Of a DNA stretch of 64,000 nt, positions 1 through 64,000 are shown piece after piece. Position 1 is the first letter of the stretch. Every line of letters begins with the position of its first letter. Made by a program: the position numbers and the translations under genes. The notes under the pieces are model-generated. The model saw only the letters and a program-made list of their open reading frames with translations, had not been told where the DNA came from and did not search any database. The DNA is from Klebsiella phage vB_KpM_FBKp24. The DNA is taken from the sequence record MW394391.1. One strand, 5' to 3'.

Positions 1-2
1 TA

Positions 3-183
3 AAAGAAGGCTTCGAGAAGCTGATTGCGTCTCCGGGTAAAAAGGATGAAGAACATTTTGCAGCGCTCGTTGGATTGGGTGCGGAGTTCGTCGCGGCGAT
101 GACAGAGGACGTGATTGCGCCTATGGCCGAGATCGCTGAGATCGTTGAAAAAAGAACCGCAAATAAGGAACCAGTAAATGTCT
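3..183 (+). CDS. C-terminal fragment of an upstream hypothetical gene (window-truncated)
   Basis: Open frame 3 from the window edge ends at TGA 181-183 and overlaps the next ATG (ATGTCTGA), suggesting translational coupling. Confidence 0.4.
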
Positions 184-1893
184 GATGCAGATAACATTCA
201 GGGGACTGATGAAACCCCTTCTATTCCCACTTCTGGGGTGGGTCAACCTGTCAATAAACAAGTGATCACGGACGATGTTTTTGAAGAAGCTCAAATCGTC
301 GCTCCTGAACCAGAAGAAGAAAAAGAAGAACCTGTAGAGACTGACTCGTCTGATGAAACGGGTCAGGAAAACAAAGAAGAGGAGGAACATCTACTTTTCG
401 ATGTTGAACCGAATAAATTGACCATCGACCCTACTCGCCCTATCTACGTCCGCATCGACCCGGAAGAAAAAGGGATCGCTGCTTTATCCGTTCTTCCGAC
501 GACGAGAGAAGATGCTGAGACCTTTGTAAACAGTCTCAGTACGGTGGGAGAAGAAGATCTCGAATGGGTACTGACAACAAGAAATGCCACTGATAACGCA
601 TATTTGGGTAACGGTCTGCTCAAGGCTGCGATTCGTAAAGGCGCTAAGTGGAAAGGTCAGCTTGAAAACCCTGTAACGCCTACGCCGCTTTGCGATTATC
701 GCAGCGCGTACAAGATCTTTGACCAACCCGCGACCAGAATCAGCGGTGCGGACGCCATTGACATGTTTACGGCGGGGACGAACCTCGGTCGACCGGTCAC
801 GGTTCCGCTTTGGCATTCTGGTTTCTGGGTAAAGCTGAGAGCACCTTCGGCGGCGTTCCTGGCTGACATCGATCGAGCACTGGCATTCTCTCGCGAAGAG
901 CTGGGCCTAGAGGTCTTCGGTGCTATCGGTGCTAACGACCGACTGATCTTTGATGAGATCTTGGTTGACGCTGCACTGAAATTGGTATCTGAAACCAACA
1001 TAGCTATCGCGAAGTCGCCGATGGAATTAAAAGAAGTCATTGACTACTTTGACATTGACTCTTTAATCTGGGGTATGGCGCAGGCTGCGTTCCCGGACGG
1101 TTGTGAGATCGCAATCCCATGTCCGAGTTGTCGCGGTGTAACGCACGTCAAGGCTAACCTTTTACGAATGCGTTTTGTTGACGAGTCCCGTTTAACTCAA
1201 GTGCAAATTCGTCAAATGGCAAAAGGCATTGCTCATAAAACGACTGTCGAAGAGTTGAAGAAATACAAAGAAGAATTTGAAATTCTCAACACCCAGAAGT
1301 GGGAATGGAACAAGCGGACATTTACGTTCCGTTCACCGACGATCGAAGAATATTTGACCTCCGGTCGTGAGTATATCACTTCCGTTTCCCGGGCGTTAAC
1401 AGAAACCCTGCGCGATGACGTCACTGATGACTATCGCCGTGGTCAAAGTATGAAATCAATACTGACTACGGAAGAGACGGCACGATTCCTGCATTTTATC
1501 CGGGAGATTAAAATCCCGAACACCAATGAGAAAGGGAGTGCGGATAACTACGGGATTGTTAATGACCCCCATGCTATCCTTGATATCATGCGCTATATCT
1601 CTGGCGACTATGAAGCTAGTGATGGTTTAATTGTCGCGATCAATGACTTCATTAACGATGCGATCAATACAATCATTGGTTTCCCTAATGTCAACTGTCC
1701 GGCGTGTGGGAAATTCTATCTCTCTAAAACTGGGGAAGAAACGATCATCGTCCCGTTTAATCCGGCCACGGGTTTTTTTATCCTTGCGCAACACAAGATC
1801 AGGGAAGCAGGGTCGGAGCCTCTGACGAATCTCTTGACGTTAGGTCTGACCGGTTTGCTATCCAAGGTATCGGCCAGCGAGGCTCAGGGTTAA
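178..1893 (+). CDS. hypothetical protein, 571 aa, acidic N-terminal region, two Cys clusters (CPSC..., CPACG...)
   Basis: Long ORF, acidic E/D-rich N-terminus, two CxxC-type pairs suggesting a zinc site. Coupled to the upstream gene. Confidence 0.6.
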   Translation: MSDADNIQGTDETPSIPTSGVGQPVNKQVITDDVFEEAQIVAPEPEEEKEEPVETDSSDETGQENKEEEEHLLFDVEPNKLTIDPTRPIYVRIDPEEKGIAALSVLPTTREDAETFVNSLSTVGEEDLEWVLTTRNATDNAYLGNGLLKAAIRKGAKWKGQLENPVTPTPLCDYRSAYKIFDQPATRISGADAIDMFTAGTNLGRPVTVPLWHSGFWVKLRAPSAAFLADIDRALAFSREELGLEVFGAIGANDRLIFDEILVDAALKLVSETNIAIAKSPMELKEVIDYFDIDSLIWGMAQAAFPDGCEIAIPCPSCRGVTHVKANLLRMRFVDESRLTQVQIRQMAKGIAHKTTVEELKKYKEEFEILNTQKWEWNKRTFTFRSPTIEEYLTSGREYITSVSRALTETLRDDVTDDYRRGQSMKSILTTEETARFLHFIREIKIPNTNEKGSADNYGIVNDPHAILDIMRYISGDYEASDGLIVAINDFINDAINTIIGFPNVNCPACGKFYLSKTGEETIIVPFNPATGFFILAQHKIREAGSEPLTNLLTLGLTGLLSKVSASEAQG

Positions 1894-1910
1894 TTGAGAA
1901 GGCGGGCGGT

Positions 1911-2273
1911 ATGGGTAACCTTGCCGCCAAAGTGGCGTTGCGCAGGGCGTACGACCTCGATAATCAAATTTACACCGAACACGTCGATGCGAAAGAACCC
2001 TTCTCCCTTATCGCCATGCATTCAGCAGAAGCGGCGGCAAACAAAGGGAAATGGGATGATTTGTTAGAGAAGTATCACACTCACCAGATTAAGGCGTATT
2101 TCAATTACACGTTTACTGAATGGGTGAACCAACCTAACGACCTCGTTGAGAAACAGATTAATATTTCGATACGATGGAGAGAGCGTGAAGTCGGTGTGAA
2201 AGACGAAGAAACAAAAGAGTTAGAAGCCCAGTTAGCAAAGAACGGGGTTCCGATTCCTCAATCTAATGTTTAA
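1911..2273 (+). CDS. hypothetical protein 120 aa
   Basis: ORF immediately downstream in the same operon, with short intergenic spacing. Confidence 0.5.
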   Translation: MGNLAAKVALRRAYDLDNQIYTEHVDAKEPFSLIAMHSAEAAANKGKWDDLLEKYHTHQIKAYFNYTFTEWVNQPNDLVEKQINISIRWREREVGVKDEETKELEAQLAKNGVPIPQSNV

Positions 2274-2281
2274 AAGGAAAA

Positions 2282-2926
2282 ATGGCTATGGCCAATAAGT
2301 TTGATAACATTCAAAAACAGTCTCAGGCGCTCTCTGATGCAGCGGATGCAATTACAGAAGCAAATACCAGTGGATCTAATGACAATACCCCTGTGAGCAC
2401 TACAGTGGCTTCTGATAGCGCAGTAGGAGGCAGTGCGAGTGTAAGTACAGTTTCTACTGCAAGTCAAAAAAGCGCCGTGGACGCGTACGCTGGGCAGTCT
2501 GATACGGTCAAACTGATTGTCGCTCATTTAGAAACTTACGTTTTGAACATGGCGCCAGAAAAAGTTCAGACCGATACGTCTCTGAAAGAAAACCAAACTA
2601 TTCTGTATCGGACGCTGGAACAACTCGTAAACCTGTCCGACGTCAATGACTTCGCCATCTGCATGAAACGGCTGTTTGCGTTGGTGCGTAAATACGAAGA
2701 TGCTGCATTTGCACCAAATATGCGTTTCCGTCGTTTAAGTCTTTTGGCGAAAGGCGATAAGCAACTGGATAAATACATCAACTTTGTTGACATGATTTGC
2801 GCCTTTGCAGTTCCGGTGGTACGTAAGTCAATTATCCAGCGTTACAATCTGGTTCGTGCGGCTGAATTCGCCAAACCGGAATATCGTGAACGACTGATCG
2901 AATTTGTTCGCGCTATCAGCGGTTAA
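2282..2926 (+). CDS. hypothetical protein 214 aa (Ser/Thr/Ala-rich N-terminal region)
   Basis: ORF with AGGAAAAATGG RBS-like context. Followed by a strong hairpin terminator. Confidence 0.55.
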   Translation: MAMANKFDNIQKQSQALSDAADAITEANTSGSNDNTPVSTTVASDSAVGGSASVSTVSTASQKSAVDAYAGQSDTVKLIVAHLETYVLNMAPEKVQTDTSLKENQTILYRTLEQLVNLSDVNDFAICMKRLFALVRKYEDAAFAPNMRFRRLSLLAKGDKQLDKYINFVDMICAFAVPVVRKSIIQRYNLVRAAEFAKPEYRERLIEFVRAISG

Positions 2927-2940
2927 TTGTCATAAGTACT

Positions 2941-2968
2941 CTCTCTTCCCGCGTTTGCGGGAAGAGAG
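2941..2968. terminator. intrinsic terminator hairpin (CTCTCTTCCCGC-GTTT-GCGGGAAGAGAG), between convergent genes
   Basis: Perfect 12-bp GC-rich inverted repeat between the + gene ending 2926 and the - gene ending 2983. Confidence 0.6.
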
Positions 2969-2982
2969 AGCTTTATAATTGT

Positions 2983-3966
2983 TTAAGCGTGTTTAAACCC
3001 TGCCCATTTAGCAGCGATGAGTTCAATGACCTTTGATCGAATATCGGCGGGAAGGTTGATGGGTAAGAAAAACTCGACTACCTTCTCCAAATCAGCAAAC
3101 GCGCTGTCTTCACTTTCTTTAAAATGTGCCGAGAAGATGGACGCTAAAGTATTAATGTTCTTTTCATCGTACATTTGCGGGTAATTAAATCCCCTGAAAA
3201 GACCCTTTAATTTTTCTAAGTCTTCGACGTTATCCAGATCAATAACCATTTTTCTTCGGTCAGACTGATTTTCTTGGATTTTGTTTACTCCGATAGCGGT
3301 AGGAGTAAAATGAGGATCTGGAACTTCAACTGGGTATAATGGTTGAACTGAGTATGGAGGAGCGTGGCGCTGGAAATGATCGATATCGACGTCTTCCCTC
3401 ATCCCCGGAAAGATTTCATCAAAACGTTCTTTGATACCCGAAGGAGTTGGTTCTTCAACACGAGAGGTATCGTTGAAGAGTAAATCAAAACCAATGATAG
3501 AAACCGATCCATTTGGAATTACTTCGCCTTCTGCTTCAGGGTCGATCTGATCTTGAGGTTTAGGGTATAAGTATTTACCGTTCGATACCAGTCGAGGTAC
3601 GAAATTATACTCCCCTTTCACAAGTCCGGTTTGGTAAGACATTAAATGGTCATGTGGGGTATTTGGGTTCAATAGCGTAATTTTACAGGAGATAATCGTA
3701 CCGGAAATATCCAGTTTGAGAAGACTGGTATTAACGGTGAACTTTGCTTCGTTCAGTAGCGGGAAGAAATTCTCCTCACGATCCCATTTCTTAGCGTCGG
3801 TACGATTGATAACACTCACGTAAGCTAACCCGGATAATGGACCTACGATGTTACCTATTGCCCGCATTAACTCTTTCACTGGGACGCCGGTGCTTTGCGA
3901 AACTTCATATAACGAAAAATAAACGATAATGCTGTCGTTACTGACTACTTTAGCTTGATGGTTCAT
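2983..3966 (-). CDS. hypothetical protein 327 aa
   Basis: Long minus-strand ORF with no recognisable motifs. Confidence 0.6.
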   Translation of the reverse strand: MNHQAKVVSNDSIIVYFSLYEVSQSTGVPVKELMRAIGNIVGPLSGLAYVSVINRTDAKKWDREENFFPLLNEAKFTVNTSLLKLDISGTIISCKITLLNPNTPHDHLMSYQTGLVKGEYNFVPRLVSNGKYLYPKPQDQIDPEAEGEVIPNGSVSIIGFDLLFNDTSRVEEPTPSGIKERFDEIFPGMREDVDIDHFQRHAPPYSVQPLYPVEVPDPHFTPTAIGVNKIQENQSDRRKMVIDLDNVEDLEKLKGLFRGFNYPQMYDEKNINTLASIFSAHFKESEDSAFADLEKVVEFFLPINLPADIRSKVIELIAAKWAGFKHA

Positions 3967-4025
3967 CTTGACCGTACCTTTTGTTTGTTAGAGTCTCCTA
4001 GCGGACTCATAATAGTTATAGGTAC

Positions 4026-6032
4026 GTGGATTTTGTTATGAGCACTAATTACGATAGGGGAATCACTGTGTTTAATTTTGCAAAAGCAGCTTTCGGAATG
4101 GTAGAGGTTGAAGAAGCAAACGGAAAAATCAAAATCACTGCTATCCGTTCTAAAGACGCGTTAAATGAAATTTATAATACTTGGCGAACATCTCGCATTG
4201 AACAAAGTATGTTCACTAAGATTACGCCCTACAGTATCGAGTTCTATAGTTTCTTTGCAGTAGAATTCGTTTACATACTGGATAAAATTATTGCCAAATC
4301 TGGCAGAAGCATGATTGCAAAGAAAACATTGAAACAAGTTAAAGAGGGCATTTTAACAAACACTTGGATGCGTTCTACTCAGATGGATCACGATCCTATT
4401 TTAGATCGTAGTAAACTGAGTCTGTTCACTAAAAGCCCACTCCGTCATCAAATGGAATTCATCGACCTCTACGACGACGTCGTTCCTAAATGGCAGCTAA
4501 ATGGATATTGCTTAGCAATGGGGACTGGCTCAGGAAAAACTCTCTCGTCGCTAATGATTGCAGAAATGCTCAACGTTGACATTATTGTCATGATATCATT
4601 AAAGGCGTCTATTTATCGTGTCTGGGAAGATGCGATGCAAAATGATTACAAGAAGACACCTGAATATTGGATTCAGGCGCGTGATGGGTCATTACCCTCT
4701 GGAACATTACCAAAGTATTTAATTTACCACATGGAAGCCATTGGTAAATTACTGGAAGATTCCGGGCGATTCACTGGTAAGAAAGTTGCGTTAATCCTCG
4801 ACGAATCCCACAAACTAAATGAACTAACTTCTCAACGTACGCAAGATATCTTACAATTCTGCAAACGTGTTCAGCCTGTTACAACGCTATGGGCTTCTGC
4901 TACGCCTATCAAAGCATATGGCTCTGAAGCCATCCCGATGCTGGCGACATTTGATAAAATGATGACGTTAGAGGCTATGGAAGCCTTTAAGAAACTGTAC
5001 GGGAAGTCAAGTAAGAAATGTTTCGACATCATTCGTCATCGTATGGGTAATGTAACATTTAAAGTGGAGGTTGTTAAATCCAACCCAATCATCGAGAACG
5101 TTCCGGTCAAACTGAAAGACCCAGAGAAGTTTTTATTGTCTACGTTGAAAATGGACATGAAAGATTATATTCTGGAACGCATTGCGTATTGGAAAAATCT
5201 CGAACCACAAGTTAAGCTGGGTTATTATTCTGGCGTAGACAAATACGCTCGTACTGTTAAGACTAAAGAACAAGAAGCTCAATTAAAACAATACCGACGT
5301 TTTGTTGAGCAAATCTCTAAAACCACCGATTACCAAATGGTGAAAGAAGAGATGATGTTCTGTAATAAGTTCGAAAAGAATTTAATCGAACCCTTACTGC
5401 GCGGAGAAGATTTAAAGAATTTCCGTAGTTACAAATCGGTGATCAAATATTTACCGTTAAAAGTCCGTGGTGAGTGTTTAGGTAACGTCGTAGGGAAGCG
5501 AAGGGAAGAAGTTACGCTTGCTTTAATACCAGCGTGTGATCTGCCTAAATACATTAAGGCGGCGGAGAAGAAAACTATTGTTTTTACCAGCTACGTGAAA
5601 GCGGTGGAAATAACAGAAGACTATCTGGTGTCGAAAGGGTTCAAACCGGTAACTGTTTACGGAGAGGGTGAAGATTTAACTAAACAAGTGAAACGGTTCT
5701 TTGATGACAATAACATTAACCCATTAATTGCAACGTATCAAAGTTTATCTACTTCCGTTCCGTTGATTGCCGCAAACGTTATTTTAGCTATTAATGCACC
5801 GTTCCGTGATTACATCATGGAACAAGCTATTGGTCGTATTGACCGTATTAACCAAAGCGCACAAACTTATGTCTTTAAATTCTATTTGGAGACATCGGAA
5901 CCTAATATCAGTAGCCGCACACTTGATATCTTAACCTGGTCGGAAGAACAGGTGAATCAGATACTCGGTGTGAAAGAGGAAGCGGTCGCGTTGGAAGCTT
6001 GGTCGCTTGAAGCTATCCCGCAGTACACGTAA
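4026..6032 (+). CDS. SF2 DExH-box helicase (SNF2/UvsW-like)
   Basis: Motif I AMGTGSGKT, motif II LILDESHKL, motif III WASATP. C-terminal helicase domain features. Confidence 0.8.
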   Translation: MDFVMSTNYDRGITVFNFAKAAFGMVEVEEANGKIKITAIRSKDALNEIYNTWRTSRIEQSMFTKITPYSIEFYSFFAVEFVYILDKIIAKSGRSMIAKKTLKQVKEGILTNTWMRSTQMDHDPILDRSKLSLFTKSPLRHQMEFIDLYDDVVPKWQLNGYCLAMGTGSGKTLSSLMIAEMLNVDIIVMISLKASIYRVWEDAMQNDYKKTPEYWIQARDGSLPSGTLPKYLIYHMEAIGKLLEDSGRFTGKKVALILDESHKLNELTSQRTQDILQFCKRVQPVTTLWASATPIKAYGSEAIPMLATFDKMMTLEAMEAFKKLYGKSSKKCFDIIRHRMGNVTFKVEVVKSNPIIENVPVKLKDPEKFLLSTLKMDMKDYILERIAYWKNLEPQVKLGYYSGVDKYARTVKTKEQEAQLKQYRRFVEQISKTTDYQMVKEEMMFCNKFEKNLIEPLLRGEDLKNFRSYKSVIKYLPLKVRGECLGNVVGKRREEVTLALIPACDLPKYIKAAEKKTIVFTSYVKAVEITEDYLVSKGFKPVTVYGEGEDLTKQVKRFFDDNNINPLIATYQSLSTSVPLIAANVILAINAPFRDYIMEQAIGRIDRINQSAQTYVFKFYLETSEPNISSRTLDILTWSEEQVNQILGVKEEAVALEAWSLEAIPQYT

Positions 6033-6056
6033 CAAAAAAAAAGAATAGAGTAGACA

Positions 6057-6088
6057 GTTTCCCTACTGCCTAACGGCAGTAGGGAAAC
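6057..6088. terminator. bidirectional intrinsic terminator (GTTTCCCTACTGCC-TAAC-GGCAGTAGGGAAAC)
   Basis: 14-bp perfect stem flanked by an A-run upstream and T-rich sequence downstream. Sits between convergent genes. Confidence 0.65.
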
Positions 6089-6093
6089 TTATA

Positions 6094-6483
6094 TTAGTTT
6101 GCGTCGGTTAAATCGAGGAATTCAATCCCCATGAAAACGCAGAGAGAAGGATCGGTAGTTGACGAGTTGGCGTACATGACCCGTATACGCGTGTCAATGA
6201 ACCGTGAGACGGCTGCAGTGAACTCGATAGGGTGAATGTATTGCTCTGGGCGAATAGGGTTCTTAAACGCTTTAGGGAACGTTGGAGGAAGGGAATTAAT
6301 CAGATCATAGTCCCATTCCCCCATAGCCGCGTACGTCTTGAGCATGATCTCTGCTTTTTGTTTGGCTTCTGCGACGCAGGGCTTCGCGTATTTCACATCA
6401 GGAGAATTATACCCCTCGGCAGCCACAGAGGAGAATGCTACAGCAGAGAGGATAAATGCGATCAGTAATTTTTTCATTTTCAT
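6094..6483 (-). CDS. secreted small protein with N-terminal signal peptide
   Basis: MKMKKLLIAFILSAVAFSSVAAEG is a typical Sec signal peptide with an AxA-like cleavage site. Confidence 0.6.
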   Translation of the reverse strand: MKMKKLLIAFILSAVAFSSVAAEGYNSPDVKYAKPCVAEAKQKAEIMLKTYAAMGEWDYDLINSLPPTFPKAFKNPIRPEQYIHPIEFTAAVSRFIDTRIRVMYANSSTTDPSLCVFMGIEFLDLTDAN

Positions 6484-6507
6484 TTCCTTGTTGTCGGTTA
6501 CGGTTAA

Positions 6508-7044
6508 TTAAGCGGTGTAATAAATAGTGGTGATACCGAGGTCTTGGTAGAGCGATGCTGCCTTAAGGGCTTCGTAATAAGTTAAGGTGTCAAATTTTGC
6601 ACCGAGATCATGTGCAAAACAAGTTGCTGAACTGTATTTCTGCGGATAGAACTCTTTGTAGAACAAACGCTGTTGTTCTGGAATATCGTAGTGATTTGCG
6701 GCGAAACTGCAAATATACGGTTCATTAAACAAGTGACGAATAAGGGTCACTGATATGCTATTAATTTGGTGGGAAGGTACTGCTGTAATAACGGGAGCGA
6801 TAAAATAAAGCTCGCCGTGATAGATAGAATAACTAAACCCTTTGACTCCGATTATTCTAAGATACAAAAGAAAGTCTTCCCACGGCGTCTTTTCCCCGGG
6901 AGTTGGGATGTTAGTAGGCTGAAACTTGAAATCGAACATGTCTGTGTAATAAAAATTACACTTGGTCACGCTAGAAAATAAAAATCTTTTCGCGGCGAGT
7001 TCGACGTGCTTATTAACCTGGGCTTCTGTCAGCGTAGTATTCAT
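6508..7044 (-). CDS. hypothetical protein 178 aa
   Basis: ORF with the promoter-like motif and a hairpin upstream (7077-7117). Confidence 0.55.
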   Translation of the reverse strand: MNTTLTEAQVNKHVELAAKRFLFSSVTKCNFYYTDMFDFKFQPTNIPTPGEKTPWEDFLLYLRIIGVKGFSYSIYHGELYFIAPVITAVPSHQINSISVTLIRHLFNEPYICSFAANHYDIPEQQRLFYKEFYPQKYSSATCFAHDLGAKFDTLTYYEALKAASLYQDLGITTIYYTA

Positions 7045-7076
7045 TTTGTTTCCTCATTCTATTAGGTTACATTAGA

Positions 7077-7087
7077 GTGATATATGC
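7077..7087 (-). promoter_or_regulatory. conserved promoter-like motif (plus-strand GTGATATATGC = TATATATCAC class read on minus)
   Basis: One of at least 8 copies of the RGTGATATATAC motif located 30-120 nt upstream of minus-strand gene starts, usually just after a terminator hairpin. Confidence 0.4.
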
Positions 7088-7357
7088 ATAAAACTGAATG
7101 GAGACCCAGGTCTCCATTCAGTGGACTATAAGAAAGTTTTCACTACTGACCATCGTTCTTCTTCATTCAATTCATCGAGGTCCGGACTCGTTGTCCCTCT
7201 ACGGAAGGTTTGGCTAAATTTCTCACCTGCTTTATCAGCATCCCCTAAACAAACAAATTCATAAGGGAGTAATAACAGCTGCTGTTTAAGGTGAGGGGAA
7301 AGATCGGAGCCCAAGGCGCTCCAACTGTTTAAACCGAGAGCGTGAAGACTAGCCGAT

Positions 7358-7627
7358 TTAAAGACGGACTCCGTTAAAAATACAGGACCGGGTTGAAGTA
7401 CTAATTTCTAAGCCGAAAACACCAACATTACCAAGGAGTCTCGTAAAGTATCGCGCTTCTTTTGGATTCTTTGTTTTCTTAGGTGCCCCTGGCGTGTAAA
7501 CTTGATACCCTCTCAGTTTATGGTCGAAACCAAATAACGGGACGGTTAAGGTATCTTCAGTTAACCAGTTAGTCGGGTAACGGTTTACGTCGTAATGACG
7601 CGTAAGTAAATGTTCGGTCATGTTCAT
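7358..7627 (-). CDS. hypothetical small protein
   Basis: ORF only. It overlaps the alternative ORF 7569-7841, and the region is ambiguous. Confidence 0.3.
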   Translation of the reverse strand: MNMTEHLLTRHYDVNRYPTNWLTEDTLTVPLFGFDHKLRGYQVYTPGAPKKTKNPKEARYFTRLLGNVGVFGLEISTSTRSCIFNGVRL

Positions 7628-7827
7628 TGTTTAGGCTCTCTATTTGATAATCAAACCGAATGTCATTTATTCTCGGAGTTGTTCTGACCGTGAAAGAGTG
7701 GCAAAAGCAATCGTCACTAACTATCGGTTTAAAAAGTAAGTTGGGATTTTCAAATTTCAATGGGTTAGTAATGGCAGCAGATAATACAGAATTAATCTGC
7801 ATACCCACGAAAATACTGATTGCGTTC

Positions 7828-8028
7828 TTAACGAACATCATTCCTCCTTTGGTTTAATTCTGTTCTGGTCGGTTTTTCAGCATCAATAGGCTCCAACCAA
7901 AAATGATTACATTCCCTACATTCCCAAGTTATTTCATTGTCTTCCTCATCGTAGACCTGAGAGCAATTCATAGCTTGACAAATAGGGCAATCTACCCCCG
8001 TCCATTGTATTGTCATGGTTTTACACAC
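7828..8028 (-). CDS. small zinc-ribbon protein (CPIC...CRECNHFW)
   Basis: Two CxxC pairs. GTG start in the ORF track, or an internal ATG. Confidence 0.45.
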   Translation of the reverse strand: MCKTMTIQWTGVDCPICQAMNCSQVYDEEDNEITWECRECNHFWLEPIDAEKPTRTELNQRRNDVR

Positions 8029-8513
8029 ATGTATTTGGTCTGCTCCAGGAAACCCTGAGACTCATAAAATTTCTGAGCAGAAGTATTGTAAAGGTGTACC
8101 GATAAACTAACCTGATCGATAGCTAGGTGTTTTGCGAACATCCTAACCTGATTCACTAATGCTTTACCATAACCGTTACGACGATAAAGGCGTTTAACGT
8201 AAAGATAACTAATCGACATCCAGTTAACGCTACCGTTAGCGATAGGCTGCGTATATTCAACAAACCCGACTACTTCTTCTTTATTTACCGCTAAGAGGAT
8301 ATTAGTCTGGTCCGTCCAACGATCGATCAGTCTTTCCGTTTTCTTCTCGTTGGTGAGAATATCTAGGTTACTCCGGGATTTCCAGAACGTGGCCTCTTTT
8401 TTATCCATGTCATGGAACATCTCTAAAAGTTCTTTTTCGTACTTGGCGGTTTCTGGGTCTTCTGGACCGAGTAATAAAACAAATTCCATTGGTTCTCTCC
8501 TGGTTGATGGCAT
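8013..8513 (-). CDS. GNAT family N-acetyltransferase
   Basis: GNAT motif A RRNGYGKALVNQV (R/QxxGxG/A acetyl-CoA binding), about 166 aa. Confidence 0.7.
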   Translation of the reverse strand: MPSTRREPMEFVLLLGPEDPETAKYEKELLEMFHDMDKKEATFWKSRSNLDILTNEKKTERLIDRWTDQTNILLAVNKEEVVGFVEYTQPIANGSVNWMSISYLYVKRLYRRNGYGKALVNQVRMFAKHLAIDQVSLSVHLYNTSAQKFYESQGFLEQTKYMCVKP

Positions 8514-8682
8514 AAAGGGAAGAGCTTACGCCCCTCCCTCAGCCCGAGTAATTGAATGTCTCACGACAAGCAACGTCGTATTGTTGCCACGCTGATTTCT
8601 CAGACGAAGCTACCGCGCTGGCATCGCAGTTCGGTTAACAGGTGGTGCTGTTCATAAGACAGCACCCGACTGTAAAATTAAA

Positions 8683-8835
8683 TCAACTACCCAGTTTGTC
8701 AACGACTTTGTCTTTCACTTCGTTAAACTTGTCAGCGACTTTATCCAGGGTAGGATCCATTTTCGCTTTGTGTTTACGGTAAACAAAGATTGCGATGACC
8801 GCAACAACCAGAACACCTGCAATAGTACCAATCAT
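8683..8835 (-). CDS. small single-pass membrane protein (about 50 aa)
   Basis: Hand-translated MIGTIAGVLVVAVIAIFVYRKHKAKMDPTLDKVADKFNEVKDKVVDKLGS. Not in the ORF track because it is shorter than 60 aa. Confidence 0.5.
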   Translation of the reverse strand: MIGTIAGVLVVAVIAIFVYRKHKAKMDPTLDKVADKFNEVKDKVVDKLGS

Positions 8836-8890
8836 GGTATTTTACCTTTAAAAAATAAGATTAACTGATTCATAAAAATAACAGCATAAA

Positions 8891-8912
8891 GAGAGGGCCT
8901 TCCGGCCCTCTC
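8891..8912 (-). terminator. intrinsic terminator (GAGAGGGCC-TTCC-GGCCCTCTC) followed on the minus strand by a T-rich run
   Basis: 9-bp GC stem then TTTATGCTGTTATTTTTATG on the minus strand. Lies downstream of the tRNA/ncRNA region. Confidence 0.55.
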
Positions 8913-9671
8913 TCGTACTGACTTAGCGTCAAAGGAATTTGAGCAGTTAAATCGTACTGTAACCGCAGTGAAGATTTATCATGCTCGCTTTCCTTCGTGT
9001 TTCAGTCGCCACCGAAACACCTACTTTCTCGGCTATACGAGTTAGCTTAATTTCCAGATTTTTAATACCCGATCCCTTCTACGTTGGAGAAATGGATCGA
9101 ATAGAGGTGACGCCCCCCGGACATTTTTGCCGGCTTCTTATACCCCTTTCGCCGACGCATCGGCTGGGGTTAATGGTCTGTGGCCGCCTATTTTCGCTCT
9201 GAGGCGTAGGCCGCCGAAAATGACAGGCGTCATAATTAGTACCCCTCGGCCGATTCCGCGGCGCGTTTAACCGGCGGGTCGCCGAAGTCTTTGTCTCCCC
9301 AGAGTTACTACTGTGCTATTACACGGTAGACAAATCATTCAGGAATTGAACCTGAACTCCCTTAGCTAACAAGCCTCTACTATTGACCAGGAATCTAACC
9401 TGCACTCGCTGTAAACAATATCACTTGACTAGAGTAGTATTGTAAAGGTGGTTGATAGGTACCGAATCGAACGGCTATCTCGGGCTCCCATGTTAAGGCG
9501 CCCCTCGCATGGGAGGGGGCCTAATGCCCGCGCTTTACCTTTAAGCTAGCCTATCATTGAAAAGGTTCTCCATACCCAGTGGGTACTACCTACACCCGCT
9601 TTCGCATCATGAATAAAGAATAGCGTCATTGACGACTAAACAATTCAACGGTAGTCTACATGGAGATAATT

Positions 9672-9761
9672 TGGCAGAGAGTGAGAGATTTGAACTCTCG
9701 GTACCCTTTCGGATACATTCCCTTAGCAGGGGAACGACTTAAACCACTCATCCAACTCTCT
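9672..9761 (-). tRNA. tRNA-Ser (anticodon GCU), type II with long variable arm, CCA encoded
   Basis: Acceptor AGAGAGT/ACTCTCT, anticodon arm TTCCC-CTGCTAA-GGGAA, variable arm TGTATCCGAAAGGGTACC, T-arm GAGAG-TTCAAAT-CTCTC. Confidence 0.8.
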
Positions 9762-9769
9762 ATTAAAAT

Positions 9770-9844
9770 GCGACTCTTCCAGGACTTGAACCTGGGACCT
9801 ACAGCTTAACAGGCTGCCGTTCTAACCAACTGAACTAAAGAGTC
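9770..9844 (-). tRNA. tRNA-Asn (anticodon GUU)
   Basis: Acceptor GACTCTT/AAGAGTC (7/7), D-arm GTTC...GAAC, loop CTGTTAA, T-arm CCAGG-TTCAAGT-CCTGG. Confidence 0.85.
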
Positions 9845-9850
9845 ATTATT

Positions 9851-9925
9851 TGGCGGTGCTACGGAGAATCGAACTCCGGTCTCCTCCGTGACAGGGAGGT
9901 ATCCTTTCCGCTAGACGATAGCACC
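9851..9925 (-). tRNA. tRNA-Asp (anticodon GUC), CCA encoded
   Basis: Acceptor GGTGCTA/TAGCACC, anticodon arm CCTCC-CTGTCAC-GGAGG, T-loop TTCGATT. Confidence 0.8.
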
Positions 9926-9933
9926 TTTTTGTT

Positions 9934-10035
9934 TGGTTGTTCCCTTCCGGATTTGAACCGGCAACCTCCTGCTAAGCAGTGGGCGGCGCAGTGGCCGCCG
10001 GTGCAGGCGCTCTACCTAGTTGAGCTACGAGAACA
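9934..10035 (-). ncRNA. aberrant tRNA-like gene (about 102 nt) with a 23-nt GC hairpin insertion in the anticodon arm
   Basis: Canonical D-arm GCTC-AACTAGGTA-GAGC, T-loop TTCAAAT, terminal ACCA. Anticodon stem CCTGC...GCAGG is interrupted by ACCGGCGGCCACTGCGCCGCCCA before loop CTGCTTA. Confidence 0.4.
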
Positions 10036-10042
10036 TAGTATC

Positions 10043-10116
10043 TGGAGCAAGCAGCGAGGTTCGAACTAGGGGTACGGGGATCAAAGCCCCGGGCCTTAAC
10101 CGCTTGGCTATGCTCC
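10043..10116 (-). tRNA. tRNA-Gln (anticodon UUG)
   Basis: Good anticodon arm CGGGG-CTTTGAT-CCCCG and acceptor GGAGCA/TGCTCC. T-stem imperfect in my hand fold. Confidence 0.55.
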
Positions 10117-10124
10117 TATGCGTT

Positions 10125-10208
10125 TGGTGGGGAAGGGTAGATTCGAACTACCGAAGCCGAAGCAGCAGATTTACAGTCTGACCCATTTGACCACTCTGGA
10201 ACTTCCCC
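10125..10208 (-). tRNA. tRNA-Tyr (anticodon GUA), type II, CCA encoded
   Basis: Acceptor GGGGAAG/CTTCCCC, D-arm CCA...TGG, loop CTGTAAA, variable hairpin GCTTCGGC, T-arm GTAG-TTCGAAT-CTAC. Confidence 0.85.
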
Positions 10209-10391
10209 TGAATTTGGGGCCCGATTATTTCAGCGCTGCATTCTTTACTCTCGGGCCGAGGAGCACTATTAGTTTCTTCTCAGGGCGTATTGTTTTCCCT
10301 CTGAGACTTGCGCAATGTTTGAACAGGTTGATTGTTGTCTTAACATTCCGGAGAGAAAGTTACAATCTTTGTTCATAAGATATTGATTTAC

Positions 10392-10751
10392 TTAATTTTT
10401 GATCTGCACATCAGGATTCCCATTAACCGACAGCCAAATGTCGGCAACTAAAAGAATCTGTCCACCATACTGATTGACCTGCTGCCACCCATTCTTTTTA
10501 GCGGCAACTGTAATCATTGATAAAAATTGATTTTTCCAATGACTTTGATAAATCTGGGAATGATGAATTATTCGGCGGTTTTCAAACTTCTCGATGGTCT
10601 CAAATTCTTTCGTCGCGCTGATCATAGCAAAAACATCTTTAGACTTGATCAAATAAGCAGGGTCATTAATAGACCGATCGGAAGCTAAAGGAAGACGAGA
10701 AGAAATATGGTCAACGTCTTCTTGATTGTGTGCAAACGTTACGTCGTTCAT
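10392..10751 (-). CDS. hypothetical protein 119 aa embedded in the tRNA region
   Basis: ORF between two tRNA sub-clusters. Confidence 0.5.
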   Translation of the reverse strand: MNDVTFAHNQEDVDHISSRLPLASDRSINDPAYLIKSKDVFAMISATKEFETIEKFENRRIIHHSQIYQSHWKNQFLSMITVAAKKNGWQQVNQYGGQILLVADIWLSVNGNPDVQIKN

Positions 10752-10833
10752 TTTTACTTTTACCTTTTACAAGTTAGCGGTCTAAACCAAAATAGGAAGA
10801 CCAACAAAAACTGTGGGATGAATAATAATGAAG

Positions 10834-10907
<74 letters not shown>

Positions 10908-10912
10908 GTAGA

Positions 10913-10997
10913 TGGTGCCCAGGGCGGGGCTCGAACCCGCACGCGATAAAGCGAGGGATTTTAAATCCCTTGTGTCTGCCGATTTCACCACCTGGGC
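10913..10997 (-). tRNA. tRNA-Leu (anticodon UAA), type II, CCA encoded
   Basis: Acceptor GCCCAGG/CCTGGGC, anticodon arm AGGGA-TTTAAAA-TCCCT, long variable arm, T-arm CGGG-TTCGAGC-CCCG. Confidence 0.85.
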
Positions 10998-11002
10998 AAA
11001 TA

Positions 11003-11078
11003 TGGTGGGTCCAGCAGGTTTTGAACCTGCGACCAAGCGATTATGAGTCGCCTGCTCTAACCACTGAGCTATGGACCC
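11003..11078 (-). tRNA. tRNA-Met/Ile2 (anticodon CAU), CCA encoded
   Basis: Acceptor GGGTCCA/TGGACCC, D-arm GCTC-AGTGGTTA-GAGC, anticodon arm GGCGA-CTCATAA-TCGCT, T-arm GCAGG-TTCAAAA-CCTGC. Confidence 0.85.
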
Positions 11079-11129
11079 AAAAACGATCTTTTATTAAGAG
11101 CACATAAATGTACCCTTTGTAAAATACCG

Positions 11130-11294
11130 TCAGCTAGATTGTTTCTTTTTCTTTCTGAAAGCTAACTGCACATAAATAGCAATTGCACCAGCAAGAATAA
11201 TAAGCAGGACAATGTCAATCAACACACCTGCCATTCGAAACAATACTAAAAAGATGACGGCCAGTATTATTAACCAGCCGATCTTTTTCAGCAT
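11130..11294 (-). CDS. small hydrophobic membrane protein (about 54 aa) immediately downstream of the solute-binding-protein gene
   Basis: Hand-translated MLKKIGWLIILAVIFLVLFRMAGVLIDIVLLIILAGAIAIYVQLAFRKKKKQSS, with two predicted TM segments. Below the ORF-track size cutoff. Confidence 0.45.
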   Translation of the reverse strand: MLKKIGWLIILAVIFLVLFRMAGVLIDIVLLIILAGAIAIYVQLAFRKKKKQSS

Positions 11295-11297
11295 AAC

Positions 11298-12155
11298 TTA
11301 TTTCCCTGACGCTGTACCCTGGATACGCGCAGAGTTCTTCAGAAGAATCGTAGAGGCGTCTTCCAGTAACTGATCGCTATCGCCGGAGGTGTTTGCTACC
11401 ACCAGGGTTTTAGTGCAAGGTACTTTTACTGTCGAGTTAAAGATAATACCCGAGTCAGTAGTTGCCTTTTCGATCGTGTATACCGCTTTACCGTTTGGCA
11501 GTTTTGCATCGGCGTTCCAGGAATTGAAATCAATGATTTCCAGTCCGGAGTCTTTTTGCATAACAGCATCAAGGAACTTATTGTTTCGATCAGGCGCTGA
11601 GACCCAGAGGAATGCATCGTACTCGCCGGTATTCACTTTAGCCAGGGACCGGATACCGCCCTTAGCGTAGGTTTCAACTTTCGCGTAGTTCTTTTCCAGA
11701 GTTTGGAGATACTGCCATGAGGCATAAGATCCGGAAGTAGGTTCGCCGACGGCAATCTTGGTCCCTTCCTTCAGGTCACCTTTGCTTGTGACCTTACCGT
11801 CTTTCTTGACGGCAACGAAAACGCACTCGGAAGCCAGTTCGCCGATGATGTCAACGTTCTGTGCTTCATTAGCATGGCGTGAACGCCAGAACTGATACGC
11901 GTCAGCTTGAGTAAAACCGATAGTTGCTTCACCGGCGGCGACACGATCCAGGTTATCGAGTGATCCTTTAGAGGGGAGCACAGTGGTCTGATAGCCGTAT
12001 TCGCCGAGAGCGCTGGCTAAGTTAACACCGTATGTGGCGTTATACGTCAGACCTTGTTGACCGGTCGTGATAACAACTTTGTCAGATGCCGCAGAGGCAC
12101 CAACGGAAAGGCAAAGCAACGCTACCGAAAACACGGCAAAAGCAAGTTTCTTCAT
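11298..12155 (-). CDS. periplasmic solute-binding protein, TAXI (TRAP-associated) family-like, with signal peptide
   Basis: Signal peptide MKKLAFAVFSVALLCLSVGASAAS. TTGQQGLTYNATYGVNLASAL and SKGSLDNLDRVAAGEATIGFTQADAY match the TAXI TGGxxGxYY / SxGSxENLxLLxxGEADxAxxQxDxAY signatures. Confidence 0.65.
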   Translation of the reverse strand: MKKLAFAVFSVALLCLSVGASAASDKVVITTGQQGLTYNATYGVNLASALGEYGYQTTVLPSKGSLDNLDRVAAGEATIGFTQADAYQFWRSRHANEAQNVDIIGELASECVFVAVKKDGKVTSKGDLKEGTKIAVGEPTSGSYASWQYLQTLEKNYAKVETYAKGGIRSLAKVNTGEYDAFLWVSAPDRNNKFLDAVMQKDSGLEIIDFNSWNADAKLPNGKAVYTIEKATTDSGIIFNSTVKVPCTKTLVVANTSGDSDQLLEDASTILLKNSARIQGTASGK

Positions 12156-12666
12156 TTGTCAATTTCCTTGAAGGGTGTCAATGCGGTTTACCCGCTAAGA
12201 GATTTGAGCGGATGACGAGTTGGCCCAACATTTGTATCAACCTGCGTCTACTAAAAAGGGCTTGCCTTTGTTTCGTGCTACCTGTAAGGGTTTAAGGTTA
12301 AGTTTGTTGCAAGTCATCCGCTCAAAAGGGTGATGCTTTCTGTAAGTTTCAGCTCATTCCATTCTTTGGTTTCCGGGCCACAGTAGGATTAAAGGTGAAA
12401 GGTCTGCTGGAACAGATTTTCTTACAGAAAGGCATCGATAATAAAAAAACAGGCTTCGAGAAAAAGAGAGTTAGCTATGGGAGTTTAACTACATCGAAGC
12501 CTGGTTGGAAAATGTGTCGTTGTCTCCCCGATGAGGGGAGAACCGTAAAGCAAATGTTCTTATCTTTCCAGCCAGCCCGCTATCGAGATAATCCGAATAT
12601 GAACAATCGCTTTTTGACGTTATTTCGTAACGACGAGAGTTTACTACCGTGAAAGGAACCTTTGGT

Positions 12667-12873
12667 TCATAACTCTGACGACTGAGTAAATTTTAACCAA
12701 AGTGGTAAAGGTACTTTTTGGAATTCCGTTCCTTGACACTCATTGCAGACTAACGGCTCTTCTTTGATTTTCCAGCGCTCAAGTTGTTTCTTCGTGGCTG
12801 GGGTTAAACAATTTACGCATTGCATTTCCACTGCCATAAATTTGCCTTCTAGATAAAAGACCAATCTTCCCAT
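12667..12873 (-). CDS. small zinc-ribbon protein (CVNC...CNEC)
   Basis: Two CxxC pairs. Overlaps the end of the upstream gene. Confidence 0.35.
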   Translation of the reverse strand: MGRLVFYLEGKFMAVEMQCVNCLTPATKKQLERWKIKEEPLVCNECQGTEFQKVPLPLWLKFTQSSEL

Positions 12874-13736
12874 TCGGGACGTTTAGAGTAACAACGAGCA
12901 TAAACTTCCTTTGGTTGAATATTCTCTCCCTGAGAACACTTAAAAGCATTAGCGTATTCGTTCTTACCAGCTTTTACTCGGCGACGGTAATTTGGGTTGT
13001 TTTTACTTTGTGAGTTATTCGCCTGGCGGGATTCGTTGTATTTATCCTTCCAATGACTTTTAACTTTCCGGTCCGGGCCATAGTCATCCGAACGTTCTTC
13101 AATCACAACAGGAAACCCTTGTCGCGTCTCTTTCCACCAGACAGAGAATCCCTTCGAGACATCCCAATTTTGATTTGGGTAATGACAAGACAGAAAACGG
13201 GACGCTAATCTTTTAATGGGTGTAAGATCAAAAGCAGTTTGTAACACCTTGCTGGAATGTATTCCCATCCGTAAAAATTCTTCCGTTTGTACTACAGCAT
13301 GTCTCGGCATACGAGACACTTCGCTGTAATAAACATTAGAGTCTTTAGGATGGAAAATAACGACGCCTTCAATCGTTTTGTCTTTTACATCCGGAATTTT
13401 AATTAAACCAATATGATTCCAGTTAGGGAAATGTTTACCTTGACGATTAGCGAAGTGGAGCCATAATTCATTTTCTTTCCACTCCGCTTTTTGTAGATTA
13501 AAGCCTAAGGTTACTTTGGTCAGTTGTTCTTTGAATGTATCAAGAAAAACCTGATAAAGCTCAAAGAACTCAGCAGTCAATTTTACTTCGTTACGTGAAA
13601 CAAACTGTTGTGCGGACCATTCAAGTAAGCAATGACCGAGAATTTCCCAGTCTTTATTTTCATCAGAGAAAGCGGATATCATTTTACGGAGCCTCTGGCT
13701 CAACGTCAAAATGATAATCGTAGTTGAGTCAGTCAT
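12849..13736 (-). CDS. hypothetical protein 295 aa
   Basis: Long ORF of unknown function. Confidence 0.55.
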   Translation of the reverse strand: MTDSTTIIILTLSQRLRKMISAFSDENKDWEILGHCLLEWSAQQFVSRNEVKLTAEFFELYQVFLDTFKEQLTKVTLGFNLQKAEWKENELWLHFANRQGKHFPNWNHIGLIKIPDVKDKTIEGVVIFHPKDSNVYYSEVSRMPRHAVVQTEEFLRMGIHSSKVLQTAFDLTPIKRLASRFLSCHYPNQNWDVSKGFSVWWKETRQGFPVVIEERSDDYGPDRKVKSHWKDKYNESRQANNSQSKNNPNYRRRVKAGKNEYANAFKCSQGENIQPKEVYARCYSKRPEWEDWSFI

Positions 13737-13793
13737 ATTGCCCTCGTTTTACAGTCTTCTACACTAAAAGACTGCACCGTAAAAAAGCATAAT

Positions 13794-13821
13794 AGAGAGA
13801 AGGGTTTAAACCCTTCTCTCT
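13794..13821 (-). terminator. intrinsic terminator (AGAGAGAAGGGTTT/AAACCCTTCTCTCT palindrome) downstream of the permuted tRNA loci
   Basis: 14-bp perfect palindromic stem, T-rich on the minus strand afterwards. Confidence 0.55.
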
Positions 13822-13976
13822 CGAGTTTGTTTGTCAAAAAGCGGTCTCTTTGAGAAAGAAACTTTTAGGGAAGAAGGGCGACGGATAAGGATATAACCAT
13901 CCTCACCGCCACCCATAGCCATTCAGCTATAAACAGAATCCAGCGCGACCTATTTCACAATAAGATTGGGTTTAGG

Positions 13977-14078
13977 TTTATAATCTAGTGCTCTACCAGC
14001 TGAGCTATCTGCCTCCAAGAAACACTCTGTGAATGTGTCCTGGTAGGCAGAGCGGAATTCGAATCCGCGACCTCTAGA
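13977..14078 (-). ncRNA. circularly permuted tRNA-like gene: 3' half (nt 39-76 including CCA) encoded upstream of the 5' half (nt 1-38), 26-nt linker
   Basis: Minus strand reads TCTAG-AGGTC-GCGGA-TTCGAAT-TCCGC-TCTGCCT-A-CCA, then a 26-nt linker, then AGGCAGA-TA-GCTC-AGCTGGTA-GAGC-A-CTAGA-TTATAAA. Acceptor 7/7 and anticodon stem 5/5 complementary between halves. Confidence 0.5.
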
Positions 14079-14159
14079 ATTCTTTCCGTAAAAGAAAGAA
14101 AGTTCAGTCCGCTATTTTACTGTCTACTCTTTATCTTTAAGCGTGTGAGGCGATAAGAT

Positions 14160-14300
14160 AAAGTTAACACTAACCATCCGAGTAGCATTATGGGTGCATT
14201 GATGACTGCGTCTACCAATTCCGCCATTCTCCCATAGTTTGGTGGGAGAAGAAAGATTCGAACTTCCAGTGAGGTCACCACACCTGCTATACGGACTAAC
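14160..14300 (-). ncRNA. second permuted-order tRNA-like element (type II-like): T-arm + TTCTCCC-A-CCA, 6-nt linker, then GGGAGAA + D-arm
   Basis: Minus strand reads GGAAG-TTCGAAT-CTTTC-TTCTCCC-A-CCA-AACTAT-GGGAGAA-TG-GCG-GAATTGGTAGA-CGC... The 3' acceptor strand and CCA precede the complementary 5' acceptor strand (7/7). Anticodon region not resolved by hand. Confidence 0.3.
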
Positions 14301-14369
14301 AATAAAGATAAAGTTGGCCTCAATCTTTATTATCAATGGGCACTCGTGAGAATACCCATTACTAACACA

Positions 14370-15137
14370 TTAAGCAGTGAAGTTTTTCAGGATCACGTTG
14401 GCCAGTACTTCGCCGATGGAACCCTGAACGACTTCGGTGCAGTTTGCGCGCATACGGGCATTAGTGACTTCAACGATCAGTTCGTCGATATCACGCAGCG
14501 CGTTGGCTTTCTGCATCGGTGTACACGCGCCAGAATAACTTTTACGCGTGAAGCTGCCGATCACCACGGTCGTTTCTGACTCTTTTACTTGCGCCGGATG
14601 ACGCTCGGTAGCCGGCGCCAGAATGATCGGGGTGAAGACTTTTTCGGTTTTCGTTGTGACTTCATCAGTCACAGTACGGAAGCCGTAAGTACTGTTAGCG
14701 TCGCGTTCCCACTGTTTGGAGGAATCCAGCGTAGGAGCAGACGCGATCAGTTTGCGCAGTTCGGCCAGACGTTTCTCCAGACCGAGGAGTTCATCTACCG
14801 GCACCGCTGGAACGAGGACTTCGCCTTTGAACATGATATCTGCTTTCGCTACCTGATTGGTCAGGGCTTTTTGCAGGCGCAGGTCTTCCGCGGTGGCGAA
14901 GTAATAGAACAGGTACTGCAGCGTTTCGGCGACGGTAGTGATCACCGGCTTGCTGGTACTTTCGCTTTTTTCGATCGCTGCGTTGGCGTCGCTATCTTCG
15001 TGCAGTTTCAGCGTTTTATCAAATCCGCTGAAGTATTCAGCCGATTTATTGAATTTTTTACTGGCGTCTTCGATCAGCACTTGCACTTGTTTAGTGCGAG
15101 TAGGTTCTGCTGCCAATACTTCGTGTAACTTAGCCAT
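14370..15137 (-). CDS. hypothetical protein 255 aa, strongly codon-optimised (probably abundant), A/E/K-rich
   Basis: Codon usage dominated by CTG/CGT/GAA/AAA-type preferred codons, unlike its neighbours. GGAAATTAAATG RBS. Confidence 0.65.
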   Translation of the reverse strand: MAKLHEVLAAEPTRTKQVQVLIEDASKKFNKSAEYFSGFDKTLKLHEDSDANAAIEKSESTSKPVITTVAETLQYLFYYFATAEDLRLQKALTNQVAKADIMFKGEVLVPAVPVDELLGLEKRLAELRKLIASAPTLDSSKQWERDANSTYGFRTVTDEVTTKTEKVFTPIILAPATERHPAQVKESETTVVIGSFTRKSYSGACTPMQKANALRDIDELIVEVTNARMRANCTEVVQGSIGEVLANVILKNFTA

Positions 15138-15213
15138 TTAATTTCCTTACGATAAGAGTGAGAATAACGTCTGTTCATAGACTAGTTATCACCGTAAAAA
15201 AATAAAAAAAAAA

Positions 15214-15235
15214 GAAAGGGGATAACACCCCTTTC
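15214..15235 (-). terminator. intrinsic terminator (GAAAGGGG-ATAACA-CCCCTTTC) with a long T-run on the minus strand
   Basis: Hairpin followed on the minus strand by TTTTTTTTTTATTTTTTT. Confidence 0.65.
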
Positions 15236-15243
15236 TACGTTAC

Positions 15244-15825
15244 TTAATTGAGTGCTAAGCGGAAAACAATTCCGCTGTAGTGACCGCCTAAATCAAGTCT
15301 GGATGCCAGAATGGTACGAAACCCGAATGCCTTGGCGATATTACGGAACCCAGAGACATTGACAACCGGCTCGTAACGATCACCTTCGCAGTCATCGGGA
15401 AGTTCGGATTCTGTTTTGCGTAGAATAATTTCCTGAAGATCAGGAATCATCTTGAACGCATAATTCACGAGATCTTCACGTACCCAGGCGAGGTAATTGT
15501 CATAGTCAAAGTTATCGAGCATCGGGACAAGGAACAGTCGGGTACGATGGTAGTCGTTGACAGTTTCGACCAGTTCGTACGATTTTACTTTTCGTACCCC
15601 TGCGCAGTACAGATTATCCAGAGTATCCTGAAGCTCTGGATTAAACGGATGGTCTAACCCTGTCAGGTCATGGACGGTGGTGAATTCTGTTAATTCTGTC
15701 TCCGCTGCGCCCGGCGGGCAGTTGTCTGTCACGGAGATTACGATCCGTTTTGTATTTGAATCAGATACACTCCCCGACAAATTAAAGGCCGAAACAAATT
15801 TACCTAACGAAATCAATTGTTCCAT
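15244..15825 (-). CDS. hypothetical protein 193 aa
   Basis: ORF with terminators on both sides. Confidence 0.6.
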   Translation of the reverse strand: MEQLISLGKFVSAFNLSGSVSDSNTKRIVISVTDNCPPGAAETELTEFTTVHDLTGLDHPFNPELQDTLDNLYCAGVRKVKSYELVETVNDYHRTRLFLVPMLDNFDYDNYLAWVREDLVNYAFKMIPDLQEIILRKTESELPDDCEGDRYEPVVNVSGFRNIAKAFGFRTILASRLDLGGHYSGIVFRLALN

Positions 15826-15851
15826 TTTATTTCTCCTAAAAATAAATAAAC

Positions 15852-15879
15852 GAGGGTAGGGCGATTCGCCCTACCCTCT
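15852..15879 (-). terminator. intrinsic terminator (GAGGGTAGGGCG-ATTC-GCCCTACCCTC)
   Basis: 12-bp GC-rich stem directly after the stop of the 15883-16305 gene. Confidence 0.6.
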
Positions 15880-15882
15880 CTG

Positions 15883-16305
15883 TTATTCTGCCATTAAAAC
15901 GCTTTTGCAAGAGAAGAGATACTCTTGTTGATCGAAATGGTCCCAGTCAACTTCAACGTAGAGTTTGATGGCGTTGGTACGACCACCGATTTTACCCTTC
16001 ATCCCGATGTGGACCCGCACGGTACCCAAACCACATTTACAGAGCCGGTCAAGTGTCTTCGCAACATCAAGGGGTCGGGAATTTTGACCGAAAGCATCCG
16101 CAAAGTCTTTACTGTTAAACCGATCGCCCTGCGAGTGAATATAGTTAGCCATTCGAATACTGATATTGTTACTTTCAGCTAAAAGCGCGGCTTCTTCCGG
16201 GGTCTCTACAAATTTCACTTCCGGGAGATAGCCTGTACCTTCCGATAACCCTTTTGCCTTCAGGATTACGTTTTGAATTTTGATTTTCTGATCTTCGGTA
16301 ATCAT
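15883..16305 (-). CDS. hypothetical protein 140 aa
   Basis: ORF of unknown function. Confidence 0.6.
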   Translation of the reverse strand: MITEDQKIKIQNVILKAKGLSEGTGYLPEVKFVETPEEAALLAESNNISIRMANYIHSQGDRFNSKDFADAFGQNSRPLDVAKTLDRLCKCGLGTVRVHIGMKGKIGGRTNAIKLYVEVDWDHFDQQEYLFSCKSVLMAE

Positions 16306-16430
16306 CGTTTTTGCCTTACTTTTCTTCCGGGGAAATTATTTCCGTGAGTTTATCAAAAGCGTCTTCATTCAAGTAGCGCGTTTGCACATAAGAGAAGTCG
16401 GTGCTTTCAACAAAGATAGAGAATGCGAAG

Positions 16431-16721
16431 TTAGCGAGGAGCTACACCAAATTTCGCGCTGAACAACTTCTGGAACCCTGCTTTAACAGACGGATTAAAG
16501 CCGCTTTCGGCCCGATGGCGATATTCAAACATAACGCCGTCTACTACCACGATAAGACGTTGGTACGGCGTTGAAGATGTCTCCGTGTTAAACGTGATGG
16601 TTGAAATTTTACTGAGTTCGAAGACATGGAAATTATCGTCTGCTTCAATGGAAATAGATTTTACGCCATTGGTAAGCTCTTTCATTTCCACTTTGAAAAG
16701 ATGACTTAAGTACGTAATCAA
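16431..16721 (-). CDS. hypothetical protein 96 aa
   Basis: ORF immediately downstream of the AAA ATPase gene. Confidence 0.45.
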   Translation of the reverse strand: MITYLSHLFKVEMKELTNGVKSISIEADDNFHVFELSKISTITFNTETSSTPYQRLIVVVDGVMFEYRHRAESGFNPSVKAGFQKLFSAKFGVAPR

Positions 16722-16732
16722 GATAGCCTCTC

Positions 16733-17902
16733 TTAAAGAAAACTGGTTTTGGTCAATTTTGCCATTTCAACGGTATTTTCCCAGTTGAGTGCTTCCGCCA
16801 AAGTAACGTCCTTACGGCCGTTAAAATCTACAGGTGGGTAATTTACAGCAGCGCGTGCACGGTTGGCTTCTTCTGGGGACAGTGATCTGAATGGCAACGC
16901 TTTGAATAATCGTCCGGGACGAATAATCGCATCGTCTACGCCTTTAAGGTTCAGAATATTAGTCGAGATAATAAATTTGACGTTACCAGAAGTAATCCCT
17001 TCTACTGCGTTCAATAACCCAGACATCAGGCTATTGCCACTTTCACGTCGTTCAAGCATAACTTGTTGGTCTTCGGTAATAAACCACGAACCATCATCGA
17101 GATCATGAAGGTAGGGAATAAGACCGGGAGAAGTCAGAACATCGGTCGTATCTGCGACGATGATGTTGTCTTGCTTTTGTTGGTTTTTCCAACGTATCAT
17201 TTCTCGAATGAATTGGCTCTTACCCAAACCAGGCGCACCATATAACACCAATACATTGTTATTGGATTTATCAAACGCCTCCGCTAATTCCGCCGGGGAA
17301 GTTGATAAATAAGGCCAAAAGCCGGTATAATCGTTTATCGTTCTTTTTGACTCTAGGCGTTTATTACGACCTACCACCGCTTTATTAACATTTAACGAAA
17401 GACGCCCTACGGTTTCCGGGAGAGGGGCAGTAAAGAAAGCAGAGACAATGTCGACAAACCCCTGGCATATCTCCTCAGGGCCATAGCAGTTTACAAAGTT
17501 TTCTGAAATGCCCGATCCGAAATAAAGCATTCCGATAATTTTACCACGATTATTCGCAAGGAGAAAACTCCCTGGTATAATTTCGGTGTGCGTGAAAACA
17601 TTAAACTCCTTCAAGTAATCTTTTAACGGACCGCCAATAAGACTATCTACTGCGCGATTTAATTCGCGTTGATTACCAACCAGCCAAAACCCTTTTCGCG
17701 AGAATGCCATCGGGCGGTTATTGACGCCTAAGAAAAGACGTATTGCCTTTTTAACAGCTTCATTGGAGTTACGTACATCAGCAGAAATACGACAAAATAT
17801 ATCGAAGAATTCCATCATCTCTTCTTTGAGTTTACCGCTATCTGCATGAGAGTTAGAGGAAAGACTTTTGGTGTAGCTATCGTTTTTACTTTCATTGGCC
17901 AT
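16733..17902 (-). CDS. classic-clade AAA ATPase, paralog A (389 aa)
   Basis: Walker A GAPGLGKSQF, Walker B-like SWFITED, sensor-1 KFIISTN, and RPGR (second region of homology / Arg finger). The C-terminal block is shared with the 18438-19706 protein. Confidence 0.7.
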   Translation of the reverse strand: MANESKNDSYTKSLSSNSHADSGKLKEEMMEFFDIFCRISADVRNSNEAVKKAIRLFLGVNNRPMAFSRKGFWLVGNQRELNRAVDSLIGGPLKDYLKEFNVFTHTEIIPGSFLLANNRGKIIGMLYFGSGISENFVNCYGPEEICQGFVDIVSAFFTAPLPETVGRLSLNVNKAVVGRNKRLESKRTINDYTGFWPYLSTSPAELAEAFDKSNNNVLVLYGAPGLGKSQFIREMIRWKNQQKQDNIIVADTTDVLTSPGLIPYLHDLDDGSWFITEDQQVMLERRESGNSLMSGLLNAVEGITSGNVKFIISTNILNLKGVDDAIIRPGRLFKALPFRSLSPEEANRARAAVNYPPVDFNGRKDVTLAEALNWENTVEMAKLTKTSFL

Positions 17903-18009
17903 TTAAAGAACTCCTTAGTGTATTAGATTAATTTATTGACAGGTACAACCACCGGAGAAAATGCTCTGGTAGCATTTCTCACAAATGACATCTTCTATTT
18001 TCAGAATGA

Positions 18010-18375
18010 TCATTTCTTCCCTCGCGTCGAAGGTTTCTTACCGCCGATGACCGTGACCGTAATCTCTTTACTGGAAAGATAGTTATCGACGTTCGCCATC
18101 TCTTTAACCAGATCTTTATCGGAACCTGCAGATACCCGTGCCGTTTCTTTGTCGTAAGCAATCACGGCATCGACATCATCCACGGGACATTCAAGGACAA
18201 ATGCAATCTCTTCATTAGAGAGTCCCCTACTGCGTAATACGGTCGGGGAAACGGGCGCGCTGAATGCAGGGAAAAGCGATTCGCGTTCCAGAGAACGCGC
18301 TAGGTTATATGCTTGCCGATCAAGTGAATTAAAATACGTCTTTCGTGCCATTTCATTAAGTCTCCTTAAGTTCAT
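18010..18375 (-). CDS. small sigma-70 region-4-like HTH protein (true start possibly internal Met at about 18351)
   Basis: C-terminal GLSNEEIAFVLECPVDDVDAVI resembles a sigma region 4.2 / LuxR-type HTH. The promoter-like motif GTGATATAGAC lies at 18384-18394. Confidence 0.55.
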   Translation of the reverse strand: MNLRRLNEMARKTYFNSLDRQAYNLARSLERESLFPAFSAPVSPTVLRSRGLSNEEIAFVLECPVDDVDAVIAYDKETARVSAGSDKDLVKEMANVDNYLSSKEITVTVIGGKKPSTRGKK

Positions 18376-18403
18376 TCACTGTTGTGATATAGACGTGAAA
18401 AAG

Positions 18404-18429
18404 AAACGAGAGGGGTTTCCCTCTCGTTT
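18404..18429 (-). terminator. intrinsic terminator (AACGAGAGGGG-TTT-CCCCTCTCGTT) plus T-run
   Basis: Hairpin right after the stop of the 18438-19706 gene. Confidence 0.6.
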
Positions 18430-18437
18430 TCTGTCGA

Positions 18438-19706
18438 TTAGCGGCTGATGAAACCGCCTTGTTTGATTTCGCTCTGCAGCGCTTGATACGCTTCCCAGTT
18501 TAACGCCTCTGCTAAACTGAGTTTAGACACGCTACCGAAATCAATCGGAAGATGTCCGACTGCGGCACGCGCGGCGTTCGCTTGGTCAGGGGTTAACGAT
18601 TTAAACGGAATGACGCGTAACGTGCGGCCGGGACGATATAGCGCGTGATCAACGTCTTTCAGCGAGGTGATGTTAGTTGAGATAATGAACTTGACATTAC
18701 CGGAAGTAATTCCTTCGGCAGCATTCAGAATCCCTGCCATCAGACTGTTACCCATATCGCGAGCTTCGATCATCTCGTGGGCGTCTTCGGTCACTAACCA
18801 ACTGTTACTGGCCATGTCGTGAACGTAGGGCGTAAACTGTGGTGATTTGAACACTGGGTTGTCATCGCAGACAAATACCGTACCATGAGAGTTCGCGTCT
18901 TTCCATTTGATCATCTCAGCGATATATTGACTCTTACCTAACCCTGGTTCACCGTAAAGAATCAGTACGTTGGAGTCACTGGCTTCAAACTCCGCTGCCA
19001 TCTCACGGGGTGGTTTTGGTGCGAAGGGCCAAAAGGCTTTTGGGTCAGTCACAGGGCGCCGCTGTTTCAGTGTTTTATACTGACTTTGGATACCACCATT
19101 ACCACCTAAAAAGAGCCGGCGGATAGAAATACTCTTCTCTTTACATTGGAAACTACAGAAGATATCTTTGAGGATTTTCCCGATCGATAAGTCACCAACG
19201 TAATGAAATAGTTGTTGGCTACCGTTATCGTCCAGCTGGCAGGCCCCTACGATTTTATCCTCGCGGAAGATAAAGAAACTCCTGTGACTTAATGACTCAG
19301 TATAGATTCCGTACCGATTCATTTTGTCCAAGAAAAGTTTCAGTACTTCCATTTCAAATTGAAAGACTGCGTCGCCAAAAGGACGTTCGTAGTTAATGAA
19401 CGTGTAAATACGCACTGCTTCTCTTTCAACCTGTTGAAAGAAACGCAATAATAGTACCTGGTTATTTAAATTATCACTAACACGTTCTGGGGAGGGGTAA
19501 AGTCCTTTAAAGATCAGACTGTGGAATCGTTTAATTTCTTCGTACTTTTTAGCGCGAGACGTTTCACTGAGCGGTGGGTAATCTAATAATAGCTCATGGA
19601 AGATCGCAGTACGAGAAGCCAACTCAGTATCATTCCCTTCTTCGATTTCTTCTTCCCATGGCGCTGGGGCTTCTTCTAATGCTTCACGAATAGCTTGTAA
19701 GGACAT
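18438..19706 (-). CDS. classic-clade AAA ATPase, paralog B (422 aa)
   Basis: Walker A GEPGLGKSQY, SWLVTED, KFIISTN, RPGR. The last ~150 aa align almost motif-for-motif with paralog A, while the N-terminal domain differs. Confidence 0.7.
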   Translation of the reverse strand: MSLQAIREALEEAPAPWEEEIEEGNDTELASRTAIFHELLLDYPPLSETSRAKKYEEIKRFHSLIFKGLYPSPERVSDNLNNQVLLLRFFQQVEREAVRIYTFINYERPFGDAVFQFEMEVLKLFLDKMNRYGIYTESLSHRSFFIFREDKIVGACQLDDNGSQQLFHYVGDLSIGKILKDIFCSFQCKEKSISIRRLFLGGNGGIQSQYKTLKQRRPVTDPKAFWPFAPKPPREMAAEFEASDSNVLILYGEPGLGKSQYIAEMIKWKDANSHGTVFVCDDNPVFKSPQFTPYVHDMASNSWLVTEDAHEMIEARDMGNSLMAGILNAAEGITSGNVKFIISTNITSLKDVDHALYRPGRTLRVIPFKSLTPDQANAARAAVGHLPIDFGSVSKLSLAEALNWEAYQALQSEIKQGGFISR

Positions 19707-19734
19707 TTAATGACTCCTTGAATGAAAAATGGAT

Positions 19735-20370
19735 TTATTTAATGGGGACTAATACGGGATGATTCTCTACTTTGCTGATTAACTGCGCTTTCGTTTTCTT
19801 ATTGCCTATCATAGCGTTTCCTTTACCGGAAACAAACTTCACAAATCCCTCGCCTGTTCTCAACTGGTTGAATATTACCCTGCCTTGTCTTTCGATAAAA
19901 CGACGGTCTTCCCCTAAGGCTTTATTATCGAGTTCACCTGCAACGAATTGTAACCCAAATTGATTCCCTTTGAATAATTTATTGTTACCCGATTTAAGAT
20001 AAGGAAAGTCCCCGCCGAATCCCGTTTCATCGACGTATTTAATGGAAGAAATAATGACTCTACTAGCACGTCCTTTGTCGACTGCTTTATGAATCAACCG
20101 CACGATGTCATCAGCGAGCGTTTTCCAATTGTAAGGGTACAAGTTTCCATGGAAATAAATCCCAATCAGCTGCGACAACTCCCCCTGAGTATTGATCGCC
20201 ATCAATCCGTCAAATTCACGGACTTTGTGCATATCGCTGGTAAGGCTGACAATCGGTCTTTCGCCGAAGTACATACTCGCCTGGGTCAACTCCCCGTGTT
20301 TCCCTACCGACCCAACCAACGTTTGTTTCTTATCCGTGTAACAAAAGTTTGTACTCAACACTCTTGACAT
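19735..20370 (-). CDS. hypothetical protein 211 aa
   Basis: ORF only. Confidence 0.55.
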   Translation of the reverse strand: MSRVLSTNFCYTDKKQTLVGSVGKHGELTQASMYFGERPIVSLTSDMHKVREFDGLMAINTQGELSQLIGIYFHGNLYPYNWKTLADDIVRLIHKAVDKGRASRVIISSIKYVDETGFGGDFPYLKSGNNKLFKGNQFGLQFVAGELDNKALGEDRRFIERQGRVIFNQLRTGEGFVKFVSGKGNAMIGNKKTKAQLISKVENHPVLVPIK

Positions 20371-20385
20371 TCCTTCCCTCCCGAT

Positions 20386-20757
20386 TTAAAACAATAACCC
20401 TAACGCAATGCCAACAACAGTACCAGCAACACTACCAATGACTATACCGACTAATACAGGTCGGAATACCTTTTTCAAAGCATTAGAACGCGCTCTATTG
20501 CGCTCTAAGCGTTCTTTCTCCGCCTCCCTTAGTTCTTCCTGTTCTTTCGCATTTAACCTATCAGCGTGAGCCTGAGCGTCTTCTGCGGACTCATAGATCG
20601 TGATAGTCCGACAGCCGAATTGGTCGGTCTCACGGGTATAACGATATTCGTCATCGTACCACGTAGACTTTCGATCCATCGGTAGATCGTTAATCGACAA
20701 GAGGTAGTTATCGTACATCACGACATAGCCATTTTTGTATCGATCGATTCCGTACAT
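20386..20757 (-). CDS. C-terminally membrane-anchored coiled-coil protein 123 aa
   Basis: C-terminal hydrophobic helix VLVGIVIGSVAGTVVGIALGLLF preceded by a charged coiled-coil segment. Confidence 0.5.
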   Translation of the reverse strand: MYGIDRYKNGYVVMYDNYLLSINDLPMDRKSTWYDDEYRYTRETDQFGCRTITIYESAEDAQAHADRLNAKEQEELREAEKERLERNRARSNALKKVFRPVLVGIVIGSVAGTVVGIALGLLF

Positions 20758-20767
20758 TTTATCTCTC

Positions 20768-21118
20768 TTAATGTTTTCTTAGGGAGTTTGGCTGAGGGTC
20801 CGCGTATTTAAAAACAAGTAATTCCTCACCGTCGCGTTTAAAGAAGGGACGGAGAACCATAGTCCCTTCTTCATTATTCACCACAGTGAAAATTAACGCT
20901 GAAATTCCCCTCCCGCTAATAACTATTGCGGTAATACAATGTTTAAAAGATTCCTCATTCAATTCCTGAAAAGGAATGAGTAGGTAAGATCCTTCTTCCT
21001 CATTAATGGAGATGATACTCTCTCCTGTTTTAATTTCCTCGTATGTATCAGGGTTGTAAAAGTGAAAATCTCCAATTGGTGTACTTATCGAGATGTCTTT
21101 TGTTCTTTCTTTACTCAC
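20768..21118 (-). CDS. hypothetical protein 116 aa
   Basis: ORF only. Confidence 0.5.
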   Translation of the reverse strand: MSKERTKDISISTPIGDFHFYNPDTYEEIKTGESIISINEEEGSYLLIPFQELNEESFKHCITAIVISGRGISALIFTVVNNEEGTMVLRPFFKRDGEELLVFKYADPQPNSLRKH

Positions 21119-21150
21119 TTTTCTTTTCCTCTAAAAACGTCTGAAACTGT

Positions 21151-21555
21151 TTACCAAGGAATGACAGACGGATCTTCCGCTGTGTCAAACGCTCGGTATT
21201 GCGTAATGAACTCTGAAATCCCTTTTGCTACCCTGGCGTTAAAGGTAGCTCTGTCCAGCGAATGATACAGGATGATACTGTCGTCATGCCACCCCTCTTT
21301 ACTTTTCCGTAACCAATCGATAAAGAGACGCAACCCTTCCGCTTTTTCAGACGCCTGAATGAAAACCGTATACTGATCGATGTCTACTGGTTTTTCTTTC
21401 TTTAAACGTAAGAGGTCTTTTTGCAGACGGTCTACGATAAGGTCGTAACGCATCGCAAATTGATCTTCTTGGCTCAATCGATTAAACTCTAGATAAAGTG
21501 AATTTCCCATTGTACTTCCCCTTTTCGCACTGGATAATGTTTCGAGAAATTCCAA
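21151..21555 (-). CDS. hypothetical protein 134 aa
   Basis: ORF only. Overlaps the upstream gene's 3' end. Confidence 0.45.
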   Translation of the reverse strand: MEFLETLSSAKRGSTMGNSLYLEFNRLSQEDQFAMRYDLIVDRLQKDLLRLKKEKPVDIDQYTVFIQASEKAEGLRLFIDWLRKSKEGWHDDSIILYHSLDRATFNARVAKGISEFITQYRAFDTAEDPSVIPW

Positions 21556-21965
21556 TCGATTTCCCTTAAAGGAAATATCGCCGGGTTCTTAAGGTGGTGA
21601 CTAATAGGGTCGCAGTACTCAACGACTAAACCCTGTATTTCGTCTAACGCCGGTTTAATCACCTCTAAAAAGATTTCGGCGCAGATGCTGTAACTTAGTG
21701 ACGTGTCGATCCACAACTTCAATGTTTTTCGATCAAAGGGTTCTAATAGATCAGCTCTATTAGTGACGACGACAATACGCTCCAAGACTTTGAATTCATT
21801 AACGTCAAGTTCAACGTGTTCTTTGATCAGTTGGATCCCTTGATCCAATTCCCAATTACGGGAATAAAACCCTCGTTGAGTCAGGCGATACTGCAGAAGA
21901 GTTAAAATCTTACTTTTCCCAGTCCCGGGCGCACCTACAATTTTAAACGTTACTTTGTCTTTCAT
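21489..21965 (-). CDS. small P-loop NTPase (possible nucleotide kinase-like)
   Basis: Walker A IVGAPGTGKSKIL near the N-terminus, 158 aa. Confidence 0.55.
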   Translation of the reverse strand: MKDKVTFKIVGAPGTGKSKILTLLQYRLTQRGFYSRNWELDQGIQLIKEHVELDVNEFKVLERIVVVTNRADLLEPFDRKTLKLWIDTSLSYSICAEIFLEVIKPALDEIQGLVVEYCDPISHHLKNPAIFPLREIDWNFSKHYPVRKGEVQWEIHFI

Positions 21966-21975
21966 TCCACCCTCC

Positions 21976-22578
21976 TTATTCCAAAAAGACCCCGAAGAAC
22001 CAGCGCTGCTGCGGAGCAGCGTACTGCCCTCTCACTTTCAGGACAGGGACAGAGAATCCCTTTTCCTCAGCCACTGATTTCACTGTTTGAATGATATTTT
22101 CAAATGAGGCTTTCAGGTTCTCGCTTTCCTGCACCCCGTGTTCTGAATTAAACCCTAATACGGAAAGATCCCTTTTAAGAAACTCATCCAGTTTCCAAAC
22201 CTTATCCACATTACCTGTCCCTTCTAGCACCGGTAGATCCTCGGTATTCCGACGACGGATAAACGAGAGGTTCCAGTTCTCTCCTTCCGAGTAGGGGAGA
22301 CTTACGTAATGCGATACGAATACCTCCAGACGGTCTGTCTGTACTCTGGATACGATTCGTTTCTCGACAACCCGTTTAATCTCTTCGACGTCATCCTGTC
22401 GATTGATAAACGCCACCCCAGTACTCAGGATCTCTTCGTTGTAGAGAAACCCTGCTTTCTCAAACACTAACCCCAACCCAGCCACTGTCATCTCTTTCTG
22501 GCAGAAATTCGCAATCAGTTTCTGTTCTGCCAATAAACGGTAAACGTTAGCAGCGTACTCAATAGCGTCTTTGTCCAT
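21976..22578 (-). CDS. hypothetical protein 200 aa
   Basis: ORF only. Confidence 0.55.
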   Translation of the reverse strand: MDKDAIEYAANVYRLLAEQKLIANFCQKEMTVAGLGLVFEKAGFLYNEEILSTGVAFINRQDDVEEIKRVVEKRIVSRVQTDRLEVFVSHYVSLPYSEGENWNLSFIRRRNTEDLPVLEGTGNVDKVWKLDEFLKRDLSVLGFNSEHGVQESENLKASFENIIQTVKSVAEEKGFSVPVLKVRGQYAAPQQRWFFGVFLE

Positions 22579-22618
22579 TCTGGAATTCCTCTAGGTTAAA
22601 TTGAAAAACGTTAACGGA

Positions 22619-23023
22619 TTATTTCAACCATTCGGCTTTTGTTTTCTTCAGCAGCTGACTGATCCTGGCTTCAGAGAGACCAAAGTCAATGGCAATCGTT
22701 TTATTCGGTACTCCTTTAAAATGGAGTTTCAATACCTCCAATTCCTGATAGGCTTTCAATCCTACTTTAATCTCTTCAAGGAGGTTTTGCTTTTCTTTAG
22801 TTGACGGTTTCTTGTTCTGAAGATCATTCACTGCTTCAGCTACCTTACTCAATAGCTTAGCAGAACCTACTACCAGTTTATTCTCAATCTTATTCAATTC
22901 CAATTGATACGTATTTTTCATTTCTCCCTCCTCAAGATGCATAATCCCAGAGGAGAGTGTAGAACTCTCTCTCCAGGAATGTTGATTCGTTCTCTTCACG
23001 GATAATGTCAAGGTCAACGACAA
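22619..23023 (-). CDS. small HTH protein, sigma region-4-like
   Basis: C-terminal KTIAIDFGLSEARISQLLKK HTH. Confidence 0.5.
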   Translation of the reverse strand: MSLTLTLSVKRTNQHSWRESSTLSSGIMHLEEGEMKNTYQLELNKIENKLVVGSAKLLSKVAEAVNDLQNKKPSTKEKQNLLEEIKVGLKAYQELEVLKLHFKGVPNKTIAIDFGLSEARISQLLKKTKAEWLK

Positions 23024-23282
23024 GCGTAATCTTCATTTCAATCAGATTACTTGAAGGAGTATTACTCCCTTACGCTACTCTCTTTTCCTTAACCGTTTCA
23101 GTCACTCTGTTCCTTCACTCTAAGGAAGAGTAGCTGCAGTACGTAATAGTCACACGTGTTCGACTGGATTAACTTAAAACCCCCCTCCCCAAATCCGTCT
23201 TAATTTAGTAGAGTATTTCCAAGCCAATTCCAGTCAATTATTTCGTTACGATTCACATACTAATGACATATGTGAAAAAAGA

Positions 23283-24239
23283 TTAATCGGGTAACTTCTT
23301 AGTAAACTGGTAACGGAATAACTCCGTTTCAATAATGGGGAAGTAAGAACGATTCCGATATTCCAACAAAATCAGATTATGGTAAAATATCGCTTTCTTA
23401 AACTCCGCATCTGATTGTTTACTGGTACGAAATTGATACAGAGAAGGGCGATCGTTATACCCTCGACCCAAGGAAACAATCAGATTAATGAGCTTCTCTT
23501 GAGTGTCTATTCCGTCCAGAGATTCACAATGATCAAAATAGCTTTTATAAACATTATCAGACGGGTCTAAGACGAACCGATAGAAATTAAATCCCGAATG
23601 TCTAATGGTCAGTTGGTATTGTTCTGGACATTTAAAAACCTCTTGAACTGAAACTCCCGTAAGGAATTCTTCGTCTACTGAATCAGCATCAGTAGTGAGT
23701 AGCTCAACAACAGATTCTTCGGGTGATAAGGCTGCTAACTGACGATCCTTAGTCCCTTGAATATTAGCAATGACCGCCTCCAGTTCAGGGTCTTTTGGTC
23801 GTGCCAATAATCCCACATCGATACCAGCCCCAGAATGAATCCCTCCCCCTGTCTTTAACTCGAGAATCATATTTTTTATCTGCTGTCGTGAATACGTCGT
23901 TAATGTCGTATCATCGTAAAACAACTGCCTATGACAATATTCCGCTTCAGCAAAAGCGTTAAGTAAACCAATGAGAGCATTGATATTCTCCTCATTTTTG
24001 TCAGTAGCGTTGAACGGTGCTGATACCACGATATTAGGGCGAAAGAAAAGGTCGCCAGGTAACCGCACTAATGTCCCGCTATTCAGTCCATTGAACTGAA
24101 TACCTAACCGATCAAATCGGTTTATCCAAGGACACCCCTTGGCATTGGTCAATGCAATTCGGAGATTTTGTTCCGGGAAATAATGGTCTAATGTTTTACC
24201 GTCAGAGGTGTCTACGACCCGATACAGAACTTTTTTCAT
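23283..24239 (-). CDS. hypothetical protein 318 aa
   Basis: ORF only. Checked for ADP-ribosyltransferase R-S-E motifs and not found. Confidence 0.6.
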   Translation of the reverse strand: MKKVLYRVVDTSDGKTLDHYFPEQNLRIALTNAKGCPWINRFDRLGIQFNGLNSGTLVRLPGDLFFRPNIVVSAPFNATDKNEENINALIGLLNAFAEAEYCHRQLFYDDTTLTTYSRQQIKNMILELKTGGGIHSGAGIDVGLLARPKDPELEAVIANIQGTKDRQLAALSPEESVVELLTTDADSVDEEFLTGVSVQEVFKCPEQYQLTIRHSGFNFYRFVLDPSDNVYKSYFDHCESLDGIDTQEKLINLIVSLGRGYNDRPSLYQFRTSKQSDAEFKKAIFYHNLILLEYRNRSYFPIIETELFRYQFTKKLPD

Positions 24240-24499
24240 TTCCTATCTCCCCCACCCAAGTACTTCAAGTTAGCAACAAAACCGCTCTTGGCTAATGACG
24301 ACAAATCCTTCTGACCGATCAGACGAAGAAAGGTACGGTTAACTACCGCGTTAGCTCGTATACCTACCGGGAGTTTACCTATCTCCCGTAAAGCGAGTTT
24401 GATACGCGTACGGAACGTTTTACACAGATTTTCATCAAAACGTGCAATCGCCTTTACTTCTGCCTCAATGACTTTCATGTTCATTCTCTTTCTCCTCAA
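24236..24499 (-). CDS. hypothetical protein 87 aa
   Basis: Start overlaps the upstream gene's stop (ATGA). Confidence 0.45.
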   Translation of the reverse strand: MRRKRMNMKVIEAEVKAIARFDENLCKTFRTRIKLALREIGKLPVGIRANAVVNRTFLRLIGQKDLSSLAKSGFVANLKYLGGGDRK

Positions 24500-24509
24500 A
24501 TTACTGTTA

Positions 24510-24875
24510 TCAGTGTTTCGTTAATAAAGGTAAAAGTTCCTCTGGGAACTCTGCTAAGGGGCGTTTCTCGCCGTCACTTCTCATGGCCACGGGAAAACCT
24601 TGTTGACTATACCCCACTACCTTAACGAGACAAATACTTGAAACGTGCCCCGCTTCAAAAACGGTTCCGTTCTTCGCCAGCCAATACTCGATAATCGTTT
24701 TCTCAGTAAAGAAATCTTTAGCCGTTGTGAGAAAACACTCAGGCGCCTCCGTATGCGTTTTAAATACTACAAGGTAATATTTATCGATTAACAGCTGATC
24801 GATGCTTAGAGAGACGTTCAGAAACGATTCAGGTCGTTTTAACTGTGTCTCGGTAATGTCAATGGAAACTTTCAC
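24510..24875 (-). CDS. hypothetical protein 121 aa
   Basis: ORF only. Confidence 0.5.
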   Translation of the reverse strand: MKVSIDITETQLKRPESFLNVSLSIDQLLIDKYYLVVFKTHTEAPECFLTTAKDFFTEKTIIEYWLAKNGTVFEAGHVSSICLVKVVGYSQQGFPVAMRSDGEKRPLAEFPEELLPLLTKH

Positions 24876-24890
24876 ACGGTGTCCCCTTGG

Positions 24891-25337
24891 TTAGAAATAC
24901 AAATGAATATCCACTAAAGATACCCCTAAAACCTCATCGGTCATACGACGAACCGTTACCGGGTCTAACTTCCCATTCCCGCACCCCAGATGCGACATCG
25001 CCAATGTATTAATCCCGTAACGTTCTATTGCTACGGCAATGTGTTCCAAACAGCTTTTAACCCATTCGTACCGAGAAGGGTAACGCCAATGGTCTTTAGT
25101 GGCGACGAGTAATAATTTCGTTCCATCTTTCGCGGTCGTGTACCAGCACATACCGGGTTTCCAATACCCTTTCCCGCATTGTTCTTTGTACTTAGAAAAC
25201 ACCTCAGGATGTCGTTGTTTGGCCTCCAGTGCAATGCCTGTACCCATCACCCCTACGCAGTTTACCGTTACGACCTTGACGGAATCTTCTACTTCGTCTT
25301 CGAATAGATTTCCTTTGCGTAATAATATTACCGCCAT
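24891..25337 (-). CDS. macro domain protein (Poa1p-like ADP-ribose / ADP-ribose-1''-phosphate processing)
   Basis: VVTVNCVGVMGTGIALEAKQRHPEVF matches the Poa1p-type macro signature (N..G.xGxGIA...YP). Also the C-terminal HLGCGNGKLD glycine-rich phosphate-binding loop. Confidence 0.55.
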   Translation of the reverse strand: MAVILLRKGNLFEDEVEDSVKVVTVNCVGVMGTGIALEAKQRHPEVFSKYKEQCGKGYWKPGMCWYTTAKDGTKLLLVATKDHWRYPSRYEWVKSCLEHIAVAIERYGINTLAMSHLGCGNGKLDPVTVRRMTDEVLGVSLVDIHLYF

Positions 25338-25814
25338 GTATTCTTCCCCTTACGCTTTCTGAAATTTTAGAGCATAAATCGCAGCCCTTTACGGACTACG
25401 CTAAATAAAAAATTATTTAATACATAAAAAATGATTGCCCTAAAAGAATAGGTCAACCCCGGGTAATCGGCAAGGATGTCGTTCGGTCCACACGTTCTCG
25501 CTCCGTTCCGTATCCTCTCCCTCTACGAGTGTGAGTCTACTACACTACTCTCGCTCGTGTTCCCCTCTCTCCTCTCTTCTTGCCGATTCCAATTTTGTTC
25601 ATAGAAATATAAGGAATAATTTTTTAAATTTCCAGAGAGGAATGGTAATGACTCTCTCTGAAATCTATCAGATTGAGTAAGCGATTTCTTTACAGGTTAA
25701 ATGTATTTTAACAGTAGAAATAAACTATGTTAAATTTCGATCAGAAATTTTCTCTACACTTACCGTAAGGTATAAGCTTCGCTGTTCGGTATATGTGAAT
25801 AGGCGGCGAGGTGT

Positions 25815-26279
25815 TTAGCGCGGGCGAGCGAGGCCGCTGGCGAGGAGTCGATGGCAATCCGCCAACAGCGATAAACGATAAGGTGTAAAGTTAGCTTCAG
25901 TCAATACACCGTTATCGATTAACCGTTGGAAGAAGATACCCGAGGCAAAATCCCAAGGACACCAAAATGTTTTCCGTTCATTTGCTAATGCTAATGCCTC
26001 AGTCACTAAACGCTGCGCGATTCCTGTACCACGTAGCGACTTCTTAACGTAGAGCATTGCCGTGTAGACAAAATTTCCGCCATTTCCATCTGGTATTAAG
26101 ACGCAAACCGCCTGATAGGTATTCTTCCCTTCCGGAGAATAGAATACCGCTTTACACGGCCATTCCCCAGTACGCTGCTCATAGATTCCCTCTAGCATTT
26201 TCCCTTTTAGTAGATACAGTTCATGCTCTAAACACAAACGGTAAATTTCATTAGACCCTTCAATAACACTGTAACCCAT
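25815..26279 (-). CDS. GNAT family N-acetyltransferase (second copy)
   Basis: Motif A RGTGIAQRLVTEAL, 154 aa. Confidence 0.7.
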   Translation of the reverse strand: MGYSVIEGSNEIYRLCLEHELYLLKGKMLEGIYEQRTGEWPCKAVFYSPEGKNTYQAVCVLIPDGNGGNFVYTAMLYVKKSLRGTGIAQRLVTEALALANERKTFWCPWDFASGIFFQRLIDNGVLTEANFTPYRLSLLADCHRLLASGLARPR

Positions 26280-26397
26280 TCTAAAATCCCCTGTACGCCA
26301 TTCTTAGCAATTGAATCGTATAATCCACCTACTTAGTCACCTAAACGAATCAAAGCGGTTAGCGTGAGTTATACTCAGCCATAGGGCTATCAATAGA

Positions 26398-26408
26398 GTG
26401 ATATATAC
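26398..26408 (-). promoter_or_regulatory. promoter-like motif GTGATATATAC
   Basis: Same conserved motif, preceded on the minus strand by the terminator hairpin at 26461-26490. Confidence 0.4.
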
Positions 26409-26502
26409 TTCAAGTCCAATCGAAATTAGAGCTAATTCCTCCCTCAACATTGGCACAGACAGAGGAGAGGGGACTACCCTCTCCTCTGTTATGTTTTAAC
26501 GG

Positions 26503-28032
26503 TTAAATGATCTGATCTAAATGTGCGGTTCGGGTACTTAACACGCGTCCTCTGAATAAGGCTTCTTTACTCCGCATGTAATCGAGGTGTTTATCGATAT
26601 TCATGCAAACAAAGCAGTGATAACTTTGAGGAACCTTTTTCTCCCCTTTCAATTCACGCAATCGCCCTAGCGCTTGAATGTTTGCGTTCGGTGAATCGAT
26701 CGCAACAGTTAAATACGCCTGAGTCAGATCGGGAATGTCTACGGCTGTACCCGATTTACCTATAGTACTAAAGATAATATCTGAGTCGAGAAGAATTTGG
26801 TAATCATCACCAGAAGTAAAAGAATTAATCACCAGACCCGGTTGACGTTTACGAAAAGTTTCCGTCAAACGTGTACACATCTCTATCGTTGCTGAGAAGA
26901 TCAATAGCTTGTGTTCAGGTTTCCGAGTACCAAGCCAGTTACTTTCCGTGTACGAATACAGCGCTTCGTGCCATCTTCGCTCTCTTTCTTTATCCGCCAT
27001 GATCCAAGCTTCATACGTCGTGTGACTGTAAGAACCTTGACCACCAACCACTTTCGCTTTCTGCCAATCTTTCAAGTTATATTGAACTTTAACCAGATCG
27101 ACGTAGACGTTGATCTTCCCTCCCTCCTTACGACATCGTTTAGGAAGGAACGTTTCGTAGATGAATAGTTGGAAATCCATCTTAGCGAAAAGCGTTGCTG
27201 TCAGATAGATCTTTTTAGGAACATGAGAATAAAGATCACTGATAAAGTGTAGATGAGTTTCTTTGTGCGCTTCATCAGTTATGACTAGCCCTATACCAAG
27301 AATCTCCCATAAATCGCGAGGGTGTATATCTTCACACCCCGATCCCACAACTTTTCCGTTACTCCAGTTTTTATAAAAATCCCTTAAGGTTGCAGTGGAT
27401 ATGAATATTGCTTTAACCTTGTCAATCCCTTTGTCTTTCACTTCTCTGAGCAGACGGTAGAGTTTAGTGCAACCGCAACAGGAACGAACTTCTTCGGGTT
27501 TGAGATTGAGCTTCTCGTAGAATTCAGGAATCCATCGATCTTCGTACCCGCCTAATGTAACAACAGCAAAACGTGTACCATTATTTTTAGCCATCGCCAA
27601 TGAACAGGCGGTCTTACCAAAACCGGCTTGAGCAGTGATAACTTTTTGAATCCCTGGCTCCGAACCAAAATCGATAATGGGAACTTGGTTTTCCCAAGGC
27701 GTGAATTCCATTTCGAATTCTACCTTGACAGGCTCGAACATGGGGACGTCTATGATCTCAACTTCGCACCCGTTCCATTGGAATTTTTCCGCCTCTTTTA
27801 AGAACCGTTCCAGTGCGTTGATGTGAAATGAAACGCATTCCGTTTCGAGATCGCGACGAGCATAAACTTTCGTGGGTTCCATTCGAAAACGCCCGTGTTT
27901 CTTTACTAGCGATTTCTCAATAAAATGTTCAGTGAATTGTCGACGGAATTGTCGACCTTTCGCGGTGGGTGCAAAGACCTCGAAATAATGGCTGTACTTA
28001 GTAATACGCAGATCCAATGTCTTAGCCCTCAC
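26503..28032 (-). CDS. SF2 DEAH-box helicase (UvsW / type III res-like)
   Basis: Motif I QAGFGKT, motif II VITDEAHKE, motif III FSATIE. Confidence 0.75.
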   Translation of the reverse strand: MRAKTLDLRITKYSHYFEVFAPTAKGRQFRRQFTEHFIEKSLVKKHGRFRMEPTKVYARRDLETECVSFHINALERFLKEAEKFQWNGCEVEIIDVPMFEPVKVEFEMEFTPWENQVPIIDFGSEPGIQKVITAQAGFGKTACSLAMAKNNGTRFAVVTLGGYEDRWIPEFYEKLNLKPEEVRSCCGCTKLYRLLREVKDKGIDKVKAIFISTATLRDFYKNWSNGKVVGSGCEDIHPRDLWEILGIGLVITDEAHKETHLHFISDLYSHVPKKIYLTATLFAKMDFQLFIYETFLPKRCRKEGGKINVYVDLVKVQYNLKDWQKAKVVGGQGSYSHTTYEAWIMADKERERRWHEALYSYTESNWLGTRKPEHKLLIFSATIEMCTRLTETFRKRQPGLVINSFTSGDDYQILLDSDIIFSTIGKSGTAVDIPDLTQAYLTVAIDSPNANIQALGRLRELKGEKKVPQSYHCFVCMNIDKHLDYMRSKEALFRGRVLSTRTAHLDQII

Positions 28033-28172
28033 AGGTGAATAGTTGAATCACGTAGATTCTGTCGTCTATTTATTGTAGGTGTCTATAGTAAATATCCCTT
28101 AAGTTTTTACTGATTGGCTAAATAGAGAACAAAAAAAAAAGAGGGGACGGTAGTCCCCTCTTTTCTGTACCC

Positions 28173-30140
28173 TTAGAAACGCCGTTTTTGCATCTCGCTT
28201 TCGACATCCAGTAGCAGATGATCAAAAGGATGGTTTTCTTTTATCGGGTCATACGAGCCCGGAGAAAGCATATTTTGATACTGCTTCTCGTAAGCACATT
28301 TCACCGATAGACTACGTCCGGACATGATATCGGATTTCGTCGCAAAATATCTTCCGGTACCCTTTTTAGGTAAACGGAAATCGCCGTTCTTCGGATCTCT
28401 CGACATCATGGCATAAAGTACAATTTCGACAATCGCCAGGTTGACCGAGAATTTACGGTTTGTCATTTCAGAGATGTCTTTCAACGCCATCGCCAGAATA
28501 TCAGGATCGGTCAGATCGTAACGCAACCGTTCCTTCGATTCTTTACTGGACATGAAAATGTTGGATTTTAACTCCATCATCATTTCCAGCGTAGAGCTAT
28601 GACGTTCCGGGAATTTCAGAATACTTTCCGAAGAATCCCAGTTCTTTAAATCCACCCTGATTTTACGGCCAAAATTCTGGAACCCATAATCTTTCATGTG
28701 CTGAATAAACGCCGCAGTCAGATAAGGTTTGTAGGAAGAGTGACTTGTCGCAATCAATTCCTCTTTGATCGTTCCTTTCTCATCGCCCTGATGAACAATG
28801 ATTGTCACGTCCTCTACACCAGAAATACGCATCAGGTCCTGCGGACGGAAATCGGTCATCGCATGGATATCGGAAAGACGCGGCAGATAAGCCATATCGA
28901 TCTCAATTTCCACGTGATTGTTCCAGATGTTTTCCGACAACATCAATTCCGAGATATCTGATGCGTTAACCATATAGTCCTTGTAGAAGGGATCAATTTC
29001 AAACCCTTCCGATTCCGCTGAGCGCAATAAGTGCTTAGTGGAAATAACATCCTGTGAAACTTTTTCGTTCTGGGTAACTGTCGCAGCATGACCGAGGTTC
29101 GTCCCTTTTTGAACCGAACGCCCCAGTTGTCCCATACAAGTTGTACAGACTACCCCGTCATCCGGATGCCAACAACTGGCGACGTTCCTTAACTGGATAG
29201 TTTTACCCACCAGGAAAGTATCCCCCGCCTTGATCGCTTTCAACTCCCCTTTTTCCGTTACGTAGATTTTCCCCGGAAGAATGTTATCCAGTTCATTCTT
29301 TTTCACCGTCCAGGGAATCGTCTCAGTACTCCCACAGTCCCCTTTCCATATTTCCTTGACAACGTAGGTAAAGAGTTGAAGTTCTCGGTTATAATACTCG
29401 GTTTGTTTTACAGGGTCATCCGTAGCCTGTAACGCTTTCGAAGCATCTCGAGAAATCATGGCGAAGAAACTAGCCCGGTGTATCCCTTCAAAGAAGCCTG
29501 CATTGACTACGTTAGGAAAAATGGTTTGATCTACTTCAGAACAAAGTCCTCGTTTTCCCAGTACCTGATGGAACTGCGCCATCTTGGTTTGTCCAATATG
29601 ACAGGCCAGCGCCATACTGTTACCGCGTAAGGCGGGGTCAGTTGCAATGACCCGTGAGATCACGCCGTATGCCCGGTTTACACCAGCCGGCGATGGTTCC
29701 ATGTCGGCCAATGCATTTTGTATTTCCGGTCGATCGTAGATATCGAGTAAAGTCAATGCGTCTACCGTGTCAAGATACGCTTCACCTTTCGTGGTAAAAG
29801 CATTATGCAAACGGTTATTTCCGCGATAGATGGCTGCCTGGATGTTTTCGATATCTTCATCGGGATAGGTTTCGATAACCGCTTCCTTCATGCGGTTTAA
29901 AATCTTAAGCTCTAACCCGGGAGAATCAAAGTCATCCCAGAGATGATGACGGATACTGATTTTTGCGTCTGGATAATCACGGAAGACCTCCCAAAAATAC
30001 CAACTTACGATAGTCTGTGACCAATCCGTTTCAATCTCGCCGTCGTCGAAGATAAGACGAAAACGGTCGAAATCATTTTCTTTGGACCAAATTTCCTTTT
30101 CTGTCCAATGTGCAATATCTTCAGCCCATTCAACGCGCAT
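28173..30140 (-). CDS. large protein 655 aa, translationally coupled to the RNAP beta-like gene; possible RNAP beta-prime C-terminal-like piece
   Basis: Start overlaps the stop of 30140-32413 (ATGAGTAATG context). GKRGLCSEVDQT weakly resembles the bridge-helix RKGLADTALKT. Otherwise unassigned. Confidence 0.5.
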   Translation of the reverse strand: MRVEWAEDIAHWTEKEIWSKENDFDRFRLIFDDGEIETDWSQTIVSWYFWEVFRDYPDAKISIRHHLWDDFDSPGLELKILNRMKEAVIETYPDEDIENIQAAIYRGNNRLHNAFTTKGEAYLDTVDALTLLDIYDRPEIQNALADMEPSPAGVNRAYGVISRVIATDPALRGNSMALACHIGQTKMAQFHQVLGKRGLCSEVDQTIFPNVVNAGFFEGIHRASFFAMISRDASKALQATDDPVKQTEYYNRELQLFTYVVKEIWKGDCGSTETIPWTVKKNELDNILPGKIYVTEKGELKAIKAGDTFLVGKTIQLRNVASCWHPDDGVVCTTCMGQLGRSVQKGTNLGHAATVTQNEKVSQDVISTKHLLRSAESEGFEIDPFYKDYMVNASDISELMLSENIWNNHVEIEIDMAYLPRLSDIHAMTDFRPQDLMRISGVEDVTIIVHQGDEKGTIKEELIATSHSSYKPYLTAAFIQHMKDYGFQNFGRKIRVDLKNWDSSESILKFPERHSSTLEMMMELKSNIFMSSKESKERLRYDLTDPDILAMALKDISEMTNRKFSVNLAIVEIVLYAMMSRDPKNGDFRLPKKGTGRYFATKSDIMSGRSLSVKCAYEKQYQNMLSPGSYDPIKENHPFDHLLLDVESEMQKRRF

Positions 30141-32413
30141 TACTCATCCTCTTCTGTCGCATCGGTGTCCTCTTCCGGAATTTCAAATTCGTCTTCCAGT
30201 TCGGGATCTTCAATATAACCTTCCCCATCCGATTCTGCTACATCGGAGAAATCGTCTTTGTAGCCCGGCTTACTTCTGGTCGCTGCACGTATTTTTTCCT
30301 CCTCTTCTAAGGTAATATTATCCACGTCCATGTACGCCATTTTAACCCCGGAGCAATACAGCGTGTTATTAAGGTAATTCAACGCCATGCTGTTACCCAA
30401 CGGGATTTTCTCTCTGTCGATGCTCTTATCCAGATCCACCGGATTTTCAGCAGAGATAATCTTACTCCACATGTACTCCTGAGCTTTCGGATTATTTGCC
30501 CGATCCAACATATCCGCTGCCCATTTGCCACCAACGATCCCGACGTAGTTACGAATCTCCGATTCACCAAAAAGCCGGAACGGAATCTTACGGAATGGTA
30601 AGTTGTACCGCTCACGTCCAGATGGTTTGGTAGGAACCCCATGAACCTGGCGTTTGGCAATATCGACCGCGCCCCAGTCATGACCCGTTTTCTCCAGTAC
30701 GATAACTTTGATTTCACCAATCATCGTCGGTTTCGTACTAGGGACTCGTTCCCCTAAGTCATTAATCCAGGTGACGTGCTCAACAGGTTCCGGGAAAGCG
30801 GCCCGTAAACGCCGACACTGCTCTGCCCCCAGTCCCGGGGTATACGGCGGCATATACGCAAAGATTGCGTCTTCTGCTACCGCATCGACATGTTGTTTAA
30901 TGCGTTCAAAGCCCCAGTTTTGCTCGTCGATTTTATCGAGATAAACAGGAGTTGCGGCACGATAATAACGTCGAAGTAGTTCGTAACACTCCAGATAGGT
31001 TTCTTTGGATCGACTTTCCGCCAGCATAGCCCGAATCGGTTTTTCTACGCGCTGTTCTGCAACGTAATTACAGTACTGCTCGATAAACATACTCGGGTTC
31101 ATGCGGTTAGCGATACTGAAACCGTCCACAATTAAATCGGCAGTCGTCCCGTCTGCATATTGTGGCATCTCTGCACGCGGTTTCTTCGCACAAATGACCC
31201 CTTTCATCCCATAGTCGGTTGACAACTTGTAACCGATGGTTGGCGTGATATCGTACATGAAAGAAATCTTCACGTAGAGTGTTGGGATACTTTGTTTCTT
31301 CATGCGAAAACGTCGTTTCCCTTCTGGGGCAGAAGTGAAAACTATGGCGTCGGTAACTAGCCGATGGAGCTTTTTAGACAACGCTGGTTCTTTCCCTTGA
31401 CCAGCCGAACGACGAAGTTGACGATAGACTTTCACGATACTTTCCATGTAACGCATTTTAGCCTTCCAGAGTCGAGTTATCGCGTCGTCTTCACCGTATT
31501 CACGTCCTGTGAATTCTGGCATCAGATCGAGTTTATCGCCATCGGACATCCAGAGATCGATGTCTACGACCCGCGCATCTTCTACACCCGCTTCGATGAA
31601 ATACTTCTCGTCGAAATAATAATCGTACTCCTGCATTGCAGTAGGCGTCATTTCTACTGCCCCTAACATATCGTCATATTCGCGCAAGGCCATCAGAAGA
31701 CCATCTTTACGAATAAGCTCCCCGGGCAGCGGTAAAGGACGATACCGTTTATCGTTACCGTAGCTATTGATCGGGTACTTCCCTTTCGGAATGATGATGG
31801 TCACTTCCCCAAAGCCAGTGGTCTGATTTTCCTTACACCATTCTTCAGAGACCAAGAAACCGTCCTCGGTCACCGCGTGGTGACTTTGAAAGGTTGTTTT
31901 GGTACGCGTAGAATAGATATAATCCCCTTCTGGCGTTACCCCCGGAGAACGGTTTAAACGCACCCCTCGCTGTAGAACCTCTCCTGGCCGCATCAGTTTT
32001 TGATTCTCTATGACCGGGACAAACTTAAAACCAAAACTGGTGTGATGTGAGCAATAGGTGTCGTATTCGAGGTAATCGTACTCCTTCGTTTCGAGGTTTT
32101 TAACGATCAAAATTTTCTTCGGGTTTTCCTTGAAACTCTCCTCTCCACGGCCAACGTCAAATTTATCGATCACAGCGATGACTTCGCAAGGGAATTCGGT
32201 TTTGCATCCGAACGTATATTTCGCGTATTCCTTTTCTACCCCGACAAAGAACCTTGGACGATTGATTCCTTTCGTGATTAATTTCTGTTGAATCTGAGAC
32301 GCTAACATGACCAAACGCGATGGTGAAGTACACACTGCCCAGGGACCAAGATGAGTCGCTGTCCCTATTAAATCAACATCCATTTGATGTTCATTTGCTA
32401 ACTTTTCTTTCAT
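30140..32413 (-). CDS. multisubunit RNA polymerase beta subunit, C-terminal piece (split rpoB-like), acidic C-terminal tail
   Basis: DYGMKGVICAKKPRAEMPQYADGTTADLIVDGFSIANRMNPSMFIEQY aligns with E. coli beta [47 protein letters not shown]. Confidence 0.75.
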   Translation of the reverse strand: MKEKLANEHQMDVDLIGTATHLGPWAVCTSPSRLVMLASQIQQKLITKGINRPRFFVGVEKEYAKYTFGCKTEFPCEVIAVIDKFDVGRGEESFKENPKKILIVKNLETKEYDYLEYDTYCSHHTSFGFKFVPVIENQKLMRPGEVLQRGVRLNRSPGVTPEGDYIYSTRTKTTFQSHHAVTEDGFLVSEEWCKENQTTGFGEVTIIIPKGKYPINSYGNDKRYRPLPLPGELIRKDGLLMALREYDDMLGAVEMTPTAMQEYDYYFDEKYFIEAGVEDARVVDIDLWMSDGDKLDLMPEFTGREYGEDDAITRLWKAKMRYMESIVKVYRQLRRSAGQGKEPALSKKLHRLVTDAIVFTSAPEGKRRFRMKKQSIPTLYVKISFMYDITPTIGYKLSTDYGMKGVICAKKPRAEMPQYADGTTADLIVDGFSIANRMNPSMFIEQYCNYVAEQRVEKPIRAMLAESRSKETYLECYELLRRYYRAATPVYLDKIDEQNWGFERIKQHVDAVAEDAIFAYMPPYTPGLGAEQCRRLRAAFPEPVEHVTWINDLGERVPSTKPTMIGEIKVIVLEKTGHDWGAVDIAKRQVHGVPTKPSGRERYNLPFRKIPFRLFGESEIRNYVGIVGGKWAADMLDRANNPKAQEYMWSKIISAENPVDLDKSIDREKIPLGNSMALNYLNNTLYCSGVKMAYMDVDNITLEEEEKIRAATRSKPGYKDDFSDVAESDGEGYIEDPELEDEFEIPEEDTDATEEDE

Positions 32414-32489
32414 GGCAGAGTAAGCCCCTTTCTTTCACGATAGCATAAACGTAAGTCTAGACAAAAGCGTCTAGACCACCCTCATTTAA

Positions 32490-32500
32490 GTGATATATTC
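32490..32500 (-). promoter_or_regulatory. promoter-like motif (GTGATATATTC) in the divergent region between the RNAP beta gene and the + gene at 32527
   Basis: Motif about 75 nt upstream of the beta-gene start. Confidence 0.35.
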
Positions 32501-32526
32501 ATTAACAGTTTTGGAGAAGACGACTG

Positions 32527-32877
32527 ATGGCTGAACCGCTTGTTACTAAACTACGTAACCCGGGACAACCGGCCTACTATACTTTTGGCTGGATTAATTG
32601 CGTAGAAGATCACCTTACTTTCTTACAAGACCCAGGAAATGGAGATGTTTACCGTCCTACTGGGATGGAAAGGTCTCGATACCAGGGTCGCTTTTATGCC
32701 TTTTTACGCGACGTGGCAAAAATGAATCAACCGCAGTATTTTTACCCTTATCTCAGAGCCAACAACATGACGTCACCTGACCAATTTGGCGAAAAACATG
32801 ATTTGTTGATTTTCCCTGATATTAACAAAATAGAACAAATTTATACACGTTATACTGCGTCCCTTCCAACGCAATAA
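32527..32877 (+). CDS. hypothetical protein 116 aa
   Basis: One of the few plus-strand ORFs, with a GGAGAAGA RBS. Confidence 0.5.
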   Translation: MAEPLVTKLRNPGQPAYYTFGWINCVEDHLTFLQDPGNGDVYRPTGMERSRYQGRFYAFLRDVAKMNQPQYFYPYLRANNMTSPDQFGEKHDLLIFPDINKIEQIYTRYTASLPTQ

Positions 32878-32969
32878 GACCGACTATACTATAGCTTTCT
32901 GGCGTGGAAAATGAGGGTTAAGACAAAAAAATAAGAGAAGAGGGAAAACCTCTTCTCTTATGCATCGAA

Positions 32970-33209
32970 TCAATTAGGCTCAAAGACGTCCGGAGAATAC
33001 GTAAGAAAGTTATCTACGTTCTCGACCGGGATTTCCAAAAAGGCGGCGATTTCTTCACCGGAATATCCTCGCTCTGCAGCAGAAATAACCAGACGATGAA
33101 GATGGTTATCGATAGTGGTGCGAAATAGATTTACTTGCGCCTCAACGTCATCAAGAATCAATTTCACGCCTAAATCACCACCTTCGTTCCAGGGTCTTTT
33201 CATGTTCAC
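32970..33209 (-). CDS. small sigma-70 region-4-like HTH protein (paralog of 18010-18375)
   Basis: GYSGEEIAAFLEIPVENVDNFL closely parallels GLSNEEIAFVLECPVDDVDAVI of the 18010-18375 protein. Confidence 0.5.
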   Translation of the reverse strand: MNMKRPWNEGGDLGVKLILDDVEAQVNLFRTTIDNHLHRLVISAAERGYSGEEIAAFLEIPVENVDNFLTYSPDVFEPN

Positions 33210-33262
33210 CTCTCAATCAAGACAAATAAAATTGAGAGGGCCGTTAAGCCCTCTCAATGAGA

Positions 33263-34489
33263 CTATCGACGATAACGACCAAAGTCATTACGACCCCGAC
33301 CAAAAGCACTGCGACGGTCGCTGTAATCGTCACGACGCTCTAAGAGGGAACGTGGACGAGATTCGCGACGATCATCATCGTAATCGCGGTCGTCTCGATC
33401 GCCTAAACGACGCAATAAACTTCCTTCGGTACGACGGTCGTAATCACGATCATCACGACGAATCAGGCTTCGCGGCGCATCGCGGTCATCATCGACTGCG
33501 CGCAGAACATGGCGACGACCGCTAGAGACTTCACGGCGCTGTTCCCGTTCTTCACGAACCCGCTCACGGTGCTCTGCCTTTGCCTTTGGTTTAGCCAACT
33601 CATCTTCATTGGCTTCACCCTCGTTACCTTCCAGTGGCGGGATGTCATTACGGTACTCTGACAGTTCCGCCATGTTTTTCACCCAGTTGGTACCGATCAA
33701 AAGACCTTTTACTTCTTCAAAATCGTCAATGAAGGTTTTGGTCACTTTATTGAGATCAAAGGCCAGATTCGCAAATGACATCATTAACGCATGGAAGTTC
33801 GGCGCCACCGAAGATCGACTACCATAGCTATATTCATCGATCGATTTGTCGAACTGCGGGAAGATGTGACGAATCAGGTTGAACAGTGCCGCACGATCAC
33901 GTACACGGAATGTCACGTCGAAGATTTTCTTATCTTCGTTATGTTCCTGATCAGCGATAGGGAAAGTCGCCACTGCTACACGAGAATACTCCTCTCCTTT
34001 CCAGACGCCGCCACGCTTGATGAAGATATTGATAAACGCATTGTCGCCTTTAAAGGTCAGCTTTGCTTTCATCAATTTGCGCGTGTCTTCAACGGTGCGC
34101 TTGTCAGCGTCCGGGATTAAACGCAGGTAATCCCGCTGCTCAGGGGTCAGCTTTGCGTGTTTATCCGTATCAGCCGCCAATTCCATTAAGAAGCAAATCA
34201 GCGTTGTACCAACCTGATACAGACGATTACAAACGCAAAGCGTCAGGCGCTCCAGTACTTCGGATTTCTTACGTTGGGTATTTTCCGAAAGAGGGTGAAA
34301 GGGGATTGTGTTTTCCCAATCCGGATTTTTCAACCACTCGTCGGTCGGTAGAACCAACTGACGTTTGTTCATCGTGAACGGCGCTTTCACGCCGACCTCT
34401 TCGAAATATACCGCGCCTTTTTCATCGACCTCAAACCCCAGTGCGGTCATGATCTCGCGATAAATCGTCGTTAACTTTTTCTTACTCAT
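33263..34489 (-). CDS. protein with a globular N-terminal domain and a long Arg/Asp/Glu/Tyr-rich disordered C-terminal tail
   Basis: The last ~110 aa are low-complexity RD/RE/RDY repeats (RDDRDYDRR..., RRDDYSDRR...) resembling RNA-binding IDRs. Confidence 0.6.
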   Translation of the reverse strand: MSKKKLTTIYREIMTALGFEVDEKGAVYFEEVGVKAPFTMNKRQLVLPTDEWLKNPDWENTIPFHPLSENTQRKKSEVLERLTLCVCNRLYQVGTTLICFLMELAADTDKHAKLTPEQRDYLRLIPDADKRTVEDTRKLMKAKLTFKGDNAFINIFIKRGGVWKGEEYSRVAVATFPIADQEHNEDKKIFDVTFRVRDRAALFNLIRHIFPQFDKSIDEYSYGSRSSVAPNFHALMMSFANLAFDLNKVTKTFIDDFEEVKGLLIGTNWVKNMAELSEYRNDIPPLEGNEGEANEDELAKPKAKAEHRERVREEREQRREVSSGRRHVLRAVDDDRDAPRSLIRRDDRDYDRRTEGSLLRRLGDRDDRDYDDDRRESRPRSLLERRDDYSDRRSAFGRGRNDFGRYRR

Positions 34490-34518
34490 TTCTTTTCCTC
34501 AAGGAAAGGGTTATATTC

Positions 34519-36042
34519 TTAGAAACGACTGTTCCCGCCCCAGCTAAAATTCGACAAAGCATCATCGATCGGTTTATCATCCATGGAGAACTGACTGTCT
34601 GCCAGCTCTTGGATAGTTGTCTGGAAATCGTTGGTGATTTTACTGGCGAGATCGAAATCGTCGGTTTTCTGTGGCGAAATCAGACCATCACAATACATCG
34701 GAATAACGTAGAGTTCCTCCGGTTGTCCGTCTAATGAAAGGTTGATTTTAATGTCAGTAATTGCAGAACAGTCGATACTGCAAGTGACGATAATATTGCC
34801 GTTATGCGAAATAGGGTTTGCGACCTGAAACTCAATCAGTTGTCGCACTGCGCTGATATTCGCAGACACGTTAGCACCGGGAATTAATGGTCTTTCCCCG
34901 TAAACCTCAACGTGCATTTCTCCGAGCGGATTATCGTTACTGAACACTACCATCGCATCAGAAATGTGGTTAGTCATCAGGATACTAGGGACCGCCTGAG
35001 AGATAATACGCACTGCTACTGCTTCTGCGCCAGCGCCGCCCAAACTTGCCCCACGACCACGTTCGTAGCTCTGATATCCGCGTTCTTCAACTTGTTTAGG
35101 GTTGATAAAACGAGTTACTGGCTCGCCATGATACGTCTCAGGCCAATCTACCATCCTTGCCATATCGCGAAGACGAATGGTCCCTTCCTGATAAAAATCA
35201 CACTCTTGCAGGAACTGAGTAAACAACGGATTATCTTCCGTTTTACTCACGTTAACTGCGCCAGCTGCCAGTTCAGATTTTGACATTTCTTCCCCAGCGA
35301 AACTGGAATCCGGGTTCCATGAAGGTTGCTCCATAGTTTCCGCCAATACCCCTGCTTTCAGTACCGTAGAGATATAGTCGGAAGCATTGTTCTCACGACG
35401 AGAACCCATTTTGATATCGCCTACAAGATCTGCGCGAGTGTCGATGATCTGATCACCACCGGAGTGATAACGTTGATAGTCGCGGATACCGACATCGTTA
35501 AAAATGTCGTGTGGACGAATAAGGCGTTCGCCTTTATCGCGGCGTAAGCCAACATGACCTTCGCCACGACCACGACCACGAATGATATATTCGGAAGATT
35601 CGATACGAGGGCGCAATACTCGGCCCCGACCCGTATCCAGAATTGTATCACGAATAATCACACTGTTGTTGATAAACAGCTCCATGTTATCGTCTAAATC
35701 CCCGCTGATCGTACTGACGCCGTTATAGTCAGTAAAACCTGTGAGGACCTGACGCTGAGTGGTGCCGTTATAGTCCGAGATTAAAAAGGTGATAATAAAA
35801 CTTAACCGTTTTTCACCCCAACCTCCCGGAATCTCGATCAACGACCCACGTTTTGAGGTCATGGAGATAGCGTCATTAACCATGGACGATAATGTAATCG
35901 AATTGATATTTTTACCATGGTCTGTCGCTTTAAGAATGCGGTCTTTAACACCATTATCGAAATGGGTCGTAAATGAACTTCCGTACTGATCGTCGTAGTT
36001 AGAGGTAGTAAAGAAGATGGCGCTAATGACAGTTGGTTTCAT
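34519..36042 (-). CDS. hypothetical protein 507 aa
   Basis: Long ORF of unknown function. Confidence 0.6.
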   Translation of the reverse strand: MKPTVISAIFFTTSNYDDQYGSSFTTHFDNGVKDRILKATDHGKNINSITLSSMVNDAISMTSKRGSLIEIPGGWGEKRLSFIITFLISDYNGTTQRQVLTGFTDYNGVSTISGDLDDNMELFINNSVIIRDTILDTGRGRVLRPRIESSEYIIRGRGRGEGHVGLRRDKGERLIRPHDIFNDVGIRDYQRYHSGGDQIIDTRADLVGDIKMGSRRENNASDYISTVLKAGVLAETMEQPSWNPDSSFAGEEMSKSELAAGAVNVSKTEDNPLFTQFLQECDFYQEGTIRLRDMARMVDWPETYHGEPVTRFINPKQVEERGYQSYERGRGASLGGAGAEAVAVRIISQAVPSILMTNHISDAMVVFSNDNPLGEMHVEVYGERPLIPGANVSANISAVRQLIEFQVANPISHNGNIIVTCSIDCSAITDIKINLSLDGQPEELYVIPMYCDGLISPQKTDDFDLASKITNDFQTTIQELADSQFSMDDKPIDDALSNFSWGGNSRF

Positions 36043-36069
36043 TTCAAGGTTCCTTTTCAGTAGTGCGGT

Positions 36070-37611
36070 TTAGGGTTTAGCAATTACGGAGCGCGTGTTG
36101 ATAAAGATAATGAATTCCGCTAACAGTTGCTTAAAGTTAGGCGGTACCATCATCCCACGATCGCCGTCTTCAATCATGGTACTTTTCTCAGCAATGACGT
36201 CTACGATGTCCCGTTGCCAATAGTTGTTCGCAAATTCATTGTAGAAAGCGTTAACGGCGATTTCTCCTGGTGTCTTCAACGAAGCTTTAGAACGGGCTGT
36301 TCCTAAAGTCGTGTAACGACGATACGGATAGATCTCATTGAAAACGTTTAATTGCTCCTCTTTAATTTGGCCAGCATTAAAGATGGTTTGAATCCGTCCC
36401 TTTTGCGTGGCACCAATTAAATCTGCTAATACAGAAAACCCATTTTGATGCAGATAGACTTGAGCGATCGAAATCAGACCAATCGCACCTGTCCGATCAG
36501 TATGCGGTAACGCACGCGTGACGCTGTGTTGATGCAATGTCACCGCTACCAGCTTTAACTGACATTCAATTGGATTAAAGAACTTACGGGCGTTATTACG
36601 GGAAATGACGGATACTAATAAACCCCGGTCATAATCGTCACCTAAAATACGACTGGCTTTATTACGAAGTTCATGAGCCCAATAATCAAAGGCAATACGC
36701 TCGCCGTCAGATATACTTTCTCTGACTTTGTAGCTCTCAGCCGTAGAAAGATTATCTTCCTCCCCTCCGGAATCTTTAACCATCGTTTTTGGACGTACCT
36801 CGTCTTTACCGCTACGCCCGCCATCACTCGGGAGCTGAGTTTTAATCGCGCTCCACATCTTACTAATCAGATTAACAGTTTCAATCTGGTCATCGTCATC
36901 ATTGTGACTGAGCTGAATCACGGATAAACGACTTACTACCAAATATGCCAGCATCCATTCCGGGATATCGGCAGAACCAATGCCAAAAATAATGTTCTTC
37001 ATACCGGGCGTAGTTCCTGCCACCACGGCATCAACGAATTCTCGAAAACGTTCCATCGGTTGAGATTCCATAATCTCAGTCCGCCGCAATAACTGTAACG
37101 CATAAATTTCTTTATTCGATTCAGCCATCGCCGATTCCATCGCCAAAAACTCAGTCCATACCGGCACCATCGCTTTCAAGGCAATCGACATATACGTCAA
37201 CTGCCGGTAGTCGGGTTCCAAATAAGTCTGTTCTGGCCGATCGTCTTCCAGTAATGTTGTTTTCAAATCGGGCGGTAGGCGAATATCCGAATAATGCCGC
37301 ATCCAGTGCTCAATTAACGCTAACGGAATAAAACGATACAGTTCGATAACGTCTTCGTTCACAAGACGACTTGTAGTATTGAACTCGTAGGCGTTATCGA
37401 GTTTATCCCGGATATTGCGATAAGCAAGGAAAATCTTTTCTTGAACGTCTTCGTCCAAAAAGGCGAAAAAACGATTAATGTCACGAAACGTTGTTTCGTT
37501 CCACGATAATTTTTTCATCTCCCAGAACAAAACGTCGTACGACCCGTGACCCATGCAAAGTACACGTGTTTTTGTTCTTCCGCCTAAACTTTCATCAAAA
37601 TAAAATTGCAT
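36070..37611 (-). CDS. hypothetical protein 513 aa
   Basis: Long ORF with promoter-like motif and terminator upstream. Confidence 0.6.
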   Translation of the reverse strand: MQFYFDESLGGRTKTRVLCMGHGSYDVLFWEMKKLSWNETTFRDINRFFAFLDEDVQEKIFLAYRNIRDKLDNAYEFNTTSRLVNEDVIELYRFIPLALIEHWMRHYSDIRLPPDLKTTLLEDDRPEQTYLEPDYRQLTYMSIALKAMVPVWTEFLAMESAMAESNKEIYALQLLRRTEIMESQPMERFREFVDAVVAGTTPGMKNIIFGIGSADIPEWMLAYLVVSRLSVIQLSHNDDDDQIETVNLISKMWSAIKTQLPSDGGRSGKDEVRPKTMVKDSGGEEDNLSTAESYKVRESISDGERIAFDYWAHELRNKASRILGDDYDRGLLVSVISRNNARKFFNPIECQLKLVAVTLHQHSVTRALPHTDRTGAIGLISIAQVYLHQNGFSVLADLIGATQKGRIQTIFNAGQIKEEQLNVFNEIYPYRRYTTLGTARSKASLKTPGEIAVNAFYNEFANNYWQRDIVDVIAEKSTMIEDGDRGMMVPPNFKQLLAEFIIFINTRSVIAKP

Positions 37612-37645
37612 TCGATTTTTCCTCGGTTGTACTGCCTTCAGTAAG

Positions 37646-37656
37646 GTGATATATAC
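37646..37656 (-). promoter_or_regulatory. promoter-like motif GTGATATATAC
   Basis: Located between the terminator (37673-37698) and the start codon at 37611. Confidence 0.4.
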
Positions 37657-37672
37657 ACGAAAACAAATGGAA

Positions 37673-37698
37673 CCGAGTGAGTCCGCGGACTCACTCGG
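37673..37698 (-). terminator. intrinsic terminator (CCGAGTGAGTCCG/CGGACTCACTCGG palindrome)
   Basis: 13-bp palindromic stem directly after the SSB-like gene's stop. Confidence 0.6.
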
Positions 37699-37713
37699 GT
37701 AACCCTATTTTGT

Positions 37714-38517
37714 TTACCAAGGAACGTCGTTATCGAAGTCGCCTTGCGCTGCAGGCGCTGAGGCCGGAGCAGAAGCCCCGCTGTTGTTATTCCAGCTATT
37801 TTGTTGAGACTGCTGACCACCGCCGTTCCAGTTCCCGCCACCTTGACGTTTCGCAAAGTTTTGTTGGTTCTGTTGTTTGTTACGATCTTTCGCTTCCTGG
37901 AGTTCCTGATCGGACATGTAACCCGCTTTTAGCATAGAGTTGACATGATCCCACCAGATATCGGCGCGTGCGCGAGCGGAAAGCTCAGATACGTAACCGT
38001 TAGTAAGAACTTCACCGGACGCTAAACGCAACTGTGTCATCTTCGGCGGAACAAAATAGAACTTGATATTGTCCCGACCTTTCATACTGAGACCGATAAA
38101 GACACCTTCTTGGTCTTTACCGACAACCACCATCACTTCGGTCTCTGGGCGATCCAGTTTTTTACCGAACATGAAAGTCGACATACTTTCCAGTTTCATA
38201 ATGTTATCGGGTAGGCGTCCCAACGCCGCGTCCTCGATAGCCATGGTGATCATTCTGAATTGACTGATGGTAGGGAAGAAATCGATTTTCCCTTCTCGTC
38301 CCTGTTTACGCAAGTTAACGCCCATTTTGATATCACGGACTTTAACGTGGTTACCGTCAACTTTGTGATAACGGAAATCAACAAAAAGAAACGGTTCTTT
38401 GCCATCGCTGCTTGCAGTAGCGGGTGCACTCAGCCGGCAATCCCAGGCATCCATTGCACGTAACGGACGACCAAGGTCAAAGTTGTTATTGTAAGCCATA
38501 GCTAGCCTTATTTTCAC
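37714..38517 (-). CDS. SSB-like ssDNA-binding protein candidate (Gly/Gln/Asn-rich linker plus acidic C-terminal tip DFDNDVPW)
   Basis: The C-terminus ...QGGGNWNGGGQQSQQNSWNNNSGASAPAAQGDFDNDVPW mimics the bacterial SSB linker and DDDIPF protein-interaction tip. The N-terminal domain is not obviously a canonical OB-fold. Confidence 0.5.
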   Translation of the reverse strand: MKIRLAMAYNNNFDLGRPLRAMDAWDCRLSAPATASSDGKEPFLFVDFRYHKVDGNHVKVRDIKMGVNLRKQGREGKIDFFPTISQFRMITMAIEDAALGRLPDNIMKLESMSTFMFGKKLDRPETEVMVVVGKDQEGVFIGLSMKGRDNIKFYFVPPKMTQLRLASGEVLTNGYVSELSARARADIWWDHVNSMLKAGYMSDQELQEAKDRNKQQNQQNFAKRQGGGNWNGGGQQSQQNSWNNNSGASAPASAPAAQGDFDNDVPW

Positions 38518-38569
38518 GGTTAAGAAAAGGGTTATCGTATTAACTGTCTGACGCGTAAAAACCGAGTCT

Positions 38570-39430
38570 TCAGAGCAGTCGTTTCAAATGCTCAGCGGTG
38601 TAACGGTCGCTCATCCAACCCAGATTTAGTTTGATTTTGTCTGTGGTGGTCATTGTGGTCCATTTAAACCGTTCTGCCAGTTCAAGGACTGCTTCACGAA
38701 CAGCTTTGGGGTAACGCATAAAAAGAATGTTTCGGTCTCCAAAGACCTGAATGGTGAATTCGTTGAAAGGTATCCGCGGATAGAGTTTCCCGTCTGTCAG
38801 TTTAGTGTTCCATTGACTCTTCGATTTAATTGCACCAGAGTAGGATTCGATTAATCGAAGTTGGGTGAACGCGGTGCGCGAGAGTAGATCAACGGGGTAA
38901 TGCGTGAGAATTAAAGCTTTCACAGGTTCGCCTTTTAATTGGGAACCTTTATCGAAGTCTAAATACTGACCAATCGGTCTGCGAAGTACCTCATCAATTA
39001 CATTGTCCATGAGAAAATGATATGTCTTTTGTAACGGCGTTTTAGGTGTAAATAGAATAGCACCAGGGAAACGCCGTAAGAGATCTCCGTACTCTCGATG
39101 GTACAATGTAACTTTGTCCAATTTCCCTTGTCCATATTGCAGGATTTGTTGAAGTTCTTCCTCGAGGGTATCAGCAAATCCCACAACAGTTTCTCGCATA
39201 GTTCGGTTACTTTTATCTTGCCCTAACGCCGAGACTAATGCCTTTCGGTCTTCTCCGTCCAAAGCGTCGTAAATATTACGATACAATGTACGGGTGTTTA
39301 TCCAGAGCCCGCCATAGCGTTTATTAGGCTCCAGCGTTTCCATGGCCAAGCTGGTACCGATGCTGAGCGGGAGTTCCCCTACCGCTCTGCGGGCAAGGAT
39401 ATCATAGACGTTCATGGCAAATTCCCTCAA
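38570..39430 (-). CDS. hypothetical protein 286 aa
   Basis: ORF only. Confidence 0.55.
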   Translation of the reverse strand: MREFAMNVYDILARRAVGELPLSIGTSLAMETLEPNKRYGGLWINTRTLYRNIYDALDGEDRKALVSALGQDKSNRTMRETVVGFADTLEEELQQILQYGQGKLDKVTLYHREYGDLLRRFPGAILFTPKTPLQKTYHFLMDNVIDEVLRRPIGQYLDFDKGSQLKGEPVKALILTHYPVDLLSRTAFTQLRLIESYSGAIKSKSQWNTKLTDGKLYPRIPFNEFTIQVFGDRNILFMRYPKAVREAVLELAERFKWTTMTTTDKIKLNLGWMSDRYTAEHLKRLL

Positions 39431-39654
39431 TTAGGGTCAAGTTTATTTTTCCGATGTTCGACGATCTCGTTAATAATCGCAAGTGTAGTGCGTGAAATGA
39501 GAACGATGAAAAAGGCCACTGTAGTGTGCAATGTAACGTTGTAAGGTCCTGTGTGCAGGAGACTCGCAAAACTGGCCAGAAACCACAGCCCGAACCAAAT
39601 TATGGAAAAACGAATTATCTCTACCGCGATACCCTCAGCCGATTTTTGTAACAT
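39427..39654 (-). CDS. small two-TM membrane protein 75 aa
   Basis: Two hydrophobic segments. Start overlaps the upstream stop. Confidence 0.45.
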   Translation of the reverse strand: MLQKSAEGIAVEIIRFSIIWFGLWFLASFASLLHTGPYNVTLHTTVAFFIVLISRTTLAIINEIVEHRKNKLDPN

Positions 39655-39656
39655 GA

Positions 39657-40778
39657 TTACTCCTCGATCAAGTCTTGTAAAAGTCGTAGTGCGTGGTCAA
39701 TTTTCTCTGATGGGATCTGTTCATTTTCCCAACGTTGTTTGAATAACGGGCTGACGCTCGACGGTGTCAATGCAGTAAACTCATAGCGCTTTTGAGTAAA
39801 AGTACTACCCGTCGTAGTCGCGGTTTTCTTCCCTCGCCGTATCTCGGAAAGCTCTAACGCAGGGAACGTCGACTTAAGAATTTCCATCCACGGTAATACC
39901 GGGTCATCCGCCATAAATTCAATGCGTAAGGCTGACCCTTCAACCAGATCGGTTTGTTGGTCGATAAGGTCGATTATTTCCGGGAAATCCAACCCTATGG
40001 CAGAAATAGTCCGATAAATTTTAGCCTTCGTATTAATTTTTCTTTTGAAATTAATTTCTTTTCCATTCAGAAACGTAATTTCAAGAACACCTTTTGGCTC
40101 CTCTTCTCCGTGCCCTAATCGGTTAAGAGATCCTACCGAAATCCATTTCATAAATCGGCTGTGATTGTGGATATGGCCGGATAGAATAGCCAGCGAGACC
40201 AGATCGCTCCATTTAGCAGCATCGTGTAACGCAGGAGAATGTATCCCGGGTAATTGGTAACTGCATCCGCCGTGTACAATTGCAATGTCGACCTTTTCCA
40301 TCCCTCTGGAGTGAATAAGATCTTTAACTTGTTGATAAGTTAATTCTGCATTATGCGTCCATTCATCAGGGAGATAGAGAATGTTTATATCCCATTCCTC
40401 TAGATACTCAATGCTTAGCGCATCGATATATTTCAACTTACACTCAATCCCTTCTCCGGTGTTAATAAAATCAAAGATTTGACTTTGCTTTCTATCATGG
40501 AGGTTCGTCCCTTCCAATACCCGCAACAAAATATCCCACTTTTTACAGTAACGAAGAAGATGTCGCGCGCCTTCCATGGCGTAGTAAATGTCAGGGTCAT
40601 TGAAACTTACTAAGTGATCGAAGTAATCGCCGGAGACGGTGAGAATGTCTAATTCTGGTTTTTCTTCCATTGGGTAGAGCCTACGGATGTCCGCTAACAT
40701 CCGTGGTGATTTGGTTCGTTTATGGAAGAAGTGAATGTCGCTGATGGCACCAATAGTGAGCTTTTTATCAGTAATCAT
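39657..40778 (-). CDS. SbcD/Mre11-like metallophosphoesterase nuclease
   Basis: Calcineurin-like motifs SDIHF, SGDYFDH, GHIHNH in canonical order. Confidence 0.7.
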   Translation of the reverse strand: MITDKKLTIGAISDIHFFHKRTKSPRMLADIRRLYPMEEKPELDILTVSGDYFDHLVSFNDPDIYYAMEGARHLLRYCKKWDILLRVLEGTNLHDRKQSQIFDFINTGEGIECKLKYIDALSIEYLEEWDINILYLPDEWTHNAELTYQQVKDLIHSRGMEKVDIAIVHGGCSYQLPGIHSPALHDAAKWSDLVSLAILSGHIHNHSRFMKWISVGSLNRLGHGEEEPKGVLEITFLNGKEINFKRKINTKAKIYRTISAIGLDFPEIIDLIDQQTDLVEGSALRIEFMADDPVLPWMEILKSTFPALELSEIRRGKKTATTTGSTFTQKRYEFTALTPSSVSPLFKQRWENEQIPSEKIDHALRLLQDLIEE

Positions 40779-41325
40779 ATTCGTCCGGTTGAATCAGAGA
40801 AGTCGTTGTAGTTGTACTGGCTCCTCCCGGAATAGGTTCGATTGACGTTTGCCCAGGGTAAGGATAGCCGCAATGGACGCGTATTTCATGTAAGCGTCGC
40901 TGCCACATTTCTTTGTCGATGGTATCCAGAGTCAAAGAGGCGTAAATCTTTTCACTCATTGCCTCCCCTTGTTTCCGTAAACGGTTTGTGATCGTTTTTA
41001 TTTCCATGGTAATGGAGAATAACGAATGTTCGCCGCCAGAATATTTAGGCTGAAAATCACCCAGAATAGGCGGGAAAATCCAGTTGATCACCCCTTCTGC
41101 ATTATAAATAAAAACGGGCTTATTTCTTCCGAACGCGATGAGACGCTCCCAGTCGTCTAACGCTTGTTGTTGTACGCTCGCTTCGGTATTAAAAAAGCGC
41201 GGAGCCCAGTTTGTCTCAAATTCTTTCATGCTTATTTTGCTCAGCATATCTGCGGAGTAGTTGATAACGTCGTTGAGATCTCGGGTTAAATCAACTTTAG
41301 TTAATTCAGGCGTTTTTTCAGTCAT
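40768..41325 (-). CDS. hypothetical protein 185 aa
   Basis: ORF only. Confidence 0.5.
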   Translation of the reverse strand: MTEKTPELTKVDLTRDLNDVINYSADMLSKISMKEFETNWAPRFFNTEASVQQQALDDWERLIAFGRNKPVFIYNAEGVINWIFPPILGDFQPKYSGGEHSLFSITMEIKTITNRLRKQGEAMSEKIYASLTLDTIDKEMWQRRLHEIRVHCGYPYPGQTSIEPIPGGASTTTTTSLIQPDEYDY

Positions 41326-41716
41326 TGTCTAAAATCCCCAACACCGCTTTAATGACACCGTTGTAGTATTCGATAATACGAGAGAAGTCATAACTTTTCC
41401 CGTCACGTGTAAATCTAACTTTGAAGATCACCCCAAAGGTATCTTTTGTCTCGTCTATCTCTGGCGTGACTAACACTTTGACGTCTGAAAAATGGGTACT
41501 GAACAATGTAGTATATTTCTCGGTCATTTCAGTACAAAGTGCATTTGGGTCTTCAGAGTACAATTGAATCATTGCGTCGAGTGAAACGATTTGTCCGTTG
41601 TAAATATCCGATTGACTAGACTTTGCCCAAATACTAGACGCGAACAATTCGTCAGCGATGACATAAGGGTTTTTTGTGTATCCGTGCCCATTTAAACTTG
41701 GATGTACTGTAGCCAT
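41318..41716 (-). CDS. hypothetical protein 132 aa
   Basis: ORF only. Confidence 0.5.
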   Translation of the reverse strand: MATVHPSLNGHGYTKNPYVIADELFASSIWAKSSQSDIYNGQIVSLDAMIQLYSEDPNALCTEMTEKYTTLFSTHFSDVKVLVTPEIDETKDTFGVIFKVRFTRDGKSYDFSRIIEYYNGVIKAVLGILDND

Positions 41717-41808
41717 GGTGGTTATTCTCGCTATTTAGGGTCTACAGAAATACAGAATAAATACAAAAAAGAAAAGGGCACACAATGGCCCTTTTCTTTT
41801 ATTTTACT

Positions 41809-42429
41809 TTACAGCTTCTCACCTAAAGGATTGAATGGATCAATTCCTTCATCAATGGTGTCGTTGATAACGTCAAAGGTCGCAATCAATTCCATTTGCT
41901 GTTCCATAGTGAGATGTTCCTCTCCCTCTACGTCACAGGCGCCATAAACGTATTCGCTCCACCATTCACCTTTCTCATTCTTTTCAGCTACGCCGTTTCG
42001 GATTGCTGTCCAGTAAGGATCAGGAGTACCTGGGTCGTTAAACACAAATGCATCACGTTTAGCTCCCCACGCATGAGTAGACTGACGATTCCAAAGAGAT
42101 CGTGTACGTGGACTGCTCAGTAACCAACGACGCATGGCCATAGGCGCCGTTGCCACTTCTTCCGCAGAATCCAAGAACTGAATCACGTTATCGCGATACA
42201 AACCGCGTTTACTCCGATTCAATCTTTTCAGCTGGGTACGTACAGTGTCGTCGTATAACGACGAAATCATCGTTTTCGCTGAATTCAACATCCCTTTCGC
42301 ACGATCAGACAGATTAGAACTGAATCGTTCCAATCTTTCGTAGGACCGCTGGATATCTTCCCTGTCAGGTATTCCGAAAGCTGCAGCTCGAAAGACGGAC
42401 TCTCCGCCGTCGATGATTGCTATTTTCAA
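41809..42429 (-). CDS. hypothetical protein 206 aa
   Basis: ORF only. Start overlaps the upstream stop. Confidence 0.5.
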   Translation of the reverse strand: MKIAIIDGGESVFRAAAFGIPDREDIQRSYERLERFSSNLSDRAKGMLNSAKTMISSLYDDTVRTQLKRLNRSKRGLYRDNVIQFLDSAEEVATAPMAMRRWLLSSPRTRSLWNRQSTHAWGAKRDAFVFNDPGTPDPYWTAIRNGVAEKNEKGEWWSEYVYGACDVEGEEHLTMEQQMELIATFDVINDTIDEGIDPFNPLGEKL

Positions 42430-43880
42430 TGGTGTCTCCCGTATAAGAAATTGTTAATCGTGGAACGCACCGGTTTTCCGATTTCCATGTTGTTATTCAA
42501 ACTCAGAGGTTTATTGAGATCGAAAGTTCCCGTATGCGGAGAAAGCTTACGTATAGCAATAAAGTCCTCACGTGAAAGAATAGGCATCCCGGCCAACTGG
42601 TCCCCATCGAAGTCACAGTTAGGAGCCTTAAGAATCAACAGACTAAGGCCGATTGTGTTATCGTGTGGATCTGTTTTGAACTTTGTTACAAATAGAGATT
42701 GAACCGAACGAAGGTTCAATGTCGGGTTTCGGCCCAGGATTTGTGGTAGGCCACGTTTACCCTGAAGCGTCGTGTATGGCGACCGTTCGATTAAACGATT
42801 GAGCATATCGTGCATATATGGATCATACTGCCCGACACAGTCAATGATAAAGCGCTCGCTTTGCGCCAGAGTTAAACCGTCCCGCATCAACATACCGAGT
42901 AAGTGCGTGTGATACAAGGTTACACCCATACCCCACGGCATGTGCATTTCCTCATAATCGTGAGCACCTGACAAAGAACTTACTACACCACGATAAGTGG
43001 GGCCGGTACGCGAACCGAAGATTTGCTTACGATACCACCCTGGCTTCGATCCCAAAACATTTTTGTCAACAAATTCACGATACGCAATCAACATAGTCAG
43101 TGCTTTGAATGTGTTGTGCTCTCGTGTATTTTGATACCGCGGTTCTTCTTTTCCCACCAAACCATAAATCGCTCTGGCTGCATCAATAACATTGACATAG
43201 CCTTCCGCGCAAAAACGCGTTTTGTTAGAAAGTTCAGTGATAATACTACGCCGTGAGGGTAACGGCAGGTATTGCGAGAACAGCAAATGTCTGTTGTTTC
43301 GCATGAAATCATAAACTTCCGTACGCTTTTGGTCTGGTTTGAAAACCGGCGCCGTCATCAACGTTTCCAGTATCGCATCGAAGTTATCAATGAAATGGTT
43401 ATACCCACGGGGAATTTCCAGTTTCTTGAATCGTTCGTAGATAACGCTATTGCGGTTCTTTGGTTCGTAACGCGTATTACAAAGCCATTCGATAGCGCTG
43501 AAGTCGTCTTGCTTAAAAGCGCGTATCAGCATATCGAGAGCATTAATACGCATAAATGCTCTGACCCCGTATGGGACGCGTATCCATACGCTTGATTCAA
43601 ACCCGCGATCAATCGGCGACATAACCTCGGTGTCACAATGTGGACAAACCGTGTTGGGGGTGTCAGGTTGCGTAGAGGTGTTATACCGGCCAGTGGTCAT
43701 CCCGCATTCGCAGGACGGTAATGTATCAATGACGTCCCCTTCGTACTCCGTCATGGTAAGTTCCCTGACGGGGTCAATCAATTCATACTCATCCGACCGG
43801 ATTTCATTGAGAATAATCGGCGGGCGTTTAAGCCGTTGGATATCTCTGTCGTAGTCAGGTAACGCGTAATAAATGCCCAT
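42426..43880 (-). CDS. multisubunit RNA polymerase beta-prime subunit, N-terminal piece (split rpoC-like)
   Basis: The catalytic Mg-binding motif NADFDGD appears as PNCDFDGDQ near the C-terminus. An N-terminal Cys cluster (CPHCDTEV...) is zinc-finger-like. Confidence 0.75.
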   Translation of the reverse strand: MGIYYALPDYDRDIQRLKRPPIILNEIRSDEYELIDPVRELTMTEYEGDVIDTLPSCECGMTTGRYNTSTQPDTPNTVCPHCDTEVMSPIDRGFESSVWIRVPYGVRAFMRINALDMLIRAFKQDDFSAIEWLCNTRYEPKNRNSVIYERFKKLEIPRGYNHFIDNFDAILETLMTAPVFKPDQKRTEVYDFMRNNRHLLFSQYLPLPSRRSIITELSNKTRFCAEGYVNVIDAARAIYGLVGKEEPRYQNTREHNTFKALTMLIAYREFVDKNVLGSKPGWYRKQIFGSRTGPTYRGVVSSLSGAHDYEEMHMPWGMGVTLYHTHLLGMLMRDGLTLAQSERFIIDCVGQYDPYMHDMLNRLIERSPYTTLQGKRGLPQILGRNPTLNLRSVQSLFVTKFKTDPHDNTIGLSLLILKAPNCDFDGDQLAGMPILSREDFIAIRKLSPHTGTFDLNKPLSLNNNMEIGKPVRSTINNFLYGRHH

Positions 43881-43913
43881 AAATCCCCTCTAAGCATTAA
43901 ACTCAAGACAAAA

Positions 43914-43939
43914 AAAGAAAGGACCGAAGCCCTTTCTTT
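43914..43939 (-). terminator. intrinsic terminator (AAAGAAAGG-ACCGAAG-CCTTTCTTT) after the chimallin-like gene
   Basis: Hairpin plus T-run immediately after the stop of 43965-45866. Confidence 0.6.
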
Positions 43940-43964
43940 TTATTTATATCACCGTACTACTTGA

Positions 43965-45866
43965 TTAACGGCCGAAACCGTAAGAAGCGCGAGAACGCGA
44001 ACGGAAACCACCGCCGTCGTAACCGTTAGACTCGTAGCGGGAAGTGTAACCACGACGAGACGTACGGTTGTCCTGAGAGATACCATCGGCGGTTACGACC
44101 ATACCAGCTTCGGACAGTGCGCGGGTCAGACCAAACAGCCAGTTGGCGTTCAGTTCAATCACGTCAGCACGGTCAGTGATCTGGTATTGACCACCGGTGT
44201 AGTCTTCGATGATTTTCTCGATCTGGTCCATACGGACAGCCAGATCAATGCCATCATCGTTCAGGCAGCGGTCGAAGTCGGCGACAACCTGCGGGGATTT
44301 CAGGCCGAAGTTGGTCAGGATTTCGTAGTAGCCGATTTCACGCAGGTCGCGTTTATGACCCTGTTCGTCAACCCAGGTACCGAGCATCTGCGGCATTTCG
44401 CGGATGATACCGACGTCGTACAGATCGTTGGTGTTCATGATCGCAGAGAAGCGCTTACCGGACACGTTATCTGCCGCATCGATCAGAAGATCGACCGCGT
44501 CTTTACGGTTCGGGTTGCTCATGTCGCAGGCATCCAGCAGCAGGTTCAGCATCGGCGTTACGATAGAGGTGCGCGGCACCTGAATCTGAACGATTTGGCT
44601 GTTTTCGCGGATGACGTTAGACACCAGATCGGCCCACTGGCTGTCGCTCAGAACTTCCGGTAATTTATCGAACTCGCCTTTCAGTTCGTAGGTCAGCGCA
44701 TCCGCAGTACGGAGCGCGCCTTTACCGGCGATCGGACGAAGACCCTGAATCAGTACCGGCTCAGTCATCAGTGCAGAGACCTGCGCCAGAGAGAACATCA
44801 GGTATTCCGGGATCGGGTGACATTTCAGCTCGCTGATAACCAGAGCGGCGCCATAGATACGGGTATCTTGGTCTTCCGGTTTTTTGCTACGGGAAGTGAA
44901 GAAGCTGTTGCTCGGCTCTTCTTCGCCTTTGTAGTACAGATCGACATGGCTAACAATGCCCGCCAGCTGAGTGGACTCACGCTCGGAAAGAACGTTAACC
45001 ATACCGCCACGACGTTCGTCACGCGGAGCGACCATCAGATCAACGACGATATCTGCGCGGTGCGGCAGGTCAGTGATGTCGTCAGCGATGTCGCCCTGGT
45101 GGAACGCGATGTTCGCCAGCAGATCGTTGTTTTTCAGGTCCAGTGCTGCAATGCTGAATTCGTTCGTGTTCAGCAGGCCGTTAACCGTATAGATGATCTG
45201 GTTGAATACCGCGCTGGCGATAGTTTCCAGTTCACTGTCGGTCGGTTTATCGTTCAGGATCGGAGAAGCAGCCAGATGCTGTACCGGACCTTTGAACGCC
45301 GGGTTGGACGCTTCGATCAGTGCGTCGAGAGAGTCTTTGTAACCCTCAGCTTCGTACTGGTCGTTTGCCGTAGTGGTGTAACGCACGGTCAGATCGCGGC
45401 TAACGGTTACGGCCTGTTTCGGCATGACGGTATTACCAACGAAGATTACGGTAGAAGCGAACACTTCACCGGTATCTTTCATGCGCGCTGCAATAACGGC
45501 CGCGTCCAGTTTCATCTGGGTTTCTTTGCCGATGGCCGGGGTTACGGTCCATTCTACCGCGCCGTTCAGGCTCAGGGCGGCGGCGTGTTGTTTCTGAATT
45601 TCTTTCGCCAGTTCGACGAATTTTGCTACGTCGCCTGCCGCAGAATTGAGAGACAGTACCGGCGCGTCTTTACGGAAGTTATAAGTAGAATTCACTTTTC
45701 TCTCCTGAGTGTTGGAAGAATCTTGGTTGGTGGTAGAACGGTTATAAGTACGGCGACGCTGATTCTGATCGCTACCGGCAGATTCGTTACCTGCGGTGTT
45801 ACGCGCTTCAGCTGCTTCAACAACGGTGTCTTTTTCTTGGTTGTGATCGTCATCACGTAAAGCCAT
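43965..45866 (-). CDS. chmA: probable chimallin (ChmA) phage-nucleus shell protein, 633 aa
   Basis: About 70 kDa size typical of ChmA. Disordered N-terminal ~60 aa, strongly optimised codon usage (very high expression), strong SD (GGAG), the early-type promoter motif upstream, and PhuZ plus split msRNAP genes nearby. Assigned by context, not by a remembered alignment. Confidence 0.6.
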   Translation of the reverse strand: MALRDDDHNQEKDTVVEAAEARNTAGNESAGSDQNQRRRTYNRSTTNQDSSNTQERKVNSTYNFRKDAPVLSLNSAAGDVAKFVELAKEIQKQHAAALSLNGAVEWTVTPAIGKETQMKLDAAVIAARMKDTGEVFASTVIFVGNTVMPKQAVTVSRDLTVRYTTTANDQYEAEGYKDSLDALIEASNPAFKGPVQHLAASPILNDKPTDSELETIASAVFNQIIYTVNGLLNTNEFSIAALDLKNNDLLANIAFHQGDIADDITDLPHRADIVVDLMVAPRDERRGGMVNVLSERESTQLAGIVSHVDLYYKGEEEPSNSFFTSRSKKPEDQDTRIYGAALVISELKCHPIPEYLMFSLAQVSALMTEPVLIQGLRPIAGKGALRTADALTYELKGEFDKLPEVLSDSQWADLVSNVIRENSQIVQIQVPRTSIVTPMLNLLLDACDMSNPNRKDAVDLLIDAADNVSGKRFSAIMNTNDLYDVGIIREMPQMLGTWVDEQGHKRDLREIGYYEILTNFGLKSPQVVADFDRCLNDDGIDLAVRMDQIEKIIEDYTGGQYQITDRADVIELNANWLFGLTRALSEAGMVVTADGISQDNRTSRRGYTSRYESNGYDGGGFRSRSRASYGFGR

Positions 45867-45939
45867 CTTTAATTCTCCTAGGAGTTTAAATCAATTATAA
45901 TCGCGATTTCCGAAGATACTCATTATCTTCTTCATTATA

Positions 45940-45950
45940 GTGATATAGAC
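45940..45950 (-). promoter_or_regulatory. promoter-like motif GTGATATAGAC about 75 nt upstream of the chmA-like start
   Basis: Conserved motif in the divergent AT-rich region 45867-46152. Confidence 0.45.
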
Positions 45951-46152
45951 GTTAAAAAAGTTTGAAATGGGTTATTTTATCATTGAAGATATAATAAGCC
46001 CTTCTTAGCAGAGAGTTCTGTTGAATAATCAACAATAACTTTCTACATATAATAGATTACTACGCCCAGTTGGGCTGTTCCTTCGTTATGAAGGATTTCT
46101 TTCATAGTATAGACTACTAACCTAAAAAAAGATTTTATACCGGAGAACGTCA

Positions 46153-47247
46153 ATGATTTCAGCTTTTGAACTTCTCAACCGTCAGTCCGTTAAAACGTTC
46201 TTCCCTGGTCAACTTACCGTCCTTCGAGGGAATGCCGAATTAAACTTAAGAAACATTAAACGACATTACCTTAACAGTATTCGTGCAGTGGACAGTGACC
46301 ATATCCTGATACAGATACTACAACATCTTCCTACCCGATTAGATCTTGATGACGAACAGTATTATCGTTACTGTCATTCCGCCAGTAAATTGACTCATCG
46401 TGCACTAAATTTAAACACCGAAACTGTCTTGTCGGGGCGAGCCAGTAAAGCCTGGTTTTACGGTCAGGGCATTACCGAGTTTTACATTGTAGAAGAATCC
46501 GATTTACCGTATCGCTTCGACGCTAAAAATTACTGGCGTGCTCTGACCCCTGTACGGGTACTTTCCCATCCGTTAACCGGACTTTCGTTCAATGCGCGTG
46601 ACGGAAGTCCGTTCAGTAAAGAGAAAGGGTTTGCATTTATCTCGATCGACATCGGTCTTTTGGCTGTTCAGTACCGGCATTGGGAGCTTTACAACAACGG
46701 TACGGAAACTCAACAACACCCTGTCTCCATTAACCAATTCATTTACCAGTATCCTTTGGTCAACATGATTGAAGGAGATATGGATTTTTGTTTCTTTAAC
46801 CGGTTAAGATTAAAGAAAGGTTTCATTGAAGAAAATGATGACAAAGCACGACATGGTCTCGCTATCATGGATTTACGACCGATGACGGACCGGGTATGGG
46901 ATGACTGGTTACAACGTGCTCAAACTGCGCCTAGAAGATTTATAGATCTCCCGGCACAAATCCCAGAACTGTTTGCAGATACCCTACTGGAAAGGATTAC
47001 CTTCCCGGACATTTTGTTTAACCGTCAAAACTTGGGTATTTACACGCTGGCAAATTTACCATACCTAAGTACCCTGTCCCGCCTTTCCGGCGAAACAGGG
47101 TCAAAGGATAACGGGTCAGTTCAAACCCAACTAGAACGATGGTATAACCGTTTTGTAAACGGTAACTATTTCCTTCCTATTCATGGCATCAATCCTCAAG
47201 GTACTCTACAGGTTCTTTTGGACGAAGTGCTGACTCCACTTCGTTAA
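46153..47247 (+). CDS. hypothetical protein 364 aa
   Basis: Plus-strand ORF divergent from the chmA-like gene. Confidence 0.6.
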   Translation: MISAFELLNRQSVKTFFPGQLTVLRGNAELNLRNIKRHYLNSIRAVDSDHILIQILQHLPTRLDLDDEQYYRYCHSASKLTHRALNLNTETVLSGRASKAWFYGQGITEFYIVEESDLPYRFDAKNYWRALTPVRVLSHPLTGLSFNARDGSPFSKEKGFAFISIDIGLLAVQYRHWELYNNGTETQQHPVSINQFIYQYPLVNMIEGDMDFCFFNRLRLKKGFIEENDDKARHGLAIMDLRPMTDRVWDDWLQRAQTAPRRFIDLPAQIPELFADTLLERITFPDILFNRQNLGIYTLANLPYLSTLSRLSGETGSKDNGSVQTQLERWYNRFVNGNYFLPIHGINPQGTLQVLLDEVLTPLR

Positions 47248-49492
47248 AGTCCGAGAAAGCATCCTCACGAGGGATTTGATCGAAGATCAGTTTACTCTGG
47301 TCTTTATCGAAGAGATAATACTCCAACGATTCCAACACCAGGTAGAACGGTGACATGGCACTACCAATGATTTTACGGATATTAGTCGCCTCTAGGATGT
47401 CGCTTGGAATACCGATTGACATGACGATACTTTCTGGCAGCAGAATACGCCCGATATAGGGTTTATTTTTTGCTGCCAGAAATCTCCGCATCCGTTCCGC
47501 CATCTGCTGGTCTTTCCACTGAGTCAACCACTTCTCTGTTTTCTTTTTCGTGTCATGTACGATACTAAACGCCAAGGCCGAATATGGCGGTGGCTCGATT
47601 CGTCCAAATCGGGGCGCAAAAACTTCTTGCCAAAGTTCGTAGTTTAAATACGGCGTGTTTTGATCTTCTGTTTTCTTCGTGTACCCATCCTCTTCTTTAA
47701 CACGTGCCGCTTTCAGGTAGGTTGTTTCCCCTCTACGTATCGATTCGTAAATTGTATACTCCCACCGCGCCACCCATCTTAAATACTTCCCTAACTCTAA
47801 CGTTTCTCCGGCAGTAACTTTGTCAACAATTTCCTCAATCATCAGATCAAGGTCCTTACGGACGCCAGCCGGGGAGTTGGAAGCAATTAATTCCACGCCT
47901 TTCTTTTCACGGTCATGAATATAAACCCCTTCTTGTACGCGTTTATTAGCAGCGTAGTGTTTAGCGCGACTAGTGAGCATGAAGACAGGGAAAAGATATT
48001 CGTTCTTCATCGAGAGACGGAAGACTTCTTTTTCTTCCTGTACACCCATGTTAACCGTCATTGTGGCGAGGTTATGGGTGGTGGTCTGTGAAACCAGGAA
48101 AGCAATCCCCTCAGCAAGAACGATATTTTCCGGCGTTAAGAGATCGTTGTCCGAGTACCAACGAATCCAATCCTGCACCGTAAAAATCGCAGAGTCGGTA
48201 TCAGAACCAACACCAGCTCGCCGAACCGCATGTGGGAAATCAGAAATCAAGAAAGGGATATTTCTTGACATCAAGAAGGTGTCAATGATTTCTTTATATT
48301 TGTCCAAGGTATAGTAAATCGTGGCACAAGTTGATCCCAATTTCCAATAATCAGGATGTGCCTTAACATCGTCATGCCAAGGGTTGTTCTTCCCTATAAT
48401 TTCAGGAAACATAACGGTGATCTGCGCCATGGTATCTTCATCGACGTGTTTCATCCAGCCAATGTAGTCCTCAACCGGTTCACTGGCTGGCGTTACCAAA
48501 CCCCGAACAAGGTCTCTTACGAGCGCATCGTTAAATTGACGCAGATGGTAGAGATCGCCCATGTAAACGAAAGCTGCTCGTTCGTAATCGCTACATCCTC
48601 TAAGAAAACGACGAAGATTTTTATCGCCTCCTTCCGAACGCCAGTAGAGGTCAGAAGAATACGACAACACTCCCATAGTTTCTTCTAATGTCGGGATATG
48701 TAGCTTAAATTTGTCCACAGTTTCTTTTACTTTCGTCCAGTCGGTCAGTTCAAGAATACTGCTTAAATTTGCGTACAATACGTCAGGTCGCCAATAATGA
48801 CGACTACCAGATAGCAGGCGGTCATTATTCGAGTTTGCAATCCCATTAGCGATACGACAACAACTGGTTAATACCGGGTGCGTTGACCTGTCGTATAACG
48901 GAGAATGCTCAGAACGGTGGTTGCCGGAGATGGCGTTATTCAGGATCTTTTTGTTGTTCTGATTATTGTTGTGGAAAGTGGCTTTGATCGTGTTACCTAC
49001 TTTCTTTGCTTCAAACATCTCGTGCTTTTCAGCAGAGCGCTTCTTTAAGTTACCTTTAATGTATTCAGACAGCAACGATAATTTTTGGTGCGGTGGCAAT
49101 ACCACGGTAAAGGTTGGTGCCATTAACCATTCATTCTCTAAAATATCCGAGAGGTATTTAGAGAACGGAATCATAATCGGTGATTGGTCTAAATTCTCGT
49201 CTCGCTCCAACATGCAGAAAGTCGGGTCAACTAATCCTGTCTCTGGATTGTTTAATTCGTCGATCACAAACTGACGACATTCTTCAAATGGACGACCCGT
49301 GCTTCTCTGGATGAATAAAGCGGTTTGAATAACGTATGATTCATGTACGCCAAGATCGCGTTTATAATCTTTTGCTGTGCGAGTAAAAGGGTTGGCTACT
49401 TTCACGTTACAATCCTTAGATAGAGGTTTCTCTACAGGAATAATCCGAACACTGAAAAAAGAAAAAAAAAGACGATAACTTTCTCTCTGCAA
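47189..49492 (-). CDS. large conserved hypothetical protein 767 aa (contains a GVGSDTDSAIF motif; candidate nucleic-acid polymerase-related enzyme)
   Basis: GSDTDS resembles family-B polymerase motif C, but the other motifs are not in canonical order. Function left open. Confidence 0.55.
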   Translation of the reverse strand: MQRESYRLFFSFFSVRIIPVEKPLSKDCNVKVANPFTRTAKDYKRDLGVHESYVIQTALFIQRSTGRPFEECRQFVIDELNNPETGLVDPTFCMLERDENLDQSPIMIPFSKYLSDILENEWLMAPTFTVVLPPHQKLSLLSEYIKGNLKKRSAEKHEMFEAKKVGNTIKATFHNNNQNNKKILNNAISGNHRSEHSPLYDRSTHPVLTSCCRIANGIANSNNDRLLSGSRHYWRPDVLYANLSSILELTDWTKVKETVDKFKLHIPTLEETMGVLSYSSDLYWRSEGGDKNLRRFLRGCSDYERAAFVYMGDLYHLRQFNDALVRDLVRGLVTPASEPVEDYIGWMKHVDEDTMAQITVMFPEIIGKNNPWHDDVKAHPDYWKLGSTCATIYYTLDKYKEIIDTFLMSRNIPFLISDFPHAVRRAGVGSDTDSAIFTVQDWIRWYSDNDLLTPENIVLAEGIAFLVSQTTTHNLATMTVNMGVQEEKEVFRLSMKNEYLFPVFMLTSRAKHYAANKRVQEGVYIHDREKKGVELIASNSPAGVRKDLDLMIEEIVDKVTAGETLELGKYLRWVARWEYTIYESIRRGETTYLKAARVKEEDGYTKKTEDQNTPYLNYELWQEVFAPRFGRIEPPPYSALAFSIVHDTKKKTEKWLTQWKDQQMAERMRRFLAAKNKPYIGRILLPESIVMSIGIPSDILEATNIRKIIGSAMSPFYLVLESLEYYLFDKDQSKLIFDQIPREDAFSDFNEVESALRPKEPVEYLED

Positions 49493-49516
49493 CCGAAGGG
49501 TTGCAGAGAGAAAGGT

Positions 49517-49960
49517 TTAACTCGTGGTGATTGTGAAGTTATTGAAACCTGCTGCGCTGATGGCCAACCGAATCTTCTCAATGTCACCAGTGCCAATACC
49601 AGGAATAAGCACAGTAGCATTGACGGTGTCCACAACAACGATAGTATCGACTTTGATCCACGGAAGACCAATAACGCGCTCGGTACCGTCTTCAAGTTTC
49701 AGTACTAACCAGTTGTAAGAGCGAGCATTGTCTTCTACTGTTCCTGATGGAAGAAGCGGGTAAACTTTAGCGTGTTCCGCTTCTGGATCAATGCCGAATT
49801 TAGTTGCGCCCCGTGCCGAAACGATGTCGGTAGGAACGGCGTTTCTGAAGACGTCGCCGTATAATGCTGAAGGGTATACCTGGAATGTAACGGTCGCGTT
49901 TAACGTGAATTTACCGAGTATCAAATCAGTCGTCGCCATGTGCATTTCCTTTTGTGTCAA
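49517..49960 (-). CDS. hypothetical protein 147 aa (first gene of small-gene array)
   Basis: ORF with a strong terminator upstream (49456-49515). Confidence 0.5.
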   Translation of the reverse strand: MTQKEMHMATTDLILGKFTLNATVTFQVYPSALYGDVFRNAVPTDIVSARGATKFGIDPEAEHAKVYPLLPSGTVEDNARSYNWLVLKLEDGTERVIGLPWIKVDTIVVVDTVNATVLIPGIGTGDIEKIRLAISAAGFNNFTITTS

Positions 49961-50300
49961 AAGTCAGAAGAAGGGACAGAGAATCGTAAAACTCAATGTC
50001 TACATAACGAAGGTTGGTTCGCTCCGTTAATTCGGTACATAACTCGGCCAGCGCAATCCCTGTCTGGTAGAGAGCACCGGTAATACTAACATATTCAATG
50101 TTTGGCTTACCGGTACGTAACACTGTGTCGAGTATTTCTAAGACCGACTTACGTGCTTCCTCTTTGACGAATTCAACATCTACCACCTCATCGTCGTCAT
50201 TCTCCCCCTGCGTCTCTTCCAATAGTTCCTGGTAAAAGTAACTATAGATAATAGGTAGACGTATAGGGGAGGAGAGAACTTTTATTTTCATGTTCTTCAA
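49926..50300 (-). CDS. hypothetical acidic protein 124 aa (array)
   Basis: ORF only. Overlaps its neighbours. Confidence 0.45.
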   Translation of the reverse strand: MKNMKIKVLSSPIRLPIIYSYFYQELLEETQGENDDDEVVDVEFVKEEARKSVLEILDTVLRTGKPNIEYVSITGALYQTGIALAELCTELTERTNLRYVDIEFYDSLSLLLTFDTKGNAHGDD

Positions 50301-50670
50301 TCCTTAAAGCAAGAGAATGACTTCCGGTGTAAAGGAACAAATTCTCCAGCGTGTATGAATCAGTCAATAGGAAAGGGAGGGTCTTCTCAAACTCTCTTAA
50401 TAGACGCCGGTGTAGGCAATCGTAGTTTTCGAGTATCAATTCCACCGCATAATCAATAGACGCGCTATCGCTGGAAACGATTCGATTCCGCAATATGTCA
50501 GGATGCATCACCATCTCTAATGGCTGTAAGATATCTTCAACAAACAACGATGAAAACTCCCTCGGCGTAACCCAAGCACTTTTCGGAAAGTTATCGAGTA
50601 TAGCTCCCATCCCCGAGTAAAAGGTTCTGCAAGGCAAGACGGCCAGAACAGAGGGAGGTTTTGTTACCAT
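50242..50670 (-). CDS. hypothetical protein 142 aa (array; start may be internal)
   Basis: ORF only. Confidence 0.45.
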   Translation of the reverse strand: MVTKPPSVLAVLPCRTFYSGMGAILDNFPKSAWVTPREFSSLFVEDILQPLEMVMHPDILRNRIVSSDSASIDYAVELILENYDCLHRRLLREFEKTLPFLLTDSYTLENLFLYTGSHSLALRIEEHENKSSLLPYTSTYYL

Positions 50671-51128
50671 GTCTCTCTCTCCAAATCATTCAGGACAAAA
50701 GAAACTGTGTCATTACGTAACAGAACGTCATCGATCATTGTGTTGTCGTTATAACGCAGCTCACGTGACTTAAATGTATTGAGTAGGTCGTAAGCAATCA
50801 CTTCGGCCATATCTTCAATATAACATGTGAGCTTGTACCGATCTGACGCCGAAAGGAGATGAATTTCGTTGTCCGTATCGTCTCTGTTGACAAAGTAAAG
50901 ATCAAGGAAGTCATCTAAACGCTCCGCGGCTTCTTGGTGCGACAAAAAACGTGCGTCCAAGACAAAAGTAATGACCGCCAACATAAAGTCCACTACCTCA
51001 AAACTGATCGTCTTGTCTGATTTCCCTCGTATGAGAGGGGAGATGTAGCGGTCGTAGTAAAGGAAAAGGTTTCGTGCAGGCCAATCTTTCACATTGAAGA
51101 TAACAATCGTGCGATGATATTTGCCCAT
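50664..51128 (-). CDS. hypothetical protein 154 aa (array)
   Basis: ORF only. Confidence 0.5.
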   Translation of the reverse strand: MGKYHRTIVIFNVKDWPARNLFLYYDRYISPLIRGKSDKTISFEVVDFMLAVITFVLDARFLSHQEAAERLDDFLDLYFVNRDDTDNEIHLLSASDRYKLTCYIEDMAEVIAYDLLNTFKSRELRYNDNTMIDDVLLRNDTVSFVLNDLERETW

Positions 51129-51136
51129 GGTTGTGT

Positions 51137-51589
51137 TTACCCTAAAAATGTTGTAACGCGAAAAAATATCCCGAACGATTTAACTTCGAAATAATCTATT
51201 CTCGGTGACGCTTCAAAGTGGTCCCGAATTTCATGTCGATAATACTGATAGAATAACAAAGAAAGTTCTTCAGCGCTTTCAATCAGTTCATCTGTAGTGA
51301 GATCTGATAACTTCGCATTCGGGTAACCCCGAATAAAATCCTTTATCTCACGCTCCCAGAAAGGTGTAAACTCGGAGATTACCACCGTGCGTTTATAATC
51401 AATGATCAAATCAAAGATCAGTTGAATAATTAAACGCCGATATAAAATATCGCAGTATGATAGTTCGTGTAAAACCGCCGCTACCTTCGTCCGATAAGGG
51501 AGAACAAAGGTTCGTAATTGGGTCTGACGGAATTCGTCGCCGTTAATGAACGACTGTGACATACAACGTCCTCCCAATGAGCTTAACAT
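51137..51589 (-). CDS. hypothetical protein 150 aa (array)
   Basis: ORF only. Confidence 0.5.
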   Translation of the reverse strand: MLSSLGGRCMSQSFINGDEFRQTQLRTFVLPYRTKVAAVLHELSYCDILYRRLIIQLIFDLIIDYKRTVVISEFTPFWEREIKDFIRGYPNAKLSDLTTDELIESAEELSLLFYQYYRHEIRDHFEASPRIDYFEVKSFGIFFRVTTFLG

Positions 51590-51956
51590 TCTTGAGTTGA
51601 TTCGGATGTTCGATCAAAGAACTTAATTCACGCGTTTTAAACGAAAGTCGCGATGCCAATAACTGAATGTCAATATAGAACATAGCTCCCAGATCGTCCT
51701 TAAACGAAGGGTCTAAGTACTCCATTCCATCCGAGGAAAAGATAAGATCCAATATCTTTTCTGTTTCTTCGCCCGCCTTGAAAAAGAATGGCATTGAATA
51801 CCCACCCCGCAAGCGAGAAAGAGAATATAAAAACACCGGGAGAATAATCTCCCGGCGGTCAGTAGAATAGCGTTTTTCTATCTTATTCAGATCAGGTGTG
51901 TTCCAATTAAGATCGTAAACAAATGTCTTTGAACAAGCTGATGGATCGTTGATCAC
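51543..51956 (-). CDS. hypothetical protein 137 aa (array)
   Basis: ORF only. Confidence 0.45.
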   Translation of the reverse strand: MINDPSACSKTFVYDLNWNTPDLNKIEKRYSTDRREIILPVFLYSLSRLRGGYSMPFFFKAGEETEKILDLIFSSDGMEYLDPSFKDDLGAMFYIDIQLLASRLSFKTRELSSLIEHPNQLKNVKLIGRTLYVTVVH

Positions 51957-52320
51957 TACTGACCTCCCATTGATAGTAATCGATTAGTCGGTCAGTGAGT
52001 CTTACTTGTAAAAAATCACTGACCGTTGACTGAACCGACGAGAGAAACGCGTCGGTATCCGAGACGCTTAATTCCGGGGAAGAAAAGTATTGTAACATTC
52101 TCCCTTCCGAACTGGAATAACCAAAGATGGTTTTTTCTAATACGTGTAAAAGCAGCATCGGGAAAGCTTCCCCGAATGTCATGGGTTCGAAGCCTTCTTC
52201 AAAAAAGCGATAGTAAACGTTCCTTAGCTTCCCGCGGAGTTGTTCGATGTCAATAATAACTCGCACGAGCCTCACGTTTCTCTCGCTGAATTCGTTCCCA
52301 GTCCCGGATTCGCCAATCAC
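51907..52320 (-). CDS. hypothetical protein 137 aa (array)
   Basis: ORF only. Confidence 0.45.
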   Translation of the reverse strand: MIGESGTGNEFSERNVRLVRVIIDIEQLRGKLRNVYYRFFEEGFEPMTFGEAFPMLLLHVLEKTIFGYSSSEGRMLQYFSSPELSVSDTDAFLSSVQSTVSDFLQVRLTDRLIDYYQWEVSSDQRSISLFKDICLRS

Positions 52321-52753
52321 CCATATTCTCCAAAATTAAACAGTTGCTCCTGACTTCCAGTACACGAATCTCTTCCCAGTGCTTATCCTTACGAATCTCA
52401 CAGTCTTTAAAATACTCCAGACAGAAGATAATAAAAACATCAATGACTTCACGGTAAAGTTCTTGAGAAGGTTCGTCGCAGATTTCTTCGTTATTCTTAC
52501 CGAACCCTATCGGTTCCAGTGTATAACCCTTAAACCATGTTCTGATTGCACCATCATCGTCCCAACATTCCCATGGGAAGAGAGCTTCTCGGTTGATGGC
52601 GTTCCAGAAGATACGTAAAGCACTTTCTTTTAGATCTTCTACTGTGACTCGTTCATTGGCATGGACGTCAATTATACGATAATGCTCGCGCGCATAACGT
52701 AAGATTGATGAGAGTCGTCTCGCAAGGTAATCAATGTCAATAACATAACGCAT
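52250..52753 (-). CDS. hypothetical protein 167 aa (array)
   Basis: ORF only. Confidence 0.5.
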   Translation of the reverse strand: MRYVIDIDYLARRLSSILRYAREHYRIIDVHANERVTVEDLKESALRIFWNAINREALFPWECWDDDGAIRTWFKGYTLEPIGFGKNNEEICDEPSQELYREVIDVFIIFCLEYFKDCEIRKDKHWEEIRVLEVRSNCLILENMGDWRIRDWERIQREKREARASYY

Positions 52754-52764
52754 AACGGTCGCCT

Positions 52765-53169
52765 TTATTGATAAACAATGTATTTACGAGAGTCAATCAT
52801 TTCCGTAAAGAACTCGCCCGGATAAATATAGTTTTGCCACTGTTCACGCAATTTGCGTAAAATAGATTCCATCGTACCATTTTTAGTCATGAGCGTAATT
52901 TCTTCCTGTAAAGCCATGTAGAACGTAAGCTGGTCCCTGTAGTACGGGTCATCGGGAATGGTTTCGAAATCGTTTTCTAACGGGTCGATATAATTTTGGT
53001 AATAAACTTCAATAAAGAGGGTTCGATAGTCAATCTTACCTCCCTCCTCCCAATGGTAAGCTGTTGTTAAAAACGTCTCAATAATCTGGTTTCGCCAGAT
53101 GCCCTGATACCCGTCCGAGAAGAGTTTGAGTGAGTAAGGTATCTCGAAGACGTATTTTTTAGTGTGCAT
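52765..53169 (-). CDS. hypothetical protein 134 aa (array)
   Basis: ORF only. Confidence 0.5.
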   Translation of the reverse strand: MHTKKYVFEIPYSLKLFSDGYQGIWRNQIIETFLTTAYHWEEGGKIDYRTLFIEVYYQNYIDPLENDFETIPDDPYYRDQLTFYMALQEEITLMTKNGTMESILRKLREQWQNYIYPGEFFTEMIDSRKYIVYQ

Positions 53170-53483
53170 AGATCGGGATTCCTCTGATAAAACTCGTCAT
53201 CGTCGACCCAGATAAACAAGGCCCGATTCCTTAGGTCCAATGATAGGACGTTTAAAATATTAACAGGGAGTTTAAGAGGAATCCCACCATATTCTTTCTC
53301 GAGCATTCTTGCTACCTGCCATACTTTGTCGGTTTCAAGCGTATTGTTCTCTAAGATGTAGTGTTCCGGTAGAACGACCCCGTATACTCGATCCAACCAG
53401 AAAGACAAAACTTGTTTCCGGTAATAATCGGGCATCGTAGGGGTCATCTCCAGAAAGCGATTAATGTCTACGATTATCAACAA
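53067..53483 (-). CDS. hypothetical protein about 138 aa (array; overlaps the previous ORF by ~100 nt, so its start is uncertain)
   Basis: ORF only. Confidence 0.35.
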   Translation of the reverse strand: MLIIVDINRFLEMTPTMPDYYRKQVLSFWLDRVYGVVLPEHYILENNTLETDKVWQVARMLEKEYGGIPLKLPVNILNVLSLDLRNRALFIWVDDDEFYQRNPDLCTLKNTSSRYLTHSNSSRTGIRASGETRLLRRF

Positions 53484-53873
53484 TTACCTTTCCTCCAGAA
53501 TAATTTCGAATTCGTCTTGATTGATTCTAAAATCCCGCACTTGATAGTATCCTGGAATTTGGCCCATAGACTCAAATAACGCACTGAGCTCTTCCTCCTT
53601 ATCGTTGACTCGGTTGAAGACGTCATGAATCATTGTTTCAAAATCGAGCGTTTTATCTACACTGATTCTGTTCGTCGGACATACACGGTCAGTCAAGAAA
53701 TAGATAGCTCTGGCCCAATGCTCACGGTTCCGGTAATGGAACCATGTCATCCATGTCGCATAGAAGATTTCCGCCTGAGTGAAGAGAAATGGGTAGGGGG
53801 CGGTTATCCAGAAAAAAACTTTTGGTATTGTCCCTTTAATTTTGATTGTCGATTCTGGAGTCCTGTAATTCAT
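53484..53873 (-). CDS. hypothetical protein 129 aa (last/first gene of array, Trp/Tyr-rich)
   Basis: ORF with two upstream motifs (53951-53985). Confidence 0.5.
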   Translation of the reverse strand: MNYRTPESTIKIKGTIPKVFFWITAPYPFLFTQAEIFYATWMTWFHYRNREHWARAIYFLTDRVCPTNRISVDKTLDFETMIHDVFNRVNDKEEELSALFESMGQIPGYYQVRDFRINQDEFEIILEER

Positions 53874-53974
53874 TCTAAGCCTCTTTTTGCTTCAACTATA
53901 CATTCCCCTTCAAATAAATAGAAAAGCTCGTACAAAGCGATTATAGGAGCCTTATACGACATCTTATCAATAGG

Positions 53975-53985
53975 GTGATATATAC
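53975..53985 (-). promoter_or_regulatory. promoter-like motif GTGATATATAC, with a second shared motif CTTATACGAC at 53951-53960
   Basis: Conserved motif. The CCTTATACGAC 11-mer recurs upstream of the PhuZ gene (55137-55147). Confidence 0.4.
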
Positions 53986-54119
53986 TTTACTGAAATTCGA
54001 CAAACATAATCTCTCTGGACTTACGCCCAGAGAGAAAATAAAAAGACGGAGTGGGAAACCCCCACTCCGTAGATGACTTAAGCGAATGAAGCAGCTAAAA
54101 ATGTCGTACATAGAATGGA

Positions 54120-55088
54120 TTAGAATTCCATTCCATCGCCTTGCGTGTCACCCTGAATAAAGCTCTGCACTGCGACTGACTTTTTATCCCTTGCCATCCG
54201 GCGTTGTTCAAAGTCGTCGTAGGTTTTACGGAGGTCCGTCAGAATTTCATTCAAACCGTGAGTATGGATGAGGAAGTAAAGGGAATCTTCCCCTGACCGT
54301 TTACGTGAACCGTAGGTGTTGTAGTCAGCAGGAATAGTCCCGGTTGTGGGTTTATTGTCACCGTAAAGTTCCGCAACTGAGATGGGGGCGGTTACCTCCA
54401 ATGCGTCTTCTCGGTCCTGGAAAACTTCCAACAGTCCCAGCTCCGGTCGTACGCCTGCGCCAATCACTGGGCGTGCCCAAGTGAGGACGTCTGCTGAATC
54501 GAGACCGTGGTGTTTACCTGAATAGAGATCGAGGACTGCGCGAATGGTGGCAATCATAATCGCATCGACTTCTGCATTACGAACGTTGTTTTCGTTACTT
54601 TCAAACGCCACGTTCGCAAACTGATTGTTTTTGATCGCGATATTACGAATAGACGAAATAGTCTTCATCGTGTTTTCGGTTGTTTTCGCCGATTCGGTAG
54701 ATCCCACTAAAAAGACCAGAACGGCTTTCCCTTGGGCGTAGAGCCCCTCGATGAGTTTAGGGCCAATTACGGAGCCCGATCCACCGGACGCTGAAAAGAT
54801 CAGGATGTTCAGTTCTGAAGGTTTGAGTTTCAGAAGAATGTCGCTGATACTACGATCGGTAACGTCATAGTTAGTTTTACGGATTTTACCCGCGCCATCA
54901 ACCCCTTCCAGAAAATACCATTTATCTTGATCGACAACGGTGCGCTCAGAAACATTAGAACGGCTACCGTCAACGTAAGCCTCTCTTACGTTTGCCAGAT
55001 CCGATAGATCAGTACGCATCAGCTTGGTGAGGATGTCAATTCCCGCCCCGCCGGCACCGTAGATAGTTACTGTGTTATTCGACGACAT
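54120..55088 (-). CDS. phuZ: PhuZ phage tubulin/FtsZ-family GTPase
   Basis: VTIYGAGGAGIDILTKL (nucleotide-binding N-terminus), the tubulin signature SASGGSGSVIGPKL (compare PhuZ SLGGGSGSVLGP), VGSTES, about 320 aa. Strong AAGGAG RBS. Confidence 0.8.
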   Translation of the reverse strand: MSSNNTVTIYGAGGAGIDILTKLMRTDLSDLANVREAYVDGSRSNVSERTVVDQDKWYFLEGVDGAGKIRKTNYDVTDRSISDILLKLKPSELNILIFSASGGSGSVIGPKLIEGLYAQGKAVLVFLVGSTESAKTTENTMKTISSIRNIAIKNNQFANVAFESNENNVRNAEVDAIMIATIRAVLDLYSGKHHGLDSADVLTWARPVIGAGVRPELGLLEVFQDREDALEVTAPISVAELYGDNKPTTGTIPADYNTYGSRKRSGEDSLYFLIHTHGLNEILTDLRKTYDDFEQRRMARDKKSVAVQSFIQGDTQGDGMEF

Positions 55089-55173
55089 AATACAGATACT
55101 CCTTATGTTAAGCCAAAATAGCTCTTGTCATAATACCTTATACGACGTCGTAAAATAATCGAGGGAGAAGAAA

Positions 55174-56004
55174 ATGGTATTGCAAAAAGTCATTTCAGAT
55201 ATTCGCTTTAATATCCCAAAAGAAGTCTTGGAAATCGCTTTCCTCGGAGACTTGGGGTTAGAGCGGCGGAAACCGGGTGCCCTTGACTGGGAGATTCGGA
55301 ACAAAATTATCGATGCTAAAGTTCGCCCTGACTGTAATTTATTAGGGGCTTTAGAAATGAATATCCCATTAGCCAACGCGGAAGTCATCTACGACGCTAC
55401 TGGACTGTACCGTAATACCGTTCGTATACCTAAGTCACTCACTCAAGGTAGAAGTATTGTTAGTGTTTCTTATTTTAACTATTACTACTACACTGGCGCT
55501 ATCGGTCAAGTCGGCGGATACATGGCCAATAACTTTTCCAGTAATACCTGCGGCAATTCCCCGATGATGGCGCAAGCATCCCGTATATTGCAATCTGCGG
55601 CCAACTCCGATTCCACAGGGACAGCAGCTGTTCGTCTTATTGGGGAAAACACGATCGTTGTTAATGACTACATTGGGTCATTACTTCAAGGGTCGTTGGT
55701 TTGTCTTGTTAGCCATGATTCTGAAATGAACTCGATCGGTCCTAAAGCGGTTCCTCAGTTCTCCAAACTCTGCCAATTAGCTTGTAAAGCATACATCTAC
55801 AATACTTTAAAAGTTAAACTCAACGGAGCTTACTTAGCCGGCGGCGCCGAACTGGGGGAAATACAAAACTTTGTTGATAGTTACTCGGATGCTGCGGAGC
55901 AATACGAGGAGTATTTCCGTGAAGAGTGGTCGGCGGTTCAGTTTGCAAATGACGACACACGTAATTCCTGGTACTTACGTAACCTGATCGGCGGCGGCGC
56001 ATAA
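55174..56004 (+). CDS. hypothetical protein 276 aa
   Basis: Plus-strand ORF divergent from phuZ. Terminator at 56012-56040. Confidence 0.6.
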   Translation: MVLQKVISDIRFNIPKEVLEIAFLGDLGLERRKPGALDWEIRNKIIDAKVRPDCNLLGALEMNIPLANAEVIYDATGLYRNTVRIPKSLTQGRSIVSVSYFNYYYYTGAIGQVGGYMANNFSSNTCGNSPMMAQASRILQSAANSDSTGTAAVRLIGENTIVVNDYIGSLLQGSLVCLVSHDSEMNSIGPKAVPQFSKLCQLACKAYIYNTLKVKLNGAYLAGGAELGEIQNFVDSYSDAAEQYEEYFREEWSAVQFANDDTRNSWYLRNLIGGGA

Positions 56005-56048
56005 GCGATTATAAGACTGGGAGTGACTTAGTCACTCCCAGTCTGTAT

Positions 56049-56882
56049 TCAGTGGCACCTTATAACTACGCAGTCCGCATCAAGATCTATTACCGCTGTG
56101 GCATCATTCTCTTTGTCAGTGATCGATAGTCGATACGTTTCCACTGCATTGATATCCTGCATCAAACGATTGGTGTAACTGGTTTCTTCTATTTCCGTCA
56201 CACCCACTACAAAACTGTAACCGCTCACTGCCCCATAGCACATGGCCAAGATTGAGCCTACTACATAATTCCACTCGTCCAGCTTCCAATCGCCGTGGCT
56301 GTAAACGGAAAAGAGGATGCGCGTATTCGTTTCATTCTCGATCAGTAAGAAAGCATCTTTACCAATGAAATGAGGGCTTTCCAGACTGACTACTTGTACG
56401 TATAAGAGCGAGACCCCGGTTAAAGAATCCCTGACTTCAAATCCGTCCTCTATATTCCAGAAGACAAAATAGTCTTTATTGTTCTTCGCCATCATTTCGT
56501 AGTAAGTGATCACTCCATCCTCGTCGAAATAAGGACGAACGTACACCTCTTCGTTACGTAATGGGAAAACCGACCCCTCAGTAATCTCCTTGACTTGGAA
56601 AACGCTTACGATAATCGCGCTTTCGGGTAGGACGCCCATATCTGTTAATAGTACGGAAATTTCCAATAGGGACAGAGATTCGGTATCTATCCCATCAACG
56701 TCTTCAAGGTGTAAAGTCCATACTGAGCTGGTGCTGTCAGGAAAACTCAACGTGATTAAAATGGTATTTGCCCGGAGCGAATCTTTAGTGGGTTGTCCGT
56801 TGATACGGACAACCGCCCCTTTCTTTTCTTTTTCTTCATCGACTGCATCAGTACTTATCTCGGTTTCGCTCATCGCCTGCAT
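56049..56882 (-). CDS. hypothetical protein 277 aa
   Basis: ORF only. Confidence 0.55.
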   Translation of the reverse strand: MQAMSETEISTDAVDEEKEKKGAVVRINGQPTKDSLRANTILITLSFPDSTSSVWTLHLEDVDGIDTESLSLLEISVLLTDMGVLPESAIIVSVFQVKEITEGSVFPLRNEEVYVRPYFDEDGVITYYEMMAKNNKDYFVFWNIEDGFEVRDSLTGVSLLYVQVVSLESPHFIGKDAFLLIENETNTRILFSVYSHGDWKLDEWNYVVGSILAMCYGAVSGYSFVVGVTEIEETSYTNRLMQDINAVETYRLSITDKENDATAVIDLDADCVVIRCH

Positions 56883-56910
56883 AACTACCCCTCAGAGAAA
56901 GAAACGTAAA

Positions 56911-57369
56911 TCAATTCACGACCGTTTGTAACACCGCGCTATCACGCACGCTTTCGAAATAAGTTAATAATGCGCTACTGTCTGGGTTAGCGATTTGAAA
57001 GTTATTCAGGGTATCCTGGAAACCTGCTGAGAAATTACCTAGCTCATCAATAACCAGAAGCTCATTCAACATCCACCAATAACGCCCTTTAATTCGGACG
57101 ATAGCGGGTTGTCCCCAAATTAAACCTTTCATTTCAAAATTATAATGAAGTAAAAGGTTTTCCTCTACTTGATTTAAGAGGGTTCGAATAGGCCCAGCTT
57201 CTTTATTCTTCCTGAGAATACGGTAAACCACTAACTTACCGTCAATAAATAAAACCACGCAGTGACGAATATTTTTAGCCGTCAAAGAAAGTGTCAATAA
57301 AACATCCGTGTCGTTGGTTAACGAAAGATCAAGAAGTTGGCCATCGGTAAAACGAACAATAGTTGTCAT
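56911..57369 (-). CDS. hypothetical protein 152 aa
   Basis: ORF only. Confidence 0.5.
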   Translation of the reverse strand: MTTIVRFTDGQLLDLSLTNDTDVLLTLSLTAKNIRHCVVLFIDGKLVVYRILRKNKEAGPIRTLLNQVEENLLLHYNFEMKGLIWGQPAIVRIKGRYWWMLNELLVIDELGNFSAGFQDTLNNFQIANPDSSALLTYFESVRDSAVLQTVVN

Positions 57370-57397
57370 CTACGCCTCCGGTGGCCGAAAATTGTAA

Positions 57398-58030
57398 TTA
57401 GATTAGGTTCCAGCGTTTTTCCATCAATTCGCTAATACGGTTTTTAATCTCGTTACTTTTAATCCAAGGCGGATTAATGAGGTCAGAGATAACGATCCCA
57501 ATTTTAGGAAGGTTTTTCAGTAGGGTGGTAATTTGCCCCGGTCGTAACCCTTCTACTGGAGTATTGATGTCCAGCTTACAATAATAGCCGAAGTCATTTA
57601 ACTCCTTGTCGAAATACCAGTCCAGTTCCCCGACAAAACCATTCCCTAAATCCACCGCGTAACGTCTTTTCTGATAAAGGCGTTCTCCAAAAGGTAACGC
57701 CATTTCATATTCTTCCTGAGTGATAACCTTTTCCAATTCGATACAACGAGAAGTTAGGGTATTAGGATCATACGGCAGTCGGTATTTTGTCGCCGCCTCG
57801 TAAAGTGTCACATTTGCTGAATTTTCTAAATCGCCGTTAAAAGTTTCAGTACGACGAACACGTACCGTCAGACGTGTGTTATTTTGCGTCATCGCATTCG
57901 TTTCAGATTGCGTGATTTGTAAATAATTTGTCTTGACATCCTTTAATCGGAGATAGGAAGCATCATCGAGTTTAAAGAAGATGGCTACCTCGTTTTCGTT
58001 ACTTTTCTTCTTCCCCATCATGATTCTCAT
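57398..58030 (-). CDS. hypothetical protein 210 aa
   Basis: ORF only. Confidence 0.5.
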   Translation of the reverse strand: MRIMMGKKKSNENEVAIFFKLDDASYLRLKDVKTNYLQITQSETNAMTQNNTRLTVRVRRTETFNGDLENSANVTLYEAATKYRLPYDPNTLTSRCIELEKVITQEEYEMALPFGERLYQKRRYAVDLGNGFVGELDWYFDKELNDFGYYCKLDINTPVEGLRPGQITTLLKNLPKIGIVISDLINPPWIKSNEIKNRISELMEKRWNLI

Positions 58031-58526
58031 TGATCAAATAAGCTTCGTACTCAACGTTCAATTTTGTCAGTAGACGCGGAACAATAGCTTCAATTAATAA
58101 GGTCACTGACAAAGGATCAAAAAGCGGATCTTTTGTCAGCAGTGCATAAATAACGTCAGCGAAGGAACTCTTCTCAATTCTGCTGCGAATATTCGCCCCA
58201 TCACTCAAACGGGTATTTGAAATGTCTATCCCGGTTATACGTAATCTTCCGTTCTCAGAGATAGATAGGGACAAAAAAGAAAGACGCTCCAGTAACCAAG
58301 GCAGGTACGCGCTGCGTACCTGCCTATCGACAATCTTCATTTCCTCCACTTCAAAAATCAAAGGGAAATCAAATTGCTCCGCTTTGACTGGGCAATAACC
58401 CCTCGCCTCCTTCTTCACAAATACATCAGAAAGGGTTTGATTGCGATTGCCCAGAAAGCCGCTAAAACGCAGCGGCTTTTTCAGAATTTCCATGGTAGGG
58501 AGGACTACGAGACTCTGCGTTTTCAT
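57999..58526 (-). CDS. hypothetical protein 175 aa
   Basis: ORF only. Confidence 0.5.
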   Translation of the reverse strand: MKTQSLVVLPTMEILKKPLRFSGFLGNRNQTLSDVFVKKEARGYCPVKAEQFDFPLIFEVEEMKIVDRQVRSAYLPWLLERLSFLSLSISENGRLRITGIDISNTRLSDGANIRSRIEKSSFADVIYALLTKDPLFDPLSVTLLIEAIVPRLLTKLNVEYEAYLINENHDGEEEK

Positions 58527-58586
58527 GACAGTTCCTTTTTAACGTATTCAGACAAAAAGTTCATTATCAATAGACGCAGGATTAAT

Positions 58587-59141
58587 TTAAGAATACATCG
58601 CGATCAGTTTTTCTACAGGGGTAGACTCGAGCAGGTATTTCGCAATAGGCGCCGCCTTAAGTTGCAGCTCCAGTCTTGTGGGTAACGTAATCTTTTTCCT
58701 GATTTGACAACAATCAGTATCGAATGACGCATAAAGGACAATCTTTCCGAGCTCGATACGAAGCCCCGCATTAATCGGTTTGATCGGAAGGTTACTTACG
58801 TGAGGGAGCGTATTCCATTGATCAACAAACCCTCGGACATTTAAGGTATATCCATTATCCGACGTTAAACGCTCAATGTCATGTCCCGTTATCGCAAGAT
58901 AAAGATCGGCGATGTCTACACCTAATTGCGTCATGCAAAAACGCCGACCAGGCTCTTTCATCGCGTATCGCAATACCAGTGTACAGTAATGCTCTTTGAT
59001 GATATTAAATACATCAGTTTTCGCTTCACGCGTTTTAAACGACGTGACTAATGACCCATAATGACGCAACTCATGAATCACTACGCCCTGAGTGACGTAA
59101 CTCTTCGCACGTAATTTCCCGATATCAACGTTATAGTACAT
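58587..59141 (-). CDS. hypothetical protein 184 aa
   Basis: ORF only. Confidence 0.5.
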   Translation of the reverse strand: MYYNVDIGKLRAKSYVTQGVVIHELRHYGSLVTSFKTREAKTDVFNIIKEHYCTLVLRYAMKEPGRRFCMTQLGVDIADLYLAITGHDIERLTSDNGYTLNVRGFVDQWNTLPHVSNLPIKPINAGLRIELGKIVLYASFDTDCCQIRKKITLPTRLELQLKAAPIAKYLLESTPVEKLIAMYS

Positions 59142-59159
59142 GTGGGTTCCTTTTATCGT

Positions 59160-59633
59160 TTAAGCAAAAGCAAAACAAGGAGTGCCGTTAAGGGTGAATG
59201 TATTCTCAACGACAGTCCGAATGATTTTTTCATCCAGATCAGCGCGACACGTCGGTGACGTGATTCGACGTTTATTTAAGCCGTGAATTACCAGTCCCGG
59301 GTCGAGGTCGAATGAAAGATAATCGATCTTTTCTTTTTCATCCTCTAACCACCGGTATTCGTAGTCATATTTTCTCTCGTCGTACTTAACAGGGTGCCGA
59401 GAGGTAATTCTGAATGTCCTCCCAGTGAAGCCATCCTGAAAGGCGTTGTAGAGCTTAAAGATTTCCGTTCTGGCTGTTTCAAGACTGGTCGACTTGTAGT
59501 TGTTGGGGTTAAGGTCAGCTAATAGACGACCGTCTGCTGCGATGATGATGTGACCTTTGTGGATAGTGATTATTTTACCGTCGTCGGTCCGTTGCTGCAG
59601 ACCGCCACATCCTGTTAATTCAAATGTAATCAC
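59160..59633 (-). CDS. hypothetical protein 157 aa
   Basis: ORF only. Confidence 0.5.
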   Translation of the reverse strand: MITFELTGCGGLQQRTDDGKIITIHKGHIIIAADGRLLADLNPNNYKSTSLETARTEIFKLYNAFQDGFTGRTFRITSRHPVKYDERKYDYEYRWLEDEKEKIDYLSFDLDPGLVIHGLNKRRITSPTCRADLDEKIIRTVVENTFTLNGTPCFAFA

Positions 59634-60138
59634 TTAATAACCCTCTAATAAGCTTGAATGGTTCTGGTTGATATCCAACTCCCTCGATTACGTCTGAGGG
59701 ACTGAGGAGGTAAAATTTATTTACTTCGTCTTCTTGCCAGAGAATATGGTCACGATAATCTAATAAACCATCCGGATAGAGTACGTCGTAATACTTCTCC
59801 CCAACCTTCAGTAAAGAGTGGGCAAAGTTCAATTCAGTCGGCAGGTTACTGTCGTAATAAACCTCTTGGAAATAAAATAAACATACCTCAGGGGAATCGG
59901 TACAAAGCTCGACTCCTAGATCAGTAACAGCCAGACAACACCCAGAATAAACTTCACCACAACCTTGATCGACCGAGGCATAGATCCAGATCGCGAAGTC
60001 GTCATCCGTGCGAAACGAAAGTTCTTCAGCACGCCTTCTCATCCAATCGGCAGTGAACTCATCGACATCTAAACTGTTTACCAAGAAAAAGTCTTTGTAG
60101 ACTTTTCGCACTAAGTGTAAATACTCTGATACGGTCAT
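59620..60138 (-). CDS. hypothetical protein 172 aa
   Basis: ORF only. Confidence 0.5.
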   Translation of the reverse strand: MTVSEYLHLVRKVYKDFFLVNSLDVDEFTADWMRRRAEELSFRTDDDFAIWIYASVDQGCGEVYSGCCLAVTDLGVELCTDSPEVCLFYFQEVYYDSNLPTELNFAHSLLKVGEKYYDVLYPDGLLDYRDHILWQEDEVNKFYLLSPSDVIEGVGYQPEPFKLIRGLLSDYI

Positions 60139-60139
60139 G

Positions 60140-60481
60140 TTATTCTATTCTGTCAGTATAATTACCATACCACCATCCGTCAGGGGCAAGAGTGGGTATC
60201 ACTCGACTTCCGCCTTCTGTTGGAATCCAGTCCAGATTGAAGACCAGCTTAGAGGGCCAAGACGCTTCGTTAGCCCGTACCTTTCTTCCGACCGGTTCTT
60301 CTAATGGGTAAAAACGAAATCGAAACATCTCTTTATTTTCTAGTTTTTCAATCACCACCTTTGCATCTGCCCAGCGCTTTCCTTTTCGAATCGCCCGTGA
60401 AAAGGTCGCCGTAATTACTTTACCCTTGCGACGAAATTTCACACAGGGTGTGGTTTTAATTATGCTAATAGGTAATGCCAT
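60140..60481 (-). CDS. hypothetical basic protein 113 aa
   Basis: ORF only. Terminator at 60509-60540 upstream. Confidence 0.5.
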   Translation of the reverse strand: MALPISIIKTTPCVKFRRKGKVITATFSRAIRKGKRWADAKVVIEKLENKEMFRFRFYPLEEPVGRKVRANEASWPSKLVFNLDWIPTEGGSRVIPTLAPDGWWYGNYTDRIE

Positions 60482-60550
60482 TAGAAAATCTCTCCTTAAA
60501 AATTATAGAACCTCTAGAGACGCGTCCGTCTCTAGAGGGGAGTATTTTAT

Positions 60551-61231
60551 TCAGCGATGTGAATGGTTATCCGCAATAGTTATTGGCAGTTGATTTTGGA
60601 ACGCGTATAGCGTGACTTCCTGCTTATAAGCTTTGCGATGATTTGAAACGACGGTGTTGACGTATTGCTTGAATCCGGCAACTGTGCGGGGTTTACCTTT
60701 TTCAGTGTAGAAGAATGCGCGATTACCTGCTGCACCTCCTGCCACCCTTACCGCTAACCGATCGTTTCTTGCCTTCAGTATTTTCACTGCACCGCCGGGT
60801 CCTAACAGATGGGCCATGTAGATTTCATTGATCCCGACCTGACGTTGCAGTGAACGCTCTAAAAACTCTTTGTTCTCCTTCATGTACGCAACAGCCATCA
60901 AGGTATTTGCGCGCGGATTTTTAACACTGGTTCCGGGTTTAACCCCGTATTCTTTACCGTACTTCTTAACCGTGGTACGCCACGTTCGATCCGTGAATCC
61001 GAATAACCCCTTTGCTGAACTTCGTTTATTTTTCATACCCGCGCCCATTGTACTTTCAATGGATGCCATGGTAACCAGATCAATCATTTTAACATCGGTT
61101 TTTTGAGAGACTCGATATAAGGTATCGCTATGCTTTGCAAAGCCTACGCTATTGGTCGAGACAGATGCGGTTGCTGAGGTAGCGAAAACGCTAACGACGC
61201 AAAGGACAAGCGCCCAGAAATAGTTTGGCAT
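60551..61231 (-). CDS. secreted soluble lytic transglycosylase (SLT domain) with signal peptide
   Basis: Signal peptide MPNYFWALVLCVVSVFATSATAS. SLT motifs MASIESTMG (catalytic Glu-Ser) and AKGLFGF (GLMQ-like). Confidence 0.65.
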   Translation of the reverse strand: MPNYFWALVLCVVSVFATSATASVSTNSVGFAKHSDTLYRVSQKTDVKMIDLVTMASIESTMGAGMKNKRSSAKGLFGFTDRTWRTTVKKYGKEYGVKPGTSVKNPRANTLMAVAYMKENKEFLERSLQRQVGINEIYMAHLLGPGGAVKILKARNDRLAVRVAGGAAGNRAFFYTEKGKPRTVAGFKQYVNTVVSNHRKAYKQEVTLYAFQNQLPITIADNHSHR

Positions 61232-61325
61232 TTCTAAAGTTTCCTATTCAAATCAAAAGAAAGCCAGGGTGAACAAGTTACGTATCTCAACGTAACCCTT
61301 CAAGCCCTGACTATAGGAAAGCGTC

Positions 61326-61976
61326 TTAATGGACGTTTCCGGCCCGCTCTTTCATCAGCGGGAATTCCAAATTGGTTCTGAAATTAGTGATCTCGTGATC
61401 AAAGAAACTCACGTAAACTCGCTGAGTATCGACGAGATTCCCGACCACGAAGCGGTAGCTCCCGAGACGAATATGTTCCGCCACAATACTGAATGCGTAG
61501 AGGAGTTCACTCGGGTTAAACGGCGTACTGTTACTGCTCACTACATTGAACGGGTTTTCCCCTGCTATTTCTGTCGCCACGAAGATCTTACTGTCGCCTT
61601 GGTGCCACCACGCATATTTCCCGATACCGTCTTTTACCGTGAGTAGTACAGCGGGATTCTCAGGACGGCTGAGGTCAATGGCGATCTGTTCTACTGACGG
61701 AAAGGTTGCGCAGAGTTCAAAGAGATACCAGAACAGGTCTTTGTGACCTTCTCCAACCGCCTCGTTTAACTGTTCAATGCTCGTTGCTGAACCGTACTGA
61801 CCGATAACACTACTGAATACCGCAGGTTCTTCAGTTAAGTTTGCACCGGGGTGTGCGACGCCTTCAAAGACCTGTTCTTCGCTAGGACTGACCGGCACCG
61901 TTAGGGAGAGAAGGTTAGTAGACTTATCGTGGGTAAACGTCCCTGTCTGATAAATACGAATGTCAGGTTTGCTCAT
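61326..61976 (-). CDS. hypothetical protein 216 aa
   Basis: ORF only. Confidence 0.55.
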   Translation of the reverse strand: MSKPDIRIYQTGTFTHDKSTNLLSLTVPVSPSEEQVFEGVAHPGANLTEEPAVFSSVIGQYGSATSIEQLNEAVGEGHKDLFWYLFELCATFPSVEQIAIDLSRPENPAVLLTVKDGIGKYAWWHQGDSKIFVATEIAGENPFNVVSSNSTPFNPSELLYAFSIVAEHIRLGSYRFVVGNLVDTQRVYVSFFDHEITNFRTNLEFPLMKERAGNVH

Positions 61977-62185
61977 GGGTATTTGTTCTCACTCAGTAAA
62001 GAAAAAGGAGGTACAAAGGAAGAAGGCTTATCGTTAAATTCAAAAATAAACGTCAAGGTCAACGACTTCACCGCTCTACTCTTTAGGAGTAGAGCTCTAA
62101 GGATGGGGACGTAGCCCCTAATACGCACAGGCTTCGCCGTGCGAACTTCAACATAATTAAGTTTAATAATTTAAAAAATGAAAAA

Positions 62186-62596
62186 TCACTTTTCGTAAAG
62201 AGCAATTACCTTAAGAATCTCACTAACCATTGAGGTAGGTAATTTAAAGTCGTTGTTAACCATTTTTTCTTTGAACACGCGAATGTCCTTATTCCCACGA
62301 TCGACAATCAGCCCGAAATGTCCGTTCAACCATTCCAGTTTGGGATTTTTGAGCAGTCGTTTCAGTAAGCGCTGTTCTGGTTCATTAAGTTCAGAAAAGG
62401 TCTTCCGTGGTTTAGTACGAATAAAGAGAGGGCGGCGACTTGGATCAGAAAGGTAATCGTTTAGAAAGTCGAATAGTTCACTTTCCGATAAATAACTTTC
62501 TTCATGGCGATACTGGATAATTTCATCGACACGTACAGGTCTTAACCCAAATGACCGTAGAAACATTCGCGCAACATCGTAATGACGTACTGACAT
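62186..62596 (-). CDS. hypothetical protein 136 aa
   Basis: ORF with the promoter-like motif 30 nt upstream. Confidence 0.5.
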   Translation of the reverse strand: MSVRHYDVARMFLRSFGLRPVRVDEIIQYRHEESYLSESELFDFLNDYLSDPSRRPLFIRTKPRKTFSELNEPEQRLLKRLLKNPKLEWLNGHFGLIVDRGNKDIRVFKEKMVNNDFKLPTSMVSEILKVIALYEK

Positions 62597-62631
62597 TATT
62601 TTCTCCTGTTTAGTGAGGGTTATTCATTAGG

Positions 62632-62642
62632 GTGATATAGTT
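62632..62642 (-). promoter_or_regulatory. promoter-like motif GTGATATAGTT preceded on the minus strand by the terminator hairpin at 62665-62692
   Basis: Same terminator-then-motif-then-start arrangement as the other copies. Confidence 0.4.
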
Positions 62643-62691
62643 CTCTAAACTATTCGAAACAAAAAAAAGAAGGAGGAAACCCTCCTTCTTT

Positions 62692-63057
62692 TTACACAAT
62701 GGGTAAACAAGACAAGAGTCGCTCTGTCACCACTAACGGTGACTTGCGTTTCTTTTCTACTTCTCTACCCAACAAAGCCCGTAATTTGATAGCCTGAACC
62801 CGAGTGAGTTCCCAGACAATTTCATTTCGGGTAATACATTTCCAGAACCCCCAAAAGGAATTCGTGGAAACGTATATGATCTCCTCCTGAGACGCTCTCA
62901 AACGTTCTGAAAGCGTCGGTAAGTCCAAGGTCAATAAATGACCCTCATTACCGCCAACGTCGCCTAAACGCGTATTGAGGGCGTTATATAACGCCCTCAT
63001 TTCTCTTGGCTCAATAATCAGGTCGCGGTAAGCAAATACCTGATAATCACTTAGCAT
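62692..63057 (-). CDS. hypothetical protein 121 aa
   Basis: ORF only. Confidence 0.5.
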   Translation of the reverse strand: MLSDYQVFAYRDLIIEPREMRALYNALNTRLGDVGGNEGHLLTLDLPTLSERLRASQEEIIYVSTNSFWGFWKCITRNEIVWELTRVQAIKLRALLGREVEKKRKSPLVVTERLLSCLPIV

Positions 63058-63412
63058 TTTTGTTCACCGCCATTAAAGGGATTTGTAAGTAGCGCACTTG
63101 GTCGAAGGTCATCACCAGACGTTTGCTGGATTTCTTCGACAGAAAAGCTTCCAATTTTAAGTGCAACCGGAAAGCCTGACTACGACGGATTTGCCAGTAG
63201 CTTTTGTTCCCTAACCAGATGGCCAGTAGACCGTCGTCAACGTTATAAACCCGCATGAGAATATCTTCCCCGCGGTTAGTGCGAATATCTTCACCCAGTG
63301 CGTTATAGAGCTTTTTAGCGTAATAGCGGTTTAATACTAATACCGGCGCAGGGGCGTTTTCTACCGGGCGATTGTCTTCCCATTCTTTGGCAACACGCTG
63401 AGTCATGTTCAT
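63047..63412 (-). CDS. hypothetical protein 121 aa
   Basis: ORF only. Confidence 0.5.
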   Translation of the reverse strand: MNMTQRVAKEWEDNRPVENAPAPVLVLNRYYAKKLYNALGEDIRTNRGEDILMRVYNVDDGLLAIWLGNKSYWQIRRSQAFRLHLKLEAFLSKKSSKRLVMTFDQVRYLQIPLMAVNKNAK

Positions 63413-63457
63413 GTTTTGATTCCTTACGTTAGAATTGGTTTAGGTGAAGGTAAGTGA

Positions 63458-63847
63458 TTATGCGGCAATTGCCATTTTAGCACGGATAGCAGAAGGCATA
63501 TCGTAAACGATTTCTTTTCCCGGCCGTAAAGCTTCTTGACGGGATGCTACTTCGACGCGTACTTTTCCGCGAATTTGAATACCGATGCCCAGTTCTGTTT
63601 TATAAAACTCGATATCCTGATACTTATCGTTAGAGGCTTCAATGGCGTTCAGCAGCAACCATTTGATCTCGCCTTTACGGTTAAAGGAAAGATCCTGCAG
63701 CTGGGAATACAGAGGAAGATATTCGGTTTCCAGCAGCGTTTGTGCCGGAGTATCAACGAACTCAGTTTCGTGATAAAGTGCCCGCAAGAAGCCAGCGATA
63801 CGTGCAGCAGTGATTGCGAGGGTTTGTTTTTCATTGAAAGTGATCAT
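63458..63847 (-). CDS. hypothetical protein 129 aa
   Basis: ORF only. Confidence 0.5.
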   Translation of the reverse strand: MITFNEKQTLAITAARIAGFLRALYHETEFVDTPAQTLLETEYLPLYSQLQDLSFNRKGEIKWLLLNAIEASNDKYQDIEFYKTELGIGIQIRGKVRVEVASRQEALRPGKEIVYDMPSAIRAKMAIAA

Positions 63848-64000
63848 GTTAAATACTCCGGTAGAATGATTGAGGTGGAATGAAACCTTAGGAAATGTTT
63901 TTAACTAACCGCTTGAAGACGGCCGCGTTGGTAGTGAAGCAAACGATATTTACGGGTTCGACGTAACGATTGGTCAACGTGAAGATATAGTCGTCGTATG

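What the first reader, a model, noticed from the sequence alone, without database searches (positions are those of the whole stretch)
14160..14300. Second permuted-order tRNA-like element adjacent to the first
The minus strand reads GGAAG-TTCGAAT-CTTTC (T-arm) / TTCTCCC / A / CCA, then only 6 nt (AACTAT), then GGGAGAA / TG / GCG-GAATTGGTAGA-CGC (5' acceptor strand and a type-II-like 3-bp D-arm). Again the 3' acceptor strand with encoded CCA sits immediately 5' of its perfectly complementary (7/7) 5' acceptor strand. I could not resolve the anticodon region by hand (candidate stem GTCAT/GTGAC with a G-U pair). Two such elements 150 nt apart argue against chance.
Basis: seen in the sequence. Interest (0 to 1): 0.7.

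Follow-up and report, generated by a model that had tools for sequence, protein, structure and literature searches.

The report
Permuted tRNA-like phage RNA gene
The flagged sequence is a real gene for a small RNA that copies the shape of a tRNA but has its halves in swapped order and no anticodon; it belongs to a large, unnamed RNA family that always sits just after one uncharacterised protein gene (DUF7873) in many phages and bacteria.

Summary
On the minus strand, 14278-14202 reads: stem strand, T arm, 3' acceptor strand, ACCA, 6 nt, 5' acceptor strand, Leu-type D arm, stem strand. All 7 acceptor and 5 closing pairs are canonical.

It is not a permuted tRNA gene that yields a decoding tRNA. 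There is no anticodon loop, and the flanks pair into a long closing stem.

The topology matches bacterial Y-RNA-like tRNA mimics (YrlA). However, the phage has no Ro60 and the Ro-binding motif is absent.

The element and its neighbour (13984-14078) belong to a much larger family:
- A covariance model of permuted tRNAs finds one to three such elements directly downstream of DUF7873 genes.
- This holds in 73 of 79 viral contigs and 72 of 80 bacterial genomes, often as the same tandem pair (Leu-type, then class-I type).
- Covariation is overwhelming (96% of cells paired, against 61-64% after shuffling).
- Rfam 15 has no family for these elements, and the searchable literature does not mention DUF7873.

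In short-linker members such as this one, N-CCA, U at -1 and G at +1 are conserved. This suggests RNase P cleavage that leaves a CCA end.

The function, probably exerted together with DUF7873, is inferred and not shown.

The parts
14370..15137 (-). DUF7873 protein gene (255 aa), the conserved upstream partner of the RNA elements
   Evidence: Pfam PF25283, E 5.5e-72. Homologues are followed by permuted tRNA-like elements in 73/79 viral and 72/80 bacterial loci.
14297..14335 (-). Predicted hairpin between the DUF7873 stop codon and element 2 (AAUAAAGAU...AUCUUUAUU)
   Evidence: Minimum-free-energy and constrained folds. Nearly invariant in the clade (one substitution in the hairpin loop). Its role is unknown.
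14279..14296 (-). Element 2, 5' strand of the interrupted closing stem (GUCCG-UA-UAGCA-GGUGU-G)
   Evidence: Constrained fold. Flank duplex -30.6 kcal/mol against -18.5 +/- 3.6 in shuffles, 0 of 500 as low. One-sided and partly compensating changes in relatives.
14274..14278 (-). Element 2, anticodon-stem-like helix, strand GUGAC (relatives AUGAC)
   Evidence: Pairs with GUCAU at 14206-14202. G-U in the window, A-U in five relatives.
14268..14273 (-). Element 2, variable region CUCACU. Its last U can form the Leu-type A15-U48 Levitt pair.
   Evidence: Read from the sequence. The tertiary pair is inferred.
14251..14267 (-). Element 2, T arm GGAAG-UUCGAAU-CUUUC
   Evidence: Compensatory changes in the L102 orthologue (GUAGG/CCUAC).
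14244..14250 (-). Element 2, 3' acceptor strand UUCUCCC
   Evidence: Pairs 7/7 with 14233-14227. The L102 orthologue has UCUCCCC/GGGGAGA, three double-sided changes.
14240..14243 (-). Element 2, discriminator A73 plus encoded CCA
   Evidence: Invariant in the clade and in L102. N-CCA is present in 28 of 31 short-linker family members.
14234..14239 (-). Element 2, 6-nt linker AACUAU closing the acceptor hairpin; proposed RNase P site after U(-1)
   Evidence: UAU at -3..-1 in 18 of 31 and U(-1) in 22 of 31 short-linker members; G+1 in 54 of 81. Cleavage is inferred, by analogy with M. smegmatis YrlA (PMC4201824).
14227..14233 (-). Element 2, 5' acceptor strand GGGAGAA
14208..14226 (-). Element 2, U8-G9 and a Leu-type D arm (3-bp stem GCG/CGC, loop GAAUUGGUAGA)
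   Evidence: The same U8G9 and GCG-GAAWUUGGUAGA-CGC features recur in the upstream member of tandem pairs in unrelated phage contigs.
14202..14207 (-). Element 2, A26 plus anticodon-stem-like strand GUCAU
14176..14201 (-). Element 2, 3' strand of the closing stem (C, AAU bulge, GCACC, CAUAA bulge, UGCUA, CU, CGGAU)
   Evidence: Constrained fold and flank duplex statistics.
14129..14163 (-). Spacer hairpin between the two RNAs (CUUUAUCUU...AAGAUAAAG)
   Evidence: Folds. Invariant in the clade.
13929..14127 (-). Element 1, the companion class-I-type tRNA-like RNA. Core 14078-13984; acceptor hairpin extended by a 30-nt insert in which CCA pairs with UGG; outer stems 14127-14120 with 13936-13929 and 14114-14106 with 13950-13941; extra hairpin 14100-14080.
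   Evidence: R1 72.6 bits, E 8e-22. Rfam YrlA 37.9 bits, E 1.2e-6, model positions 23-88. Constrained fold. The unpaired 3' internal loop is the only fast-evolving stretch.
13794..13821 (-). Terminator-like hairpin followed by a U run, the likely 3' end of the transcription unit

Best explanation
**What it is.** Element 2 is the gene for a stem-closed tRNA mimic of about 120 nt, transcribed from the minus strand downstream of the DUF7873 gene.

**Fold.**
- The RNA forms a tRNA-like L-shaped head: T arm, 7-bp acceptor-like hairpin and Leu-type D arm.
- The D-loop, T-loop and A15-U48 tertiary nucleotides are intact.
- The place of the anticodon loop is taken by a 5-bp helix that continues into a long interrupted stem made by the 5' and 3' flanks.
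- It therefore cannot decode.

**Family.**
- It is the upstream, Leu-type member of a conserved tandem pair; element 1 is the class-I-type member.
- The pair belongs to a large RNA family that is genetically coupled to the DUF7873 protein in phages and bacteria.

**Inferred mechanism.**
- The two RNAs act together with DUF7873, as a ribonucleoprotein or as an enzyme with its RNA cofactor or substrate. They present a tRNA-shaped surface to tRNA-binding factors.
- In short-linker members such as this one, the acceptor hairpin loop (A-CCA-AACUAU) is cut by RNase P 5' of G+1 and the trailer is trimmed. This would give a two-piece RNA with a free CCA end, held together by the acceptor and closing stems, as was shown for Mycobacterium smegmatis YrlA.

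**Status of the steps.**
- Shown here: sequence anatomy, structure by covariation, synteny and distribution.
- Inferred: transcription, processing, binding to DUF7873, and any role in tRNA surveillance, repair or decoy activity.
For: **Anatomy and fit to a permuted tRNA model:**

**Closing stem.**
- Flank duplex far stronger than shuffles for element 2 and constrained fold.
- Across the family, flanks of 68 distinct elements are more complementary than mismatched-flank controls (mean z -1.53 against -0.02, p 1e-9).

**Covariation.**
- 47 distinct viral sequences: 96.5% of cells paired against 60.5% shuffled and 33-47% for slid partners; all 21 pairs change on both sides.
- 119 distinct bacterial sequences: 96.4% against 63.6%, with 789 double-sided cells.

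**Synteny with DUF7873.**
- 73 of 79 viral loci, median 159 nt downstream on the same strand.
- 7 of 7 further metagenomic loci.
- phiRSL1, Arthrobacter phage Racecar and Gordonia phage Ronaldo, each with fully paired matches, plus a weak partial match in Vibrio phage K479.
- 72 of 80 bacterial genomes, where no other protein neighbour is conserved.

**Subtype.** The Leu-type upstream and class-I-type downstream order recurs in unrelated phage contigs.

**Orthologue.** At 63% DUF7873 identity, L102 keeps ACCA and UAU and shows compensatory changes in the T and acceptor stems.

**Processing signals.** N-CCA in 28 of 31, U(-1) in 22 of 31 and UAU in 18 of 31 short-linker members; G+1 in 54 of 81.

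**Precedent.** M. smegmatis YrlA has a 7-bp acceptor stem, is cut by RNase P and receives CCA in vivo (PMC4201824).

**YrlA-likeness.**
- Element 1 hits Rfam YrlA at E 1.2e-6.
- A Ro-linked mycobacteriophage YrlA used as positive control scores no better: 32.5 bits.
Against: - No expression, processing or binding data are available.
- Element 2 itself gets no Rfam YrlA match at E <= 10. Its 38.9-bit score with the generic permuted model is no higher than scores of tandem-tRNA junctions.
- Many family members, including most bacterial ones and many upstream Leu-type ones, have closed acceptor hairpins without CCA. RNase P/CCA processing therefore cannot be the general mechanism.
- The DUF7873 fold gives no functional clue.
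- The RNA always lies downstream on the same strand, so a purely cis-acting 3'-UTR role is not excluded.
- Within the Klebsiella clade, covariation in the closing stem is weak: a few one-sided changes and one mismatch.
Confidence: 0.6

Rival explanations
1. It is a genuine Ro60-binding Y RNA, an orthologue of YrlA/YrlB. It would work with a Ro60 supplied by the host or by an unrecognised phage protein, tethering Ro60 to nucleases or to RNA-repair enzymes.
For: - It has the same T / acceptor-stem-loop / D order inside a stem-closed RNA. Two RNAs lie in tandem, as in the Salmonella rsr-yrlBA-rtcBA operon and in M. smegmatis.
- Element 1 matches Rfam YrlA at E 1.2e-6, at least as well as a Ro-linked mycobacteriophage YrlA.
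- In three phage loci a DUF2828-vWA protein lies 2-2.5 kb downstream; its helical N-terminus plus vWA domain resembles the Ro60 layout. One of these loci also has RtcB.
Against: - No TROVE domain was found in the 54 largest unannotated ORFs of the phage genome.
- tblastn with a phage Ro60 finds 360 phage records, none in this clade.
- No Ro60, RtcB or DUF2828 lies within 3 kb in any of 80 bacterial DUF7873 loci.
- The Ro-binding motif GNCGAAN0-1G is not enriched in the 5' flanks (1 of 68 against 0.9 expected) and is absent from both window elements.
- The Rfam match covers only the tRNA-like domain; the outer-stem pairs are broken.
- The invariant genetic partner is DUF7873.
Confidence: 0.12
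2. It is a cis-acting part of the DUF7873 mRNA: tRNA-like 'punctuation' in the 3' UTR. RNase P or other tRNA enzymes would recognise it to define or protect the mRNA 3' end, and no stable trans-acting RNA would be produced.
For: - It is always on the same strand, directly downstream of DUF7873 (median 159 nt), and no promoter was detected in between.
- A terminator follows the second element.
- RNase P-type signals are conserved in short-linker members.
- tRNA-like 3'-end processing modules are known elsewhere, for example the MALAT1 mascRNA (established knowledge; the paper is listed).
Against: - Two different, individually conserved tRNA-like types are kept in a fixed order.
- Each has its own closing stem, full D/T tertiary nucleotides and an AUCGU motif in the 3' internal loop. 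This is more than a processing signal needs.
- Members with closed acceptor hairpins lacking CCA are poor RNase P substrates.
- In many phage loci ordinary tRNA genes follow within 50 nt, which suggests a tRNA-type operon.
Confidence: 0.15
3. It is a true circularly permuted tRNA gene. The transcript would be cut at both ends, the ends joined to create an anticodon loop, and the acceptor linker removed, giving a decoding tRNA as in Cyanidioschyzon merolae.
For: - The halves fit a tRNA once re-ordered, and CCA is encoded.
- The phage is annotated with polynucleotide kinase and a KptA/Tpt1 RNA 2'-phosphotransferase.
- Some relatives carry RNA ligase, a CCA-adding enzyme or RtcB near the module.
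Against: - The bases flanking the closing helix show no anticodon-loop signature: no U33, no R37, no conservation.
- The flanks base-pair but do not form a bulge-helix-bulge. Bacteria are not known to have a tRNA splicing endonuclease (established knowledge).
- Many family members have closed acceptor hairpins without CCA.
- The variable region of this Leu-type body is short.
Confidence: 0.03
4. It is a non-functional remnant of rearranged tandem tRNA genes, or a chance or software artefact.
For: - The locus lies in the phage's tRNA-rich region.
- ARAGORN mis-calls part of element 1 as 'tRNA-Stop(tta)'.
- Tandem tRNA junctions can imitate the T-arm-to-D-arm order (the same caveat is raised in PMC4201824).
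Against: - The 3' and 5' acceptor strands match 7/7, which junctions of different tRNAs do not.
- There is extensive compensatory covariation and conserved synteny across phyla.
- The intergenic region is better conserved than the flanking genes in the clade: 95-96% against about 92%.
Confidence: 0.01

Closest known systems
YrlA / Y RNA-like RNAs of bacteria and actinophages (Rfam RF02553; Chen et al. 2014, PMC4201824)
   Same: - Stem-closed small RNA whose head is a tRNA-like domain in the order (V) - T arm - acceptor-like stem-loop - D arm.
- The D/T tertiary nucleotides and the 15-48 Levitt pair are conserved.
- Often two RNAs lie in tandem next to their protein gene, and the RNAs occur in phages.
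- Element 1 gives a sub-threshold Rfam match to the tRNA-like part.
   Different: - The genetic partner is DUF7873, not Ro60/TROVE.
- The 5' GNCGAAN0-1G motif is absent.
- A different single-stranded motif (AUCGU) is enriched in the 3' internal loop.
- There are two distinct conserved subtypes, including a tRNA-Leu-type D arm.
- The RNA lies downstream rather than mostly upstream of the protein gene.
Mycobacterium smegmatis YrlA (7-bp acceptor stem, RNase P-cleaved, CCA-tailed)
   Same: It has a 7-bp acceptor stem closed by a short loop. The sequence context is suited to RNase P (G+1, U-1) and to a CCA 3' end. This is the precedent for a two-piece tRNA mimic.
   Different: - Here CCA is fully encoded rather than partly added.
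- Cleavage is only inferred.
- No Ro60 partner is present.
Circularly permuted tRNA genes of Cyanidioschyzon merolae, some green algae and Thermofilum (knowledge from memory; reviewed in PMC4090602, listed)
   Same: The 3' half (T arm, 3' acceptor strand) precedes the 5' half (5' acceptor strand, D arm) in the gene, with a short intervening sequence.
   Different: Those genes carry a complete anticodon loop after bulge-helix-bulge cleavage and ligation, and they yield decoding tRNAs. This element has no anticodon loop and no bulge-helix-bulge, and it lives in a bacterial system without a known splicing endonuclease.
Two-piece (permuted) tmRNA genes, for example Rfam beta_tmRNA RF01850
   Same: The order is T arm - 3' acceptor strand - CCA - intervening segment - 5' acceptor strand. 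Element 1 gives a weak local match to exactly that part (24.5 bits).
   Different: - There is no tag reading frame, no pseudoknots and no G3-U70.
- A full D arm is present.
- ARAGORN finds no tmRNA.
Canonical phage tRNA genes of the same genome (window 9672-11078)
   Same: Same strand, same region of the genome, and the same T-loop and D-loop consensus.
   Different: The order is permuted, there is no anticodon arm, and neither ARAGORN nor Rfam tRNA detects it.

Membership tests
YrlA / bacterial Y RNA-like (RF02553) | tRNA-like domain with T arm, acceptor-like stem-loop and D arm in that order, enclosed by a stem | tested here: met
   Covariation.
YrlA / bacterial Y RNA-like (RF02553) | Score at or above the Rfam gathering threshold (69 bits) | tested here: not met
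   Element 2 has no match at E <= 10; element 1 scores 37.9 bits. A Ro-linked mycobacteriophage YrlA also reaches only 32.5 bits, so this criterion is weak for phage members.
YrlA / bacterial Y RNA-like (RF02553) | GNCGAAN0-1G (Ro60-binding) motif near the 5' end | tested here: not met
   Absent upstream of both window elements. Found in 1 of 68 family 5' flanks against 0.9 expected.
YrlA / bacterial Y RNA-like (RF02553) | Encoded within about 4 kb of a Ro60/TROVE gene on the same strand | tested here: not met
   No TROVE in the Pfam scans of the 54 largest ORFs of the phage genome left without a functional annotation. No tblastn hit of a phage Ro60 in this clade. None within 3 kb in 80 bacterial loci.
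YrlA / bacterial Y RNA-like (RF02553) | Binding to Ro60 (Rsr) | not testable with these tools
   Needs immunoprecipitation. The presence of Ro60 in the Klebsiella host was not determined.
Circularly permuted tRNA gene (decoding tRNA after processing) | 3' half upstream of the 5' half, with complementary acceptor strands | tested here: met
Circularly permuted tRNA gene (decoding tRNA after processing) | A 7-nt anticodon loop (U33, anticodon, R37) can be assembled at the junction of the termini | tested here: not met
   Element 2 flanks read CAAUG.../...UG, with A at position 33 and U at position 37. There is no conservation of these positions across the family.
Circularly permuted tRNA gene (decoding tRNA after processing) | Bulge-helix-bulge motif at the termini for the splicing endonuclease | tested here: not met
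   The constrained fold shows a long interrupted stem with bulges on one strand only.
Circularly permuted tRNA gene (decoding tRNA after processing) | Circular intermediate and mature aminoacylated tRNA | not testable with these tools
   Needs RNA sequencing.
Canonical tRNA | Detected by tRNA models in the genomic order | tested here: not met
   No ARAGORN or Rfam tRNA call covers 14160-14300.
Two-piece tmRNA | Tag reading frame, pseudoknots and alanine identity (G3-U70) | tested here: not met
   No ARAGORN tmRNA call. The acceptor has G3-C70.
DUF7873-linked tRNA-like RNA family (defined here) | Permuted cloverleaf with canonical acceptor, T, D and closing helices, directly downstream of a DUF7873 gene on the same strand | tested here: met
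   Element 2 starts 92 nt after the DUF7873 stop codon. The family is documented.
DUF7873-linked tRNA-like RNA family (defined here) | Upstream, Leu-type subtype: U8-G9, 3-bp D stem GCG/CGC, loop GAAWUUGGUAGA, A73 | tested here: met
   with the L102 orthologue.

The most novel reading that the evidence does not exclude
DUF7873 plus its one or two downstream tRNA mimics is a previously undescribed, self-contained ribonucleoprotein (or enzyme-RNA) module. It is spread through Actinomycetes, cyanobacteria, myxobacteria, Chloroflexi and many unrelated phages. It would be functionally analogous to Ro60-Y RNA but built on an unrelated protein. The Leu-type member may be recognised, or even charged, through anticodon-independent tRNA-Leu identity elements. 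Phages would carry the module as part of their tRNA and RNA-repair toolkit.
Probability: 0.5. Interest if true: 0.88.

Novelty: new variant of a known kind. Interest (0 to 1): 0.78.

Why it matters
Stem-closed tRNA mimics were so far known as partners of Ro60 (YrlA/Y RNAs). This locus shows the same RNA design coupled to a different, uncharacterised protein family (DUF7873).

The DUF7873 homologues were detected in more than 340 viral and more than 570 bacterial stretches. Of these, 159 loci were tested with the RNA model and 145 carry at least one element. The elements show strong covariation, two conserved RNA subtypes and signals for RNase P/CCA processing in a subset.

Practical consequences:
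- It gives DUF7873 its first functional lead: an RNA partner that looks like tRNA.
- It explains recurrent mis-annotations such as 'tRNA-Stop(tta)' in jumbo-phage genomes.
- It adds a candidate family to Rfam.
- It offers a tractable system (Klebsiella jumbo phage, Streptomyces, Nostoc) for asking what tRNA mimicry is used for outside translation. Candidate roles are tRNA surveillance or repair, decoys against tRNA-directed defence nucleases, or control of tRNA-binding enzymes.

Tried and rejected
- **ARAGORN and Rfam at curated thresholds.** They find nothing for element 2. ARAGORN's tRNA-Stop(tta) at 14041-14125 was rejected as an artefact that borrows element 1's T arm and 3' acceptor strand.
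- **Self-cleaving ribozymes, group I intron parts or other known families in the flanks.** No Rfam match at E <= 10 apart from YrlA and beta_tmRNA on element 1, plus noise.
- **Bulge-helix-bulge or anticodon-loop reconstruction.** Not found.
- **Ro60 in the phage.** Not found.
- **Ro60 in the Klebsiella host.** Could not be settled: the paper's supplement is not held and the literature search was uninformative.
- **DUF7873 = ChmC, the chimallivirus RNA-binding protein.** Rejected. ChmC lies beside chmA/nvRNAP (PMC11077065), whereas DUF7873 is about 30 kb from chimallin and also occurs in non-chimalliviruses and bacteria.
- **Function of DUF7873.**
  - PHROGs, PADLOC and NCBIfam give no match.
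  - PDB sequence searches, with the single protein and with a profile, find nothing relevant.
  - An AlphaFold model (pLDDT 91) gives no significant Foldseek match in the PDB or BFVD.
  - afdb50 was unavailable.
- **Conserved protein neighbours other than DUF7873 in bacteria.** None.
- **Literature.** No paper mentions DUF7873/PF25283, and no description of phage permuted tRNA-like RNAs was found.
- **Burroughs & Aravind 2016.** The paper could not be read.
Full report
**Context.** The window is a piece of a Klebsiella jumbo phage, 99.6% identical to vB_KpM_Centimanus. It is 92-96% identical to the Siatvirus-like KpLz-2_45 group. It encodes chimallin and split multisubunit RNA polymerases, so it is a nucleus-forming phage. 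The finding lies in a 633-nt intergenic region on the minus strand. Upstream is a 255-aa gene (14370-15137) that is a full-length member of Pfam DUF7873. Downstream is a 295-aa gene with no family assignment (12849-13736). A cluster of ordinary tRNA genes lies 3 kb further on (9672-11078).

**Observation.** The order on the minus strand is:
- GUGAC (14278-14274)
- a 6-nt variable region
- T arm GGAAG/UUCGAAU/CUUUC (14267-14251)
- 3' acceptor strand UUCUCCC, then A, then CCA (to 14240)
- AACUAU
- 5' acceptor strand GGGAGAA (14233-14227)
- U8 G9
- a 3-bp D stem with the loop GAAUUGGUAGA (14224-14208)
- A26 and GUCAU (14206-14202)

The acceptor strands pair 7/7. The proposed stem GUCAU/GUGAC is confirmed by relatives that read AUGAC.

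When the halves are re-ordered, ARAGORN accepts both this element and its neighbour as tRNAs, whatever loop is inserted.

I built a covariance model (R1) from 21 real tRNAs that I permuted at the anticodon loop.
- It matches element 2 end to end at 38.9 bits (E 3e-10).
- It matches element 1 (13984-14078) at 72.6 bits (E 8e-22), with canonical pairing throughout.
- Junctions of ordinary tandem tRNA genes score up to about 40 bits too, but with broken acceptor stems. For element 2 the discriminating evidence is therefore the pairing, and below the comparative data, not the score.

**It is not a tRNA gene in disguise.**
- The bases next to the closing helix do not make an anticodon loop. In element 2 they read CAAUG.../...UG, with no U33 and no purine at 37. 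Across the family these positions are not conserved.
- Instead the flanks pair. For element 2 the 5' flank GUCCG-UA-UAGCA-GGUGU-G pairs with the 3' flank C-(AAU)-GCACC-(CAUAA)-UGCUA-CU-CGGAU (14296-14279 with 14201-14176). The duplex energy is far outside shuffles (-30.6 against -18.5 +/- 3.6 kcal/mol).
- Element 1 has its own outer stems (14127-14120 with 13936-13929, and 14114-14106 with 13950-13941). Its 33-nt 3' internal loop is the only rapidly diverging stretch of the region in the clade.
- Across 68 distinct family members, flanks are significantly more complementary than mismatched-flank controls (mean z -1.53 against -0.02, p 1e-9).
- There is no bulge-helix-bulge.

The molecule is a stem-closed RNA with a tRNA-shaped head.

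**Lead to Y RNA-like RNAs.** A permissive Rfam scan matched element 1 to YrlA (RF02553; 37.9 bits, E 1.2e-6, model positions 23-88, the tRNA-like domain). It also gave a weak match to the permuted part of beta-proteobacterial two-piece tmRNA.

Chen et al. 2014 (PMC4201824) define YrlA RNAs as follows:
- Ro60-bound, stem-closed RNAs with a T arm, an 'acceptor' stem-loop and a D arm in exactly this order.
- A 5' GNCGAAN0-1G motif.
- Location within 4 kb of Ro60.

They also showed that M. smegmatis YrlA, which has a 7-bp acceptor stem, is cut by RNase P and CCA-tailed in vivo.

As a positive control I fetched mycobacteriophage Bxz1. Its Ro-linked YrlA, 190 nt upstream of gp220, scores only 32.5 bits with Rfam YrlA and 40 bits with R1. 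The window elements are therefore as YrlA-like as a bona fide phage YrlA.

**Membership in the Ro60/YrlA system fails on the remaining criteria.**
- Pfam scans of the 54 largest ORFs of the phage genome that lacked a functional annotation (window plus the rest of Centimanus) find no TROVE domain.
- tblastn of Bxz1 Ro60 against 50,697 phage records finds 360 records, none in this clade.
- The GNCGAAN0-1G motif is absent here and is not enriched in the family (1 of 68 against 0.9 expected).
- The Rfam alignment breaks in the outer stem.

**The real genetic partner is DUF7873.**
- A distant relative (37% DUF7873 identity) carried a third fully paired permuted element downstream of its DUF7873 gene.
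- I then collected DUF7873 homologues and 79 viral loci. R1 finds at least one element with an acceptor stem of 6-7 canonical pairs and a T stem of 4-5, on the same strand downstream, in 73 of them. The median distance is 159 nt, and 18 loci have two or three elements.
- The same holds for 7 further metagenomic loci.
- It also holds for the GenBank phages phiRSL1, Arthrobacter Racecar and Gordonia Ronaldo, which have fully paired matches; Vibrio phage K479 gave only a weak partial match, 28 bits.
- It holds for bacterial genomes too. More than 576 stretches were detected. Of the best 80 loci, 72 have an element and 41 have a tandem pair. These are Actinomycetes, Nostoc/Anabaena/Microcoleus, Polyangiaceae, Herpetosiphon and others.
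- In those bacterial loci no Ro60, RtcB, RNA ligase or DUF2828 gene lies within 3 kb, and no other protein neighbour is conserved.

The module is self-contained.

**Structure by covariation.**
- On 47 distinct viral sequences, 96.5% of cells are paired, against 60.5% in shuffles and 33-47% for slid partners. All 21 pairs change on both sides (340 double-sided cells).
- On 119 distinct bacterial sequences, 96.4% are paired against 63.6% in shuffles, with 789 double-sided cells.

These alignments were fitted to the model, but the slid-partner control and the diversity of acceptor sequences leave no doubt.

**Where element 2 fits.** In tandem pairs from unrelated phage contigs, the upstream RNA has U8-G9, a 3-bp D stem GCG/CGC with the loop GAAWUUGGUAGA, and A73. 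This is the D arm of tRNA-Leu and it is exactly element 2. The downstream RNA has U8-A9 and GCUC...GAGC, which is element 1.

The orthologue in contig L102 (63% DUF7873 identity) keeps ACCA and the UAU before G+1. It also shows two double-sided changes in the T stem and three in the acceptor stem.

**Processing signals.** Among 81 distinct phage elements with 7/7 acceptor pairing:
- N-CCA follows the 3' strand in 54 of 81, and in 28 of the 31 with linkers of 22 nt or fewer.
- Among the short-linker members, U is at -1 in 22 of 31 and UAU at -3..-1 in 18 of 31.
- G is at +1 in 54 of 81.

These are the preferences of bacterial RNase P and of a mature CCA end. This is established knowledge, applied here by inference.

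In many long-linker members the CCA pairs with UGG in an extension of the acceptor helix. In many bacterial and Leu-type members the hairpin is closed without CCA. Cleavage can therefore be only a subtype-specific elaboration.

**What the module does is unknown.**
- DUF7873 has many invariant charged residues and a confident AlphaFold model (pLDDT 91). There is no informative structural or family match.
- It is not ChmC.
- In phages the module sits in or next to tRNA gene clusters, and ordinary tRNAs often follow within 50 nt.
- It sometimes lies beside RNA ligase and a CCA-adding enzyme (L100), or beside a DUF2828-vWA protein and RtcB (L107; also L034 and L043).
- The Klebsiella phage itself is annotated with polynucleotide kinase and KptA/Tpt1.

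This context points loosely to tRNA surveillance or repair, or to decoy functions. I commit to an RNA-protein module with DUF7873 as the most likely mode of action and mark it as inferred.

**Novelty.**
- Rfam 15 has no family that reaches its threshold on 20 viral and 18 bacterial loci, apart from neighbouring tRNAs, two tRNA-Sec-model hits and two tmRNAs.
- The searchable literature has no mention of DUF7873 and no description of phage permuted tRNA-like RNAs.
- The RNA design itself is known (YrlA). The protein partner, the two subtypes, the motif set and the distribution are new.
- Hence the rating: new variant of a known kind.

Noticed in passing
window 14041-14125 (-): ARAGORN calls a 'tRNA-Stop(tta)' here, and the same call is deposited as a tRNA feature in GenBank records of Centimanus and LPKP23. 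It is an artefact built from element 1's T arm and 3' acceptor strand plus an unrelated upstream stretch.
   Followed up: yes
3' flanks of family members, e.g. L024:3617-3660, L034:3637-3680, L031:4155-4200: A short motif (U)AUCGU, often in two copies 3-20 nt after the closing helix, is strongly enriched: 28 occurrences against 2.6 +/- 1.5 expected. It is a possible protein-binding site. The window elements carry only degenerate versions (UUAUCGCC at about 14152, AAUCUUAUUG at about 13966).
   Followed up: partly
L107:9509-10951 and 12768-13985; L043:5117-5758; L034:5564-5764: In some phage contigs a DUF2828 + vWA (DUF7788) protein lies a few kb downstream of the DUF7873-RNA module. Its layout resembles Ro60 (helical N-terminus plus vWA). 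One of these loci also has RtcB. Homology of DUF2828 to TROVE was not established.
   Followed up: partly
L100:3760-4935 and 6367-7392: A PolyA_pol/CCA-adding-type nucleotidyltransferase and an RNA ligase (PF09414) lie immediately upstream of DUF7873 in one metagenomic phage.
   Followed up: no
L104 (JGI 3300056798 contig, 246 kb); L108-L187: DUF7873 plus the tRNA-like RNAs also occur as a lone insert among ordinary bacterial genes (a LanM-like lanthipeptide synthetase gene, OPT transporter and histidine kinase in L104) and in hundreds of bacterial genomes. The module is therefore not phage-specific.
   Followed up: partly
window 14300-14311 and 14152-14163 (-): The motif CUUUAUCUU(U/-)AU occurs on both sides of element 2, each time as one arm of a local hairpin. 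The two copies could alternatively pair with each other's partners, which would be a possible structural switch.
   Followed up: no
window 9938-10034 (-): Rfam tRNA matches a 97-nt stretch at 38 bits that ARAGORN does not call. It may be a tRNA with an insertion or a degenerate copy inside the tRNA cluster.
   Followed up: no
window 9672-11078 versus L001 (Centimanus) 555-2378: Although the two genomes are 99.6% identical at the finding, their tRNA clusters differ. Centimanus has an HNH endonuclease gene between tRNA-Leu and tRNA-Met, and a tRNA-Gly; the window has neither. The tRNA-Met sequences also differ, and the window has tRNA-Asp and tRNA-Ser in the aligned stretch. The cluster looks like a hotspot of homing-endonuclease-driven exchange.
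   Followed up: no
Centimanus genome: L013 17364-17960; L014 46618-47187: The phage is annotated with a polynucleotide kinase and a KptA/Tpt1-type RNA 2'-phosphotransferase, next to NAD+ salvage genes. These are components of an RNA healing-and-sealing pathway. No RNA ligase appears among the annotated products or among the families matched by the 54 large ORFs scanned; shorter ORFs were not scanned.
   Followed up: no
window 13794-13821 (-) and 13840-13930 (-): A strong terminator-like hairpin and two further conserved hairpins follow element 1, before the next gene.
   Followed up: no

What the first reader, a model, noticed from the sequence alone, without database searches (positions are those of the whole stretch)
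24891..25337. Poa1p-type macro domain protein (ADP-ribose processing), a candidate counter-defence enzyme
VVTVNCVGVMGTGIALEAKQRHPEVF fits the Poa1p-like macro signature, and a glycine-rich HLGCGNGKLD loop lies near the C-terminus. Macro domains remove or process ADP-ribose marks. In a phage this could reverse host ADP-ribosylation-based defence (DarT-like DNA ADP-ribosylation, ART toxins) or act on NAD-derived immune signals. I found no partner ADP-ribosyltransferase in the neighbourhood (23283-24239 was examined and rejected).
Basis: partly seen in the sequence, partly recalled or inferred. Interest (0 to 1): 0.55.

Follow-up and report, generated by a model that had tools for sequence, protein, structure and literature searches.

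The report
Phage DarG-like macrodomain, likely anti-DarT enzyme
This gene of a nucleus-forming jumbo Klebsiella phage encodes a small stand-alone enzyme that most likely strips ADP-ribose marks, placed by the bacterial DarT defence toxin, off the phage DNA. A 2026 paper proved this counter-defence for the related PhiKZ protein AdfM, so the find is real but no longer surprising.

Summary
The ORF is real: 24891..25337, minus strand, 148 aa, with both quoted motifs present. It is a macrodomain (Pfam E 7.8e-10; AF2 pLDDT 93.8). Its closest relatives are DarG antitoxin macrodomains, not Poa1p: NCBIfam DarG E 4.6e-37, PADLOC DarG E 6.5e-38, and PDB DarG structures at TM 0.91. Poa1p scores only E 0.005 and Foldseek rank 18. 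The DarG residues for ADP-ribose binding and catalysis are kept (N26, T80, K81, W84, G118-C-G-N-G122).

The protein lacks DarG's C-terminal DarT-binding half, and no DarT-like gene lies in the window. Of the 80 closest bacterial loci, 53 carry a DarT-like gene immediately upstream of the macro gene.

The window is a chimallivirus. It encodes chimallin, a PhuZ-like tubulin and split RNA polymerase subunits, is 98.7% identical to Klebsiella phage Centimanus, and the protein is 100% identical to one in phage FBKp24. Chimallivirus DarG2-like macrodomains were characterised in 2026 as AdfM (PhiKZ gp104), which removes DarT2 ADP-ribose from DNA. This protein is 33% identical to AdfM and keeps its catalytic N and K.

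Verdict: an untested, divergent member of a known counter-defence family. Interest is low to moderate.

The parts
24891..25337 (-). Macrodomain gene: 148 aa, a stand-alone DarG2-like (AdfM-like) ADP-ribosyl glycohydrolase.
   Evidence: ORF; Pfam Macro; NCBIfam and PADLOC DarG; AF2 pLDDT 93.8; Foldseek best hits are DarG macrodomains at TM 0.91; 33% identity, E 2e-23, to PhiKZ AdfM.
25343..25351 (-). Shine-Dalgarno sequence AAGGGGAAG, 5 nt before the ATG.
   Evidence: Read directly from the sequence.
25260..25262 (-). Codon for N26. It is equivalent to T. aquaticus DarG N22 and PhiKZ AdfM N23, whose mutation lowers activity.
   Evidence: Residue mapping; invariant in 23 homologues; mutant data in PMC5179494 and PMC13309987.
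25086..25100 (-). Codons for T80-K81-D82-H83-W84. K81 is the catalytic lysine (Taq DarG K80, AdfM K78, TARG1 K84). W84 matches DarG W83, proposed to stack on the modified thymine.
   Evidence: PMC5179494.
24972..24986 (-). Codons for G118-C-G-N-G122, the diphosphate-binding loop (Taq DarG G117-G121). A glycine occupies the position of TARG1 D125.
25365..25633 (-). Conserved non-coding element upstream of the gene, probably the promoter and structured 5' leader of the transcription unit. Its link to macro function is not shown.
   Evidence: 85% identical over 269 nt in relatives whose macro protein is only 63% identical; stems with three both-sided changes.
25815..26279 (-). Upstream neighbour, a GNAT acetyltransferase. 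It is also found next to the macro gene in Serratia phage Moabite. This is context only; no functional link is shown.
   Evidence: Pfam Acetyltransf_1 E 1.6e-5; synteny.
23283..24875 (-). Three co-oriented, tightly spaced downstream ORFs (24510-24875, 24236-24499, 23283-24239). They have no recognisable family and are conserved only in close relatives.
   Evidence: the AF2 model of the 318-aa ORF has pLDDT 39.
43965..45866 (-). Chimallin, the phage-nucleus shell protein. It marks the genome as a chimallivirus.
   Evidence: PF25677 E 1.9e-18, above cutoff; phrog_4795 'nuclear shell protein' E 4.3e-44.
54120..55088 (-). PhuZ-like phage tubulin, a second chimallivirus hallmark.
   Evidence: TubZ_C_2 and Tubulin Pfam hits, both below their curated cutoffs.

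Best explanation
The gene encodes a stand-alone DarG2-type macrodomain, an 'orphan antitoxin' of the AdfM kind. Host DarT2 toxins of DarTG2 defence systems use NAD+ to attach ADP-ribose to thymidines in single-stranded phage DNA, which blocks replication and packaging. The phage enzyme binds the ADP-ribose through its N26 region and its G118-G122 loop. The catalytic lysine K81 then cleaves the ribose-thymine bond, with W84 positioned to stack on the base, releasing ADP-ribose and restoring the DNA. The protein has only the catalytic half of DarG, so it should act purely enzymatically and not by sequestering DarT. Because the phage is a chimallivirus, the enzyme is probably imported into the phage nucleus where the DNA replicates.

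Shown here: the gene, the fold, DarG-subfamily membership, conservation of the catalytic residues, the missing C-terminal domain and missing toxin gene, the chimallivirus context, and homology to AdfM. Inferred: the substrate, the defence system countered, and the localisation.
For: - Family: NCBIfam DarG E 4.6e-37, covering profile positions 3-146 of 338. PADLOC DarG E 6.5e-38.
- Structure: best PDB sequence hits are the M. tuberculosis and T. aquaticus DarG macrodomains. The AF2 model (pLDDT 93.8) superposes on them at TM 0.91 and rmsd 1.8-1.9 A, ahead of TARG1 and far ahead of Poa1p.
- Residues: 13 of the 15 T. aquaticus DarG positions compared (11 ADP-ribose-contacting residues plus K29, K80, H82 and W83) are identical or conservative. 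These include N22->N26, K80->K81 and W83->W84, with Gly at the TARG1 D125 position. N26, T80, K81, W84, G118, G120 and G122 are invariant in 23 homologues.
- Bacterial relatives: 53 of the 80 closest loci have a DarT (DUF4433)-like ORF immediately upstream or fused. Plasmid homologues sit next to annotated DarT/DUF4433 genes.
- Sufficiency of the domain: the macrodomain alone acts as an antitoxin for T. aquaticus DarT (PMC5179494).
- Chimallivirus context: chimallin, PhuZ-like tubulin, split RNAP beta subunits and a divergent DNA polymerase are in the window.
- AdfM link: PhiKZ gp104 is a chimallivirus DarG2-like macrodomain that removes DarT2 ADP-ribose from DNA, rescues DarT2 toxicity and is needed on DarTG2 hosts (PMC13309987). 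The window protein is 33% identical to it, E 2e-23. Each is the only homologue found in the other's kind of genome.
- Host: the DarT-macro operon is reported in Klebsiella pneumoniae (PMC5179494).
Against: - No biochemical or genetic data exist for this protein or for any member of its clade.
- It is as similar to bacterial DarG (34%) as to PhiKZ AdfM (33%).
- In a neighbour-joining tree its clade (FBKp24-like plus Moabite) does not group with the PhiKZ or Erwinia AdfM clades. The backbone supports are 1-31%, so orthology is unproven and an independent acquisition with different specificity remains possible.
- Taq K29, whose K29E mutant is impaired, is T33 here, and Q34 is E38. PhiKZ AdfM also lacks K29 (it has A30) and is active.
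- The gene's position differs from that of AdfM in PhiKZ and the Erwinia phages.
- Macrodomains of this class (TARG1) also act on protein and RNA substrates.
- I did not verify that DarTG2 occurs in this phage's actual host strains.
Confidence: 0.72

Rival explanations
1. It is a TARG1-like eraser of protein or RNA ADP-ribosylation. It would counter other ART-based defences such as mRNA-modifying toxins, or reset modifications made by the phage's own transferases, and would not act on DNA.
For: TARG1 is the next-best structural relative (TM 0.83-0.86) and shares the catalytic lysine. ARTs occur in over 40% of jumbo phages, and RNA ADP-ribosylating defences are known (PMC9503650; PMC11825919 discussion).
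Against: TARG1's second catalytic residue D125 is a glycine here, as in DarG, and the DarG-specific Trp (W84, where TARG1 has Ala) is present. DarG profiles score about 30 orders of magnitude better than TARG1. The closest cellular relatives are mostly in darT-darG operons. No ART was seen in the 64-kb window, although the other ~240 kb of the genome was not scanned.
Confidence: 0.13
2. It is a small-molecule ADP-ribose processing enzyme. It would be a Poa1p-like ADP-ribose-1''-phosphate phosphatase or an O-acetyl-ADP-ribose deacetylase, or a degrader of NAD-derived immune signals. This matches the 'phosphatase' and 'Appr-1-p processing' database labels.
For: PHROG 335 is labelled 'phosphatase', and many phage homologues are annotated 'Appr-1-p processing'. 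Poa1p is a detectable distant relative. A GNAT acetyltransferase is the conserved upstream neighbour in two phage lineages.
Against: The Poa1p match is weak and partial: E 0.005 over residues 4-78, and Foldseek rank 18. The labels are inherited annotation, not experiments. The lysine/Trp active site is the glycohydrolase type of DarG. The GNAT linkage is absent from the PhiKZ, Erwinia and Salmonella lineages, and in the window it is interrupted by 477 nt, with an extra gene in relatives.
Confidence: 0.08
3. It is a non-catalytic ADP-ribose reader, or a decaying remnant with no current role.
For: The gene is accessory, since only about half of chimalliviruses have one (PMC13309987).
Against: All catalytic and ligand-binding residues are intact and invariant across homologues down to 35% identity. 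The ORF is intact with a strong RBS and has the same GC content as the genome.
Confidence: 0.04

Closest known systems
AdfM (anti-DarT factor macro), PhiKZ gp104, with PhiPA3 gp108, Goslar gp83 and Asesino gp217 (Morgan et al., Cell Rep 2026, PMC13309987)
   Same: Both are stand-alone ~150-160 aa DarG2-like macrodomains encoded by chimalliviruses. The same catalytic Asn and Lys are kept (AdfM N23/K78, here N26/K81). Neither has a DarT-binding domain or an adjacent toxin gene. Each is the single copy in its genome, and the two find each other by BLAST.
   Different: Identity is only 33%. The window protein sits in a separate, well-supported clade (FBKp24-like plus Moabite) whose relation to the PhiKZ clade is unresolved. 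Its genomic position differs: here it follows RNAP-beta, helicase and GNAT, whereas in PhiKZ it follows virion structural genes. It lacks the ~9-residue insertion before the GxGNG loop. Its pI is basic, 8.25 against 5.05. Activity, nuclear import and phenotype are untested.
DarG (DarG2) antitoxin of the DarTG2 toxin-antitoxin and phage-defence system (PDB 5M3E, 5M31, 5M3I; NCBIfam NF048014)
   Same: It is the best sequence and structure match: 32-34% identity, TM 0.91. It has the same ADP-ribose pocket, catalytic Lys, Trp and GxGNG loop.
   Different: The phage protein has only the N-terminal macro half, matching 148 of ~340 residues. It scores 128 bits, below the 250-bit equivalog cutoff. It has no cognate darT, and it is encoded by a virus, so it is an orphan enzyme and not a TA antitoxin.
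AdfN (T4 gp30.3), a phage orphan DarG1-like NADAR (PMC11825919)
   Same: The strategy is the same: a phage carries the enzymatic antitoxin domain alone to erase DarT marks from its own DNA.
   Different: AdfN has an unrelated fold (NADAR, not macro). It acts on guanosine-linked ADP-ribose made by DarT1, not on thymidine-linked ADP-ribose made by DarT2.
Human TARG1/OARD1 and yeast Poa1p
   Same: They share the macrodomain class. TARG1 shares the catalytic lysine.
   Different: TARG1's D125 is Gly here, and TARG1 has Ala where this protein has W84. Poa1p is a distant match only, and it is a phosphatase of ADPr-1''-phosphate.

Membership tests
Macro domain superfamily (Pfam PF01661) | Profile match above the curated gathering score | tested here: met
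   39.2 bits against a cutoff of 22, E 7.8e-10, covering profile positions 2-116 of 118.
Macro domain superfamily (Pfam PF01661) | Three-layer alpha/beta/alpha macro fold | tested here: met
   AF2 pLDDT 93.8 and pTM 0.88, with a six-strand, four-helix order. Of the 50 listed Foldseek PDB hits, 42 are natural macrodomains and 8 are designed or evolved serine hydrolases (OSH55 series, ranks 15, 22, 23, 25, 26, 32, 35 and 44) whose fold I did not check.
DarG-type (DarG2) macrodomain subfamily | Closest by sequence and structure to DarG macrodomains, ahead of other macro classes | tested here: met
   NCBIfam DarG E 4.6e-37; PADLOC DarG E 6.5e-38; PDB DarG E 5e-20 against TARG1 2e-4 and Poa1p 5e-3; TM 0.91 against 0.85 and 0.81.
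DarG-type (DarG2) macrodomain subfamily | Catalytic Lys (Taq K80) and Asn (N22), Trp (W83), and the GxGNG loop with Gly at the TARG1 D125 position | tested here: met
   K81, N26, W84 and G118-C-G-N-G122 are present and invariant among 23 homologues.
DarG-type (DarG2) macrodomain subfamily | Hydrolysis of thymidine-linked ADP-ribose on ssDNA | not testable with these tools
   This needs a biochemical assay.
DarG antitoxin of a DarTG2 TA system (NCBIfam NF048014 equivalog) | Full-length match above the equivalog cutoff, including the C-terminal DarT-interacting domain | tested here: not met
   128 bits against a cutoff of 250. Only profile positions 3-146 of 338 are matched, and the protein ends at residue 148 (PADLOC 2-143 of 329).
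DarG antitoxin of a DarTG2 TA system (NCBIfam NF048014 equivalog) | Adjacent cognate darT (DUF4433) gene | tested here: not met
   A DarT profile built from bacterial loci finds nothing in the window or in 16 phage loci at E<=1. The flanking ORFs are a GNAT and ORFans.
AdfM (chimallivirus anti-DarT factor macro) | Encoded by a chimallivirus (nucleus-forming jumbo phage) | tested here: met
   Chimallin at 43965-45866; PhuZ-like tubulin; split RNAP beta subunits and divDNApol; 98.7% identity to the 300-kb Klebsiella phage Centimanus.
AdfM (chimallivirus anti-DarT factor macro) | Stand-alone macro protein homologous to PhiKZ gp104 (the paper's criterion was PSI-BLAST from gp104), with the conserved N23 and K78 | tested here: met
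   BLASTP 33% identity, E 2e-23. A gp104 tblastn search retrieves the close relatives KpLz-2_45 and LPKP23, and finds one place per genome. N26 and K81 are aligned.
AdfM (chimallivirus anti-DarT factor macro) | Common descent (monophyly) with PhiKZ gp104 to the exclusion of bacterial DarG | tested here: inconclusive
   In the NJ tree with 100 bootstraps, the subclades are strong (100%, 100%, 99%) but the backbone supports are 1-31%. Gene position is not conserved between lineages.
AdfM (chimallivirus anti-DarT factor macro) | PicA-dependent import into the phage nucleus, and protection of the phage from DarTG2 | not testable with these tools
   This needs microscopy and phage genetics. It has been shown only for PhiKZ, PhiPA3 and Asesino (PMC13309987).
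Poa1p-type macro (ADP-ribose-1''-phosphate phosphatase) | Closest relationship to Poa1p | tested here: not met
   phmmer E 0.005-0.012 over residues 4-78 only; Foldseek rank 18 and below, TM 0.75-0.86, 18-20% identity.
TARG1/OARD1 | Catalytic pair Lys84 and Asp125 | tested here: not met
   The Lys is present (K81), but the Asp125 position is G122.

The most novel reading that the evidence does not exclude
The FBKp24/Moabite-lineage macrodomain could be an independent capture of a DarG-like enzyme and not an AdfM orthologue. In that case it might have a different or broader substrate range, for example other DNA, RNA or protein ADP-ribose linkages made by Enterobacterales defence toxins. It might also work together with the syntenic GNAT, and be controlled by the unusually conserved structured leader upstream.
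Probability: 0.1. Interest if true: 0.45.

Novelty: new member of a known kind. Interest (0 to 1): 0.25.

Why it matters
If the assignment is right, this Klebsiella jumbo phage, and its therapeutic-candidate relatives FBKp24, Centimanus and the KpLz/LPKP23 group, should be intrinsically resistant to DarTG2 defence. That is useful for predicting host range. It would also extend the 'phage nucleus plus enzymatic eraser' layered counter-defence, so far shown in Pseudomonas and Erwinia chimalliviruses, to Klebsiella phages. Finally, it shows that the database labels in use ('phosphatase', 'Appr-1-p processing', and even 'ADP-ribosyltransferase' in Streptomyces phages) hide a defined anti-defence function. 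It does not open a new question, because the mechanism and family were published in 2026.

Tried and rejected
- Partner transferase. I looked for an ART or DarT near the gene. Pfam, PHROG and PADLOC scans of the seven flanking ORFs found none. Pfam scans of 30 more window ORFs of 150 aa or more found none. A DarT profile built from bacterial loci found none. It has only 3 homologues in 5.8 billion proteins and no family hit. Its AF2 model has pLDDT 39, which is unusable, so I ran no fold search. It remains uninformative.\n- GNAT-macro functional module. The GNAT neighbour is homologous and adjacent only in the FBKp24-like and Moabite-like phages. It is absent next to the macro gene in the PhiKZ, Phabio, Noxifer, RAY-like and Phobos loci. 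The Salmonella SPLA3 'acetyltransferase' nearby is not detectably homologous. I treat this as synteny by descent, not as evidence of a two-enzyme system.\n- Orthology with PhiKZ AdfM. The NJ bootstrap tree has an unresolved backbone. No ML tool was available.\n- Upstream conserved element. No credible Rfam family matched; the SNORA27 and pan hits are far below gathering. The MFE z-score is only -1.2. Only two sequence variants exist, so covariation cannot be assessed.\n- Literature. A search for 'FBKp24' found nothing. The AdfM paper's supplementary list of homologues is not held, so I could not check whether this phage was already listed there.

Full report
**The observation**

The finding's coordinates are exact. 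An ATG-to-TAA ORF of 148 codons occupies 24891..25337 on the minus strand. An AAGGGGAAG Shine-Dalgarno sequence lies 5 nt upstream. The gene's GC content (0.456) matches the window's (0.444), so there is no sign of recent foreign origin.

**What the protein is**

- Pfam assigns it to Macro (PF01661) above the gathering score, E 7.8e-10.
- More specific libraries point to one subfamily. NCBIfam's DarG antitoxin model gives E 4.6e-37 and PADLOC's DarG model gives E 6.5e-38. Both match only the N-terminal ~145 positions of their ~330-position profiles.
- Among solved structures, the best sequence matches are the DarG macrodomains of M. tuberculosis (E 5e-20) and T. aquaticus (E 2e-18). The T. africanus DarTG fusion comes next, then human TARG1 (2e-4), and only then yeast Poa1p (5e-3, N-terminal half only).
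- I built an alignment of 23 homologues and obtained an AlphaFold2 model with mean pLDDT 93.8.
- Foldseek against the PDB ranks the three DarG macrodomain entries first (TM 0.90-0.91, rmsd 1.8-2.2 A). TARG1 follows at TM ~0.85, and Poa1p is at rank 18.
The subfamily is DarG-type, not Poa1p-type.

**Active site**

I mapped the residues that contact ADP-ribose or matter for catalysis in T. aquaticus DarG, as listed in PMC5179494. The mapping gives:

| T. aquaticus DarG | This protein |
|---|---|
| N8 | N10 |
| L9 | L11 |
| T20 | T24 |
| N22 | N26 |
| V31 | I35 |
| T79 | T80 |
| K80 | K81 |
| H82 | H83 |
| W83 | W84 |
| G117, G119, N120, G121 | G118, G120, N121, G122 |

- Only K29 (here T33) and Q34 (here E38) differ. 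The experimentally active PhiKZ AdfM also lacks K29 (it has A30).
- The position of TARG1's second catalytic residue D125 is a glycine, as in DarG. The DarG-specific tryptophan, proposed to stack on the modified thymine, is present.
- N26, T80, K81, W84, G118, G120 and G122 are invariant across homologues down to 35% identity.
- The sequence gives every reason to expect an active glycohydrolase.

**What it is not**

- The protein ends where the DarG macrodomain ends. It lacks the C-terminal DarT-interacting domain and so falls below the NCBIfam equivalog cutoff (128 against 250 bits).
- There is no toxin gene. A DarT profile that I built from bacterial loci finds nothing in the 64-kb window or in 16 related phage loci.
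- No ART family appears among 47 window ORFs of 150 aa or more scanned against Pfam.
- It is therefore an orphan catalytic antitoxin domain, not a toxin-antitoxin component.

**Cellular relatives**

- A profile search of 1.84 billion representatives finds 22,135 relatives at E<=1e-3. Many are ~340-350 aa with the macrodomain at the N-terminus, the DarG architecture.
- Of the 80 closest loci in bacterial and archaeal genomes (35-47% identity), 53 carry a DarT-like ORF immediately upstream on the same strand or fused. For 48 of these the hit has E<1e-20. Another 17 loci have weaker DarT-like hits within 2.5 kb.
- Plasmid homologues likewise sit beside genes annotated DUF4433 or 'DarT ssDNA thymidine ADP-ribosyltransferase'.
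- The nearest cellular relatives of the phage protein are thus bona fide DarG2 antitoxins.

**Genomic context**

- The window is 98.7% identical to Klebsiella phage vB_KpM_Centimanus, a 300-kb genome. The protein is 100% identical to the 'macro domain containing protein' of Klebsiella phage vB_KpM_FBKp24.
- The window encodes chimallin (43965-45866; PF25677 E 1.9e-18; phrog 'nuclear shell protein' E 4.3e-44). It also encodes a PhuZ-like tubulin (54120-55088), several split RNA-polymerase beta-type subunits and the divergent family-B polymerase. It is a chimallivirus.
- The local gene order is RNAP-beta, UvsW-like helicase, GNAT, a 477-nt gap, the macro gene, then three small or medium ORFans, all on the minus strand.

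**Comparison with the literature**

- Morgan et al. (Cell Rep 2026, PMC13309987) showed that PhiKZ gp104, a chimallivirus DarG2-like macrodomain they named AdfM, has four properties. It is imported into the phage nucleus. It removes DarT2-installed ADP-ribose from a TNTC oligonucleotide, and the N23A mutant is impaired. It rescues DarT2 toxicity in E. coli. It is required for PhiKZ and PhiPA3 to grow on DarTG2-bearing hosts.
- They found homologues in about half of chimalliviruses.
- The window protein is 33% identical to gp104 (E 2e-23) and keeps the equivalents of N23 and K78.
- A gp104 query retrieves this phage's relatives, and the window protein retrieves PhiKZ-like phages. In both directions there is one place per genome.
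- The general idea that phage macrodomains counter ADP-ribosylating defences is older: 56% of jumbo phages carry a macrodomain (PMC9503650).
- The parallel NADAR case, AdfN against DarTG1, is established (PMC11825919).
- The DarT-macro operon is reported in K. pneumoniae (PMC5179494).

**How confident is membership in AdfM?**

- The functional criteria, activity and nuclear import, cannot be tested here.
- Evolutionary membership is unresolved. In a neighbour-joining tree of 47 macrodomains, the window protein sits in a 100%-supported clade with FBKp24-like and metagenomic sequences, joined by Serratia phage Moabite at 62%.
- The PhiKZ/Phabio/Noxifer clade (100%) and the Erwinia/Salmonella clade (99%) are separate. 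The backbone joining all of these to bacterial DarG has supports of 1-31%.
- Gene position also differs between lineages.
- The protein is as similar to bacterial DarG as to PhiKZ AdfM. Repeated capture of DarG macrodomains by chimalliviruses is as compatible with the data as a single ancestral acquisition.
- This lowers the claim 'orthologue of gp104'. It does not lower the claim 'works like AdfM'.

**Most likely mechanism (confidence about 0.72)**

During infection of a DarTG2-bearing Klebsiella, DarT2 ADP-ribosylates thymidines in single-stranded regions of phage DNA. The phage macrodomain, probably concentrated in the phage nucleus, binds the ADP-ribose and uses K81 to cleave the ribose-base bond. 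This restores replicable and packageable DNA. Lacking the DarT-binding domain, it acts only as an eraser.

The rivals are:
- TARG1-like protein or RNA de-ADP-ribosylation (about 0.13).
- Small-molecule ADP-ribose processing, as the 'phosphatase' label implies (about 0.08).
- A non-catalytic role (about 0.04).

They are disfavoured by the DarG-specific active-site signature, the score gap and the DarT linkage of the nearest relatives.

**Side observations**

- The 477-nt gap upstream of the macro gene contains a 269-nt element (25365-25633, minus strand). It is 85% identical in the KpLz/KpYy/LPKP23 phage group, although the adjacent macro protein is only 63% identical.
- It is the only part of the 4-kb neighbourhood besides one other short piece that megablast aligns to the LPKP23-type phages.
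- RNAalifold predicts a long-range 12-bp closing stem, a small hairpin, and an 8-bp hairpin just before the RBS. Three pairs are changed on both sides. Only two sequence variants exist, the MFE z-score is -1.2, and no Rfam family matches.
- In the relatives the element precedes an extra 226-aa gene that the window lacks. It is therefore more likely the promoter and leader of the transcription unit than something specific to the macro gene.
- The GNAT-macro adjacency recurs in Moabite-type phages, where the two genes overlap, but not elsewhere.

**Verdict**

The protein is a new, untested and fairly divergent member of a known, recently characterised counter-defence family. Interest is low to moderate (0.25).

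Noticed in passing
window 25365-25633 (minus strand), within the 25338-25814 intergenic gap: This non-coding element is 85% identical over 269 nt (core ~95%) to the KpYy_2_45, KpLz and LPKP23 phages, whose flanking macro protein is only 63% identical. The predicted structure has a long-range 12-bp stem plus two hairpins, with three both-sided pair changes. A 20-codon ORF (MNKIGIGKKRGERGTRARVV) stays open in both variants. There is no Rfam family, the element is unique in the window, and it is confined to 11 Klebsiella jumbo-phage records.
   Followed up: partly
window 25815-26279 (-); L002:3547-4038 (Moabite): A GNAT acetyltransferase lies immediately upstream of the macro gene in the FBKp24-like phages and in Serratia phage Moabite, where the two genes overlap by 38 nt. 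The order RNAP-beta, helicase, GNAT, macro is conserved in both. The GNAT is not found next to the macro gene in the PhiKZ, Erwinia or Noxifer lineages. A second, stronger GNAT is at window 8013-8513.
   Followed up: partly
L016:2786-3466 (LPKP23) and the equivalent region in L004 (KpYy_2_45): These relatives carry an extra 226-aa gene between the conserved leader element and the macro gene, which the window and Centimanus lack. Its only hit is a sub-threshold match to Pfam pNTSase1, 'predicted novel nucleotide synthetase' (E 0.004).
   Followed up: partly
window 23283-24239 (-): This 318-aa ORF overlaps the stop of the preceding ORF by 4 nt. Only 3 homologues exist in 5.8 billion proteins, all from this phage group. 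The C-terminal ~110 residues are almost invariant. It has no family hit, and the AF2 model is unusable (pLDDT 39).
   Followed up: partly
window 14041-14125 (-) and the tRNA cluster at 9672-11078 (-): ARAGORN calls a 'tRNA-Stop' with anticodon TTA, which is also annotated in Centimanus. Rfam's tRNA model does not report it at gathering. Conversely, Rfam reports a 97-nt tRNA-like match at 9938-10034 (38 bits) that ARAGORN lacks, while ARAGORN's tRNA-Gln at 10043-10117 is missing from the Rfam list.
   Followed up: no
phage database records: Annotation of this family is inconsistent. PHROG 335 and many records say 'phosphatase' or 'Appr-1-p processing'. Streptomyces and Microbacterium phage records (Kela, Frankenweenie, Pumpernickel) label the macro eraser as 'ADP-ribosyltransferase', the opposite activity.
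   Followed up: no
window 26458-26490 and 28135-28166: Two strong 14-bp GC-rich hairpins with T-runs share a GAGGGGACTACC core. One lies between the helicase and the GNAT, the other between RNAP-beta and the helicase. They are terminator-like punctuation of the minus-strand gene block, and terminator-like sites are about twice the shuffled expectation in this region (11 against 5.0).
   Followed up: no
protein P0024 (sequence): The top hit of the representative search is a 435-aa protein with two tandem DarG-like macrodomains followed by a basic tail. This architecture was not seen among the phage homologues examined.
   Followed up: no
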